Assembly: GCA_030390025.1 (NCBI GenBank) | Contig: CM059432.1 | Coordinates: forward strand, 65,722,001 to 65,786,000 | Direction: 5' to 3' | Origin: Squalus acanthias | Lineage: Eukaryota | Length of the DNA: 64,000 nt | In this document: positions 1 through 64,000 of the stretch, piece after piece | Numbering within the stretch: position 1 is the stretch's first letter | How the letters are laid out: each line of letters opens with the position of its first letter | Program-made: the position numbers and the translations under genes | The notes under the pieces: generated by a model | The model's database searches: none | Told to the model about the DNA's origin: nothing | What the model saw: only the letters and a program-made list of their open reading frames with translations

Positions 1-879
1 AATCACTGTCGCTTCATCACTGATCGCAAATTCCGGGCCATTATATGTTAATCAAGCATGACTTCCCACTCCTAAAACCATGTTGTCTCAGAGTAGCTTA
101 TGCTCCTCAAGATGTTCCCTTATATTATTCTGCTTAATACTTTCAAACACTTTCCCAACAGTGGTAGTAAGGCGTACAGGTCTGTCATTTGACGGTTCAT
201 CCCTTGCCTCATTTTTATAGATGGGGGGGTGGGGGGAACATTTGTTATTTTCCAATCATCTGGGACGATTGAGCCAATCATTTGAACCAATACCTTCAGA
301 ACCCTGGAATGAAAGTTATCAGAGCCAGGAGCCTTATCTACCATCAGCTTCAGCAACCTCCCAAATATGTCGAGTCTTTAAACTGTACTCTCAATTCTGG
401 CATTTCTCTTCCTCCCCCCCCACCATTTCTTTTGTGAGATCTATTTTTAGATTAAAATTACAGAGTGGGTCACAACATTACTCTTCAAAATGCATTGAGA
501 AGTCTTATGCTCAGAGGCTGAAAGGCCTACACCTGTTCCTATGCTTATATCGGGCTCAGTCTAGGGGAAAACTCATAGGAAAATTAACAGTTTACTGCAG
601 TTTTGCCTGTAGGTGGTGCTGTTTTTCAACATTAACAGCAGCTACATGGAGGCTTAGAAATTCCACTCCATTATCGGTGTAATTTCAGCGTATAATTGCG
701 GCAAGTAACTTTTTTGGCAGCATAATGGAGCGGAAACTCATTTACGCCTGACTGACCTTGTATTGTTGTGCGAACTGTTGCAATTTTCTGACATTAAATG
801 GTGGTCCACTGTCTGATCATAACCTCATTTGGAATACCATGGCGTGCAAAATGAGCTTTCATCGTACAGACAGGCTGTC

Positions 880-1450
880 TATTTCAAAGTAATCGTTAGT
901 TAGCAATAGTTAGAACATATGTTAAGTGCCAAGGCAGCAGGGGGCATCCCTGGAGCCATCTGTCCATTCATCCTGCTCCTTCAGAGAGTTGTGGCACTGT
1001 CAACCATTACAAGATGAAAGCACCATGGCTGCTGTCAGGGTATCTTGCAGTCACGAGTATTATTTGGCTGTGGTGGTCCAAGACCACCTACTCATTCTTC
1101 AAATAAAATCCTTTACAGTTGATATATGCCATAAGGTTGTGGTTCGGCACCCCAATAGCAACATGGCTACCATCAATAATGTCCAACAATTGGGAACCCA
1201 GCTACCTGCTAGAAGTGCTAAGCCCTCTCCAGTTACTCCCGCTCTAAGGTTGCAGTGACCTGCTTGATGCATTGGTGTATGACCAATGTCACCAGTAGTG
1301 GCTTGAAATGAGCCTGTAGCATTAAAGTTCAATGTATTGGCAACTTTACCTGGAAATGTCAGGCCTGTCCCTGTGCTGGATGTCCTCTACATGTTACGCT
1401 CCAGTATACAAGATGCTCAAGAACTGCCTCTCTATTGAAACATAGACAGG
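880..1450 (-). mobile_element. Decayed PIF/Harbinger transposase remnant
   Basis: Frameshifted minus-strand peptides FNATGSFQATTGDIG, LLMVAM/DGSHVAI-like, ARYPDSSHGAFIL resemble HARBI1-type motifs (ATGSFQ, IDGTHV, ARYPGSxHDAFIL). Confidence 0.7.
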
Positions 1451-2204
1451 TCTCTTCTAACATGCCCAGGTAGCTTTGCCGTATGACAGAAGTCCTAGGT
1501 TGCCTGCAATAGATGTTAGGATACTTGCAACTCCCTGCAAGCATAGAAGAGAAACATTTACATACTGGCTATGCCTTCTGTTGGCAAAGAGCAAGCATGT
1601 ATACAGCGCTCCCTTCGAAATTCTTGTACACCTCCTCCCAGGTACAACAGAACTGGAAGACTGCAATCACTTGCTATGCTATCTTCATGTGCAGCTGTCA
1701 CCAAAGAGTGTTAACCTCTTTCACTGAATCCCCCAAGAAGAGTGCTATATATGCAAAAGCCTTTCTCATTGCCATTATTGCACATATTTTCCTCCCAGGT
1801 ACATCCTTCACAGTGATGCTGAAAATTAGTATATAACTTCTCTTTAATTATAAGCAGCAATCCTTGAAGAGCTGCAACTACCAGCCAACTGGCATACAGG
1901 CCTGCCTTCTGTGCACATTTTCCATATGAAAATGAAGAGCAGGGGCTTGCCTCATGTAATTTAACAAGGCTGGTCTTCCCTGCTGTTGCTTTGGTTGCCC
2001 TTGCACGTAGGTAGCACAATCCTGATTTTGCCAGTCTTGCAAATTGAGTAAATTTCCACAGGAAGAAAAAGCTGGTATGTAAGAAGGTGCAACAAAAACT
2101 ATTGTAAAAAAGCTTACTACAAAATTCAAAGTTGTGCTAATAATGTCCTTTATAGCAGGTGCAGTGATATACTGCTTTTGAATGGGGATCAAAAAATTAA
2201 AAGA

Positions 2205-2472
2205 AAGAACTTGCATTTATATAGTAACTTTCACAACCTCCATCCCAAAGTACTTTACAGCCAATTAAGTATTTTTGAAGTGTAGTCACTATTGTAATAT
2301 AGGGAAACGTGGCTGCAAATTTGCACACAGCAAGGCCTACAAACAGCACTGAGATAAATGACCAGATAATCTGTTTTTTTTAAAGTGATGTTGATTGAGG
2401 GATAAGACCAGGATACGAGGTGAACTCCCCTGCTCTTCTGAAAGTAGTGCAATTGAATCTTTTACATCCACC
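2205..2472 (-). mobile_element. Deu-domain SINE fragment (DeuSINE superfamily, SacSINE1-like)
   Basis: Minus strand contains gaagagcaggggagtt...tatccctcaatcaacatcact...cagattatctggtcatt...cttgctgtgtgcaaatt...gtgactacacttcaaaa and an L2-like tail tatataaatgcaagt. Confidence 0.8.
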
Positions 2473-3451
2473 GGAGATGAAAATTATCCACAAGTTGTTT
2501 CTACAGGTTATAAGCCCTGGTACTTTAGGTTATATCAAGACTATTTCAATATTTTTGTTGGTTACAGCTGACGATCTTTTGTAAAGTTATGCTGTGGGAT
2601 CAATGCATGTGCTAACTCTTCACTAATCAAAATGCTCTAAGAAAATTAGCACCTTAGAAATATAGGTCTTGAATATCCTCCGTATTTGCGCCCAGAAACA
2701 ATAAATAACTTGGGCGCGAACCAATTATGCGACTTAAAAGAATGCGGAATTTTGGGCGTAAGTGAGTTACACACATAACTACAGTACGCCCAAATCTCCT
2801 TGGTCTTTTATGCTATCGAATGCTTCACTGTCCATAAAACTGGCCAAGCCACCAAGTTACAGAGCCTCATATACCAGTTTACTGCCGTTGCGCTTGCTCA
2901 GAGGCTCCCTTAAAATTAGGAGCAGGTTTTTAGGCGCAGCAGGAGCAGTCATTTTTCTGGTGTTTTATTGCAATATTTTTTAAAGCATTTAAAAAAAATT
3001 ATCCTCACTAATACCGGCACTGTATTTTCTGTTCCATTTAATGCATTTTTATGGCATAAGTCATATTAAAAAATGAAAAGCTTTCACGATTGCAGGTTCT
3101 TTAACATGAGTTTCAGCTCATTCAACCGTCATTCGTGTACATTAGGTACACATGTTTAAGAACCTGCAATTGTGGGGAAGGTGTCAATAGCACTTTCAGG
3201 ATGAGCGTTTTGCACCTGTAAGGGCACATTAGCACTGCCCGCCCTAATAGAAGCTTGGAACTTCGGAGCAGTTGCTTCTCTGATACAACAGAAGAGGCCC
3301 AGGATGAACATCATAGTTAAGCAGCTGCGTAACTCTACTGCTCCCAAACGACATAACAAGCAGGTATTGGTTCTGAGGTGCCAAACAGATGGCGGATTGG
3401 ATGGAATTTTCTGGGAACCACTTGGAAAGACATGCCCCCTTGATGCAAGAG

Positions 3452-4950
3452 GATGGATATCATCATTTTCCAATCCTCCCTGGCTACAGGTGTGGTGCCA
3501 GAGGACTGGAGGACTGCTAACATGGTACCATTGTTTAAAAAGGGAGAAAGGGATAGACCGAGTAATTACAGGCCAGTCAGCCTAACCTCGGTGGTGGGAA
3601 AATTATTGGAAACATTTCTGAGGGACAGGATAAATCTTCATTTAGAAAGACACGGATTAATCAAGGACAGTCAGCATGGATTTGTTAAGGGGAGGTCATG
3701 TCTGACTAACTTGATTGAATTTTTTGAGGAGGTAACAAGGAGGGTTGATGAGGGTTGTGCATTTGATGTAGTGTATATGGATTTTAGCAAGGCTTTTGAT
3801 AAGGTCCCACATGGCAGACTGGTCACGAAAGTAAAAGCCCATGGGATACAAGGCAAAGTGGCAAGTTGGATCCAAAATTGGCTCAGAAGTAGGAAGCAAA
3901 GGGTTATGGTCGATGGGTGTTTTTGTGACTGGAAGGCTATTTCCAGAGGAGTTCTGCAGGGCTCAGTACTCGGTCCCTTGCTTTTTGTGATATATATCAA
4001 TGATTTAGACTTGAATGTAGGGGGTATGATTAAGAAGTTTGCAGATGATACAAAAATTGGCCGTGCAGTGGATAATGAAGAAGCTGCAGACTGCAGGAAG
4101 ATATCAATGGACTGGTCAGGTGGGCAGAACAGTGACAAATGGAATTCAATCCGGACAAGTGCGAGGTAATGCATTTGGGGAGGGCTAAGAAGGCAAGGGA
4201 ATACACAATAAATGGTAGGACACCGAGAAGTGCAGAGGAACAGAGGGACCTTGGAGTGCATGTCTACAGATCCCTGAAGGTAGTAGGACAGGTAGATAAG
4301 GTGGTTAAGAAGGCATATGGGATACTTGCCTTTATTAACCGAGGCATAGAATATAAGAGCAGGGAGGTTATGCTTGAACTGTATAAAACGCTAGTTAGGC
4401 CTCAGCTAGAGTACTGCGTACAGATCTGGTCACCATATTACAGGAAAGATGTGATTGCGCTAGAGATGGTGTAGAGGAGATTTACGAGGATGTTGCCACG
4501 ACTGGAGAATTTTAGCTATGAGGAAAGATTGGATAGGCTGGGGTTGTTTTCTTTGGAACAGAGGAGGTTGAGTGGAGACCTAATTGAGGTGTATAAAATT
4601 ATGAGGGGCCTAGATAGAGTGGATAGGAAGGAACTATTTCCCTTAGCAGGTCAATAACCAGGGGGCATAGATTTAAAGTAATTGGTCGGAATTTTAGAGG
4701 GGATTTGAGGAGAAATTTTTTCACCCAGAGGGTGGTGGGGGTCTGGAACTCACTGCCTGAAAGGGTGGTAGAGGCAGAGACCCTCATCACATTAAAACGT
4801 ACTTGGATAAGCACTTGAAGTGCCATAACCTACAAGGTTACGGACCAAGAGCTGGAAAGTGGGATTAGGCTGGATAGCTCTTTGTTGGCCGGCACGGACA
4901 AGATGGGCCGAATGGCCTCCTTCTGTGCTGTAAATTTCTATGATTCTATG
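3452..4950 (+). mobile_element. 5'-truncated CR1 LINE (RT domain to 3' end)
   Basis: ORFs 3453-4169 and 4139-4474 (NYRPVSLTSV, DFSKAFDKVPH, QGSVLGP, KFADD); ends in ttctatgattctatg microsatellite tail. Confidence 0.95.
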
Positions 4951-5972
4951 AAAAGATCCACCCAGTGGAATCCCAGCTTCCTAATCACAGGTCAGAATCC
5001 CAGCAGAACTAGTTCCCATCCATCAGAGAGGCACCTAGTGCAAGGATGAAATTTCAGGTCCTAACTATTTTTTAGATGTACACCTTTAAAACTGTACCTT
5101 TAGGTTTTAAACATTTCAACATTTGCATTCAATTATATGGCTAACCAAAATCCAAAAGAATTAAATCACATTTTCTGAACAAACTCAAATTTTTGCCATT
5201 TTCTTAATTCCAGATATGTCCAGTCCCTCAGTTTAAAATAAATTGGTCAAAGCTACACTTCAAATTTGGCAGATTCGTGAAAATTCTTCACGGACAGGCT
5301 ACTTTGTTGGCTGAATACACTTATTGGCGATACAATATGCTCCTTATAACTGTGGCAAAGCAAACATTAATTCTTCCATTAGTAAAGTCTTTATTTATTT
5401 CAACATTCATCAGATATTTTCACTGTTACTTGTTCTTTTTCCAATACCTGCAGCCCTGGGGCAAGCTTGCAGGTGTTATCACAATTGAATCCCTCCCAGC
5501 TCAATATTACAGTCTACGATTCCCAACACTTGAGTGAATCCAGGGCTTCAATTTGTCTGGTTTATATTTAGGTACTAATGTTCATATTTTAGGAATCTTG
5601 ACTTGTCCTCAGATTAAACCAGCTTCTCAAAATTGAGGAAGCTAACCATCATTTCTCTTGACAGCAGTTTATTAATATCCAAAGTGCAGTTTTCACTTTG
5701 TAGAGAATGCATAGAGATTTGCATCTAAAAAGTTCCTGCTTACCTGGCTACTTAGATGATAACGTAGCAGTTTGTGTTGTAATATTTACTTAATTGTAAA
5801 TGTGCATCGACACCAATATATCATTCCAAAATCTTTGAATACAAGAAAAAGTTGATCTTGAAGACCCGTGTATTAGCTGTAGTTGCTGCCTTGCATCAAG
5901 AACCATTATTTCAAATGTAGTACAAGACTAGCTGATTTGATTTCACTGGAGAATCTTACTCTAGGCATTTTG

Positions 5973-7092
5973 TTTTTATTCATTCATGGGATGTGGACGC
6001 CGTGGCAAGGCCAGCATTTACTGCCCATCCCTAATTGCCCTCGAGAATGTGGTGGTGAGCCGCCTTCTTGAACTGCTGCAGTCTGTGTGATGAAGATACT
6101 CCCACAGGTAGGGAGCTCCAGGATTTTGACCGAGTGATGATGAATGAATGGCGATATATTTCCAAGTCAGGATGGTGTGTGACTTGGAGGGGAACTTGGA
6201 GGGGCAGGGTTTCCATGCACCTGCTTCCCTTGTCCTTCCAGGTGGTAGAGATTGCGGGTTTGGGAGATGCTGTCGAAAAAGCCTTGGCGAGTTGCTGCAG
6301 TGCATCTTGTAGATGGTACACACTGTAGCCACATTGCGCCAATGGTGGAGGGAATGCCGATCAAGCAGGCTGCTTTGTTCTGGATGGTGTTGAGCTTCTT
6401 GTGTTGTTGGGAGTTGCACTCATCCAGGCAAGTGGAGAGTATGCCATCACGCTCCTGACTTGTAGGTGGTGGAAAGGCTTTGGGGAGTCAGGCGAGTCAC
6501 TCGCTGCAGAATACCTAACCTCTGACTCGCTCTTGTAGGCACAGTATTTATGTGGCTGGTCCAGTTTAGCTTCTGGTCAATGGTGACGTCTAGGATGTGG
6601 ATGGTGGGGGATTCAGCGATAGTAATACCATTGAATGTCAAGAGGAAGTGATTAGACTTTCTCTTGTTGGAGATGGTCAGTGCCTGGCACTTGTATGGTA
6701 TGAATGTTACTTATCAACCCAAGCCTGGATGTTGTCCAGGTCTTGCTGCATGCGGGCATGGACTGCTTTATTATCTGAGGAATTGCGAATGGAACTGAAC
6801 ACACTGCAATCATCAGCGAACATGCCCACTTCTGACCTTATGATGGCAGGAAAACAGCTGAAGATGGTTGGACCTGGGACACTGCCCTGAGGAACTCCTA
6901 CAGCAATGTCCTGAGACTGAGATGGTTGGTCTCCAACATACACAACCAGCTTCCTTTGTGCTAGGTATGACTCCAACCAGTGAAGAGTTTTTCCCTTGAT
7001 CCCCATTGACTTCAATTTTACTGGAGCTCCTTGGTGCTACTCGGTCAAATGCTGCCTTGATGTCAAGGGCTGTCACTCTCACCTCACTTCTG
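5973..7092 (-). mobile_element. 5'-truncated LINE, CR1/jockey-group family B
   Basis: ALDIKAAFDRV, GVPQGSVPGP, MFADD peptides; 3' end ccacatcccatgaatgaataaaaa. Confidence 0.9.
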
Positions 7093-8249
7093 GAAATCTA
7101 ATGCACACAAAGCAGTTAAAAGTCTCTCTTCACATTATTCCCCCCTCCAAGACTGTTGAAAACTGCTTTCCATCTTTAAAATTTTAATTCCCCTGCCCTT
7201 TTCTAACTGCCAAAATTTTAAACATGTTCCTTCCATATTTCTGCTGATCAAATAGGTTACCGACTCCAATAGTACTGTTGCTCCATTAATGCTTTAAAGT
7301 TAATTGGCCCCACTTTCCTCAGGGTGTGCGATGTAATTATAGGGCAAAGACGAGGTGTGAGTCAGAGCAGCCTGGTAGGGGTTGGAAAATCAGGTAGTAT
7401 CCAGAAATAGCCAGCTTCCACACAGAGAAGCAGCCAAAGGGAATTTCTGCTTGGGGCTCGACTTAACAAAGAACGCAGAGCAGGCGGGATGATATAGCCT
7501 GCCTGATACTCTAACTCCTGCTGCTTGTGCACCCCACATAGGTCCATGAATGGGAGCAAGCGGGGCCCACAATGTCTTTAGGCCTGAATTGTGGTCTGAA
7601 TAGCCCCAGAACGGAGCCTTGAAAATTTCTTTTTGGCCCAAATACTTGCAGATCAACAACATTTTCTGCAGGACTGCCAGCAGCGTCCCCATGCAGCCGT
7701 ACAGCACTGCATCTTGCTCCCCATCTCAACCTCTAATGGGGGCCTACAATGCACCTATGCTAGCACAGGCACCCTGTGATTAAAATTAGGCGACCCCATT
7801 CGGACACCAGAAATTCTAGCGGGGTCAGGTGTGGTGATAACAGATGCATTGGGATTCCTGCTTCACTGCCGTTAATACAGCAGAGTGGGATTGCACAATT
7901 TCACCTCCAATGATTCTCTTCCCTTCCAATGTGGAACACTTTACCTCATTCGAAAACTGACGAGACAGATTGCACACACTTTAGTGCTGGTTGCTAACTA
8001 AAATGTAACCGATAGACGGTGCGGTGAAGACAGCACGTTAGCTATTACCTTAATAGGCTGTTCTGTAAAGATTTCATTTGATAACTGTATTTGCATTTTA
8101 GAAAATGCAATAGCTCATTAAAAGGCAGACCATTACACTCGTTTTGTTGGTGCCATTCTGCAGATACTTTTTTAAAATAAAGTGTGGTTTGTTTTATTTA
8201 AATCCAAGTAATCAAAAGGCAGACATAAACTTGTCACTACAACACAGAT

Positions 8250-9803
8250 ATGACAAAGAATATCAATTTTATTGCAAAATATTTCCCCAATAATCAATGT
8301 TTACAGAAGCAAACGTATTCATTTAAACTGAGCTTTCATAGAACTGCTAGTGTTTACAATTAGTAATTCTATGAAACAAACCATATTTTCAACACCAAAA
8401 AGCAACACTTCTAAACATGAATTTATATTTCTTGATCAAAAAGTTACAGAAAATTACATACCTATGAAAATACATCTATTGTTTGTTTTACTACTGTATA
8501 TAATAGATCAAATGACAAACAGTGCAGAAAAAAATTGTCTGTACAAAAAGTCTAATATTTACCTGAATATCACTCCAAGTATCATCACCAAGTTCACAAT
8601 CCACCATGGATTAATCATCTTGGTACACCATTACAACCTACTGTACATGGTATCAAGAAAAGATCCCTCTGTGTCCTCTCCCTGAGCTGTACACAAAGTG
8701 TCAAAGGATTCAGGAGAGGTGCAAATGAGCAAAGTACTACAGTAAGCAAATCAGTGGCTATGGTATATTGCCTCACTTAACATTTTTGCAAGTTTGCTAC
8801 ATAATCCCTAAGGTCCCAGAGTATTGTTTAAGGGTATTTACTATCCCAAAGTAATTTCAAAGTGACAAAGATAACAGCATTTTCACTGTCCTAACACTGG
8901 AAGAACAGAGTTCAAAAATAAGTCACAAAGCAAGTTTTTGTCAAAAAGTTTAAAAGTCTTGGCAAACTTAAATTTTCCAAAGTTCTAAAGTGCATCTGCT
9001 GTATAAGCACATTATACGATCTTTTGAGTCTAAACATTATACATCCTCATATTAGTAATTGGAATATGAAAGCATTATTTGCGTCAATGCCCAATTATAG
9101 GACCTGCCAGATATTACTTGTGGGCAGTAAACACATCATTAAGTAGTTGTACAACTACCAATTACTGCTGGTATAGCTAAATCCACACTTTTGAATTGAA
9201 CTGCTCAAAAAGGCCGTATCTTTTTTGCATTGCCATAGAAAATTTTTCCTAAGGTTAACACAGTTCTCAAAGTTAAACAAATACATTGCTTTATGGTATG
9301 TTATTTATGGTATGGTTGCACATGCATGACTTACAAAGGGAACTGGTAATATAGTAAGTAAAAATTGCTAATTGCACTAGCAAATCTGATTAATCAAGTT
9401 ATATTCAAATGGTACTCACCACTTAAATGTTTAAAACCTTTATGCAACTTTAAAAATAACCTACTTGTCATCTCCTCATAGAAAATGTGAAATTCTTCAC
9501 CTTCTCAAAATGTTCTTATTGTGCCATCAGAAGTCTCAAGATTAATGTGCACAATCTGAAGTAGTACTCTGCTTGGATCTTCAAATTTGCATTCAGCATC
9601 TGAACATAACCTTTACCAGTGAAGGGATGAATTAAAAGTAATCGTCAAATCAATTTAGTCATATTTTTAAGGTTTGAAACCTGCTTTCAGTATATTCAAG
9701 CAACTGGTTTTTTTGGAGTGATTATTCTATAAATGCTACATTTGAGAACTCGAAGAGACACATCAGTGGACATAGTTACCTTTAGGATTAGTTTTGTTCA
9801 GTG
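8250..9803 (-). other. PCMTD1: Probable PCMTD1 3'UTR (~1.55 kb, AT-rich, no recognisable repeats)
   Basis: Lies between the stop codon and a candidate poly(A) signal; lacks the LINE/MITE insertions that fill the flanks. End position inferred. Confidence 0.6.
8268..8273 (-). terminator. Candidate polyadenylation signal AATAAA
   Basis: Plus-strand tttatt; followed on the minus strand by a U/GU-rich stretch (ttctttgtcatatctgtgttgtagtg). Another AATAAA lies near 8193-8198. Confidence 0.6.
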
Positions 9804-10174
9804 CTATTTTTGTCTATAGAATGTTAGGTATGCTTTCAAAGATTCTGGTAGTGGCAGACTCAGAATTCTCTCCCGAAGCAAATTTGGAGGAGCCTCTTCC
9901 TGTTTGAGGCCTTCGTTCATTTCTTTTTCTTCCTGCTCTCTATTCTCTTCTTCCATTTTATCATCCTCATCACTGTCAAATGGCTGAGGTATCAACTGAT
10001 TGCCTACAAACACATAGGTGTCAATTTTGCGCCTGCGGAGCTTCTTGCGTTTCCGTTTTGGTGGAACCTTGTGAGGAATGCCTTTGGCCTGAATCTCTTG
10101 ATTTATCAAGTTTCTAAGATTGCGACGAATGTAAATTCTTGCCAAATCCTGCAGGCATCGTACAGTTACCGGTG
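9804..10174 (-). CDS. PCMTD1: PCMTD1 last coding exon (split SOCS box: BC-box and Cul-box), 371 nt including TAG
   Basis: ttttttcttctatag|CACCGGTA; translates PVTVRCLQDLARIYIRRNLRN...TYVFVGNQLIPQP...LPLPESLKAYLTFYRQK*. TYVFVGNQLIPQP and LPLPESLKAYL fit PCMTD1 rather than PCMTD2. Confidence 0.96.
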
Positions 10175-10232
10175 CTATAGAAGAAAAAATAATTAATATA
10201 CAGCATACTTCTTATTTAATTGCTATATTATA

Positions 10233-10577
10233 CTAGTTAATCACCCATGGTATTGCACACGGCGAGTCAAGACCATTTAGTCTTCAGCTGAAGTGGGATT
10301 AGAGAATGGGGGATAATTGGTCCAGGCTGCGCAGATGTAATTTAGCCCCCATTTTAAAGTCATTCATTCTGTCCATATATTTATATTACTAGCATAAATT
10401 TCTATATAATGGAAAATGGCCATGTAACCTTGTCACATTCTATTTTAACCCTCCTGCCAGTGGTGGCTTTGGGGGAAGGATGTGATTACAGCTCGACAAG
10501 ATTATACAGCCACTTTCCATTGTAAGTGTGGACGTAAGAATTTTGGGCAGGTACGAGATTTTTAATATGTTAGTAGA
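10233..10577 (-). mobile_element. Short non-autonomous Helitron-like element (345 bp)
   Basis: Minus strand A|TCTACTAACATATTAAAA ... ccgtg-tgcaatac-catgg hairpin, gtgattaaCTAG|T: 5'-TC, 3'-CTAG, subterminal hairpin, A/T insertion site, no TSD. Confidence 0.6.
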
Positions 10578-10684
10578 TAGTTTAGATAGTTAAGTTAGTC
10601 AAGCTGGATACTTGACTATCCAGCTTGACTAACTTAATTACCAAAGCAAGACTTTTAAATTATATTTGATAATCTACAATATGC

Positions 10685-11080
10685 TGAGGAAAGTGACTGA
10701 GAAAGGGGATGAATTCAATGGCGAGAGAGCCAAATTCATAGCAGAGGCCAAAATTGGTAGCTTTGGTTTTCCCAATGTTCAGTTGGAGGAACTTTTGACT
10801 CATCTGTGAATTCATGTCACAGAGGTGGTCACGAGGTCAAGGAAAGCGGTGGAAGAGTAGAACTGGGTATCATCAGCATATACATGGAAACTGACTGCAT
10901 GTCTGCAGATAATATCACTGAGGGGTGGCACGTAGATGAGAAAGTGGAGATGGCCAAAGAGAAACCCTTTTGGTACCCTGGGGGTGACTAAGAATGGGTA
11001 GGAAGAGAAGCAATTGCTGGACATGCACTGGCTGCTTTTGGACAAGCAGGAGTGGAACCATGCAAGGGCAGTCCCAACAT
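10685..11080 (-). mobile_element. Decayed L2 LINE RT fragment
   Basis: ORF 10812-11123: GTALAWFHS, SFHVYADDTQFY. Confidence 0.8.
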
Positions 11081-11091
11081 TTAAACACCAA

Positions 11092-11355
11092 GGCCTGGAT
11101 TTTAGCCTAGGAAACCCGGACAACTTGAGTTACGAATAGAATGACTGTTAAAATGAAGGAGCGCAGCCTCATTATAATATTGAAATGAACAACCTGTCTT
11201 GTGCAAGCGGATTGTTCGCCCTGTTCCTCATCCCGCCTCCGTTAAAACTGGAAATGGACAGGTTTGAGGGGAGTTGGGTTCCGGTGTCAGATTTTTTGAA
11301 TTTTAACCTCTGACCCAAACCCAACCCACCTGTTTTTGGGAGCAAGATTCAGCCC
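11092..11355. mobile_element. Harbinger-type MITE
   Basis: Termini ggcctggatttt ... aagattcagccc; imperfect 3-bp flanks caa/taa. Confidence 0.6.
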
Positions 11356-11764
11356 TAAATGTTGATTGGTAGGATCTATCCAATCGTGCAGCTTTTTCTT
11401 CTTAGCACTTCAGTATCTGTGCAACTACTTTCTACTTGTGTTTTTGTCCTGAGGGCATCAGGTTTCTTAGTAAATTAACAAATACAATCCTGATCAATAA
11501 AGTCCATGAGAGTCAATTTCATGTCTATAAACAGCAACTATGGCTTCTATTGTTTAATAAATGCGTCTTTCAACATAGACAAGCAGTAGAGACCTAAAAC
11601 TTTGAAAAAAAACTGGCTTCTATGTTTTTCTCTCTTTTGACGCTACTTATCCATATTTACAGCATCCTCCACAAATAGTGCAGAATAGCCTAGCTCCACT
11701 TTGATGACCATCACCAGGAACCGCATTTGTGCAATAAAGGAAATAATCTTCCACTACAATTAAA

Positions 11765-12060
11765 GCAACCAAAAGCTTGCATTTATATAGTGCCTTTAAT
11801 GTAGAAAAATGTTCCAAAGGTTCTTGAAAAAGTGCAAGGATAAAACTGGACACCGAGCCAAAGGCGAAGATATTCGGAGGGGTGACTAAAAACTGGTTCA
11901 AAGAGGGGGATTTTAAAAGGAGGATCTTAAGGAAGGACACAGATCTGGAGAGGCAGAGGTGTTTAGGGAGCAAATTCCAGAGTGTGGGACTGAGGTGGCT
12001 AAAAGCATGGCCTCCAATGGTGCGCCGGGGAAAGGGTTCGCACAAGAAGCCGGAGTTAGA
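11765..12060 (-). mobile_element. L2 LINE 3' end fragment
   Basis: Minus strand ends aaaggcactatataaatgcaag; TIGGHAFSHLSPTLWNLLP peptide. Confidence 0.8.
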
Positions 12061-12084
12061 TGCATGACGATTTCCAAGAGGGAG

Positions 12085-15000
12085 GGTTTTATTATCGAGA
12101 TATCTTCACTGTTCTCCTCCCTCAGCCTCTGCACTGAACGACTTTTCATACTCGGTGATTTCAACCTCCATCTCAATTCATCATGCTCTCTCTCCTCTGA
12201 GTTCACCAGCCTCCTATCCTCCCTTAATCTCTCCCTCCATGTAAACTCCCCAACCCATATTCACGGCCACCCCCTTGACCGTGCTATCTCTCGTGGCCTC
12301 GCTACTCCCATTGTGTCAATCGCAGATAAGGCCATCTCTGACCACTTCCTCATATTGCTCTCCACCCACATCCCCCTTCCACCACCTCCCCCACCCAACC
12401 CTACTTCCTTCTGTGTCTGGCCCTGGAAAAAACACTCTCCCATCTCTCTTACAACTGCACTTATGAAATCCCAACTGTCCAGCCTTTGGCCCTCCATTCA
12501 CCATGACATTTCTGTAGCAACCAATTTGCTCAACCACACCCTCACCACCACCTTTGATGCCCTAGTCCCTATTAAAACAATTACTATCTCTCACCCTGGC
12601 CGCTCCCCAGGTACAGCCCTCATCTTCGCTCCCTTAAGTCCAAGGGACGCAGACTTGAATGCATATGGCGGACAACTGGTTTAGCCATTCACTACCAGAT
12701 CTAGCTGGACCACATAAAGCATTATCAGGTCCTGCTCTCGTCTGCCAAAATTGCTCACTATTCCAGAACATACGAACATATGAATTAGGAGCAGGAATAG
12801 GCCACTCGGCCCTTCAAGCCTGCGCCGCCATTCAATAAGATCATGGCTGATCCGGTTACTCCACATTCCCGCCTACCCCCGATAACTTTTCACCCCCTTG
12901 CTTACCAAGAATCTATCGACCTCTGCCTTAAAAATATTCAAAGACTCTGCTTCCACCGCCCTCTGAGGAAGGGAGTTCCAAAGACTCACGACCCTCTGAG
13001 AAAAAAATTCTCCTCATCTCGGTCTTAAAATGGGCGACCCCTTATTTTTAAACAGTGACCCCTAGTTCTAGATTCTCCCACTAGAGGAAACATCCTCTCC
13101 ACATCCACCCTGTCCAGACCCCTCAGGATCTTATATGTTTCAATCAAGTCACCTCTTACTCTTCTAAACTCCAACGGATACAAGCCTAGCCTGTCCAACC
13201 TTTCCTCATAAGACAACCCGCCCATTCCAGGTATTAGTCCAGTAAACCTTCTCTGAACTGCTTCCAATGCATTTACATCCTTCCTTAAATAAGGAGACCA
13301 ATACTGTACACAGTACTCCAGATGTGGTCTCACCAATGCCCTGTATAACTGAAGCATAACCTCCCTACTTTTGTATTCAATTCCCCTCGCAATAAACAAT
13401 AACATTGTTAGCTTTCCTAATTACTTGCTGTGCCTGCATAGTAACCTTTTGCGATTCATGAACTAGGACACCCAGATCCCTCTGCATCTCAGAGCTCTGC
13501 AATCTCTCACCATTTAGATAATATGCTTCTTTATTCTTCCTACCAAAATGGACAACTTCACATTTTCCCACATTATACTCCATTTGGCAGATCTTTGCCC
13601 ACTCACTTAACCTATCTATATCCCTTTGTAACCTCTATGTCCTCTTCACAATTTACTTTCCTACCTATCTTTGTGTCATTAGCAAATTTAGCAACCATGC
13701 CTTCGGTCCCTTCATCCAAGTCATTTATATAAATTGTAAAAAGTTGAGGCGCCAGCACTGATCCCTGTGGCACACCACTGGTTACATCTTGCCAATCAGA
13801 AAATGACCCATTTATGCCTACTCTCTGTTTTCTGTTAGCTAGCCAATCTTCTATCCATGCCAATATGTTACCCCCTACACCATGAGCTTTTATTTTCCGC
13901 AATAACCTTTGATGTGGCACCTTATCAAATGCCTTCTGGAAATCTAAGTACAGTACATCCACTGGTTCCCCTTTATCCACAGCGCATGTTACTTCCTCAA
14001 AGAACTCCAATAAATTGGTTAAACATGATTTCCCTTGCACAAAACCATGTTGACTCTGCCTGATTACTTTGAACTTTTCTAAGTGCCCTGCTATAACGTC
14101 TTTAATAATAGCTTCTAACATCTTCCCTATGACAGACGTTAAGCTAACTGGCCTGTAGTTTCCTGCTTTCTGTCTCCCTCCCTTTTTGAATAAAGGAGTT
14201 ACATTCGCTATTTTCCAATCTAATGGAACCTTCCCTGAATCTAGGGAATTTTGGAAAATTAAAACCAACGCATCAACTATCTCACTAGCCACTTCTTTTA
14301 AGACCCTAGGATGAAGTCCATCAGGACCAGGGGACTTGTCAGCCCGCAGCTCCAACAATTTGCTCAGTACCACTTCCCTGGTGATTATAATTTTCTTGAG
14401 TTCCTCCCTCCCTTCTATTTCCTGATTTACAGCTATTTCTGGGATGTTACTATCCTCTGTAGTGAAGACTGATGCAAAATACCTGTTCAATTCAACTGCC
14501 ATCTCCTTATTTTCCATTATTAATTCCCCAGACTCACTTTTTATAGGACCAACGCTCACTGTTAACTTTTTTAAATATCTATAGAAACTCTTACTATCTG
14601 TTTTTATATTTCTAGCTAGCTTTCTCTCGTACTCTAATTTTTCTCTCTTTATTAATCTTTTAGTCATTCTTTGCTGTTTTTTATATTCTGTTCAATCTTC
14701 TGACCTGCCACCCATCTTTGCACAATTATATGCTTTTTCTTTAAGTTTAATACTATCTTTAACTTTTTTAGTTAACCACGGATGGTGAGTCCTCCCCTTG
14801 GAATTTTTCTTTCTTGTTGGAATGTATATATTCTGTGTATTTTGAAATATCTCCTTAAATGTCTGCCACTGCAACTCTATTGACCTATCCCTTAACCTAA
14901 TTTGCCAGTTCACTTTAGCTAGCTCTGCTTTCATGCCCTCATAATTGCCCTTATTTAAGTTTAAAATACTAGTCTTGGACCCACTCTTCTCTCTCTCAAA

Positions 15001-17871
15001 CTGAATGTAAAATTCAATCATATTATGATCGCTGCTACCTAGGGGCGCCTTCACTATGAGGTCATTAATTAATCCTATCTCGTTGCACAATACCAGGTCT
15101 AGTTTAGCCTGCTCTCTGGTTGGCTCCAGAATGTGCTGTTGTAAGAAATTATCCCGAAAACATTCCATGAACTCCTCATCTATGCTACCTTTGCCCATCT
15201 GATTTTTCCAGTCTATATGCAGATTAAAATCCCCCATGATTATTGCCGTATCCTTCTGACAAGCTCCCATTATTTCTTCCTTTATACTCCATCCTACCAT
15301 GTGGTTACTGTTAGGGGGCCTGTACACCACTCCCACAAGTGACTTCTAGCCTTTATTATTTCTCATCTCTACCCAAACCGCTTCTAAATCCTGGTTTCCT
15401 GAACTTAGGTCATCCCTCTCTATTGTGCTAATACCATCATTAATTAACAGAGCCACCCCTCCACCTGTTCCCACCTTCCTGTCCTTCCTAAATGTCATGT
15501 ACCCTTCAATATTCAGGACCCAATCTATGTCATCCTGCAGCCATGTTTCTGTAATGGCGATCAGATCATATTTATTTATTTATATTTGTGCTATCAGTTC
15601 ATCTGTTTTGTTTCGAATGCTACGTGCATTCAGATGCAGAGCCTTTAGTTTTGTCCTTTTATTATTTTTGTAACCTCTAGCCTTATCTGTTGATTTACTC
15701 TTAGATTTGTGTACTCTATCCCTTCCTGTCATGGTCTGTTTATCATTTCCCATATTAATACCTTTCTCTATTGCCTTGTCTCTAATCTTTCAATTACCAC
15801 ATCTTCCCAAATTTGATCCCATGCCCCCAATATTTAGTTTAAAGCCCTCTCTACCACCCTAGTTATACGACTCGCCAGAACACTGGTCCCAGCACGGTTC
15901 AGGTGCAGACCGTCCCAACGATACAGATACCACTTTCCCCAGTACTGGTGCCGGTGCCCCAGGAATTGAAACCCATTTCCCCATTATCATTCTGGAATGC
16001 AAAGATAAACTCTGGCTCCTATTCTCTACTGCTAACCGTCTTCTTAAACCCCTCTCCCCTGTCTCCTCCACCCTCACCTCCGACAAGAAGTATGAGGAGC
16101 TCATGGACCTCTTTGTCTCCAAGATTGTGACCATCCGTTCAGCTGTCTCTGCCACTTCCCTTCCACCGAGCCAAACTTCCTCTAAGGTTCCTCCTGCCCT
16201 AGCCCTGAACTCACATCTTTCTCCAATTTCTCCCTCATGACCTCTCTGCGCTAATCTTGTCTATGAGACCCACCTCCTGCTCCCTCGACCCTATTCCCAC
16301 CAAACTGCTGACCACCCAACTTCCTTTTCTGGCTCGAATGTTAGCTGACATTGTTAACAGTTCTCTCTCCTCAGGTACCGTCCTCCTCTCCATTCAAATC
16401 TGCTGTCATCACCTCTCCTCAAAAAAAAAACCCTTGACCCCTCCGTTCTTGCAAACTGCCACCCCATCCCCAACCTCCCTTTCCTCTCCAAAGTCCTTGA
16501 ATGTGTTGTCGCCTCCCAAATCCGTGCCCATCTTTCCCGCAATTCCATGTTTGAATCCCTCTAATAAGGTTTCTGCCCTTACCACAGTACCGAAACTGCT
16601 CTCATCAAAGTCACAAATGACATCCTTTGTGACTGTGACAAACGTAAACTATCTCTCCTAGTCCATCTTGACTTGTCTGCAGCCTTTGACATGGTTGACC
16701 ACTCCATCCTTCTCCAACGCCTCTCCACCGTCGTCCAGCTGGGTGGGACTGCACTCGCCTGGTTCCATTCTTATCTATCTAGTTGCAGCCAGAGAATCAG
16801 CTGCAACGGCTTCTCATCCCGCTCCCACATCGTTACCTCTGGTGTCCCCCAAGGATCTATCATTGGCCTCTCCTATTTCTCATCTACATGTTGCCCCTTG
16901 GCGACATCATCTGAAAACAGAGAGTCAGTTTCCACATGTACGCTGACGACACCCAGCTCTACCTCACTACCACTTCTCTCAACCCCTCGACGGTCTACAA
17001 GTTGTTACACTGCTTGTCCGACATCCAGTTCTGGATGAGCAGAAATTTTCTCCAATTAAATATTGGGAAGACCAAAGCCATTGTTTTCGGTCCCCGCCAC
17101 AAACTCCATCCCTCTCCCTAATATCTGTCCGAGGCTGAACCACACTGTTCGCAACCTTGGTGTCATATTTGACCCTAAAATGAAGTTCCGACCAGCATAA
17201 CTAAGAACGCCTATTTCTACCTCTGTAACATCACCCGTCTCCGCCCTTGCCTCAGCTCATCCACTGCTGAAACCCTCATCCATGCCTTTGTTACCTCTAG
17301 ACTTGACTATTCCAACACACTCCTGGCTGGCCTCCCACATTCTACCCTACATAAACTTGAGGTCATCCAAAACTCGGCTGCCCGTGTCCTAACTCGCACC
17401 ATGTCCTGTTCACCCATCACCCCTGTGCTCGCTGACCGACATTGGCTCCCGGTTAAGCAACACCTCGATTTCAAAATTCTCATCCTTGTTTTCAAATCCC
17501 TCCATGGCCTCGCCCCTCCCGATCTCTGTAATCTCCTTCAGCCCCACAACCCCCGAGATATCTGCACTCCTCTAATTCTGCCCTCTTTAGCATCCCTGAT
17601 TATGATCGCTCAACCATTGGCGGCCGTGCCTTCTGTTGCCTCGGCCCAAAGCTCTGGAATTCCCTGCCTAAAACTCTCCGCCTCACTACCTCTCTTTCCT
17701 CCTTTAAGACGCTCCTTAAAACCTACCTCTTTGACCAAGCTTTTGGTCACCTGCCCTAATTTCTCCTTATGTGGTTCGGTGTCAAATATTTTGTCTTTTA
17801 ATACTCCTGTGAAGTGCCTTGGGACGTTTTACTATGTTAAAGGCGCTATATAAATACAAGTTGTTGTTGTT
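12085..17871 (+). mobile_element. L2 LINE (endonuclease + RT + 3' tail), split by a CR1 insertion at 12767-15985
   Basis: ILGDFNLH, ISDHF endonuclease motifs (12085-12766); resumes ~15986 with DLSAAFDMVDH, GVPQGS, MYADDTQLY; ends aaaggcgctatataaatacaagttgttgttgtt. Confidence 0.92.
12767..15985 (-). mobile_element. CR1 LINE with near-complete ORF2 and 3' end of an esterase-type ORF1
   Basis: ORFs 14692-15336 (EN), 13612-14667 (RT), 13025-13583; upstream WDGLHLNRAGTSVLA (SGNH-like); 3' tail tatgttcgtatgtt. Frameshifts/stops present. Confidence 0.95.
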
Positions 17872-17879
17872 ATAGCCCA

Positions 17880-18280
17880 GGGGCACGGGAGAGATATTTG
17901 GGGGGGGGGGATGGGGGAGAAACGATGGTGTGCTTTAATCACAAGGTCGAGAATTTTAAATGAGTCATTGGGGGACTAGAAGCCAATGCAGGTCAGCAAG
18001 CACAATGGACGAGCAGGATTTAGTATGGAATAAAATATGGGAAGCAATATTTTGGATGAGCTGAAGTTTACGGAGGGTGGAAGTTGAGAGGCCAGCCAGG
18101 AGAGTATTGGAATAGCCAAGTCTGGAGGTGACAATGGAACAGATGAGGATTTTAGCAGCAGAAAGATTGGGGGAGAGTCGTAGGCAGCCAATATAACTGA
18201 GGTGGAAGTACGCAAATTTTGTGATGGAGGGATATGCAGTCAGAAGCTCAGCTCAGGGTTGAATAGTATGCGGAGTGTTC
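17880..18280 (-). mobile_element. Decayed L2 fragment
   Basis: Reverse-complement similarity to 17150-17500 (gtcacctccagacttggctattccaatactctcctggctggcctc). Confidence 0.75.
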
Positions 18281-18955
18281 AACACTTCAACAAGGTAGCT
18301 GGCTGGGCAACCAGAGCATCACTTTTGAAGTAAGTATACATATTTTGTAATTGCTTTACGTATTAGGAAGATGGAACTTTAAGATGAATCTTGAGACTAA
18401 TCAAATAACTAGGGCGATAGATAGGCTTTAAACTAATGAGGGGGGTGGAGGGTTCAGATAAGGGTAAATTTATATGTCTGAAGAGAAAAGTCAAGGCTGC
18501 AGAGCAGAGTAGCAATTTGGGTAAAATCAAGCAGATTGTGTCAAGCAGGGACAGAAAGTTTAATAACGATAATAGGACATTAGCGAGTAAGGCCACATCA
18601 GGGAAAAATAGTAAAAAGTAAAAATTAAAGGCGTTATATCTGAATGCATGAAACATTTGTAACAAGATAGATGAATTAATGGCAGAAGAGATAAATGGAT
18701 TTTATCTAGTAATCATTTGTAAGACGTGGCTGCAGGGTGATCACGGTTGGGACCCAAGTATTCCATGGTATTTGACTTTTAGCAAAGACAGGCAAAATTG
18801 AAAAGAAGGTGGGGTAGCCCCTCATAATAAAGGATGAGATAAAGGCAGGAGGGAGAAAGCATCTTAGCCCAGAAAATCAGGACGTAGAATCAGGATGGGT
18901 GGAGATGAGAAATAACAGAGCAGAAAACATTGGTAGTAGTAGTTCATAGGTCCCT

Positions 18956-19872
18956 TAGGAGCGAGTTGGCTAAGATAGATTGGGAAACTACATTAAAAGG
19001 TATGACGGTAGACAAGCAATGGCTAGCATTTAAAGAATTAATACATAATTTATAACAAATATATATTTCTTTAAGGCACAAAAACCCCACAGGAGAAGTG
19101 GTCCAACCGTGGCTAACAAGAGAAGTTAAAGGCAGTATTAGATCAAAGGAAGAGGCTTATAATGTTGCCAAAAAGAGTAGTAAGCCTGAGGATTGGGAGG
19201 ATTTTAGAATTCAGTAAAGGAGGACCAAGAAATTGATAAAGAAAGGGAAAATAGAATATTAGAGTAAACTAGCGAGCGACATAAAAACAGACTGTAAAAG
19301 CTTCTGTTGGTATGTAAAAAGGAAAAGATTAGCAAAAGTAAATGTGGGTCCCTTACAGGCTGAGACAGGAGAAATTATAATGGGGAATAAGGAAATTGCA
19401 GAGAAATTAAACAAATACTTTGGGCTGGATTTTCATAGGGCCGTGGAGGTGGGTTTGGAGGCGTGTGGGGGGTTAAAATTGCGAAAAGTGGCGGGCGGAC
19501 CTGATCCCGCCTCCATGCAATTTTGATAAAATCGTGTGCGGTGTTCCCGACTCCGTCCCGCCTCCAAGAGGTGGGAGAGGCCATTAAAGCCCTTAACAAG
19601 CCCTAAATTAGGTCTGTAATGCCATTTTGAAACGTTTTAGCTAGTTTAACCCTTTTCCCACGTGAAGCACGCCTGATGTGAAACACGCCAGTGAAACCTG
19701 GCAGGAGCATAAGTGGATAGCTGACTATCAGCTGCAGGTCCACTATTACAACGGAGATGTGATGAAGGTAGTAGTAGTATTAGGTGTGAAAGTCGCCTCT
19801 GATGCTGCTGCATTGAATGTCTTCAGAGACTGCCTGGCCTTTGCTGTGAGAGGACCTGGATGCAAAAAACAT

Positions 19873-19904
<32 letters not shown>

Positions 19905-21852
19905 AGGCCAGGCCATCTCTGAAGACCTTCAATGCAGCAGCAATGATGACATCATCAGAGGCGACTTTCAGACTGAAACCACTAATTGGTTCATGGGTTC
20001 CCACATGCTGGAACTCAATTGCCCAATTAGGTGAAAATTGCTTCAATCTCCCACATCCAATTGCAGTCGGGTGGATAACACGAAATGCGGATGACACGAC
20101 CCCAACCCGCCCCAGTATCAAAATCCAGCCCTTTGTGTCTGTCTTCATGGAAGAAGATGCAAAAAAAACTTCGGGAAATAGTGGTGAACCAAGACTCTAG
20201 CTAGAATGAGGAACTGAAAGAAATTAGTAAAAAAATAGTATTGCAGAAATTAATGGGACTGAAAGCCGATAATTCCCCTGGACCCGATTGCCTACATCCT
20301 AAGGTTTTGAAAGAGGTGGCTATAGAGATAGTGGATGCATTGGTTGTCATTTTCCAAAATTCAATAGATTCTAGAACGGTTCCCGCGGATTGGAAGGTAG
20401 CAAATGTAACCCCACTATTTAAGAAAGGGAGAGAGAAAATGGGGAACTACAGACCAGTTAGCCTGACATCAGTAGTAGGGAAAATGCTAGAATTGATTAT
20501 TAAGGACGTGCTAACAGAGGACTTAGAAAATAATAATAGGATTGGGCAGAGTCAACACGGATTTATGAAAGGGAAATAGTGTTTGACAAATCTGTTTTTA
20601 AGGTTGTAACTAGCAGAATAGATAAGGGGGAACCAGTGGATGTGGTGTATTTGGATTTTCAGAAGGCATTCGAGAAGGTGTCACACAAGTGGTTATTAAA
20701 CAAAATTAGGGCTCATGGGATTGGGGGTAATATAATAACATGGATTGAGAATTGGTTAACGGACAGAAAACAGAGAGCAGGAATAAATGGGCAATTTTCA
20801 GGTTGGCAGGCTGTAACTAGTGGGGTACCACAAGGATCAGTGCTTGGGCCTCAGCTATTCACAATCTACATCAATGATTTGGATGAGGGGACCAAATGTA
20901 ATATATCCAAGTTTGCTGATGATACAAAACTGGGTGGGAATGTAAGTTGTGAGGCGGATGCAAGGAGGCTTCAATGGGATATAGACAAGTTAAGTGAATG
21001 GGCAAGAACATGGCAAATGGAATATAATGTGGAGAAATGTGAAGTTATCCACTTTAGTAGGAAAAATAGAAAAGCAGAGTATTTTTTTTTAATGGAGAGA
21101 GATTGGGAAATGTTGTTGTTCAGAGGGACCTGGGTGTCCTTGTACACCAATCACAAAGTTAACATGCAGGTACAGCAAGCAATTAGGAAAGCAAATGGTA
21201 TGTTGGCCTTTATTACAAGAGAATTTGAGTATAAGAGTAAAGACGTCTTTCTGCAATTATATAGGGCCCTGGTGAGCCCACACCTGGAGTACTGTATGCA
21301 GTTTTGGTCTCCTTACCCAAGGAAGGATATACTTGCCAGAGAGGGAGTGCAACGAAGAGTCACCAGACTGGTTCCTGGGATGGGGGGGGGGGGGGGATTG
21401 TCCTATGAGGAGAGATTGAGTAGACTAGGCCTATATTCTCCAGAGTTTAGAAGAATGAGAGGGGATCTCATTGAAACATACAAAATTCTTACATTGCTTG
21501 ACAGGGTAGATGCAGGGAGGATGTTTCCCCTCACTGGGAAGTCTAGAACCAGGGGTCACAGTCTCAGAATAAGGGGTCGGCCATTTCGGACTGAGATGAG
21601 GAGAAATTTCTTCACTCAGAGGGTGGTGAATCTTTGGAATTCTCTACCCCAGAGGGCTGTGGAGGCTCAGTCGTAGAGTATATTCAAGACAGAGATCGAT
21701 AGATTTTTGAATATTAATGGAATCAAGGGATATGGGGATAGTGCAGGAAAGTGGAGATGAGGTAGAAGATCAGCCATGATCTTATTGAATGGCGGAGCAG
21801 GCTCGAAGGGCCAAATGGCCTACTCCTGCTCCTGTTTTTTATGTTCTGATGT
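18956..21852 (+). mobile_element. 5'-truncated CR1 LINE nested in CR1 A
   Basis: ORFs 20241-20579 and 20579-21676 (RT); 3' tail cctactcctgctcct...tatgttctgatgtt. Confidence 0.92.
19422..20131. mobile_element. Harbinger-type MITE (710 bp), copy 1
   Basis: 12-bp TIR gggctggatttt/aaaatccagccc; 3-bp TSD ttt; interrupts CR1 aaatacttt^gtgtctgtc. Confidence 0.9.
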
Positions 21853-23788
21853 TCCAACAGTAATCATAGTGTTAGACAGAGTATAAATCAGGAAATTAGA
21901 GGAGCTTGTTACAAGGGTAATGCGATAATCGTGGGGGGACTTTAATCTTCATATAGACTGGGGCAAACCAAATGGACAAAAGTAGCTTGGAGGACGAGTT
22001 CATGGAATGCATTCGAGTATTCTAGAACAATACGTTGTGAAACCAACCAGCAAGCAGGCAATTTTAGATCTAATATTGTGCAATGAGACCGGGTTAATTA
22101 GTAATATTGTAGTGAAGGATCCTCTGGGGAAAAGTGATCATTATATGATGCATTTCATTTTAAGTTTGAGAGTGATGTGGTTAAATCCAAAACTAGGGTC
22201 TTAAATTTAAACAAAGCCAATTATGGAGGTATGGGGGTGAGTTGGCTAAGGTAGATTGGGAAATTAGATTAAAAGATACGACAGTAGATAAGCAACGGTA
22301 AACATGTAAAGAAATAATTCATAATTCTCAACAATATACATTCCCTTTAGGAATAAAAACTCCACTGGAAAAATGGTACAGCCATGGCTAACTGGAGAAG
22401 TTATGGGTAGTATTAGATTAAAAGAGGCTAACAATGTTTCCAAAAAGTAGTAAGCCTGAGAATTGGGAGGGTTTTAAAAATCAGCAAAGAATGGCCAAGA
22501 AATTGATAAACAGGGAGAAAATAGAATGAGAGTAAACTAGCAAGAAATATAAAAACAGATTGTAAGAGCTTTTACAAGGATGTTAAAAGGAAGAGATTAG
22601 CGAAGGTAAACGTGGGTCCCTTAGAGAGGAGACATTATAATAGGGAATAAGGAAATGGCAGAGACATTATACAAATATTTTGTGTCTGTCTTCATTGTCG
22701 AAGACACAAAGATGATACTGGAAATTGCGGGGAACCAAGGGTCTAATTAATGAGGAATTTAAAGTAATTAATATTAGTCAAGAAAAAGTACTGGAGAAAT
22801 TAAATGGGACTAAAAGCTGACAAAAGGCCTGGACCTGATGGCCTACACCCTAGGGTTGAAAAGAGGTGGCTGTAGAGATAGTGGATGCATTGCTTTTGAT
22901 GTTCCAGAATTCCCTAGATTCTAGAACGGTCCCCGTGGATTGGAAGATAGCAAATGTAACCCAGCTGTTCAAGAAAATAGGGAGATAGAAAACAGGGCAC
23001 TATAGGCCAGTTAGTCCGATATCAGTAGTAGGGAAAATGCTAGAAACTATTAAGGACATGATAACAGGGCACTTGGAAAATTACAATATGATTCGGCAGA
23101 GCCAACACGGTTTTATGAATGGGAAATTGTGCTTGACAAATCTATTAAGAGTTTTTTGAAGGTGTAACTAGCAGGGTAAATAAGGGGGAAACCAGTGGAT
23201 GTAGTATATTTGGATTTTTAGAAGGCATTCAATAAGGTGCCACACAAGAGGTTGTTACACAAGATTAGGGCTCATGGGATCAGGGTAATATATCAGCATG
23301 AATTGAGGATTGGTTAATGGACAGAAAACAGAGAGCAGGAATAAACGGGCCATTTTTGGGATGGTAGGGTGTAACTAGTGGAGTGCCGCAAGGAACAGTG
23401 CTTCGGCCTCAGCTCCTTACAATCTATATCAATGACTCAGTGTAATATATCCAAGTTTTCTGACAATACAAAGCTAGGTGGGAAAGTAAGCTGTGAGGAG
23501 GACGCAAAGAGGCTGCAAAGGGATATAGACCAGTTAAGTGATCGGGCAAGAAGGTGGCAGATGGAGTATAATGTGGAGAAGTGTGAAATTATCCACTTTG
23601 GTAGGAAGAGTGGAAAAGGAGAATATTTTGTAAAAGGCGAGAGACTCGTAAATGTTGGTATTCAGAGGGATTTCGGGGCCCTTGTACATGAATCACAGAA
23701 AGTTAACATGCATGTACAGCAAGCAATTAGGAAGGCAAATGGTATGTTAGCCTTCGTTGCAAGTTTGTTGGAGTACAAGAGTAAGGAA

Positions 23789-26700
23789 GGATGGAAATTT
23801 GCCGGTGTTCAGCGGACGGGATCGGTGGTGGGTCGGCAGTTAAATATGAATTGATTGACAGCGGGTCGGGAACCCGCTGTCAAATCGCGCACACTTGCCT
23901 TTCCCGATGTTGGGTTTGCCAGCGCTGAGCAGACCCGACAGACAGCGACGGGGGAACCAATTTAAATGATTAATGGCTTCTTTACAGCCACCTAACAATG
24001 GTTCTAAAACTTACCTTTTGAATTTGACAGCTCGCCCAAGGGTTTCACGCTGTTGCTAGACCACGTCTATGAAGCTGAGGCGGGAGGTCAGTGGCCACTG
24101 AATCAGCTGATGAGTTGATAGCTTCAAATGCCAAGTAAAAGCTACCACCTGACAGAGATATCTTCCCTCAGCCACAAGCATTTCCACAACAGATTCACCA
24201 TGCTGCAAATTTTTACACAAGTCTCCATCCAGTCTGGATCGTTTCTGTCATCTGTACTTTACCTGCCATCTATTCCATCAGCATGGGTGCCCTTGAAACT
24301 CTCTCACCTTGGTCCTCAGAATTCCACAATCAGCCCCAACACCAGCAGCACCAGGCACACCAGCAACCTTCTCCGCAATCAACTGATGCTGCACAGGACA
24401 CAGGGCATCAGCACCCAACCATATTGCTGCCTGGGAGGCCAGGGATGGCCTCACCATGGGCAGATTTACTTCAGTTGACGCTGTACACCCTGGCTACCAC
24501 ATGATGTGCCAGGTTGGCACCACTCCACACCAACACCATAAAGCATCCCTACAATGCCCAAGCCATTCCTTTAACACTCATCACCATTGCAGGGGGTACC
24601 GTTATGTCTCACGATTCACTGCAACTCACTAAGCCACTTCCAAAGGTGCACACAAATCTGTCCAAGAATGCAAAGTGTTGAAAATAAAGTTTTCAATGTT
24701 TGACACCATATTAACAGAAACTTTACATGAACATTGCATAAAACACCCAAGTGCCTACCCTTGTGTGTTGCTAGTTGGTATGACTGCACTAGGACGGCAG
24801 ATCGTGATGTAGAACTGGAATCAGTTTGAGTGGAGCTAAGAAACAGCAAAGGGAGGAAAACATTGGTGGGAGTTGTGTATAGGCCACCAAACAGTAGTGG
24901 TAATGTAGGGCACAGCATTAATCAAGAAATTAGAAGTGCATGTAACAAAGGCAATACGGTAATCATGGGGGACTTTAATCCACATATTGACTGGGCAAAT
25001 AAAATTACCACTAATGGTGTGGAGGATGAATTCTTGGAATGCATGAGAGATGGTTTCCTGGATCAGTATGTGGAGGAACCAACCAGGAACAGGCTATTCT
25101 GGATCTGGTAATGTGTAATGAGAAAGGGCTAATCAATAATCTTGTGGTAAAGGGGCCTTTAGGGACAAGTGACCATAATATGATTGAATTTTATATTAAG
25201 TTTGAGAGTGATGTAGTCCAATCTGAAACTAAGGTCTTCAATCTAAACAGAGGAAACTACAAGGATATGAGGGCCAAGTTGGCCATGGTAGATTGGGAGA
25301 CTACACTAAATGGTATGAAGGTGGACATACAATGGCTAACATTCAAGGAAATAATGCATAATTTGCAACAAACATATATTCCTCGAGGGCATAAAAACCC
25401 AAAAGGAAAAGTGATCCAACCATGGCTAACAAAAGAAATTAAAGCTAGTATTAAGTCAAAGGAGGAAGCTTATAAAGTTGCCAGAAAAAGCGGTCAGCCT
25501 GAGGATTGGGATCTTTTTAGAAATCAGCAAAGGGGGACCAAGAAATTGATAAAGAAAGGGAAAATGGAATATGAGCACAAACTAGCGAAAAATATAAAAA
25601 TGGATTGTAAAAGCTTCTATAGGTATGTGAAAAGGAAAAGACTGGCAAAGGTAAATGTAGGTCCTTTACAGTCGGAGATGGAAGAATTTATAATGGGGAA
25701 TGAGGAAATGGCAGTGAAATTAAATAAATACTTTGTTTCTGTCTTCACGGAGGAAGACACAAAAAACCTCCCAGAAATACGAGAAAACCAAGGGTGTGGC
25801 TAGATTGAGGAACTTACAAAAATTAGTAAAAAAACAGTACTAGCAAAATTAATGGGACTAAAAGCCGATAAATCCCAAGGACCGGATGACCTACATCCTA
25901 GGGTTTTGAAAGAGGTGGCCATTGGGATAGTGGACGCATTGGTTGTCATCTTCCAGAATCTATAGAATTTTGGAACGGTTCCTGCAGATTGGAGGATAGC
26001 AAATGTAACCCCACTATTTAAGAAAGGAGGGAGAGGGGAAACGGGGAACTACAGACCTGTTAGCCTCACATCAGTAGTTGGGAAAATGCTGGAATCTATT
26101 ATAAAGGATGCAATAACTGGGCACTTAGAAACTAATAGTAAGATTGGGCAGAGTCAGCATGGATTTATGAAAGGGAAATCCTGTTTGACAAACCTATTGG
26201 AGTTCTTTGAGGATGTAACTAGTGGAGTAGACAAAGGGGAACCAGTAGATGTGGAGTATTTGGATTTTCAGAAGGCCTTCGATAAGGTCCCACACAAGAG
26301 GTTGGTGAACAAAATTAGGGCACATGGAAATGGGGGCAATATACTAGCATGGATTGAGAATTGGTTAACAGACAGAAAACAAAGAGTAGGGATAAACGGG
26401 TCTTTTTCAGGATGGCAGGCTGTGACTAGTGGAGTACCGCAAGGATCGGTGCTTGAGCCCCAGCTATTCACAATCTATATCAATAATTTGGAGGAGGGGA
26501 CTAAATGTAACATTTCCAAATTTGCTGATGATACAAAGCTAGGTGGCAGTGTCAGTTGTGAAGAGGATGTGAAGAGTCTTCAGGGGATCTCGACAGGCTC
26601 AGGTGAGTGGGCGAGAACATGGCAGATGGAATATAATGTGGATAAATGTGAAGTTATCCACTTTGGCAGAAAAAACAGAAAGGCAGAGTATTTCCTAAAT

Positions 26701-28262
26701 GGTGAAAGATTGGGGAATGCAGATGCTCAAAGGGACCTGGGTGTCCTTGTACATGAGTCACTGAAAGTGAATGTGCAGGTGCAGCAAGCCATTAGGAAGG
26801 CAAATGGTATGCTGGCCTTCATTACAAGAGGATTTGAGTACAGGAGTAAAGAAATCTTACTCCAATTATATAGGGCCTTGGTGAGACCACACCTGGAGTA
26901 CTGTGTACAATTTTGGTCTCCTTACCCAAGGAAGGATATACTTGCCATAGAGGGAGTGCAACGAAGGTTCACGAGATTGATTCCTGGGATGGCGGGACTG
27001 TCGTATGAGAAGAAATTGAGTAAACTAGGCCTGTATTCTCTTGAATTCAGAAGAATGAGAGGGGATCTCATTGAAGCATACAAAATTATTACAGGGCTTG
27101 ATAGGTTGGATGCTGGGAGAATGTTTCCATTGGCTGGGGAGTCTAGAACCAGGGGCCACTGCCTCAGGATAAAGGGTAGGCCATACAGGACTGAGATGAG
27201 AAGAAATTTCTTCACACAGAGGGTGGTGAATCTTTGGAATTCTCTACCCCAGAGGGCTGTGGAGGCTCAGTCATTGGGTATATTCAAAACAGAAGTCGAT
27301 AGATTTCTGACTAGTAAGGGCATCAAGGGGTAGAGAATTCCAAAGATTCACCACCCTCTGTGTGAAGAAATTTCTTCTCATCTCAGTCCTGTATGGCCTA
27401 CCCTTTATCCTGAGGCAGTGGCCCCTGGTTCTAGACTCCCCAGCCAATGGAAACATTCTCCCAGCATCCACCCTATCAAGCCCTGTAATAATATGGCGAT
27501 AGCGCCGGTGAATGGAGTTGAAGCAGAAGATCAGCCATGATCTCACTGAATGGCGGAGCAGGCTCGAAGAGCCAAATGGCCTACTCCTGCTCCTATTTCT
27601 TATGTTCTTATGAGGGTGAGTGAGGGGTGGCTAGTGAGATGGGGATGTGATAATGTTGATAGAGAGGGATGGGTGGAGGTGCAATGTAAGTTAGAGAGAG
27701 TAAGGATGTGCAGAGTGATGGAGATGTGATGGGAGGCACAGCAGGATGAGGTTGAGTGTGGCTTTGTACTAACATTTTGTGATCTACTGAGATCATTGAA
27801 ACGTTTGCGCCACTGCAGCCTGGTCCTCCAGACGACATCCCTGCTAGTGCCCTCCTCTGCAATGTGCAACCAGGCGGTGTTGATCTCCTGGGGAGGTCTC
27901 TTCCACCCATGGGAAGGGAAGGGGACCTCCCTGTGTGCGGTGACTCCCTCCATAAGCATATGGAGGGAGTCATGGGAGAGCCTGGGTGCAGCCCTGTGCC
28001 TCTGTGCAGTGCTAGTCAGTGTTTGCAGCACCTCAATGTTGTAAAACAGACAGCACAAATGTCAAAATAAATTTGGCCATGTCCCTTTAAGGAAACCGGC
28101 TGATGACAAGTCATCAAATGACGTCACCAGACCCGCATCCTCTAAGTGGCCGGGAAACACGCTGGATGGGCTTAACAAGCCCCATCAAGGGAAATTAATT
28201 TCAGAGCGGGACCCGCCACCGACGTTGCTCGCCACGGACCCGCTGAGGTCAGCAAAATCGCT
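23789..28262. mobile_element. Internally deleted PIF/Harbinger transposon (Myb/SANT-like ORF on minus strand), split by a CR1
   Basis: 3-bp TSD gaa; left end ggatggaaattt, degenerate right end; ORF 27600-28058 RAAPRLSHDSL...AWLHIAEE...RTRLQWRKRFNDL is Myb/SANT-like as in Harbinger ORF2. Confidence 0.75.
24792..27612 (+). mobile_element. Younger CR1 LINE (EN + RT + 3' end) nested in the Harbinger
   Basis: ORFs 24830-25111, 25039-25803, 26086-27333 (415 aa RT, KFADD); tail ttcttatgttcttatg. Confidence 0.95.
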
Positions 28263-28527
28263 GAAGTCTTGCTGCAGTTTTGGTCTGCTTACTGAAGGAA
28301 GGATATACTTGCCTTACAGGGGGTGCAATGAAGGTTCAGTAGATTGATTACTGGGATGAGACGGCTGCCCTATGAGGAGACATTGAGTAGAATGGGCCTA
28401 TATTCTCTGAAGTTTGGAAGAATGACAGGCGATCTCGCTGAAATGCATAAAATTGTTAGAGGGCTTGGCAGGATAGATGCGGAGAGGCTGTTTCCCCTAG
28501 CTGGAGAGTCTAGAACGAGGAGTCATA

Positions 28528-29137
28528 GGGCTGGATTTTGATACTGGGGCGGGTTGGGGTCGTGTTATCCACCCGACTGCAATTGGATGTGGGAGATTGA
28601 TGCAATTTTCACTTAATTGGGCAATTGAGTTCCAGCATGTGGGAACCCATGAACCAATTAGTGTTTTCAGTCTGAAAGTCACCTCTGATGATGTCATCAT
28701 TGCTGCTGCATTGAAGGACTGCCTGGCCTTTGCTGTGAGAAGACCTGGATGCAAAATGAGCAGCAGCAGCCCTAAGTCTGCTCCCAGATATTTTTACACC
28801 ACCACTGAGAGAGAGAGAGAGAGAGATCCAGCCAAATGTGCTCCCGCCAGGTTTCACAATCGTGGTTCACAACAGGCGTGCTTCACGTAAAACAAGGGTT
28901 AAAATCACAAAGGCCTTTCAAAATGGCATTATAGAGCCAATTTAGTGCTTGTTAAGGGCCTTAACAGCCTATCCCGTCTCTTAAAGGCGGGACGCAGTCG
29001 GGACCAGCAGACACGATTTCATGAAAATTGCGTGGAGGCAGGATGGAGGCGGACTTGTGCCCGCCCGCCAGTTTTCGCAACTTTAACCCCCCACACGCCT
29101 CCAAACCCGCCTCCACGGGTCAATGAAAATCCAGCCC
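28528..29137. mobile_element. Harbinger-type MITE (610 bp), copy 2, inverted relative to 19422-20131
   Basis: Same 12-bp TIR; flanks ata/atg; body is the reverse complement of copy 1 over most of its length. Confidence 0.9.
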
Positions 29138-31955
29138 ATGGTCTCAGGATAAGGGGTTAGTCACTTCGGCCTGAGATGAGGAGAAAGTTCTTCAAGCATA
29201 GGGTTGTGAATCTTTGGAATTCTCTATCCTAGAGAATGGTGGATGCTCAGTTGATGTGCAAGATAGATTTTTGGGCACCATGGGAATCAAGGGATATGGG
29301 GATAGGACGGGAAATTGGAGTTGATGTAGAAGTTCAGCCATGATCTTATTGATGGCGGAGCAGGCTCGATGGGTCGTATGGCCTACTCCTTCTCCTATTT
29401 CTAAAAGTATTGCTAATGAAAATAATGTAGCTGTAATTATGAGAATTTAAAGCAGCAGAATTTCTACACTTGAAAGTGCAACAACATTACAATTTAGCAT
29501 AATTAAAGATTTGTATAATGTTGTAGAAGGGTATTGCTGATGAAGGTCCTACAATGACCTTGTCTTCAATTACCTATCCAAAAATATACCATGAGGTGGC
29601 TGACCTCCTGACTAGATCCAACATTTTAGCTTCATTTGTACAGTCAAGTCATTTAAACATGATGGTATAGAGTTTCTGCTAGTTTTATCAACACAATCCG
29701 GTTGAAAAAAAAAAAAATCGGGGAATTTTGAACATAATTTATGTCAAGCTTAAATCTAGTTTCTGTGATCTTTAATGCTGGTTTTAAAAGCCAGTCCCGC
29801 CCACAAAACTGGCCACGCCCTCAAATTGAAATAATGAGGATTCTGAGTTTGCGCCAATTGCGGCTGTTTGAGGAGGGTCTTCAAATTGAACTCATTGTCT
29901 TAGGCGCACAGGCACTAGTAAGCACGTTTTATAAGTTTTTACAGATTAAAAATACTTAATTTACTAAGAAACTGACTAGTATATATCAATGAAACTACTA
30001 AATGGTTTAGTAGTTTTTTTAAGTTATTTTCAGAGATTTAAAATCAGGTTACTCACAGGTGGAGGACGAGACATTCTTATTAAAATGCTTAAAAATTTAC
30101 CACTCAAATACATCAATGACTCTTTTTTTCATGCAAAAAAAACACAATTACATTCTATTATGTTGCCCAATTGCGCTGGTTCATGGAAGATTTTATGTTT
30201 GTGATTATGGAAATGCATTTTAGTGGAAACTTGAACTGTAACCTAACCAGTGCAATTTCAAGCGCAATTTGCGCCCAATTTCCCAATTGCGCCCAAGCAG
30301 AAACTTCCCCCGATATCACTTACCCTTAGCGCACACTGCTGAAAACAGCAGTCCTAATCAGGAGGAAAGCCACATTTTTTTTTTTTAAATAACACTCAAA
30401 TGTAAATTAAAATACACAAGTGTAATTTCCAAATGCGGAGTAAGGCTTTCGGAAAACTAAATCGAGGAATACGTTTTTTAAAAAACACATGATTGTTATG
30501 AATTCACATATTATGAATTCTACTAAAATAGCACAAAAATGACATGATAGAAAAGCATCAAAAGATTACTGCAAAACTGGATTGTTAAATGTAATTGAGG
30601 ACCAAAAGTCATAGATTATTTTTTTTAAATATACAAGGCTTCCTGCATAAATGATTTTCCCCAAATCTGTAAAGTTATTATAAAGTACATAAATTGCAAT
30701 TGCTAAATTAACAATAATTTTAATTAAAAACACTATGATCCTACAAAGTTTAATTAAGGCTTACAAAAAGAAAAATTACAAATAAAAAAAACAGGTGAAA
30801 TCATTTAACTGAAAGCCTGTTAAGTTGAATGATCATTTTTATAATGTTAAAATTTATTCAGCCTGAAATACAATATAAATAAGAGCACTGGGGTTTTGAC
30901 AAAAGTGTAACTTAGAAGACAGATGCCTATACCAGTTTGGATCATAATAATGAAAAAGATTAAATGATTATTGCTGTTGTGCAAGGGAAACATTCTGAGT
31001 ATCAATCAGAACATTGCTAGATACAGCTAAGGTTGGAGATAATTGATTTATATTTTTATTTTAGTTAACATCAAAATGTAGTCAGTGTGCAAAAAACTTA
31101 AAAGGAAATACAAACAACCTTAATAAATTCTACAAAACTTAAAAATTTAGACTAGATAATTTATTACGTTCAAATAAATGAAGTGAATGGGAAAAGTGGT
31201 TTTCAGTAAAATTAAAAGCGTAACTAGATTATGAAGCCAGTAGCTGCAACCTTTCACTATCCCTTCATTGATTTCTAGGCAGAAAATATGACAGCGATTA
31301 CTCCATCCTGTCCCCAGCTATGTTCACATCCATTGGAGTTCCCACTGGAAGTTATCAGTGACATCATACATCCATAGGGCACACATCCAGTGGGCATATT
31401 GAAATGATAGTCAAACGATAGTAAATGTTATCCCATAGAAACACTAGGAGCAAGGAATGCTTGTTCACCCCTGGTACTGAACGTTGCGGAGGGAGGATTT
31501 GAACTTTAAAATATAGAGCCTGCATAATTGCTTGCATTGATCGGTTGTACAGGATAGGAGATCAGATTCAACAACTTTAAAATGTTTTTATTCCATTTCA
31601 ATTGGCGGTGAATCCGTGATTTTCTGAGAAGCCCCCGCTGCGTGAGGCTACACTGGTGGCACAGGGTTCCAACAAAATTAGTCCACAAGCTATAATTCTA
31701 ATTGCTTTTGTGTTAAAATTATGAAACTCTCAAGTTATGTTTTGAAACTCAGACTTTTCTTGTGACATTTATAATCCAGATCAAGTATTTTAAGAACAGC
31801 ACGGTGGATCTCAGATGATTAAGTAAATGTACTTATTTATGCTGAATGCATGCTATTAGTATTATAAATGAGCTGCATATTATTGATATGACACTTGTTC
31901 CTCATGCCCCCATTGCTTGAACCAGTGAAATATTAGCCAGGCCCAGCTAACATTA

Positions 31956-32132
<177 letters not shown>

Positions 32133-32718
32133 CTAGATAAGTGATGCAATGTATTCTACAGAATGTTAAATTCAGTACAAAATATACTTTTCCACAGTAT
32201 AGTGGTTCATAAACAGAGGGACAAACTAATCCCATTCAGGACATAGCAAATACAAGTGCTATATATAAACATGCAAGTTTTTTTTCCTGGGGTGCCTATG
32301 AATGCAGAGTAAGTCTTTGGCAATTACAGACTTATTTAAGCAATGGGAGTCTTGGACTCTGCAGCATACACAAGCCCACTCCTACAGTAAGTTACTTTTA
32401 TTTGTGGTACGGTCTATATTTCAAACTCAATGGACTGCCTGTTGGTTCATTGACAGTTGTATTAATGGACAGGCCATGAAAAGTAAATGGATGAGGAGGT
32501 TAAAACCACCCTAAGAAATTCTCAGAGGCCGAGATGAGGTAGGAGCAGTTGCGTCATTAGATCCCATTAAAGAACCTAAAATATAAATAAAAATGTTATA
32601 TGATGCTTACTTCTACATTTTTGGATCATTTTTATGTTTGTGTCAATGCTTAAGTAAAGGACAATTTCCCATTTTTCATACTCTGTAACTGAATCAAGCA
32701 CGGCAAGGTAAAGTACAG

Positions 32719-32907
32719 AAATAACAATAGAAAATGCTGGTAACACTCAGGTCAGGCAGCATCGAGGAGAAACAGTGTCAACGTTTCGAGTCGAGGACCC
32801 TTCGTCAGAACGTTGACTCTGTTTCTCCTCGAAGCTGCCTGATCTGCTGAGTGTTTCCAGCATTTTCTGTTGTTATTTCAGATTTCCAGCATCCGCAGTA
32901 TTTTGCT
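32719..32907. mobile_element. Short palindromic Penelope-like-derived insertion with hammerhead core
   Basis: 14-bp TSD aaggtaaagtacag (32705-32718, 32908-32921); ~65-70 bp imperfect inverted arms plus ~28-nt tail; minus-strand CTGACGA-A-GGGTC-ctc-GACTC-GAAA-CGTT. Confidence 0.8.
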
Positions 32908-33130
32908 AAGGTAAAGTACAGCATGGGCCTGACCTGAAAATCCCTACTTCACGAATGTGATTCTTCCCCCCCGCCCGCCCCGTCTACACAATTCCCAAAT
33001 CAGTGATCTAGGCAAGCCTGATAGTTTAATGCTAATTAGTGGCAAATTATGGCCAGGCTTATCCTGTAGATCTGTATAAGAACATAAGAAATAGGAGCAG
33101 GCCTGCTCCGCCATTCAATAAGATCATGAG

Positions 33131-33777
33131 AGAGTGGTTAGCAAAGCATACGGGATCTTGGGCTTCATAAATAGAGGTACTGGGTACAAAAGTAGAGAAG
33201 TTATGCTGAATCTTTATAAAGCACTGGTTAGGCCACAACTGGAGTATTGCGTCCAGTTCTGGGCACCACACTTTAGGAAGGATGTGAAGGCCCTTGAGAG
33301 GGTGCAGAGGAGATTTACCAGAATGGTTTGGGGGATGCAGGATCTTAGCTACAAGGACAGGTTGGAGAAGTTGGATTTGTTTTCATTAGAGAAAAGGAGA
33401 TTGAGGGGTGATTTGATAGAGGTGTACAAGATTATGATGGGTTTGGATAGGCTAGACGGGGAAAGGCTGTTCCCACTAGTTGATGGTACAAGGACTAGGG
33501 GAAACAAATTTAAGGTTTTGGGCAAGAGATACAGGGATGTGAGGAAAAACGTTTTTACGCAGCGAGTGGTGAGGACCTGGAACTCGCTGCCGACGGAAGT
33601 GGTGGAAGTGGAAACACTCAATGTTTTCAAGAGGAGACTGGATAGGCACTTGAGGGAAATAAACTTGCAGGGCTACAGGGATAGAGCGGGGGAATGGGAC
33701 TGATTTGATTGCTCTGCAGAGAGCCGGCACGGACTTGTTGGGTCGAATGGCCTCCTTCTGTGCCGTTATGACTCTAT
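33131..33777 (+). mobile_element. CR1 3' fragment
   Basis: ORF 33134-33703 (LVRPQLEYCVQFWAP, RRLRGDLIEVYKI); tail tatgactctat. Confidence 0.92.
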
Positions 33778-34470
33778 GGGGGCGATTTTGCCAGCCCTGG
33801 GGAGGCGGGACTGCCGGGAAAATGGCAGAATCTTGGGGCGGGTACCCATCCCACCCCCAACCCGCCTCCGTGCCATCTTCCCAGGAGGCGGGTACCCGAC
33901 CCGCGCCGGGTGCCGTCTCCTGGAGGCGGGAAGGGGATTACAGCCACTTAACTGCCTGTTAACAGGTAGTTAACAGGCAGTTAAGAGGATTATCCCCAGT
34001 TTTCCAACAGAGGTGCAGGCTTCCCGACATCTGTAAACCCCGCCAGGGTCAGCAAGGTGAGCAGTGGGTCTGCGGGGGTGAGAGGGGTCCAAAAGTGCGC
34101 TGTGGAGGTGAGTGATGGGTGCAAGCGTGGAGAGGTAAGTATGTGAGGTGAGTGAAAAGTGTTAGAAAAAGTTTACTTACCTTTGTTTCTTCCTGCAGGC
34201 TTCAATCGTTGGGGATCTGGAGGCTCCAGCATCTCCACAGCAGAGATGACAGAATGCCTGCTGCATTCTCCGATGCAACAGCCATCTGCTTTCTGCTCAG
34301 GAAATAGGTTTAGTGAGCCTCGAGTACAAGAACTTACCAAACGACAGAGAATGTCAGTGTTTGACAGCTTCTCAAAGCTGTCAAACGATGACAATTCATC
34401 TGTAAAAAATTTTGACAGATGAAACGTCATACGCTGACGTTCTGTGTCACCGGCTTTCCCTTAATTGGCC
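33778..34470. mobile_element. GC-rich Harbinger-type non-autonomous fragment (one terminus)
   Basis: Starts gggggcgattttgcc directly after the CR1 tail; style matches other MITE ends; no right TIR found. Confidence 0.5.
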
Positions 34471-34472
34471 TG

Positions 34473-34905
34473 CTACGTGGATAGACCAGAGAAGCTGGGA
34501 TTGTTCTCCATGGAGCAGAGAAGGTGGAGAGGAGATCTGATGGAGGTGTTCAAAATCATGATGGGTCTAGGCAGAGTAGATAGAAAGAACTGTTCCCATT
34601 GGCGGAAGGGTCGACAACCAGAGGACACAAATTTAAGGTGATTGGCAAACGAACTAAAGGCGACATGAGGAAAAACTTTTTTACAAGTGGTTATGATCTG
34701 GAATGCACTGCCTGAAAAAGGGTGGCGGCGGCAGACTCAATCGTGGCTTTCAAAAAGGAATTGGATAAGTACCTGAAGGAAAAAAATTTGCAGGGCTACG
34801 GGGACAGGTCAGGACAGGGGAGTGGGACTAGCTGAAGTGCTCTTGCAAAGAGCCGGCGCAGGCTTGATGGGCCGAATGGTTACAGCACAGAAGTAGGCCA
34901 TTCTA
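34473..34905 (+). mobile_element. CR1 3' fragment
   Basis: gagcagagaagg...ggagatctgatggaggtgttcaaaatcatg ... gggccgaatgg; similar to 33350-33770. Confidence 0.85.
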
Positions 34906-35222
34906 TGAACTCCAGAGAGTATAGGCCCAATCTACACAATCTCTCCTAGGACAACACTTTCATCCCATGGATCAATCTAGTGAACTTGCATTGCACTGCC
35001 TCTAAGGCATGTATGTCCTTTCTCAGATAAGGAGACCAAAACTGTGCACAGTACTCCAGGAGTGGTCTCACCAAAGCCATGTACAATTGTAGTAAGACTT
35101 CCTTACTCTTGTACTCCAACCCCCTTGCAATAAAGGCCAACATGCCATTTGCTTCCTAATTGCTTGCTGTACCTGCATGCTAACTTTTTCTGTGTTTCCT
35201 GTATGAGGACACCTAAATCTCT
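34906..35222 (-). mobile_element. CR1 internal fragment
   Basis: ORF 34946-35143 MLAFIARGLEYKSKEVLLQLY...LEYCAQFWSP. Confidence 0.88.
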
Positions 35223-35654
35223 GAACAATTAAGATCAATTAAGAACTGAATTGAGGCTGCCCAAACTCATTGTAGATGGAAGCCTTAAATTTTGTAAAGA
35301 GAGACACTCGTCCTAGTAGTTGGATTCAATTTGAACCTCGGCCCAGAGATGTGACGGCAATATGCAAATCCATAGTCGCAAACAAGTTCCCATAATTTAT
35401 ATTTTTCAAGAGCAACATTATTCCTCAAATTATGTGAATTACAATATAATTTTCATACTTTTTCCAGTGTATAAAAAAAGTAGTCACTACAGGCTATACA
35501 AAAAGCAAAATACTTCTGGTAACCAATGAAATGACAAAAACTACATCTTCCAAGAGCTTTAGATATCAAATGATGTGCTAACACCAATGTGCAGGTTGGG
35601 TTTATGGCAGCCAATAACCCCCTGTACTTCAATAATTGTAACCACATCAGGTTA

Positions 35655-36785
35655 TTCGAAAAGGTGCCACACAATAGGGCTCATGGAATTGGGGATAATA
35701 TATTAGCATGGATTGAGGATTGGTTAACAGACAGAAAACAGAGAGTAGAAAAACAGGTCATTTTCAGGTTGGCAGGCAACCACAAGGATCAGTGCTTGGG
35801 CCTCAGCTATTTATAACCTGTATCAATGACTTAGATGAAGGGACCGACTGTAATGTATCCAAATTTGCTGACTATACAAAGCTAGGTGGGAAAGTAAGTT
35901 GTGAGGAGGACGCAAAGAGGCTGCTTGAGATATAGACAGGTTAAGTAAGTGGGCAAGAACATGGCAGATGGAATATAATGGAGAAATGTGAAGTTATCCA
36001 CTTTGGTCGGAAAATTAGAAAAACAGAATTTTTTTTCCAATGGTGAGAGATTGGGAAATGTTGGTACATTTGTGGTACATCTGGGTGTGCTTGTACACGA
36101 ATCACTGCAAGTTAACATGCAGGTACAGCAAACAGTTAGGAATGCAAATGGTATGTTAGCTTTTATTGCAAAAGTACTGCAGTATAAGAGTAAACAAGTC
36201 TTACTGCAATTATATAGGGCCTTGGTGAGACCACACCTGGAGTACTGTGTACAGTCTTGGTCTCCTTACCCAAGGGAGGATATACTTGCCTTAGAGGGAG
36301 TGCAACAAAGGTGCACCAGACTGATTCCTGGGATGAGGGGATTGTTCTATGAGGAGAGATTGAGTAGGCTCGGCCTATATTCGCTAGAATTTATAAGAAT
36401 GAGAGGTGATCTGATTGAAACATAAAATTCTTACAGGGCTTGACAGGGTAGATGCTGGGAGGATATTTCCCCTGGCTGGGGAGTCAAGAACCAGGGGTCA
36501 TAGTCTCAGAATAAGGAGTCGGCCATTTAGAACTGTGATGAGGAGAAATGTCTTCATTCAGAGTTGTGAATCTTTGGAATTCTCTGCCCGAGGGCGATGC
36601 TCAGTCGTTGAGTATATTCAAGACAGAGATTGATAGATTTTTGTTTATTAAGGGAATCAAGGGATATGGGGATACTGCGGGATGGTGGAGTTGAGGTAGA
36701 AAATCAGCCATTTTCATATTGAATGGTGGAGCAGACTCGAAGGGCCGAATGGCCTACTCCTGCTCCTACTTCTTTTGTTCTTATT
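35655..36785 (+). mobile_element. 5'-truncated CR1 LINE
   Basis: ORFs 35720-35935, 35988-36425, 36415-36633; tail cctactcctgctcctacttcttttgttctta. Confidence 0.92.
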
Positions 36786-38203
36786 TTCTATGCAGAACAA
36801 CCTTTGCCATTTAACTAAACAATTCTGGACTTAGCTTTCCTGCTGTCATTTTGTGCCTCCAACTTATAGAATTTGCCCAGAAATATTAACGAACTTCCCC
36901 AGAAATATTAAAGAAAACACAAGAATATTTTCTTTGGTGATGCTGTTTTCACCTTTAAATTAATACAGCCCTCGTCACCTTATCCTTTCTGCCTAACTGT
37001 TTATCATACAAACCTTCATGGCTACTGCTTCTAACAAAATATGAGGAGGAACTTTTCTGAATGTGCACTCTTGGCACAATTTTACATACGATAAAATTAA
37101 TGGATAGAAAATCAAGGGGAGCGAGCCAGTGCTTTTCTAATATGTGCTCCATGAGGGCACGGCTCTGCACTTAAGAGTACGCATCCAGAAAACTAGCTGT
37201 AAATTTTTCGGATAAATGACATTTTGAAATATCTTGGAACCAGAGAACAAGGCACAAAGTTCATTTTGTGTTCTAGAAAAACTTCAGTTTTCAAGGAAAG
37301 AAATTTGACTTGGAACAATAATGCAGATTCAAAAAAGGAATGATACATGGGGAGATGGAGGAAGTTCATATTGAAAAATCTAAGCTGACAAATACAAAAA
37401 CTACACACAATGTCCTATTTTGCCCAAAAAGTTCATCTTTGGACTGAAGCACTAGTGCTACAAACTCAACTCTGTGAAAGTTCACTGGCAGTAAGAAAAA
37501 GTGTATCCAGAGAACCTATCTTTTCCATGAGAATTCCTTTCTCCGTCTGCTTAAATAAGTCTGTAATTGCCAAAGACTCACTCTGCATTATTCAGATTTG
37601 CATCTCAATACAACAGTCATTTTGAATTTCTGTGGGCGGAGATATTCTGTAATAGACATCCAAAACTAAAAGTCTAGTGGATTCATTAACTAAAACAAGC
37701 TAAAAGCCAATCAAAAGAAAAACCAGAAGAGCCCACTTGTGCAAAAAAAATTCAGTCCACACACAGATGCAGCAATTACAAAAATACAAGACAAACAGCT
37801 TCAATCTAAGTCAGCAATCAATTCCAAGAAAAAAAATAAACAGTAGACTTTTTCATGATAGATAACAGCAGCAAAATACTGTTGACAACAAAGGGAAAAG
37901 ATCTGTAGAAGCATTCTGGACCAAGGCCCTAATGGAGAATGTATTTGGGATGAAAACAGTGGTAGGAAAGGCTACAATTTGCCAAATATTTTTGTACTCA
38001 AGGTGAGGGATATTAGCACTGGCAAATAGAACACTTCCCATTTCTGCCATGCCCACTAGAAATTGGTTTGTAACTGCTAAAATTGATTTTGCATACCAAC
38101 CCTTACAAAGGCAACTTTTATTCCATTAGTCTGGGCTGGATTTTAACTCAGGTCCCACAGACAAAAGGCTTTGACTGATTTCTCTGAATCCTAATGTACA
38201 TCA

Positions 38204-38470
<267 letters not shown>

Positions 38471-39129
38471 TTAAAAACAAAATGACAAAAAAGTCACTAT
38501 GCTTGTGGTAAATAGATATAAGCATGCCACTAGATCATACATACAATAAACTATGTACAACCCCTTCCCACTTTATAAGTAACTTCAAGTCGGCATATAG
38601 CAGACCAACATCAATACTTTTGATGTGCAAGAAAGGTATGCTAACTTAAAAAAAGTAAAATGCAGTCAACAGTAACTTTTACCACATTATGCAAACAATC
38701 ATTAAAATAATGAGAAAAGGATTGGGTTTGGTTGTGATACACTCTACAGTTAAACAGCGTGTTGACCATCCTGGCTCACATGTGAAGATTGGCTACTAGC
38801 ATATTGTACAGCAGGGCTGTTGGAACCCAACAAAAGTAAAAGCCTTCAAGAGAGGAGGGAAGAAAATTCATATAAAGTGACTTGCATTATATTGAAAATG
38901 CACTTGGATAGTACAAAATTGAAAATAACTGGTACACAGATCATACACCACTAACCTCAACAGACAAGGTCCCAAATCAATTAGTTTTAGGTGTTGTATT
39001 TCTAATTCTTTAGTTAGATTATCCATTCAGATTTACGAGGATTCTGTCTGATATGAGTAGATATAAATATGAATGAAAAACTTGAAAAATTGGGTCCTTT
39101 TTGTTATAACAACATAGATTACAGGGCTA

Positions 39130-39450
39130 TATAATAGAAGTGTTTAAAATGGTGAAAGGGTGGGACAGGGTCGATAGAAGCAGACTGTTTCCAGTAGTTG
39201 AAAGCTCAAGAACAAGGGGCCATAGATACAAGATTAAATGTAAAAAATTGAGTGTAGAAGCTTCTTCACACATTTGTGTGAATGTTGAATTCACTTTCAG
39301 GGTAAGTAGTTAAGGCAAAAACTATGTCAACATTCAAGATATGGGAACAGGGTGGGTCAATGTGATTAGAACTATTTGCTTGCATGGAGGGTAAATGCTG
39401 GCAGGGCTGGTTGGGCCAAATGGCCTGTTTCCTTCTATGTATTTCCATGT
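39130..39450 (+). mobile_element. Decayed CR1 3' fragment
   Basis: gaagtgtttaaaat...aagaacaaggggccatagatacaag...gggccaaatggcctgtttcc. Confidence 0.7.
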
Positions 39451-39594
39451 CTGCCTTTCTTAATTCCTCCAGTTAGACATCTCTTTGGTGGCTCAAAAGG
39501 CATCTGGAAATTAATGAGGATCAACAAAACAAAAAAAAAGGAAATTTATGTAAGCGTTTTATCACCATCATATAAACACTTCTACCCATTTTAA

Positions 39595-40480
39595 CCACCA
39601 CTTCCTCAACCTTGCCATCTCCTGTAGCCTCCCTACTCCCATGGTCTTGATTAATGACAAGGCCATCTCTAATCACTTCCTTGAATCCCTCACCACCCAC
39701 ATTCCCCTAACCCCTTCCAACACAACTTCATTCTGCATCCATTTCTGGAAAAAAGCACTCCTCCAGTCATTTACCTTCAAACTGTCTGGCCTTAGATCCT
39801 GAACCTGCATTGGTCTCGGTTCTCTTCCATCTCACCTCATGCACCTCCGTAACATTGCTGGTCCCTTCCCTGCCCTGCCATAGCCCAGCTACTGCCAAAA
39901 CCATCATCCATTCCTTTGTCACCTCCAGACTCAACTATTCCAATGCTACCCTAGCTGGCATCCGATCTCCACCATTTGTAAATTGTAGCTCATTCAAAAC
40001 TGCTACCCGTATCCTATCCAGCACTAAGTCCTGTTCACCCACCACCCCCATCTTCGCTAACCTACATTGGCTTCTGGTCCCGCAAAGTCTCAAATTTAAT
40101 ATTCTCATCCTTGCGATTAAATCCCTTCATGGCTTCACCCTTTCCTATCTTCGTAATCTCCTCCAGCCTTACAATCGCCCCCTCTCACTTCAAACTCTCC
40201 ATTCGTCTGACTGGCCTTTTGTGCATTACCCCCTTCCCTCGCCTCACTATTGGCTGCCATGCCTTCAGTTGCCTCGGTCTAATGCTCTAGAATTCCCTCT
40301 GCTTCTTTACCTTCCTCGCGTCCTTTCACATCCTTAAACCCACCTCTTTGACCAAGCTTTTGAATGCCCCTCCTAATATGGCCTTCTTTGTCTCAGCGTA
40401 CATTTTTTCCTTATGCCTCGGTGAAGCACCTGGAGATATTTTTTCTATACTAAAGGTATTCTATGAATGCAGGTTGTTGC
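39595..40480 (+). mobile_element. Decayed, internally deleted L2 LINE
   Basis: ORF 39810-40337 IIHSFVTSRLNYSNATLAG, LHWLLV; L2-type tail atgaatgcaggttgttg. Confidence 0.85.
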
Positions 40481-40810
40481 TACCCACCCAGGTTACACCA
40501 GTTTGTTGCTGTAACCGAACAGAAACCCCATGGTCCGAGAATCATGTTCTCCCACCTGTTTTGACTCTGCCAGCTATTTTTGGCATTTTGCACTGAATGG
40601 CCAAAACCAACAGAATACCAGAATCCATAGCAGTTGAAAAGTGCTTTAAATTTTTCAAGTGTGTTTCACCATCACTATGGATATTAAGATAACACACTTC
40701 CTTGTCTTTTGCTTTCTTTGCCTCTCCAGAGGGAGAAACCATAAGAAAACATTTTTAGAAAAACAAAGCTTGGTGGTCTGTCAAGACAGAAGACACAGAT
40801 TTTTTTATTT

Positions 40811-42686
40811 TTTTTAATTCACAGGATGTGGGCATCACTGGCAAGGCCAGCATTTATTGCCCATCCCTAATTGCCCTCGAGAAGGTAGTGGTGAGCCGCC
40901 TTCTTGAACCGCTGCAGTCCATGTGGTAAAGGTACACGCACGGTGCTGTTACGTAGGGAGTTACAGGATTTTGACCCAGCGACTATGAAGGAACGGTGAT
41001 TTATTTCCAAGTCAGAAGGTTTGGGACGTGGAGGAGAACTTGGAGGCGGTGGAGTTCCCATGCATCTGCTGCCCTTGTCCTTCTAGGTGGTAGGGGTCAT
41101 GGGTTTGGGAGGTGCTGTCGAAGCCACCTTTGGTGAGTTGCTGCAATACCTCTTGTGCACACTGCAGCCACGTTGCGCCGGTGCTGGACGGAGTGACTGT
41201 TTAAGGTGGTGGATGGGGTGTTGATCAAGCGGACTGCTTTGTTCTGGATGGTGTCGAGCTGGAGTGTTGTTGGAACTGCAATCATCCAGGAGAGTATTCC
41301 ATCACACTCCTGACTTGTGCCTTGTAGGTGATGGAAAGGCTTTGGGGAGTCGGGAGCTGAGCCACAGAACACCCAGCATCTGACCTGCTCTTGTCACCAG
41401 AGTATTTATGTAGCTGTTCCAGTTAAGTTTCTGGTCAATGGTGAGCCCCAGGATGTGGATGGTGGGGAATTGGACGATGGCAATGCCACTGAATGTCAAG
41501 GAGAGGTGGTTAGACACTCTCTTGTTGGAGATGGTCATTGGCTAACGCTTGTGTAGCATGAATGTTACTTGCCTCTTATCAGCCCAAGCCTGGATGCAGT
41601 CCAGGTCTTGCTGCATGCGGGCACAGACTGCTTCATTATCTGAGGAGTTGTGAATGGAACTGAACACAGTGCAATCATCCCCATTTCTGACCTTATGCTG
41701 GCGGGAAGGTCATTATGAAACAGCTGAAGATGGCTGGGCCTAGGACACTGCCCTGAGGAACTCCTGCAGCAATGTCCTGGGGCGGAGATGATTGGCCTCC
41801 AACAACCACCTTCCTTTGTGCTAGGTATGACTCCAGCCAGTGGAGAGTTTTCCCCAGATTCTCATTGACTTCAATTTTACTAGGTCTCCTTTGTGGCACA
41901 CTCGGTCAAATGCTGCCTTGATGTCAAGGGCAGTCATCATCACCTCACCTCTGGAATTCAGCTCTTTTGTCCATATTTGGACCAAGGCTGTAATGAGGTC
42001 TGAAGCAGAGTGGTCCTAGCAGAACCCAAACTGAGCATTAGTGAGCAGGTTATTGGTAAGTGCCGCTTGATAGCACTGTCGATGACACTTTCCATCACCT
42101 TGCTGATGGTTGAGAAGGCTGATGGGGCACTAATTGGCTGGATTGGAATTTGTCCTGCTTCTTGTAGAAAGGACATACCTAGGTAATTTTCCCACTTTGT
42201 TGGGTAGATGCCAATGTTGTAGCTGTACTGGAACAGCTTGGCTAAAGGCGCAGCTCGCTCTCAAACACAAGCTGGGATGTTGGGGCCCATAGCCTTTGCT
42301 GTATCCATTGCGCTCAGACGTTTCTTGATATCATGTGGAGTGAATCAAATTGGTTGAAGGCTGGCATCAGTGATGGTGGGGACCTCAGGAGAAGGCAGAT
42401 ATGGATAATCCACTCGGCACTTCCGGCTGAAGATGGTTGTGAACACTTCAGCCTTGTCTTTTGCACTCCTTGCTGGGCTCTGCCATTGTTGATGATGGGG
42501 ATGTTAATGGAGTCTCCTCGTCCCGTTAGTTGTTTGATTGCCCACCACCATTCACAACTGGATATGGCGGGACTGATCCGTTGGTTGTAGGATAGCTTGG
42601 CTCTGTCTATAGCATGCGGATTCCGCTGTTTAGCATCCATGTAGTCCTGTGTTGTAGCTTCACTAGGTTGGCACCTCATTTTCAGA
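40811..42686 (-). mobile_element. LINE family B (CR1/jockey group), 5'-truncated
   Basis: Same family as 5973-7092 and 50003-51617 (GVPQGSVLGP, gcccacatcc 3' end). Confidence 0.9.
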
Positions 42687-42709
42687 TATTGAACCAGGGT
42701 TGGTCGCCT

Positions 42710-42713
<4 letters not shown>

Positions 42714-42781
<68 letters not shown>
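42714..42781 (+). repeat. (GA)n microsatellite
   Basis: Uninterrupted GA run of ~34 units. Confidence 0.98.
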
Positions 42782-42785
<4 letters not shown>

Positions 42786-43804
42786 AAAAGGAGAAAGAAA
42801 TGGAAAAGAGGATGCGAGAAAGAGAAAATACGTCTATGCCACTTTCTTGCCTTCCATGAAATCTAAAAACATAGAACCTGTAGTATAGGCAGCCCACTGA
42901 GCCTGCTCTGCCATTGTTAGCCACAGCAGCTCTTCCAGCCTCAATTGCCCCATCCATTTTTCCATGTCCATTATGAATATATATCTTTCTCTTTTTTTTT
43001 TACTCTCTCTTTGGGAAGAAAATGACAGTGTAGAAATTGATGGCTTTAAAAAATAAAGCTTCATTTAATTCAGTAATATAAAAAAAAACACAAAACCGGC
43101 TCAAAATCTGAATTCACATTTGAATAACCACAAATAAGTGAATAATCATTTTACAGATATAGAGCTCAATAAAATACATGCTTTTATGTTAATTTCTAAA
43201 ACACAATTTGAAGCTCTTTCAAACAATTCTTTTGTGTGCATTCTGCATAAAAAGAAATTACAGCCATGCTCTCCCCAGTGGTGCAACATTTGCAGCATAG
43301 GTTGTTTTGAGGAGCAGCATGGCAAATACTACTGTGTAAGTTTTCTGTATGCTCTACCATAATTCCGGAAAATAATTCCAAATAGGTTTCAAGGAATGTA
43401 ATGTTTGCTGGAAACCCTTGTTTGGTTTTTAAATTGAAGATAGCAACAATTCATTCATTTATTTTTTTTGTTTTTGGCGGTCAAGAGTGTTATCACATAC
43501 TTGCCATTTCCAGTTTGAAAGAATTAGTTCTGAATGAGATCCAAGAAGCCAATTACAGTAATGGCAAAAGCCTATTTCTTTTTACTAAAACCGGATATAA
43601 TGTTAAATGCCATTGCTATTTGAAAAAACTTGTGTCCCAAAAACTAAGAGGGCACAAGTGAATAAAATAAACTAAGATAGAATTAAATTAATCTACTGAG
43701 TAAGTTTTATATGCATCACAAATATAATTACAACTAAAGGAATATAATATCATTTTGATCTGGCCTTATTTGAAGAACAGGACATTATTTTTTGCAGTTT
43801 ATTT

Positions 43805-44082
43805 TAGGATATGGGTGACACTGGCCATTCAGTGGTTTGCTAGGTGAGCATCAAGAATCAACCACATAGTATGGGACTGGAGTCACGTGTAGACCAAACC
43901 AAGTAGGGCTGGCAGGTTCCCTTTCCTATAGGGCAGTAGTGAACCAGGCGTCAGCTTTCATGGTCATTTCTTCTAGTACACAAATTACCAAATTTATCAA
44001 ATTAATTTTCACAAATTGCTATGATAGGATTTGAACTCATCATCTGGGTTGCAGTACCATAACTACTACACTAGTGCACCCC
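43805..44082 (-). mobile_element. tRNA-derived SINE, decayed; same family as 48770-49172
   Basis: Minus strand B-box-like gagttcaaatcc, then gaccatgaaagctg...ggttcactactgccctataggaaagggaacctgcc...gtgactccagtccca. Confidence 0.7.
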
Positions 44083-44403
44083 AATAGCTTGTAGCTGTTT
44101 TTGTTAATCCTTAAGAAATTCTTCCTTGCTTCAAAATAAATTTATATCGTCATCAAATAGCTGTATTTGGTAGGTCTTGATGAGACTAAATAGACCAGCA
44201 TATTGCCACAAGAATGTAGTGCAATAATGACGCTTCATACAAAACATGGAAGTTGTGCAAAATCAAGCATTAAAATCATCCATTGAAAATTGATCCACAT
44301 GCTAGACATGTACCCAGGTCTTAGAAAAAAAAACACCACATTTTAATACTACGCTTGGAGGGAAAATGGCTGTTGAAAACAAGCTCGAAGCACACCTTAC
44401 TTA

Positions 44404-44550
<147 letters not shown>

Positions 44551-44710
44551 TTAATAAATTTAAGCTCAATATAAGCAATAATCTCTTTTCACAACACCAC
44601 AATATAGATCTGGATGAGAAAGGCCAATTAATCTATTTTAGCTCATCAATTCAGAACAAACCCATAATTCTCCAGAGGTTTCAACATTTTCCTAAATTAT
44701 TTCAAAAATT

Positions 44711-44835
44711 CAGCTTGACTCAGTTGTTAGTGTGCTCAGAGTCAGAGCTTGTGGGTTCAAGTGCCACTGCAAGGCTTGAGCAAATAATCTAAAATGACAC
44801 TCCAGTACTGCTTTATTGGATGTCCCTTTTTTTGG
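44711..44835 (+). mobile_element. tRNA-derived SINE head fragment
   Basis: A-box-like tgactcagttgt and B-box gggttcaagtgcc followed by cttgagcaaataatcta. Confidence 0.55.
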
Positions 44836-44839
44836 GTGA

Positions 44840-45075
44840 GATGGAAGAAATTATATTCACACAAAAGGGTTAATAGAACATGAAACGATTTACCACAAGT
44901 AGCTATTAAGGCGAACTATAAACATTATTCAAAAGGGAATTGGATAAGTATCTGAAAAGAAATACAATAGGATATAGGGAAATGACAGGAAATGTAATTA
45001 AAGTAGACAGTTCCTGCTGAAGAGCTGGCACAATGGGCTGAGTGGCTTCCTTCTGTGCTGTAATTTTATGATCCT
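44840..45075 (+). mobile_element. Decayed CR1 3' fragment
   Basis: ttcaaaagggaattggataagta...cttccttctgtgctgtaattttatgat. Confidence 0.75.
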
Positions 45076-47417
45076 AATATTTTTATGATTTTAATGAAGA
45101 TAGTCAATATGTTTTAATGTTTTATTTATGCATCAGAAATCTTCTATAAAAAAGGATGCAAGTAGCCAAATGTATTTGTTGTGCTGGTATGTCAATTCTG
45201 GATGGCATGATAAATTTAATTCAATATTTTTACATCAATTAAAATTTTATAAAGTGATCAATTAGGGCAGCTACACTAAACACAAACAATGTGTGCCAAT
45301 ATCTATATACTATATCACCAAAAATGACGAGTATCAAATCCAATTGAATCTGAACAGAACTGTTCACATGACAACAACCTTCTACTTGACCAACATTCTT
45401 AGGCCACTGAGGGCCAAGTACAAGATTTCTCATAGTAGGTGTTGGTCAAATTGCTGGGAGCAACAAATTTAGGCCAGCATCAAAATAGCACAAGGGGAAG
45501 AGATTCTTGCAACAAGCATAAACACTCAAACTAGGAAAGCAACAGAATAAGAACTACTGAATGTGGTACAAGATTTCATTATGTATTAAGAATTCCAATT
45601 TCATCCATTCCCAGTTTTTATAAACAAGGATAACATCCCTAATGCAGTGGAACCTCTAGAGACTAGTAGTCACAATATAATTAAATTTATTATTTGGTAA
45701 TCAGCAAATATAAGGATCAGGACAGAAACGCATACTATTTTAAAAACACATATCAAAAACAACAATGGATAAACTTAAAGAACTTATCCTTCAACAATAG
45801 AAGTTGGCTAAAATAAAAAGCACTGCTCAAATAGAGAGATAACCTACCTTAGGGTCTTCATTTTTTTGAATTGACATATAAATCTTCCACACACTACAGG
45901 AGTTAAGCTTAGCTTCGCTGGCTTCCTAGAAACCATGTGATTTTAGTACACAAAAAAATTGTCATGTCAGGGATCCAATACAGCTGTAGTGCTAGTTTGT
46001 TTTGATTTGAAATGAAACACTTAACGGTAGCCATAAACCCCAAAACCTATACCTGCGGACGCTGAGGAGGACGATGGTGGGTGGAGGATGCATATCAAAG
46101 AATAAAGACCTAAAAGGTAAATAATCCACCTTCCAACACCATAGGTGTAGAATTCAGGAATGGCAGAGGCCCCTATAGAAAAGCCAAAACACCCACTGCC
46201 AGACAGATGACATTATCATGTGCAACAGTCAACCCTAGACAATAATGTTCAGTAAACATGTGTAAATTATTCCAGGTGGCTGCCTTGCAAATATCAATTG
46301 GAACTTGATCTAGAGATGCCAGGAAGCTGTTAGGAGTGAGTGGAAGGACTTTTAACCTGACTATAAATGTTCTTTCCTGAAAGATGATACCAGTGCAGAA
46401 TGCATTCCACCCACCATTTATCCACTGCTCAGTCATAAGCTTACCTTGGGTCTTTAAGCTTTAGGAAACAAGTAACGGGCTGGACTTGTGAAGATACTCA
46501 GTATAGGCGTCACAGCAGCTTAAGGCTCTGTGAGCATCCTCACGTGAAACCTACCGATATGGTTGCAGATAAAACATAGGAACAATTTCTTTACTCAACA
46601 ACTTGTTGGAACTGCAAGTCATATGCTCAGAGATTAGAACAGTGATCACAGATATGTTTGGGGGCCTTTTCTACCTTATTCTAGATTTTTTAGCTTCTTT
46701 ATTTTTGATCATTTTCATAGGCATGTCTTAGTTCACTAAGTCAGGAACGTATTAATTCACCCTGATAGAGGTAAATTTCTTATAGTGTGCCAGGAACAAT
46801 GAACAGAAAACCTTACTGTTAATGACTTTAGCTACTGGGTCTCTGTGCCTACCCAGGAAGTTATTTACTTCTTCAAAAAGCACTACAACATCAGACCTTG
46901 TTTTAGGTTATTAACTATGAAGTGAATTTATTGAATAGATGAACAAGTGAATATATAATATATAAATAATATATTTACATCTGGTACAAATCAACTACTC
47001 TAAATGAAAAATAAAAAGAATCTACATGCTAAGCTATTATTTTGTGAATAACTTTTATATCTGCAGTTCTTCTCCGGTAGTCTTTTCTAGCAGCAGCATC
47101 TGGTTAGTCTAACCTACCTTTTTCTGAAGGTTCCAACTGATGTGACTCAACTCAACTTGTTGAACAGCTTCAGCTTAAATACCCCTGAAAACAGTTGGCA
47201 AGGCATCCTGGATTTCAATTAACTGCAAGATACATTCAAGAGTAACTAGCAGTCAGTCATGCACATTATTGAGCAAATCACATGTTATGCATTTGTTTGA
47301 ATGTGACTTGGCTGCTCTCCTGTTTCAGTTAGAAAGCCAGACCAAACTGTCCTCAACAGCTGTACCAAATTAGGTTGTGAGATGAGATTTTACCACAGTG
47401 GGTTTTTAAAACTCCTT

Positions 47418-47723
47418 GGCCTAGATTTTCCGATCCGGTTGAATTACTGCCGGATTGGCGGCAGGCAATGTGCCCGTCTCTGTGAGCATTGATCCTGGCA
47501 GATCTTCTAGGTTCAGGCTCATTTAATTTTTTTTGGAAGGTTCTTGGAAGTATTTTTGCAGTTACAAGATCATGCACCTCAAATGATGGGGAAGGAAATG
47601 GCTGTGGCATCAACATAAAGTGACCAACAGCCCTGGGGTGGAGGGAAAAAAAGATTTTCTTTTTTAAATTACACCTTGCCTACTGCCCGAAATCTGGCAT
47701 TATTGAGGCAGAAAATCCAAGTC
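47418..47723. mobile_element. Harbinger-type MITE
   Basis: Termini ggcctagattttc / gaaaatccaagtc; flanks ctt/ttt. Confidence 0.6.
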
Positions 47724-47868
47724 TTTATGTTGTATGACTCAGCCTTCAAAGCACATTTGTTTTGTGCCCACAGACAATAACTGGGTTTTCCACCCTGAGA
47801 CAGCAGGGTCTGTTATTGCCATCTGTTGTGGAGGAGATTACTGCAAGGAGGATCCTTGCAGAAACATT

Positions 47869-48630
47869 GGCCCGAAAATTAAACCTAATACGCGAGAGTA
47901 CGCACTGTGTACTCTCGCGTATTAGATCCCGAATTGCCGGTTTCCTGCATGCACTGCGCATGCGCGGGAAACCGGCACTTCGTGAATTGAAAAGGGGGCG
48001 GTTCCTAAGTGAACCACGTGCGCACTACAGGCTGTGCGCACGCAGTGCACTTAGTTATTTTTTCAGCTTTGAACGCGCAGGTAAGTGGTGAAGATTTTAC
48101 ACATAAAGAAAGCAGGCGTAGGACACCCTTTTAACAAGGTAAGTAGTTAATTAAGTGTTACTTTAAATTTTTTTCAACAGCTTTATCTTTTTTAGAGACT
48201 TTAAAGAAAGGTAAGTTTATTTTTATAACTTTTAAAAAGATTTAAAAAATTTTCAAAAATTTAATTTTTTGTTTAAAGTGGTTAATTTATTAACTATACT
48301 TATTTTATTAATGTGATGGCTTTTTTTTAATTTAATTGAGGTTTAGCTGTTCTTTTGGGGGTGTGTAGTATTCATAGCTTTGACAGGTCTTCCTGTCAAA
48401 ACTATGAATGAAAGATGGTGTGCTGCCATTGGCTCTAACTGAATCACGTGATCCCAGAGCTCACACGAACTAATTGCGTCTCTGGGTCACGCAAGCACTG
48501 CACGGTTCCAAGAGAGAGAGCCTTTCAAACTAAAGTTCGTGTGGGCCCAGAGCAAAAAGGTAGGCGCGGAGTGAGATATCGCGGGGAATCCTTACCCCCG
48601 CGGGAACCCTCACTGTTTAATTTCTGGGCC
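47869..48630. mobile_element. Harbinger-type MITE (762 bp) with several internal hairpins
   Basis: TIR ggcccgaaaattaaac / gtttaatttctgggcc; perfect 3-bp TSD att. Confidence 0.85.
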
Positions 48631-48769
48631 ATTATTCTCCTGAAACCAAAACCGAGAGGCTAAGCCTCGATAATACTTATCAACCAAGAAATGGGAGAAT
48701 TCCAGGAAAACCATTAATTAAGCAGATTCATTTGAAGCGTGTCAAACAAGCAGAAGCCAAAGAGGATAC

Positions 48770-49172
48770 GGTGGTGGTGATTATGTTACCGGACTAGTAA
48801 TCCTGAGGCCTGGACTAATAATCCAGAAAACATGAATTCAAATCCACCATGGTAGTTTGAGAATGTGAATTCAGTCTTAAAAATCTGGAAATATAAAGCT
48901 GGTATCAGTAAAAAAGGTGACCATGAAGCTGTCGGATTGTCATAAAAACCCAAGTAGTTCACTAATGTCCCTGAGAGAAGGAAGCCTGTCATCCTTACCC
49001 AGTCTGGCCTATAGGTGATTCCAGTCCTACACCAATATGGACCCCCGACGTAACAGCATTGTGGCATCACCTTCACCACATGGAATGCAGCAGTTCTTCT
49101 CATTGCAATTAGGGATGGGCAATAAATGTTGGCCTTGCCAGCAACACTCACATCCAGAGAATGAATTTAAAA
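48770..49172 (+). mobile_element. tRNA-derived SINE ending in a LINE family B 3' tail
   Basis: Head ggactagtaatcc...gaattcaaatcc; body gttcactaatgtccc...ctggcctataggtgattccagt; tail gcaattagggatgggcaataaatgttggccttgccagc...cacatcc..gaatgaat. Confidence 0.75.
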
Positions 49173-49704
49173 AAGACCAAGTAGCCATATATCATTTCTG
49201 GCCTGAATATACTTATGCTTTCTGCAAAGAGTATATCAAATTCTGAAGCTTTGCAAACTGGTCTGGAGGCAGAAAACTGTTAGATAGTTTGGAATAATGC
49301 CCCCAAATCCATTACGCCTTGCTTGAGGGAACACTTCTTATAATTAAGTATAAAGAAAAGTTTCAAGACTGCAATGAATATCTGCTGCATGACTACGCCA
49401 GCAATCACCTGACAAGCACTCGTAACCAGATATAAATAGAAATGAAGTTACACCTAACCTGAGACAGGAAGCAAACATTTTATGAATGCCCTTGGTGTTT
49501 AATGCAGGCTAATGAAGTACCTCTTACTATTCAAACTTTGTCCTTGAAACCAAGCCCAAGAAATTGTAGTGCCAAGCCAGGAACCATATTTCCAACCTTT
49601 AGATCTGTAACAACTAGCCAGTCACCTGAACATACTGCTTGAATAATCAGATGCAAGGGGTAAACATCATAAACCTTTCTCTTTTGAGAACTAAATAAAA
49701 CAAG

Positions 49705-51810
49705 CAAGCATTTACATAGTGCTTTTAAAGTAGAAAAATATCCCAATGTGCTTCATGGATGCATAATCAAAAACAGAAACCGAGCTAAAGGTGGCGATAT
49801 TAGAGAGGAAGGCCAAAAGCTTGGTGAAAGAGGTTTTGAAGGAGGTCCATAAAGCAGCAGGAGACACAGAGGAGTTCACAGGGGAAATTCCAGAGCAGGG
49901 GCTATGGCAGCTGAAGGAACAACCACCAATGGTGGAGCAAAGAGGGGGGAGGGCGATGCACAAGAGGCCAGAGTCAAATGAATGGAGAGCTCAGGGGGAA
50001 GATTCAGCCAGAAGTGTCAAGTGGATGATTCATATCGGCCTTCTCCCGAGGTCTCCACCATCAAAGAAACCAGTCTTCAGCCAATTTGATTCACTCCACG
50101 CGATATCAAGAAATGGCTAAGCGCACTGAATACAGCAAAGGCGATGGGCCCAGACAACGTCCCGGCTGTCGTGCTGATGACTTGTGCTCCAGAACTAGCT
50201 GCGCCTCTAGCCAAGCTATTCCAGTACAGCTACAACATTGGCATCTATCCGACAATGTGGAAAATTGCCCTGGTATGTCCTGTCCACGAAAAGCAGGACA
50301 AATGCAATCCGGCCAATTACCGCCCCATCAGTCTACTCTCAATCATCAAAGTGATGGAAAGTGTCAAGTGACAGTGCTATTAAGCAGCACTTACTCACCA
50401 ATAACCTGCTCACCGATGCTCAGTTTGGGTTCCGCCAGGACCACTCGGCTCCAGACCTCATTACAGCCTTGGTCCAAACATGAACAAAAGAGCTGAACTC
50501 CAGAGGTGGGACGAGAGTGACCATCCTTGACATCAAGGCAGCATTTGACCGAGTGTGGCATCAAAGAGCCCTAGTAAAACTGAAGTCAATGGGAATCAGG
50601 GGGAAAACTCTCCACTGGCTGGAGTCATACCCAACACAAAGGAAGATGGTTGTGGTTGTTGGAGGCCAATCATCTCAGCCCCAGGACATCGCTGCAGGAG
50701 TTCCTCTGGGCAGTGTCCCAGCCCCAACCATCTTCAGTTGCTTCATCAATGACCTTTCCTCCATCATAAAGGTCAGAAGTGGGCATGCTCGCTGATGACT
50801 GCCCAGTGTTCAGTTCCATTCGCAACTCCTCAGATAATGAAGCAGTCCGTGCCCACGTGCAGCAAGACCTGGACAACATTCAGGATTGGGCTAATAAGTG
50901 GCAAGTAACATTCGCGCCACACAAGTGTCAGGCAATGACCACCTCCAACAAGAGGATGTCTAATCACCTCCCCTTGACATTCAATGCCATTATCTTTGTC
51001 AAATTCCCCACCATCAACATCCTGGGGGGTCACCATTGACCAGAAACTTAACTGGACCAGCCACATAAATACTGTGGCTGCAAGAGCTGGTCATTTTGCC
51101 GCAAGTGACTCACCTCCTGACTCCGCAAAGCCTTTCCAACATCGACAAGGCGCAAGTCAGAAGTGTGATGGAATACTCTCCACTTGCCTGGATGAGTGCA
51201 ACACTCTAGAGGCTCGATACCATCCAGGACAAAGCAGCTCGCTTGATTGGCACCCCATCTACCACTGGCGCACAGTGTCTGCAGTGTGTACCATCTGCAA
51301 GATGCACTGCAGCACCTCCCAAACACATGACCTTCACCACCTAGAAAGGCAAGGGCAGCAGCCGCATGGGAACACCACTAGACACCACCACCTCCAAGTT
51401 TCCAAGTCACACACCATACTGACTTGGAAATATATTGCCGTTCCTTTGTCACTGGGTCAAAATCCTTGCACTCCCTAACAGCAGTGTGGGAGTACCTTCA
51501 CCACACGACTGCAGTGATTCAAGGCGGCGGCTCACCACCACCTTGGGCAATTAGGGATGGGCAATAAATGCTGGCCTTGCCAGCGACGCCCACATCCCGT
51601 GAATGAATATTAAAAAAAGGCTGTAGGGCTATGAGGAGGTTACAGATAGGGAGGGGTGAAGCCATGATCGGATTTAAACATGACAATTTTAAATTTGAGG
51701 CGTTACAGGATTGGGAACCAATGTAGGTCAGCAAAGACAGCGGTGATGGGTAAAAGCATGATTTGGTGTGGGATAAGATACGGGCAGCCAAGTTTTGTAT
51801 GAACTGAAGT
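49705..51810 (-). mobile_element. L2 3' fragment (49705-50000, 51620-51810) split by a family B LINE
   Basis: Minus-strand L2 tail aaaagcactatgtaaatgcttg; AARILSHTKS peptide in ORF 51519-51791. Confidence 0.7.
50003..51617 (+). mobile_element. LINE family B (CR1/jockey group), 5'-truncated
   Basis: GPDNVP, NYRPISLLS, LDIKAAFDRVWH, MLADD; 3' end gccagcgacgcccacatcccgtgaatgaatattaaaaaaa. Confidence 0.92.
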
Positions 51811-52739
51811 TTACAGACGTCAGTGGTTGGAGACAGCTAGGAGACCACGAGAATAGTACCTGGAATAACCTGAGATCCAGAATCAGAGAGTCCCTGTGTA
51901 TTTCTGGGAACTACCAAGTACTGGGAGAAGAGATAGACTCTCTTTTGCATGGAATGAGCTCTTTCCATGTTCCCAATGGTAACAGTTTGCCGATTTTGGT
52001 AGACAATAACACTACCATGAAAAAGTCTTGTAAATGATTGTCAGATTACCTCACAAAATGAAAATGAAGAGGACAAAGCTCTCCGGTAGTTTCCAAGATA
52101 ACTGAAGTATCAGAAGTTACTGTTTCTCAAGCTGCCATGAATTGTTGCAAGCAACTCCAACCTGTGTGCGTCATTCCTCGCCAAGATCCCTGCAAGTATA
52201 TGCATCAGCCAAGCGAATCGATATGCTTGGAAATAACATCCTGTGGAGTAGGCTTCCCACATCAGGAAAGAACTTTAGGTTAACTGTTCAACTGGCAAGT
52301 GGAGTGGTGTAGAAAGATTCATGGTGCACCTGTGAGAACAATCTATTTTGAGTACTGATCAGTCAATTTTCATATAACAAATCATAGAATTTTTTCCATG
52401 GCATGGTACACAGGGATTTGGGTGTAAGAGTCTCCAGGAAAGTGGTCAGTTGAGGTTGGTGTGAGATCCCCTCCAGAATTGAAAACCTCTACAGCAAGCA
52501 TGTTGAGGGTCTGGATGGCATGAGCATTAGAAACCTAAAACAGTACAGGAGCTTAGTTGCTTTTTAAGTGCAAACTTAAAATCCAAACCAAATGCATCAA
52601 GCAGCCAAGTTTAGGTGACAGGTATTTAAGGCATCAAGCATTCCCATTAACAATAGTGAATGTTTTATTACATTTTTGCATGTTAAAAGAGTTAGGGAGA
52701 AGCTAGTGCAAACATTTCATCCCATCTTGTAGAATACTA

Positions 52740-53126
52740 AAAGTGAGAAGTCGCACAACACCAGGTTATAGTCCAACAGTTTTATTTGAAATCACAAGCT
52801 TTCGGAGCTGCTGCCCCTTCGTCAGGTGAAGTGAAGGAATACGAATCGGCAAAGCATATATAGACAGAGAACAATGCCTGTGTAGTGTACAATGTCAGAC
52901 GACTACATTTTATCAGATAAAATGTAGTCGTCTGACATTGTACGCTGCACAGGCATTGTTCTCTGTCTATATATGCTTTGCCGATTCGTATTCCTTCACT
53001 TCACCTGACGAAGGGGCAGCAGCTCCGAAAGCTTGTGATTTCAAATAAAACTGTTGGACTATAACCTGGTGTTGTGCGACTTCTCACTTTTGTCCACCCC
53101 AGTCCAACACCGGCATCTCCGCATCA
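52740..53126. mobile_element. Palindromic Penelope-like-derived insertion (176-bp arms + 35-nt tail) with two hammerhead cores
   Basis: 12-bp TSD tgtagaatacta (52728-52739, 53127-53138); palindrome centred on 52915; tail 53092-53126. Confidence 0.85.
53001..53038 (+). ncRNA. Putative minimal type I hammerhead ribozyme (mirror copy on minus strand at 52792-52829)
   Basis: TCAC-CTGACGA-A-GGGGC-agca-GCTCC-GAAA-GC-T-T-GTGA: CUGANGA and GAAA cores, 5-bp helix II, helix I TCAC/GTGA, palindromic AGCT helix III. Activity not demonstrated. Confidence 0.6.
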
Positions 53127-53574
53127 TGTAGAATACTAGGTATTTATAATGTAGGCAGCATGGTATATTTACATGGGTCAATGTCACTGGACAACAATGG
53201 CCCATCTTGGCTGGGCTGGGGTGGGGGGGGAGGAGGAAGAGGAGTGATTGGCGAAGAGGAGAAAGAGAAGGAATGGGAAAACAGTCCATCGATAGCTCAA
53301 CGCCACCCCCCCCCACACTTTTTTATTTGTTTCTGTCCATTTTCTTTGTTTAGTCTCTTTATGGCTGCCTTATAAATCATGACTGGACCTGTGGCAATAC
53401 TGAGTGACCTTTATCAAATAGTACCATCTGTTCTGTGCCTATGAACAGGCCTGCACCAATTTTTTTGTGAAATGTATCCCAACATTGGCAGCAATTAGAC
53501 GATTGTTATTTCTGAAACCATGATCTGATACTAGTCAGTGCCAATGACTTCAGTCCCAACAAGAAAGCAAAAGA

Positions 53575-53855
53575 GCTTGCATTCATATAGTGCTTTTCAC
53601 AATTTCAGTACGTCCCAAAAGCATTTCACAGCCAAATAAAATACCTCTAAAAGTATAGTCACTGTTGTAATGTAAGGAAATGTCGCAGCCAATTTGTGCA
53701 CAGCAAGGTTCTATGAGATAAATGACCAGATAATCAGTTTTAGTGATGTTGGTTGAGGGATAAACATTGGTCAGGAGAACTCCCCTGCTCTTCTTCAAAC
53801 AGTGCTATGGCATCTTTTACGTTCACTGAGGGGGCAGGCAGGGCCTCAGTTTAAC
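53575..53855 (-). mobile_element. Deu-domain SINE fragment, second copy
   Basis: Aligns by eye with 2205-2472 (gagataaatgaccagataatc, aactcccctgctcttc). Confidence 0.8.
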
Positions 53856-54074
53856 AACTTGCAGCAAAATGTGGGGAAATGGCAAGAAACAGGAAAGAGA
53901 GCAGTACAGGTAAGCAAAACATGATGAATGAAAGCTTAACTGACTCAAAAGGACATAGGCAAAACAATGGGGTACATAAAATGATTAAGAGATGCTGGTA
54001 CAGGTTTTACAGTGAGCTCATATTGATCTTTCTTCCATAGAATGCTAGAGAACACAGCAAAGCTAAACATGGCA

Positions 54075-55130
54075 TTACATAGATTACATAGAATATACAG
54101 CACATAAACAGGCCATGCCAGCGTTTATGCTCCACTCAAGCCTCCCCTGAGCCTTCTTCATCTAACTATCAGCATAACCCTCTATTCCCTTCTCCCTCAT
54201 ATGCTTATTTGGTCTCCCCTTAAATGCATCTATACTATTTGCCTCAACTACTCCATGTGGTAGCAAGTTCCAAATTCTCACCATTCTCGGTGAAGTTTCT
54301 TCTGAATTTCCTATTTGATTTCTTGGTGACTATCTTATATTGATGGCCTCTAGTTGTGCTCTTCCCCACAAATGGAAACACTGTCTGTATCAAAACCTTT
54401 CATAATTTTATTAGGTCTATTAGGTCACCCCTCAGCCTTCTCTTTTCAAAAGAAAAGTGAGCCAGCCGGTTCATCCTTTCCTGATAGGTATAGCCTTGCA
54501 TTTCTGGTATCATCCTTGTAAATCTTTTTTTGTACCCTCTCCAGTGCCTCTATATCCTTTTTATAATATGGTGACCAGAACTGTACACAGTACAGTACAG
54601 CCTCACCAAGGTTTGATACAAGTTTAATGTAACTTCTCTACTTTTCAATTCTATCGCTCTAGAAATAAACCCTAGTGCTTGTTTTTTTTTTTTTAAATGG
54701 CCTTATTAACCTGCAACGCTACTTTTAAAAGATTTGTGTATTTGTACTCCCAGATCACTTTGCTCTTCTACCCCATTTAGATTCTTATTTTCCAGGTAAT
54801 ACGTGAACTAATTTTTCTTACCAAAATGTAAAACCTCACACTTATCAGTGTTGAAATGAATTTGCCAATTATATGCCCATTCTGCAAGTTATTAATATCT
54901 TCTTGTAATTTGCAGTCCTCCTCAATATTGACCATCACCCCCAATTTGGTGTCATCCACAAATTTAGAAATTGTGTTTTTGATTCCAAAGTCTAAATCAT
55001 TAATATAAATTGTGAACAACAATGGTCCCAGCACTGATCCTTGTGGAACCCCACTTTCCACCTGCTGCCACTCGGAATAGCTACCCTTTACCCCATCTCT
55101 GCTTTCTATTTTGCAGCCAGCTAGCTACCC
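54075..55130 (-). mobile_element. 5'-truncated CR1 LINE
   Basis: ORF 54777-55061 GVPQGSVLGPLLFTIYINDLD, KFVDD; tail tattctatgtaatctatgtaa. Confidence 0.9.
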
Positions 55131-55216
55131 ACTGGAATCAATCAGGACAAGTAACAATAGCAAAGCAGTGAAAGGCAACTACTGCAGTTAGTGATATTTG
55201 CTAATTGTGCACAAAG

Positions 55217-55262
55217 GGTGTGATATGGCTTGCAACAGTGGTGTGATATGGCTTACAACAGT
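55217..55262 (+). repeat. 23-bp tandem duplication
   Basis: ggtgtgatatggcttgcaacagt / ggtgtgatatggcttacaacagt. Confidence 0.9.
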
Positions 55263-56405
55263 GGATCAACAAGCTCTAAAACATTCAAAAACTTTAGCTC
55301 CCTCCACTGATGCCCCAATCACCACATCACACCTAATATTTTAGAAAAAAGAGCATGCGTAGATACAGAAATGAGAGAAACAAACAGAAGAGATAGAATC
55401 AAAAGCAGCATCTATGCAAATATGACACAGGTAAAAGAAACACTCCTCCGACTCACCGTGAGCAGTGCCACAGGAGATCCACCAGTATAAAATTTGATAT
55501 GACTCACTGATCAACAACTTGTATTTTCACCAGTATAAATAAGTAGCACTTTCTCTCATTACACAATAGGTATAAAACTGCACCAGGTGATCAACACATC
55601 TGGGATCTGGGTGCAAATCCAATCCAGCATTATGCTGCCTGTAAGGGTGCTTCACTAAATACATTTGCATAGTTTCAGTTCCATTCTGTGTGAGCTCGAG
55701 CCACAACACAACATGGCTGGTGTGGAAAGTGAAAAAATATCATATTACTGGAGTACGGTTGCAATGGAAACAGAAATCGGTCATGCTTCAAACAGAAAAA
55801 AATTCTATTTTTTAAAAATATAATTTTAGAATGACTTTTAAAATCGTCTTCAGTTAGGTGTGACTAACATAGTTCTTGGGGTAGCTTTTCCACTGGAGTT
55901 CATTTGGGGAGCCAGCAGATGTGGGCAGGAAGTTGATTCTGAGCTACCACATACTACCAACCATTTCCATACTTTCCAGCTGGAAGTGACGGGCATACAA
56001 TGCATCTACCCATATTTGGCAGGTGCATTGAAATAATAAGCTGTTGACAGCAAATACGTCATCTGACGCACATTACATAATTTGTGCTATTGTAATGCTG
56101 AACTTCAGTGAAGGCTGTTCATCCCGAGCATCAAGTATTGCTATGAGCAGCCAGAAAAAGTCAGCCAGAATTGGGATACAGCTTCAGCACAGTGGGTAGA
56201 AGCTCTATTACACAGTGATGCTCTACCAACTACATAAAAGTCTTTTCCTTTCAGTGTAAAGGCAGACAACAATACACAAGATATCTGGAAATAACTATTA
56301 GCTTTGTGGGGAGGATGTGGCCAGCATTTTTTTTGTTACTGCATAATCTGAAGCGGTTTAGAGTAAATTTGTTTTGTTTGTCCATTATGTCCTTCATATG
56401 CTAAT

Positions 56406-58073
56406 GGCCCAGAATTTGCAGTCAGCGGCGAAGAGAAGGCATTCGCTGCTGGCCCCGAAGTACCCTTTGCACCAGCATCTCGCAATCCCCATGTCAAGAA
56501 CTTCAGGTTTTCCGACCTTCAATTCAAATCAACATAGTGAGGATCCCCTTGTACGAATTGCTGTGACGTCAACAGGCTGTCTAAGCGGCCAATCAAAACG
56601 CAGAATTCTCAGAGACAGCAAACAAGGAAGAGAGTATGGGGGAAAAATTCAGTTGGTTGCGCCTCCCGTTAGCGCCTTAAGAGGGCGCCATGCAACTAGT
56701 GCCCGGGCGCGGCGATGTTTGCGCCACTCGCGAAATTAACTAGACATTTTGCGGCGGCGCTAAACAGTACCGCCACGATCTCCTGCGCCGGCAGATCGTG
56801 ACGTCAGTCGAGTGCGCAACGTCCCAGTAGCGCCCCGGATAGGATATTGAGTGGCACCCCCTGCCTTACCGCCTGACGCTAGCAACGACAGGTTGAGAGG
56901 AGCGTTTTGCAGTCAGGGACTGGGGGAGTGCTATTTAAAGGCGACCGCTTCCTGCCGTTTTTTGTTGGCGACATTTTTGAACCACGCATTCTAAGAGAGA
57001 GAGACACACACACACACACAGACTTCTGGAGAGATTCAACGCTCTGTGAAGGAGTTTTGGGTACTGAGCAACACTTTGCAGGTTCATTTTGATTTGCCCT
57101 TCCTTGTATCGATTTAGAAGAGACTGTGGGGGCTGCACTCTGAGCTCTTTCCCTGGACCTCTCCATTGTTCTTTCCAGCAGATTTGATGTACAGGTCTCT
57201 CCAGGCCGAGATTCAAGGCTGCAATGAGCAGGATGTGGATGGAAAGCAAGATCAACCCTCCCCTTTAAGAACTGGCCGGGGCCATTGTGTCTGTGTTCCA
57301 TTGCTGACTGACATCACATGAGCTTCGCCAGCGCTCTGAGTTAGCGCCTCGCTCCTCGGCCTTTGCGCCTTAAGACAGATGTGTAGCGCCTGATTTAGCG
57401 CTCCAATCACCTCCAGGGGCGATAAAAGTCAAGTTTGCAGTCGGAGGCGATAATTAGCGCAGGCGCTAATCTTTGCGCCCGGCCGATAATTGCGCCCCAA
57501 ACGGGGCGATACTGAATTTTTCCCCCTAAGTTCTTAAAATTGTAACTTTTAAAAATGTTAGAGATCAAAGCAAAGATTGGGGCTCTCACATGGGGAAAGG
57601 CAAATCTGAAATAAAGATGAACAAACTTATTTTTAAATTAATTTTTTTGAAAGTTTGTTAAAAAATTTAATTTTTTTATTAAAATAGACAAATTTCACTG
57701 CACAAAATTAAAATTAGTTTTCCAGGCCCTTAACATTTGTTTCGCAGAAATAACACTGTCAAAATCCCAATTACAGCTAATCCCTTTGGGTCCAACTTTT
57801 AGTGAGGAATTTAACAGGGTACTTAATGCAGAAGAGCCGCAGTTTTTGTCAGTTTCCCTGATTACACAGATTGCCAGCTCTGTGTGGGGGGGGGGCGGAG
57901 AAAGAGAGTGGGCACAGTGCAGCCTGTTTCGGAGTTATCAATGAGAGACCGCAATTTCAGGATTTCCGCATGCACTGCACATGCACCAAATCCCGAAGTT
58001 GCGGTCAGTTTCAAAGGCGGAATGGCGGCGAACGCTGCCAGTTCTCAGTCATCCCGACCGTAAATTCCTGGCC
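56406..58073. mobile_element. Harbinger-type MITE containing a second nested MITE
   Basis: TIR ggcccagaatttgcagtc / gaccgtaaattcctggcc; perfect 3-bp TSD aat. Confidence 0.8.
56638..57526. mobile_element. Nested CpG-rich Harbinger-type MITE (889 bp)
   Basis: TIR gggggaaaattcagt / actgaattttttccccc-like; flanks tat/taa. Confidence 0.8.
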
Positions 58074-59704
58074 AATAGCTGCAAATTTACAGACTCAAGT
58101 TACATGTATAGAATTGATTTCTATTGCAACTGCACAGATAATCAAGAGACTGCTGTTCACACTAAGTGATAGAAATGATTAACCTCTTTGATAGCCTGAT
58201 TGTTGATCATTGAGAAAGAGTATGTTTTTCCAAAGAGAGGACTATATCGCCAGAGGTCTGAGGATTTTCAATTGACCAAGTGTTTCCTGCTCCATTGAAA
58301 TTTTGCCTTGTAAAAATTTATTAGTCTCAATTTAAAGGATTTGGAAAGGAATTTTGATGATGCTATGATCCAAGTAGCTTCTTGAAGCATGTGCTCTGGG
58401 CCCTAATGTCAATTTGTGCTTTAAATCACCTCTCCACAGGGTTTAACAAAATCACAAGAAATAGAAGATAAATCTTCTCAAACAGGATGTTGCAGAAGAA
58501 AAGCGCCAGAAAAAGAGTCAATTGTTTACAAATCTGGAGTAGCGACTCAGAGCACACATCACCCCTCCCCCAGCAACCTCAGTTAAAGCCCATTAATGGC
58601 TCTCAAACTTGGTCTCACTCATGAGTCCTCCTTGTCCAAGAAAGCATCTCAACCTCGAGTCAGTCACCACACAAAGCTGACAAAGAGCTGATCTTCTCAC
58701 TTCCTGTATTTTATATCCTGTATTCAGAATACATGAAGTATCTCCAGCAGTGTTGGCCAGAGCACTCACTAAAAAGTACTAATCATGTCCACCAACCCAC
58801 TCACTACAGTGGCTCCCCATATTCCAGGCTGAACCATAATGGGAGCTCTATTAGAGGCATATGCTACTGCTGAAATATGCTCACCTCTCAGCAAGTAGCT
58901 CCAGCAACTCTTCCACCAGTGGAGCTCAACTAGTCTTCCACTAAATAAACAAGGATCCTGATGCCTGGGTGGGGGTGGGGTGGACATTCCCTTCCCCCAT
59001 ATAACAATTTTATTTCCATTTCCCCAGAGAGGACAAAGACCCCTAAAACTGAGTATATTCTGTCCCCTGATCTTTCAAGGACTGCTCCACCTCACCCCAC
59101 ACAGTGGACCAGGGTATCAGCGCCTCTCCCCATTCCCCATATCTATTACGGAGTGATGTCCAGACCAATAACCACTATATGAACACCACAAACAAGGAAC
59201 TGGATGGGCCATAGTAGTTAGCCTCCTAGTCATACAAGAACAGTGAAGTAGCAATATGGCTTAACAAGCATACACCTTTCACCCTGAAGACAACATCCCT
59301 GTAACAGATAGCTGCTTTGCATTGATATACAATTAAATAAGTGTGCATCTAATATAACTATATGCCCTGAAGGTGGACTCTCCTACATTAACATTCCTTT
59401 CACCTGCTCCCCACATGGAAGGTAGTTATTATGGAACGGGCACTTAAATATCACCTTCTAGCTCCCAGCAGATGTGGGACACCCACAGCAAGCCACCAAA
59501 TCAGGCCGTATAGATTCCAAGCAAGCCGAACATCTCACGGAAAAGGGATTCAATCGATTTGCAAAAAAAAAGTTGAATAAATACAGTGAGTTTGACCTGA
59601 ATTGTAGAATGGGTAAAGACTAATTTTTGACAGCTGTTAACTGTGTTATTTAAAACAACTGATTGGGCTAGATTTATTGGCAACCTTTAATTAGATGTAA
59701 AAGT

Positions 59705-60295
59705 ACTGAGAGGTTATATCAATCAGGAAAGATTGAACAGGCTGGGGCTCTTTTCTCTCGAAAAGAGAAAGGCTGATGGGTGGCCTGATAGAGGTCTTTA
59801 AGATTATGAAAAGGTTCAATAGGGTAGACGTGAAGAAGTTGCCACTTGTGGGGGAGGCTGAAGCTAGGGGCCAAAAGTACAAGCTAGTCACTAATAAATC
59901 CAATAGAGAATTCAGGAGAAACCTCTTTAACCAAAGAGTGGTTAGAATGTGGTACTCGCTACCACAAGAAGTAGTTGAGACAAATAGCATAGATGCATTT
60001 AAATGGAAGGTAGATAAACACACAAGGGAGAAAGGAATATGTGGTTATGCCGATAGGGTCAGATGAAGAGGCGTAGGTGGAGATTTGTGTGAGCATAAAT
60101 ACCGATATGAACCAGTTAGGCTGAATAGCCTGTCTCTGTGTAGGACATTCCATTAACGTTCCCTCTAAGCTGCGCAGCCACGCAGCCTGGGACCAGTTTT
60201 TTTCCAATGTTAAGTTTCTCACGCAAAACTGTAAAGGGGCCGCGCATCCAAAAAAATTAGGGGGAACATTGCATTCTCAGCAATTCTATGTAATA
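59705..60295 (+). mobile_element. CR1 3' fragment
   Basis: ORF 59776-60066 LIEVFKIMKRF...FNQRVVRMWYSLP; tail attctatgtaa, interrupted by a small MITE. Confidence 0.88.
60154..60271. mobile_element. Small TIR element (~118 bp), possibly hAT-type
   Basis: Termini taacgttccctctaa / ttagggggaacattg; partial flanking duplication cattc. Confidence 0.55.
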
Positions 60296-61189
60296 CTGGT
60301 GGCTGGGTGCGATTTTTTATTGATTGGCTGTTTGAGAAGTCATATCTGTGTCTCAATTGGCTGTTTCTATTGACAGCATTGAGAATTTGATTATATAAGC
60401 TGCAGGCCAGAGAAGGCAGAAGACAGCTGAATCAGTTTGTGCTGACTGAACAGGAGTTTGGCACTGAAGTATTGTTGAATTGCAACTACTTTGTTACTTG
60501 GGTCTTATTATGGCAGCGTGGGTGGAATTTGTATGATACGTGAGTTTCTGGAGATGAAGGGCCAAAATTCTAGGTGTCCCACTCAGTTGGCACAAGTGTG
60601 TTCGAGTGGATCTCCTGTCCGTGTATATTCATAGGCTTAGACCACATTCCAAATTGTGGGGATGGGGTAAATTTCACAGTCGGTGCAAGCCACCTGCGCC
60701 TGCATGCCTGGATCAGAGGCGCTCATCCTGGTCCAAGGCAGAGAGGCCCACAGGTTCTCTGCCAAAGGTCTTCCCCTCCAACCCCCTTTCCCAGGCCAAG
60801 ATGACACGAGTTAAAAACAATCTTAAAATCCTTGAGCTGTTGCCGCTGCAGTTTCTTTTTAAAAAGGTAATCAATCTACTTCAAGATCAATTACTCACGT
60901 CTGCAGAACTCTCTGCTGGCAAGACTTCCATTGAGGCCGTGTAAGGGCATAATGGACAAGATTCTCAGAGTAGCCAAATTTCTGGACACACACCCTTCAC
61001 ATAGGGGAAAGCTTGCGAGAGGAAGAATTGCCCTCTACACCCACCAAACTGAAAATAAACTGGAATAAGTGAGGCATAATCCTGACAGGAATCAGGATTA
61101 GAATTTCAAGGATAAGTGTCTAAGATAGCCACAGATTTAAGAAGTAAATGCAACATGAGTCTGAATGGTTTGTTGCCTTCAAGATGGTG

Positions 61190-61745
61190 GGTTAAGATAC
61201 TTAACGGAGTGGGCGCAGAAGATCTCGCGAGAGGGGGGCCAAATCATCTAGAAATCAAGGAAGTCATGGTTTGTGTTGGAACCAGCACCACAGTAAATAA
61301 TAGGATTCAGGTCCTGCAAAGTGTGTTCCAGGAGGTAGATTAATAAGCAGGTCACATTCTGTCCAGTACAGGAACAGTCAGATTAGGCTGGAAAATCATG
61401 GCCAGAGCCATGGCTAGAATAGTAGGAAAGAGTTCAGGTTCTTGGGGAACTGCGACCAATTCTGGAACAGAGGTAAACTGTACCGAAGTGATGGTCTAAC
61501 AAAAGATAGTGTAATTCTGAAACTCTACTTCCAAAAGGCTGTAAATGAATAGTCAATTGAAATTTTCAAGACTGAGATCAGAGATTTGTTAGGTAACAGT
61601 ATGAAGGGATATGGCAGGTAAATAGAGTTGAGGTATAGATCAGTCATGATCTGGTTGAATGGCAGAACAAGCTCAAGGAGCTGAATAGCCTACCCCCATG
61701 TGTCCCTATGTAAACCTGAACACAGCGGAGATCAATATCCTCAGC
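61190..61745 (+). mobile_element. Decayed CR1 ORF1 (SGNH esterase-like) fragment, interrupted by a CR1 3' fragment at ~61505-61710
   Basis: VMVCVGTS (GTND-like), FRFLGNCDQFWNRGKLYRSDGL; compare the ORF1 end at 15850-15985. Confidence 0.65.
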
Positions 61746-62349
61746 CTTAATGGCTGACAGCTATAAGGATGCAAGATGATGCTGTCTCTTAGGATAGTAC
61801 AGTTAATGTGCTCTCTTGACAGCCCCTAAAAAAACTGCTGCAAGAAAAAACTGCTGCAAGTAGAAATCATCAGTGAGGGTCAGGTTGGCCTTACAAGAAG
61901 TGCAGCTAGCAGTTGGTCCTTTAGAGTTCCAGCTGCTTTGAGATGAGGCTCACCTCAGTCCCAGGAGGCTTCTGCTGCAATGCTTCAACCTGTCACTTCT
62001 GAACCTACTGCAACAGAGGGAGCATTGGGGGAAAAGTCAAAGGTTGGGCGTTAAAGGGCATTAGGTAGGCAAGGGTACGCACAGTGGGAACAGGGAAAAG
62101 TTTAACTGTATTTGTTCTACTAAAGTATTATTTCCTCTGATCATATCTGTTCTGATTGATTAATGGGGAGAAGGGGGTCCAATGTCTGGAAGAATATGGA
62201 CATGCTTTTAACATGGTGTTTGTGCTAGAGCTGCTCAAGAGCATGTGGTTGAGATGAAGTCATGGAGGTCAACAGAAAGGTAGCACTATTAATGCATAGT
62301 GCTTGGATCTTATTCAGGCAAGGTTGTCCCCGGTGAGCTGCTGCCGCCT

Positions 62350-63200
62350 CTATGCAGCATTAGGAAGCTGTCTGTCCTCCAGTTCCATGTCTTCAGCCTG
62401 TTGAACCCAATTGCCTTTGCCTCCATGCAGAAGCTCTTTGGGATCACAAATGGCATTGTGCAATATACAGCAGACAACTATGATGTGGGAGATCATTGCT
62501 GGATATATTAGAGAGCTTCCTCTGATCTAACCAAGCACCCTGAAGTATGCCTTCAGAATACTAAATCTGGACCATCACAATCTGGGTAGTATCACGAGCC
62601 TCACTGTACGTTAGCTGCTCGAACATCCTTGGGCTTTATAGTGCCATCAGAAGCCACTGGTATAGGGTAGCCCTAGTCATCGAGTAGTCAGCTGGGTAAG
62701 TGCTGCTCATCTGTGAATAGGTGGATTGCCTTAACATTAAGGCATCATAGTGGCTTCCTAGGTAGCATACATTCATATGCACTGATGTTCCTGGCATCAT
62801 ACACCAGCTGCTTGTATGGCAATGTGGGCCCCACTGATAGCCCCCTGGACATGGGGAAATCCATCCGGTCTGAAAAAACATATCCCTCTCGATATGCTAG
62901 GTCCATAGTCGAATCAGATGTACTGTGCTGATCATGGAAAAAAGGCAGCAAATGGACAATTGACTACTGTTACAAATGGCACCCAAAGCTGCCTGAAAGG
63001 AATATACTGAATAGAACATTAGTGGCGCATTAACTTTTACTGCCACTGGTATTGCAGGGGATCTGATGGAGGTGGATTCCAGGTCTGGGGCAAGCAACTG
63101 GCAGAAATAATTGCTTCTGGTGGGAAGCACAGAATTTATGAGAGGTCAAGTTCAAGTATAATCTCCTGGGTCTGCAGACATGATGCAGAGGGTAACTGTG
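62350..63200 (-). mobile_element. Decayed PIF/Harbinger transposase remnant
   Basis: CQLLAPDL...AIPVAVKV..FYSVYSFQAALGAICN; QLVYDAR; CYLGSHYDA; ISHIIVVCCILHN, colinear with HARBI1-type transposases. Confidence 0.75.
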
Positions 63201-64000
63201 CTGAGGGTCCCATGTGACAGATCAGGCATCTTTTTAATTCCTTAGTTGGTCCTACTTGTTCTCTTCCTCATAATGTTAATAAAGATGAATGCCCAAAAGG
63301 AAAGATTGCAGTAAACTGGGAGGGCAATAGCTGCTGCTCTTAAAAATAAAATCACAGAACCACCACTGCAGATATGGCTCCATTAACATCCATGCAGCTC
63401 TGACCAACTGCAGCTATCGGTGGTCACTATTAAAGAAAATGTTTCCACTGGAGCACTCCCGTGAGTTGGGACAGAACAACTGTTTTTTTTTTGGGGGGGG
63501 GGGGGGAGGGAAGAGAGTGGAGGCAAGTAAATGGCAACAGGAGTCAGTAGTGGTGCAGTAGCCCTTAATGCCCAGTTTCCCTCTGTAGCACCAGAAACAA
63601 GCCACAACAAGGGTGTTAAATATAACTTATATTTTTTTTTGATCAGATCAGAAACTACACTGCTGTAAACAAAATATTCAAGTTAATCACAACAAAGATA
63701 TTCAGAAATGCTTTGCTCAAAAATGTTGTTCTGAAAAATACAACATCCAACAGTCTTTAGTGTAAATTATGACATTCACCATCCTCAGAGATCTTCAAAT
63801 CAATAAAAGGCTTGATAACCTTACAATCAACCATTGATAACTTTATAATTAACCAACACAAAAATTCATTATAACTATAAAATTCATGGCATAAGTCACA
63901 ACAACCGCACAGGTTTTTAAAATCACCAGCAAACATAGGGATGCTATATTTGCACCCTTGTGATGTATAAACGGATTTCTTTAAAAAAAACTTACTCCAG

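What the first reader, a model, noticed from the sequence alone, without database searches (positions are those of the whole stretch)
52728..53138. Near-perfect 353-bp palindrome carrying two hammerhead-ribozyme cores, with TSD and tail, in a PCMTD1 intron
Seen: arms 52739-52914 and 52916-53091 are reverse complements (only 2 mismatches noticed, 1-nt loop), followed by a 35-nt unpaired tail and bounded by a 12-bp TSD. Each arm holds TCAC-CUGACGA-A-[GGGGC agca GCUCC]-GAAA-GCUU-GUGA, one per strand. Known: Penelope-like elements carry minimal type I hammerheads in their pseudo-LTRs, often with a palindromic helix III that works as a dimer, and often integrate as inverted pLTR + pLTR-with-tail. 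Inferred: a young non-autonomous PLE derivative. Whichever strand is transcribed contains one ribozyme that its own antisense arm can sequester, so any cleavage of PCMTD1 pre-mRNA would have to be co-transcriptional or dimer-dependent. The hairpin is also a potential ADAR/Dicer substrate or cruciform.
Basis: partly seen in the sequence, partly recalled or inferred. Interest (0 to 1): 0.75.

Follow-up and report, generated by a model that had tools for sequence, protein, structure and literature searches.

The report
Mirror-image Penelope stub in shark intron
This 387-base mirror-image insertion in an intron of a shark gene is real and is likely an ordinary stub of a very abundant Penelope-type jumping gene, likely built by copying the element's RNA onto both cut ends of the target DNA, and its two self-cutting RNA motifs are predicted to be folded shut in the host gene's transcript.

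Summary
Contigs of two samples carry both junctions; a contig of another organism reads through the empty site with one TSD copy. The arm belongs to a very abundant family whose copies end at 53091 or 53127/8, the optional-tail signature of Penelope-like elements (PLEs). Inverted pLTR + tail + TSD, and opposite-strand hammerheads, are published PLE anatomy. No link to an RT/GIY-YIG ORF could be shown. Likely mechanism: priming from both cut strands (about 0.55; idea taken from earlier scan notes). The scan has found this layout before: 235 notes in at least 33 genomes, several in this genome, and a second family sits in this window. Interest low.

The parts
52728..52739 (+). Left TSD copy, 12 bp; its last base A52739 is also the first base of the left arm
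   Evidence: one copy only in the empty-site contig of organism C
52739..52914 (-). Inverted pLTR arm without tail; sense to host PCMTD1 transcription; ends at the family's short end point (mirror of 53091)
   Evidence: loose ends behind 53091 in 41 (X1) and 65 (X2) contigs
52792..52829 (-). Minimal type I hammerhead, host-sense copy; predicted cut between 52796 and 52795
   Evidence: mirror of the + copy
52830..52862 (-). TATA-like and Inr-like motifs, facing into the intron in host sense (candidate start 52832)
   Evidence: activity untested
52915..52915 (.). Single unpaired centre base; junction of the two arms
   Evidence: not seen in listed contigs
52916..53091 (+). Direct pLTR arm
52968..53000 (+). 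TATATAT, 21-nt spacer, TCACT (candidate start A52998); same layout as described for Adineta Pen2a pLTR
   Evidence: only 2 such layouts in 64 kb, both in this element; PMC3846280 passage; 52998 recurs as an end of other copies in listed rows
53001..53038 (+). Minimal type I hammerhead: helix I 53001-04/53035-38, core 53005-11, extra base 53012, helix II 53013-17/53022-26, GAAA 53027-30, self-complementary AGCU 53030-33, predicted cut after 53034
   Evidence: no Rfam match
53052..53109 (+). Predicted 9-bp helix between arm (53052-60) and tail (53101-09) that encloses the short end point 53091
   Evidence: prediction only
53092..53126 (+). 35-nt optional tail; in the family it runs on to 53127/53128, so the first two TSD bases are shared with the template
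   Evidence: loose ends behind 53127 and 53128: 72+90 (X1), 89+116 (X2), 33+29 (X8), 26+24 (X9)
53127..53138 (+). Right TSD copy, 12 bp
44404..44508 (-). Nearest downstream PCMTD1 coding exon (acceptor 8.2 kb from the insertion)

Best explanation
This is a 387-bp head-to-head insertion with a one-sided tail and a 12-bp TSD, likely a 5'-truncated stub of an abundant endonuclease-positive Penelope-like element, likely made once at this site by priming a DNA copy on each cut strand, and its two hammerheads are predicted to be silent in PCMTD1 pre-mRNA. Steps: (1, shown) the target held one TSD copy. (2, inferred) the element's nuclease cut both strands 12 nt apart, leaving two 3' ends. (3, inferred) the bottom-strand end primed at the tail end (53127/8) and the top-strand end at the short end point (53091), with 2 and 1 shared bases. 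(4, inferred) both copies stopped 82-83 nt upstream of the candidate start and were joined. (5, predicted) host read-through RNA meets the antisense arm first and zips into a 173-bp hairpin before the ribozyme is made. Odds: PLE-derived insertion about 0.93; one-off rather than a replicating unit about 0.85; priming on both strands about 0.55; silent in pre-mRNA about 0.9.
For: Empty site: a 1769-nt contig of X8 (depth 15.2) lies on 52480-52739 with its bases 904-1163 and on 53122-53560 with its bases 1147-1591; taken as one record from equal length, depth and strand. Family: 11,731 (X1, about 55% of the run read), 18,319 (X2), 2,873 (X8), 2,724 (X9) contigs laid; summed depth 2e5-7e6 on the element against 9-28 on unique flank in X1 and X2 (not a copy number). 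Two preferred 3' ends 35-37 nt apart match the optional 30-40-nt tail (PMC8557442, PMC3846280 passages) and the two RT start sites of the anole element PAc, which cuts and extends both strands (PMC11167929). The tail end lies 114-116 nt from the start of helix II; PAc starts at 111-118 from the same landmark. Other inverted copies with other centres: 52867>52936 (X2), 52876>52929 (X1), 52998>53088 (X1). 5 of 6 common family variants in 53001-53038 keep a valid minimal hammerhead (P about 0.018). Hairpin pairs 0.94-0.99 in 9 of 9 prefixes, hammerhead helices 0.0000. A second hammerhead family with the same layout lies at 32705-32921.
Against: No RT/GIY-YIG ORF could be tied to the family (no genome). 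The centre is not confirmed by a listed contig. Both arms stop within 1 nt of each other although the family runs on upstream; a fold-back explains this more simply, and double priming needs a shared stop. PMC3846280 (discussion read) favours self-priming on an antisense template. One of 6 family variants (53037 G>A, about 20% of depth) breaks helix I unless compensated; linkage was not seen. No variant in 11 core sites is not significant alone (P 0.107). Only three other centres were seen, from selected rows. Folding is equilibrium prediction without proteins.
Confidence: 0.7

Rival explanations
1. Same element, but made by fold-back: one cDNA primed at the tail end turned at 52915 and copied itself, and the hairpin was resolved at the tail boundary by the element's nuclease.
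Against: A 1-nt loop cannot close unless the template has a stem there; the only upstream read-out (6 contigs, agreement 0.83) does not mirror the arm. Two other centres are asymmetric by about 9 and 27 nt. One arm mismatch (52883/52947) is a site where both letters are common in the family (25-65% of depth), which suits two templates, though weakly (about 0.14 by hand count).
Confidence: 0.25
2. One reading: a non-autonomous palindromic PLE derivative that moves as a unit and whose ribozyme may cut PCMTD1 pre-mRNA.
For: Clean TSD and intact cores; non-autonomous PLE derivatives are described (bioRxiv 10.64898/2026.07.22.740005, part 1 and passages; PMC8557442 passage).
Against: Other centres differ; described retrozymes are same-strand tandems; antisense arm precedes the ribozyme on both strands and helices have probability 0.0000; single minimal hammerheads showed no cleavage in vitro (PMC4209133) and the PAc ribozyme needed protein (PMC11167929).
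Confidence: 0.07
3. The ends are real but the perfect interior is an assembly error (collapsed or folded-back contig).
For: No listed contig spans the centre; PMC8557442 notes assembly trouble with such structures; flank depth in X1 differs left and right (11.3 and 27.6).
Against: Arms differ at 2 sites; tail and TSD are asymmetric; both junctions have opposite orientation in two samples; only 32 of 23,775 pieces were listed.
Confidence: 0.05
4. A co-opted hairpin gene (miRNA or siRNA precursor, or splicing regulator of PCMTD1).
For: 175-bp duplex, -336 kcal/mol; present in two samples from two studies.
Against: All 28 Rfam matches are below their gathering scores; absent in organism C; such stubs are common, one more in this gene; it lies 8.2 kb from the nearest known splice site.
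Confidence: 0.03

Closest known systems
EN+ Penelope-like insertions with inverted pLTR, tail and TSD (Adineta Pen2a_Av, PMC3846280, passages and section 11 read; overview PMC8557442, passages; PMC8969392, passages)
   Same: Head-to-head inverted 5'-truncated copy, 30-40-nt tail on one end only, TSD of about 10 bp, TATA-like motif about 20 bp before TCACT.
   Different: No ORF remnant at all: only two pLTR ends, 387 bp in all; 1-nt centre; ORF link not shown here.
[quoted passage not shown]
   Same: Core, extra base between 9 and 10.1, G10.1-C11.1, short helix I, no helix III, palindromic 15.2-16.2; the paper already reports pairs 100-700 bp apart on opposite strands (here about 200 bp).
   Different: Helix II is 5 bp (7-8 bp in the Schistosoma families); sharks are not named in the parts read; no Rfam model matches.
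Poseidon element PAc of Anolis (PMC11167929, passages and section 3 part 2 read)
   Same: Two preferred ends that bound the tail; tail end 114-116 nt from helix II against 111-118; AT-rich target.
   Different: PAc's ORF starts at helix II; here there is no ATG at that place (a candidate ATG lies at 53126-53128). Clade not determined.
L1 twin priming (as described in PMC12016303, passages; Ostertag and Kazazian 2001 not read)
   Same: Two cDNAs of opposite orientation primed from the two target strands, within one TSD.
   Different: In L1 the two cDNAs overlap little (median 12 bp where they overlap); here they overlap over 176 nt and both start at fixed sites; no poly(A).
Non-LTR retrozymes (bioRxiv 10.64898/2026.07.22.740005, part 1 of 5 and passages)
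   Same: ORF-less, pLTR-related, type I hammerhead.
   Different: Defined by same-strand tandem units with at least two hammerheads; this is inverted with one per strand.

Membership tests
EN+ Penelope-like element insertion | Inverted, head-to-head 5'-truncated pLTR copy | tested here: met
   orientation from the hammerhead strand
EN+ Penelope-like element insertion | Optional 30-40-nt tail at one end | tested here: met
   35 nt; family ends at 53091 and 53127/8
EN+ Penelope-like element insertion | Target-site duplication with an empty site | tested here: met
   12 bp; single copy in the X8 contig (same record inferred from length, depth, strand)
EN+ Penelope-like element insertion | Hammerhead motif in the pLTR | tested here: met
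   by motif; Rfam gives no match
EN+ Penelope-like element insertion | Parent ORF with PLE-type RT and GIY-YIG nuclease | tested here: inconclusive
   No genome; no PLE motif hits of substance in the window; protein searches with two arm frames empty or spurious; pattern scans empty (23, 30, 31)
EN+ Penelope-like element insertion | Clade (Poseidon, Neptune) by RT phylogeny | not testable with these tools
   No RT sequence available
Minimal type I hammerhead | Conserved core, base between 9 and 10.1, G10.1-C11.1, palindromic 15.2-16.2, NUH site | tested here: met
   features from PMC4209133
Minimal type I hammerhead | Variation among copies keeps the fold | tested here: inconclusive
   5 of 6 common variants compatible, P about 0.018; no linked compensatory pair shown
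Minimal type I hammerhead | Self-cleavage | not testable with these tools
   needs bench assay
Non-LTR retrozyme | Same-strand tandem units, two or more hammerheads | tested here: not met
   one hammerhead per strand, inverted
Replicating palindromic (MITE-like) unit | Same centre in many copies | tested here: inconclusive
   three other centres seen in listed rows, none equal to this one; no genome-wide count
Known miRNA precursor | Rfam match at gathering score | tested here: not met
   0 of 28 matches reach it

The most novel reading that the evidence does not exclude
The PLE inverted repeat and its one-sided tail are one event: each of two 12-nt 3' overhangs primes a cDNA on sense RNA, one at each of the two start sites that bound the tail, and the two copies are joined head to head. 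That leaves two outward-facing promoter-ribozyme units; the host-sense one could fire a capped RNA that starts 3 nt before its hammerhead, escapes the hairpin, and is cut in trans with RNA from sister copies, or serves as an internal PCMTD1 start.
Probability: 0.4. Interest if true: 0.5.

Novelty: new member of a known kind. Interest (0 to 1): 0.2.

Why it matters
As a locus it matters little: one of very many stubs of a known class. Its use is as a small clean specimen with a known empty site: how PLEs make inverted pLTRs and the tail is still open in print (PMC8557442, PMC11167929), and this copy gives both primer junctions and the centre in 400 bp. It also shows that a head-to-head layout should neutralise the ribozyme in host read-through RNA on either strand, which may be why such stubs are tolerated in introns.

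Tried and rejected
No whole genome, so no copy count. Exact-pattern scans of viral, metagenome and prokaryote contigs: 0 matches each; these collections are not expected to hold shark DNA. Rfam: 28 matches, none at gathering score, no hammerhead family; 0 matches on the 76-nt motif. ORF link: a 42-aa arm frame gave 1 candidate and no hit; the 30-aa open frame 53039-53128 gave 1 hit, a 4818-aa repetitive protein of a horsehair worm whose repeats score 4.6 bits or less each, rejected as spurious. PLE protein motif scan of the window: 4 chance matches to the shortest pattern, none to the other four. No RNA holder listed: no evidence on expression or editing either way; X7 (RNA is a guess) covers only 52480-52622 of the flank, so organism B's state at the site is unknown. 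Monomer folds of 51-141 nt have z-scores between -0.57 and 0.77, so the motif rests on its pattern, not on energy. The hammerhead fold in RNAs from the candidate start is labile: helix II 0.93-1.0 at 7 of 10 lengths on + and 5 of 10 on -, 0.02-0.71 at the others. Cofolding two monomers did not give the double hammerhead as best structure (helix III of the dimer cannot be scored there). Searches of the scan's notes by sequence and near this place were empty. Paper searches: no shark PLE-hammerhead paper in the listings; no paper on twin priming by PLEs among 20 of 52 listed; nothing on this intron. Supplements were not read; most subscription papers on Penelope are outside the library.

Full report
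Observation. The arms 52739-52914 and 52916-53091 are 176 nt with 2 mismatches and a single centre base. A 35-nt tail follows (53092-53126). The 12-bp direct repeat at 52728-52739 and 53127-53138 is identical. Each arm holds a minimal hammerhead pattern: helix I of 4 bp, core, one extra base, helix II of 5 bp, GAAA, a self-complementary AGCU, and a predicted cut after 53034. Rfam does not detect it; the 28 matches are below gathering score, and the best of them are miRNA models fitted to the hairpin.

Host gene. Four coding exons of PCMTD1 lie on the minus strand. Two match the solved PCMTD1 chain; the last is 99% identical to a protein named PCMTD1, and the next best close hits are sharks and rays. 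The first 100 or so residues are not in the window, so the insertion most likely lies in the intron before the exon at 44508, 8.2 kb from its acceptor (inference). That the host is a shark rests and on the scan's notes.

Is it a real insertion? No genome is held, so I used public contigs (24 runs, 10 studies; I laid 5 of the 24). In two samples of organism A from two studies, contigs run from the left flank into the inverted arm (to 52765 and 52763) and from the tail into the right flank (from 53104 and 53106). They carry 21-26 element letters, below the tool's 31-letter bar, as expected where contigs break on entering a repeat. Both samples differ from the window at a few flank sites, so they are probably not its source. 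In organism C a 1769-nt contig lies on the left flank up to 52739 (its bases 904-1163) and on the right flank from 53122 (its bases 1147-1591): an empty site with one TSD copy, if the two rows are one record (same length, depth and strand). Organism D shows the same right-hand row; it is from the same study and was laid once, so I do not count it separately. Flanks differ from organism C at 37 of 699 sites (5.3%, 3.7-7.3), the arms at 2 of 176 (1.1%, 0.14-4.1): younger than that split, but not brand new. No listed contig spans the centre (32 of 23,775 pieces listed).

The family. Thousands of contigs lie on the arm in every run laid. Summed depth falls from the tail end towards the centre, as expected for 5' truncation, but it is not a copy number. 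Among 24 listed loose-end rows (496 not shown) the largest are behind 53091 and behind 53127/53128: copies end with or without the tail. This is the optional tail of PLEs (PMC8557442, PMC3846280, passages). For the anole element PAc the tail is the stretch between two RT start sites, the enzyme cuts and extends both strands, and initiation is 111-118 nt from the start of helix II (PMC11167929); here the tail end is at 114-116. The family runs on upstream of 52915 (6 contigs). Other inverted copies have other centres (52867>52936, 52876>52929; 52998>53088), and tandem joints also occur. Of 6 variants at 5% or more within 53001-53038, 5 keep a valid motif (P about 0.018 against random changes; none of 11 core sites varies, P 0.107). 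The exception, 53037 G>A, may be compensated in a subfamily, but linkage was not seen. I could not tie the family to an RT/GIY-YIG ORF, so PLE membership rests on non-coding anatomy.

How it formed. The most likely route is priming on both cut strands: the bottom-strand end at the tail end (2 bases shared with the TSD) and the top-strand end at 53091 (1 base shared), followed by joining of the two copies. This gives a head-to-head pair from sense RNA and uses both known start sites. I took this reading from earlier scan notes and tested it only in part; it resembles L1 twin priming (PMC12016303, passages). Against it, both arms stop within 1 nt of each other, which fold-back explains more simply, and PMC3846280 (section 11) argues for self-priming. 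Against fold-back, a 1-nt loop needs a stem in the template, which the one upstream read-out does not show, two sister centres are asymmetric, and one arm mismatch is a site where both letters are common in the family (weak). I put double priming at about 0.55 and fold-back at 0.25.

What it does. On either strand the antisense arm is made before the sense ribozyme. In host-sense prefixes the long hairpin has mean pair probability 0.94-0.99 at 9 of 9 lengths, and the hammerhead helices have 0.0000 wherever they could form; the 38-nt motif gains -81.7 kcal/mol as a duplex against -10.4 folded. The two ribozymes are on opposite strands and cannot form the same-strand dimer that minimal hammerheads need; single motifs did not cleave in vitro (PMC4209133), and the PAc ribozyme needed protein (PMC11167929). 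Cleavage of PCMTD1 pre-mRNA is therefore predicted not to occur. Editing of the duplex is plausible from general knowledge and untested. An RNA from there would lack the antisense arm and can fold the hammerhead, though the prediction is labile with length.

Comparison and novelty. Inverted pLTR, one-sided tail, TSD and opposite-strand minimal hammerheads 100-700 bp apart are all in print (PMC3846280, PMC8557442, PMC8969392, PMC4209133). It is not a retrozyme as defined (same-strand tandem). A second hammerhead family with the same layout and a 14-bp TSD lies in another intron of this gene (32705-32921). The scan has noted the layout often: 235 findings in at least 33 genomes, and several in this genome, some said to hold RT/GIY-YIG frames; those notes are unchecked and their families were not matched to this one. 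I found no paper on twin priming by PLEs in the listing (20 of 52 shown), and none on shark PLE hammerheads; the library lacks most subscription papers and I read no supplements.

Verdict. Observation confirmed; interpretation partly supported; new member of a known kind; interest 0.2.

Noticed in passing
window 32705-32921: Second, unrelated hammerhead-bearing inverted insertion in another PCMTD1 intron: 14-bp TSD (32705-32718, 32908-32921), arms about 32718-32785 and 32809-32879, tail 32880-32907, one full hammerhead (minus strand, core 32808-32784). The other arm begins at the self-complementary hexamer next to the predicted cut site.
   Followed up: partly
window 27085-27492: 166-nt inverted repeat, 99% complementary, 76-nt spacer, at the 3' end of a LINE RT frame (25966-27333).
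   Followed up: no
window 52883 and 52886: Both arm mismatches are C>T on the + strand of the left arm (or A>G in the sense of the right arm), 3 nt apart; one is in a CpG. Deamination of cDNA or editing of the template is possible, but n = 2.
   Followed up: partly
window 52723-52727 and 53122-53126: The 5 bases before each TSD copy match at 4 of 5, so the element's tail end resembles the target just upstream of the cut (family D4).
   Followed up: no
window 53039-53128: A 30-codon open frame runs through the tail into an ATG at 53126-53128 with A at -3; candidate ORF start or leader. Protein search gave only a spurious hit.
   Followed up: partly
window 53035 (table 5c, X1): One listed joint in another copy restarts at 53035, the first base after the predicted cut; one row only.
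   Followed up: no
window 52786 (minus) and 53044 (plus): Each arm carries AATAAA just after the hammerhead; the host-sense one could act as a cryptic poly(A) signal if not paired.
   Followed up: no
window 52916-52960: This part of the arm has no cover in organisms C and D at 85% likeness but has cover in A and B, so the subfamily's upstream region is lineage-restricted or diverged.
   Followed up: no
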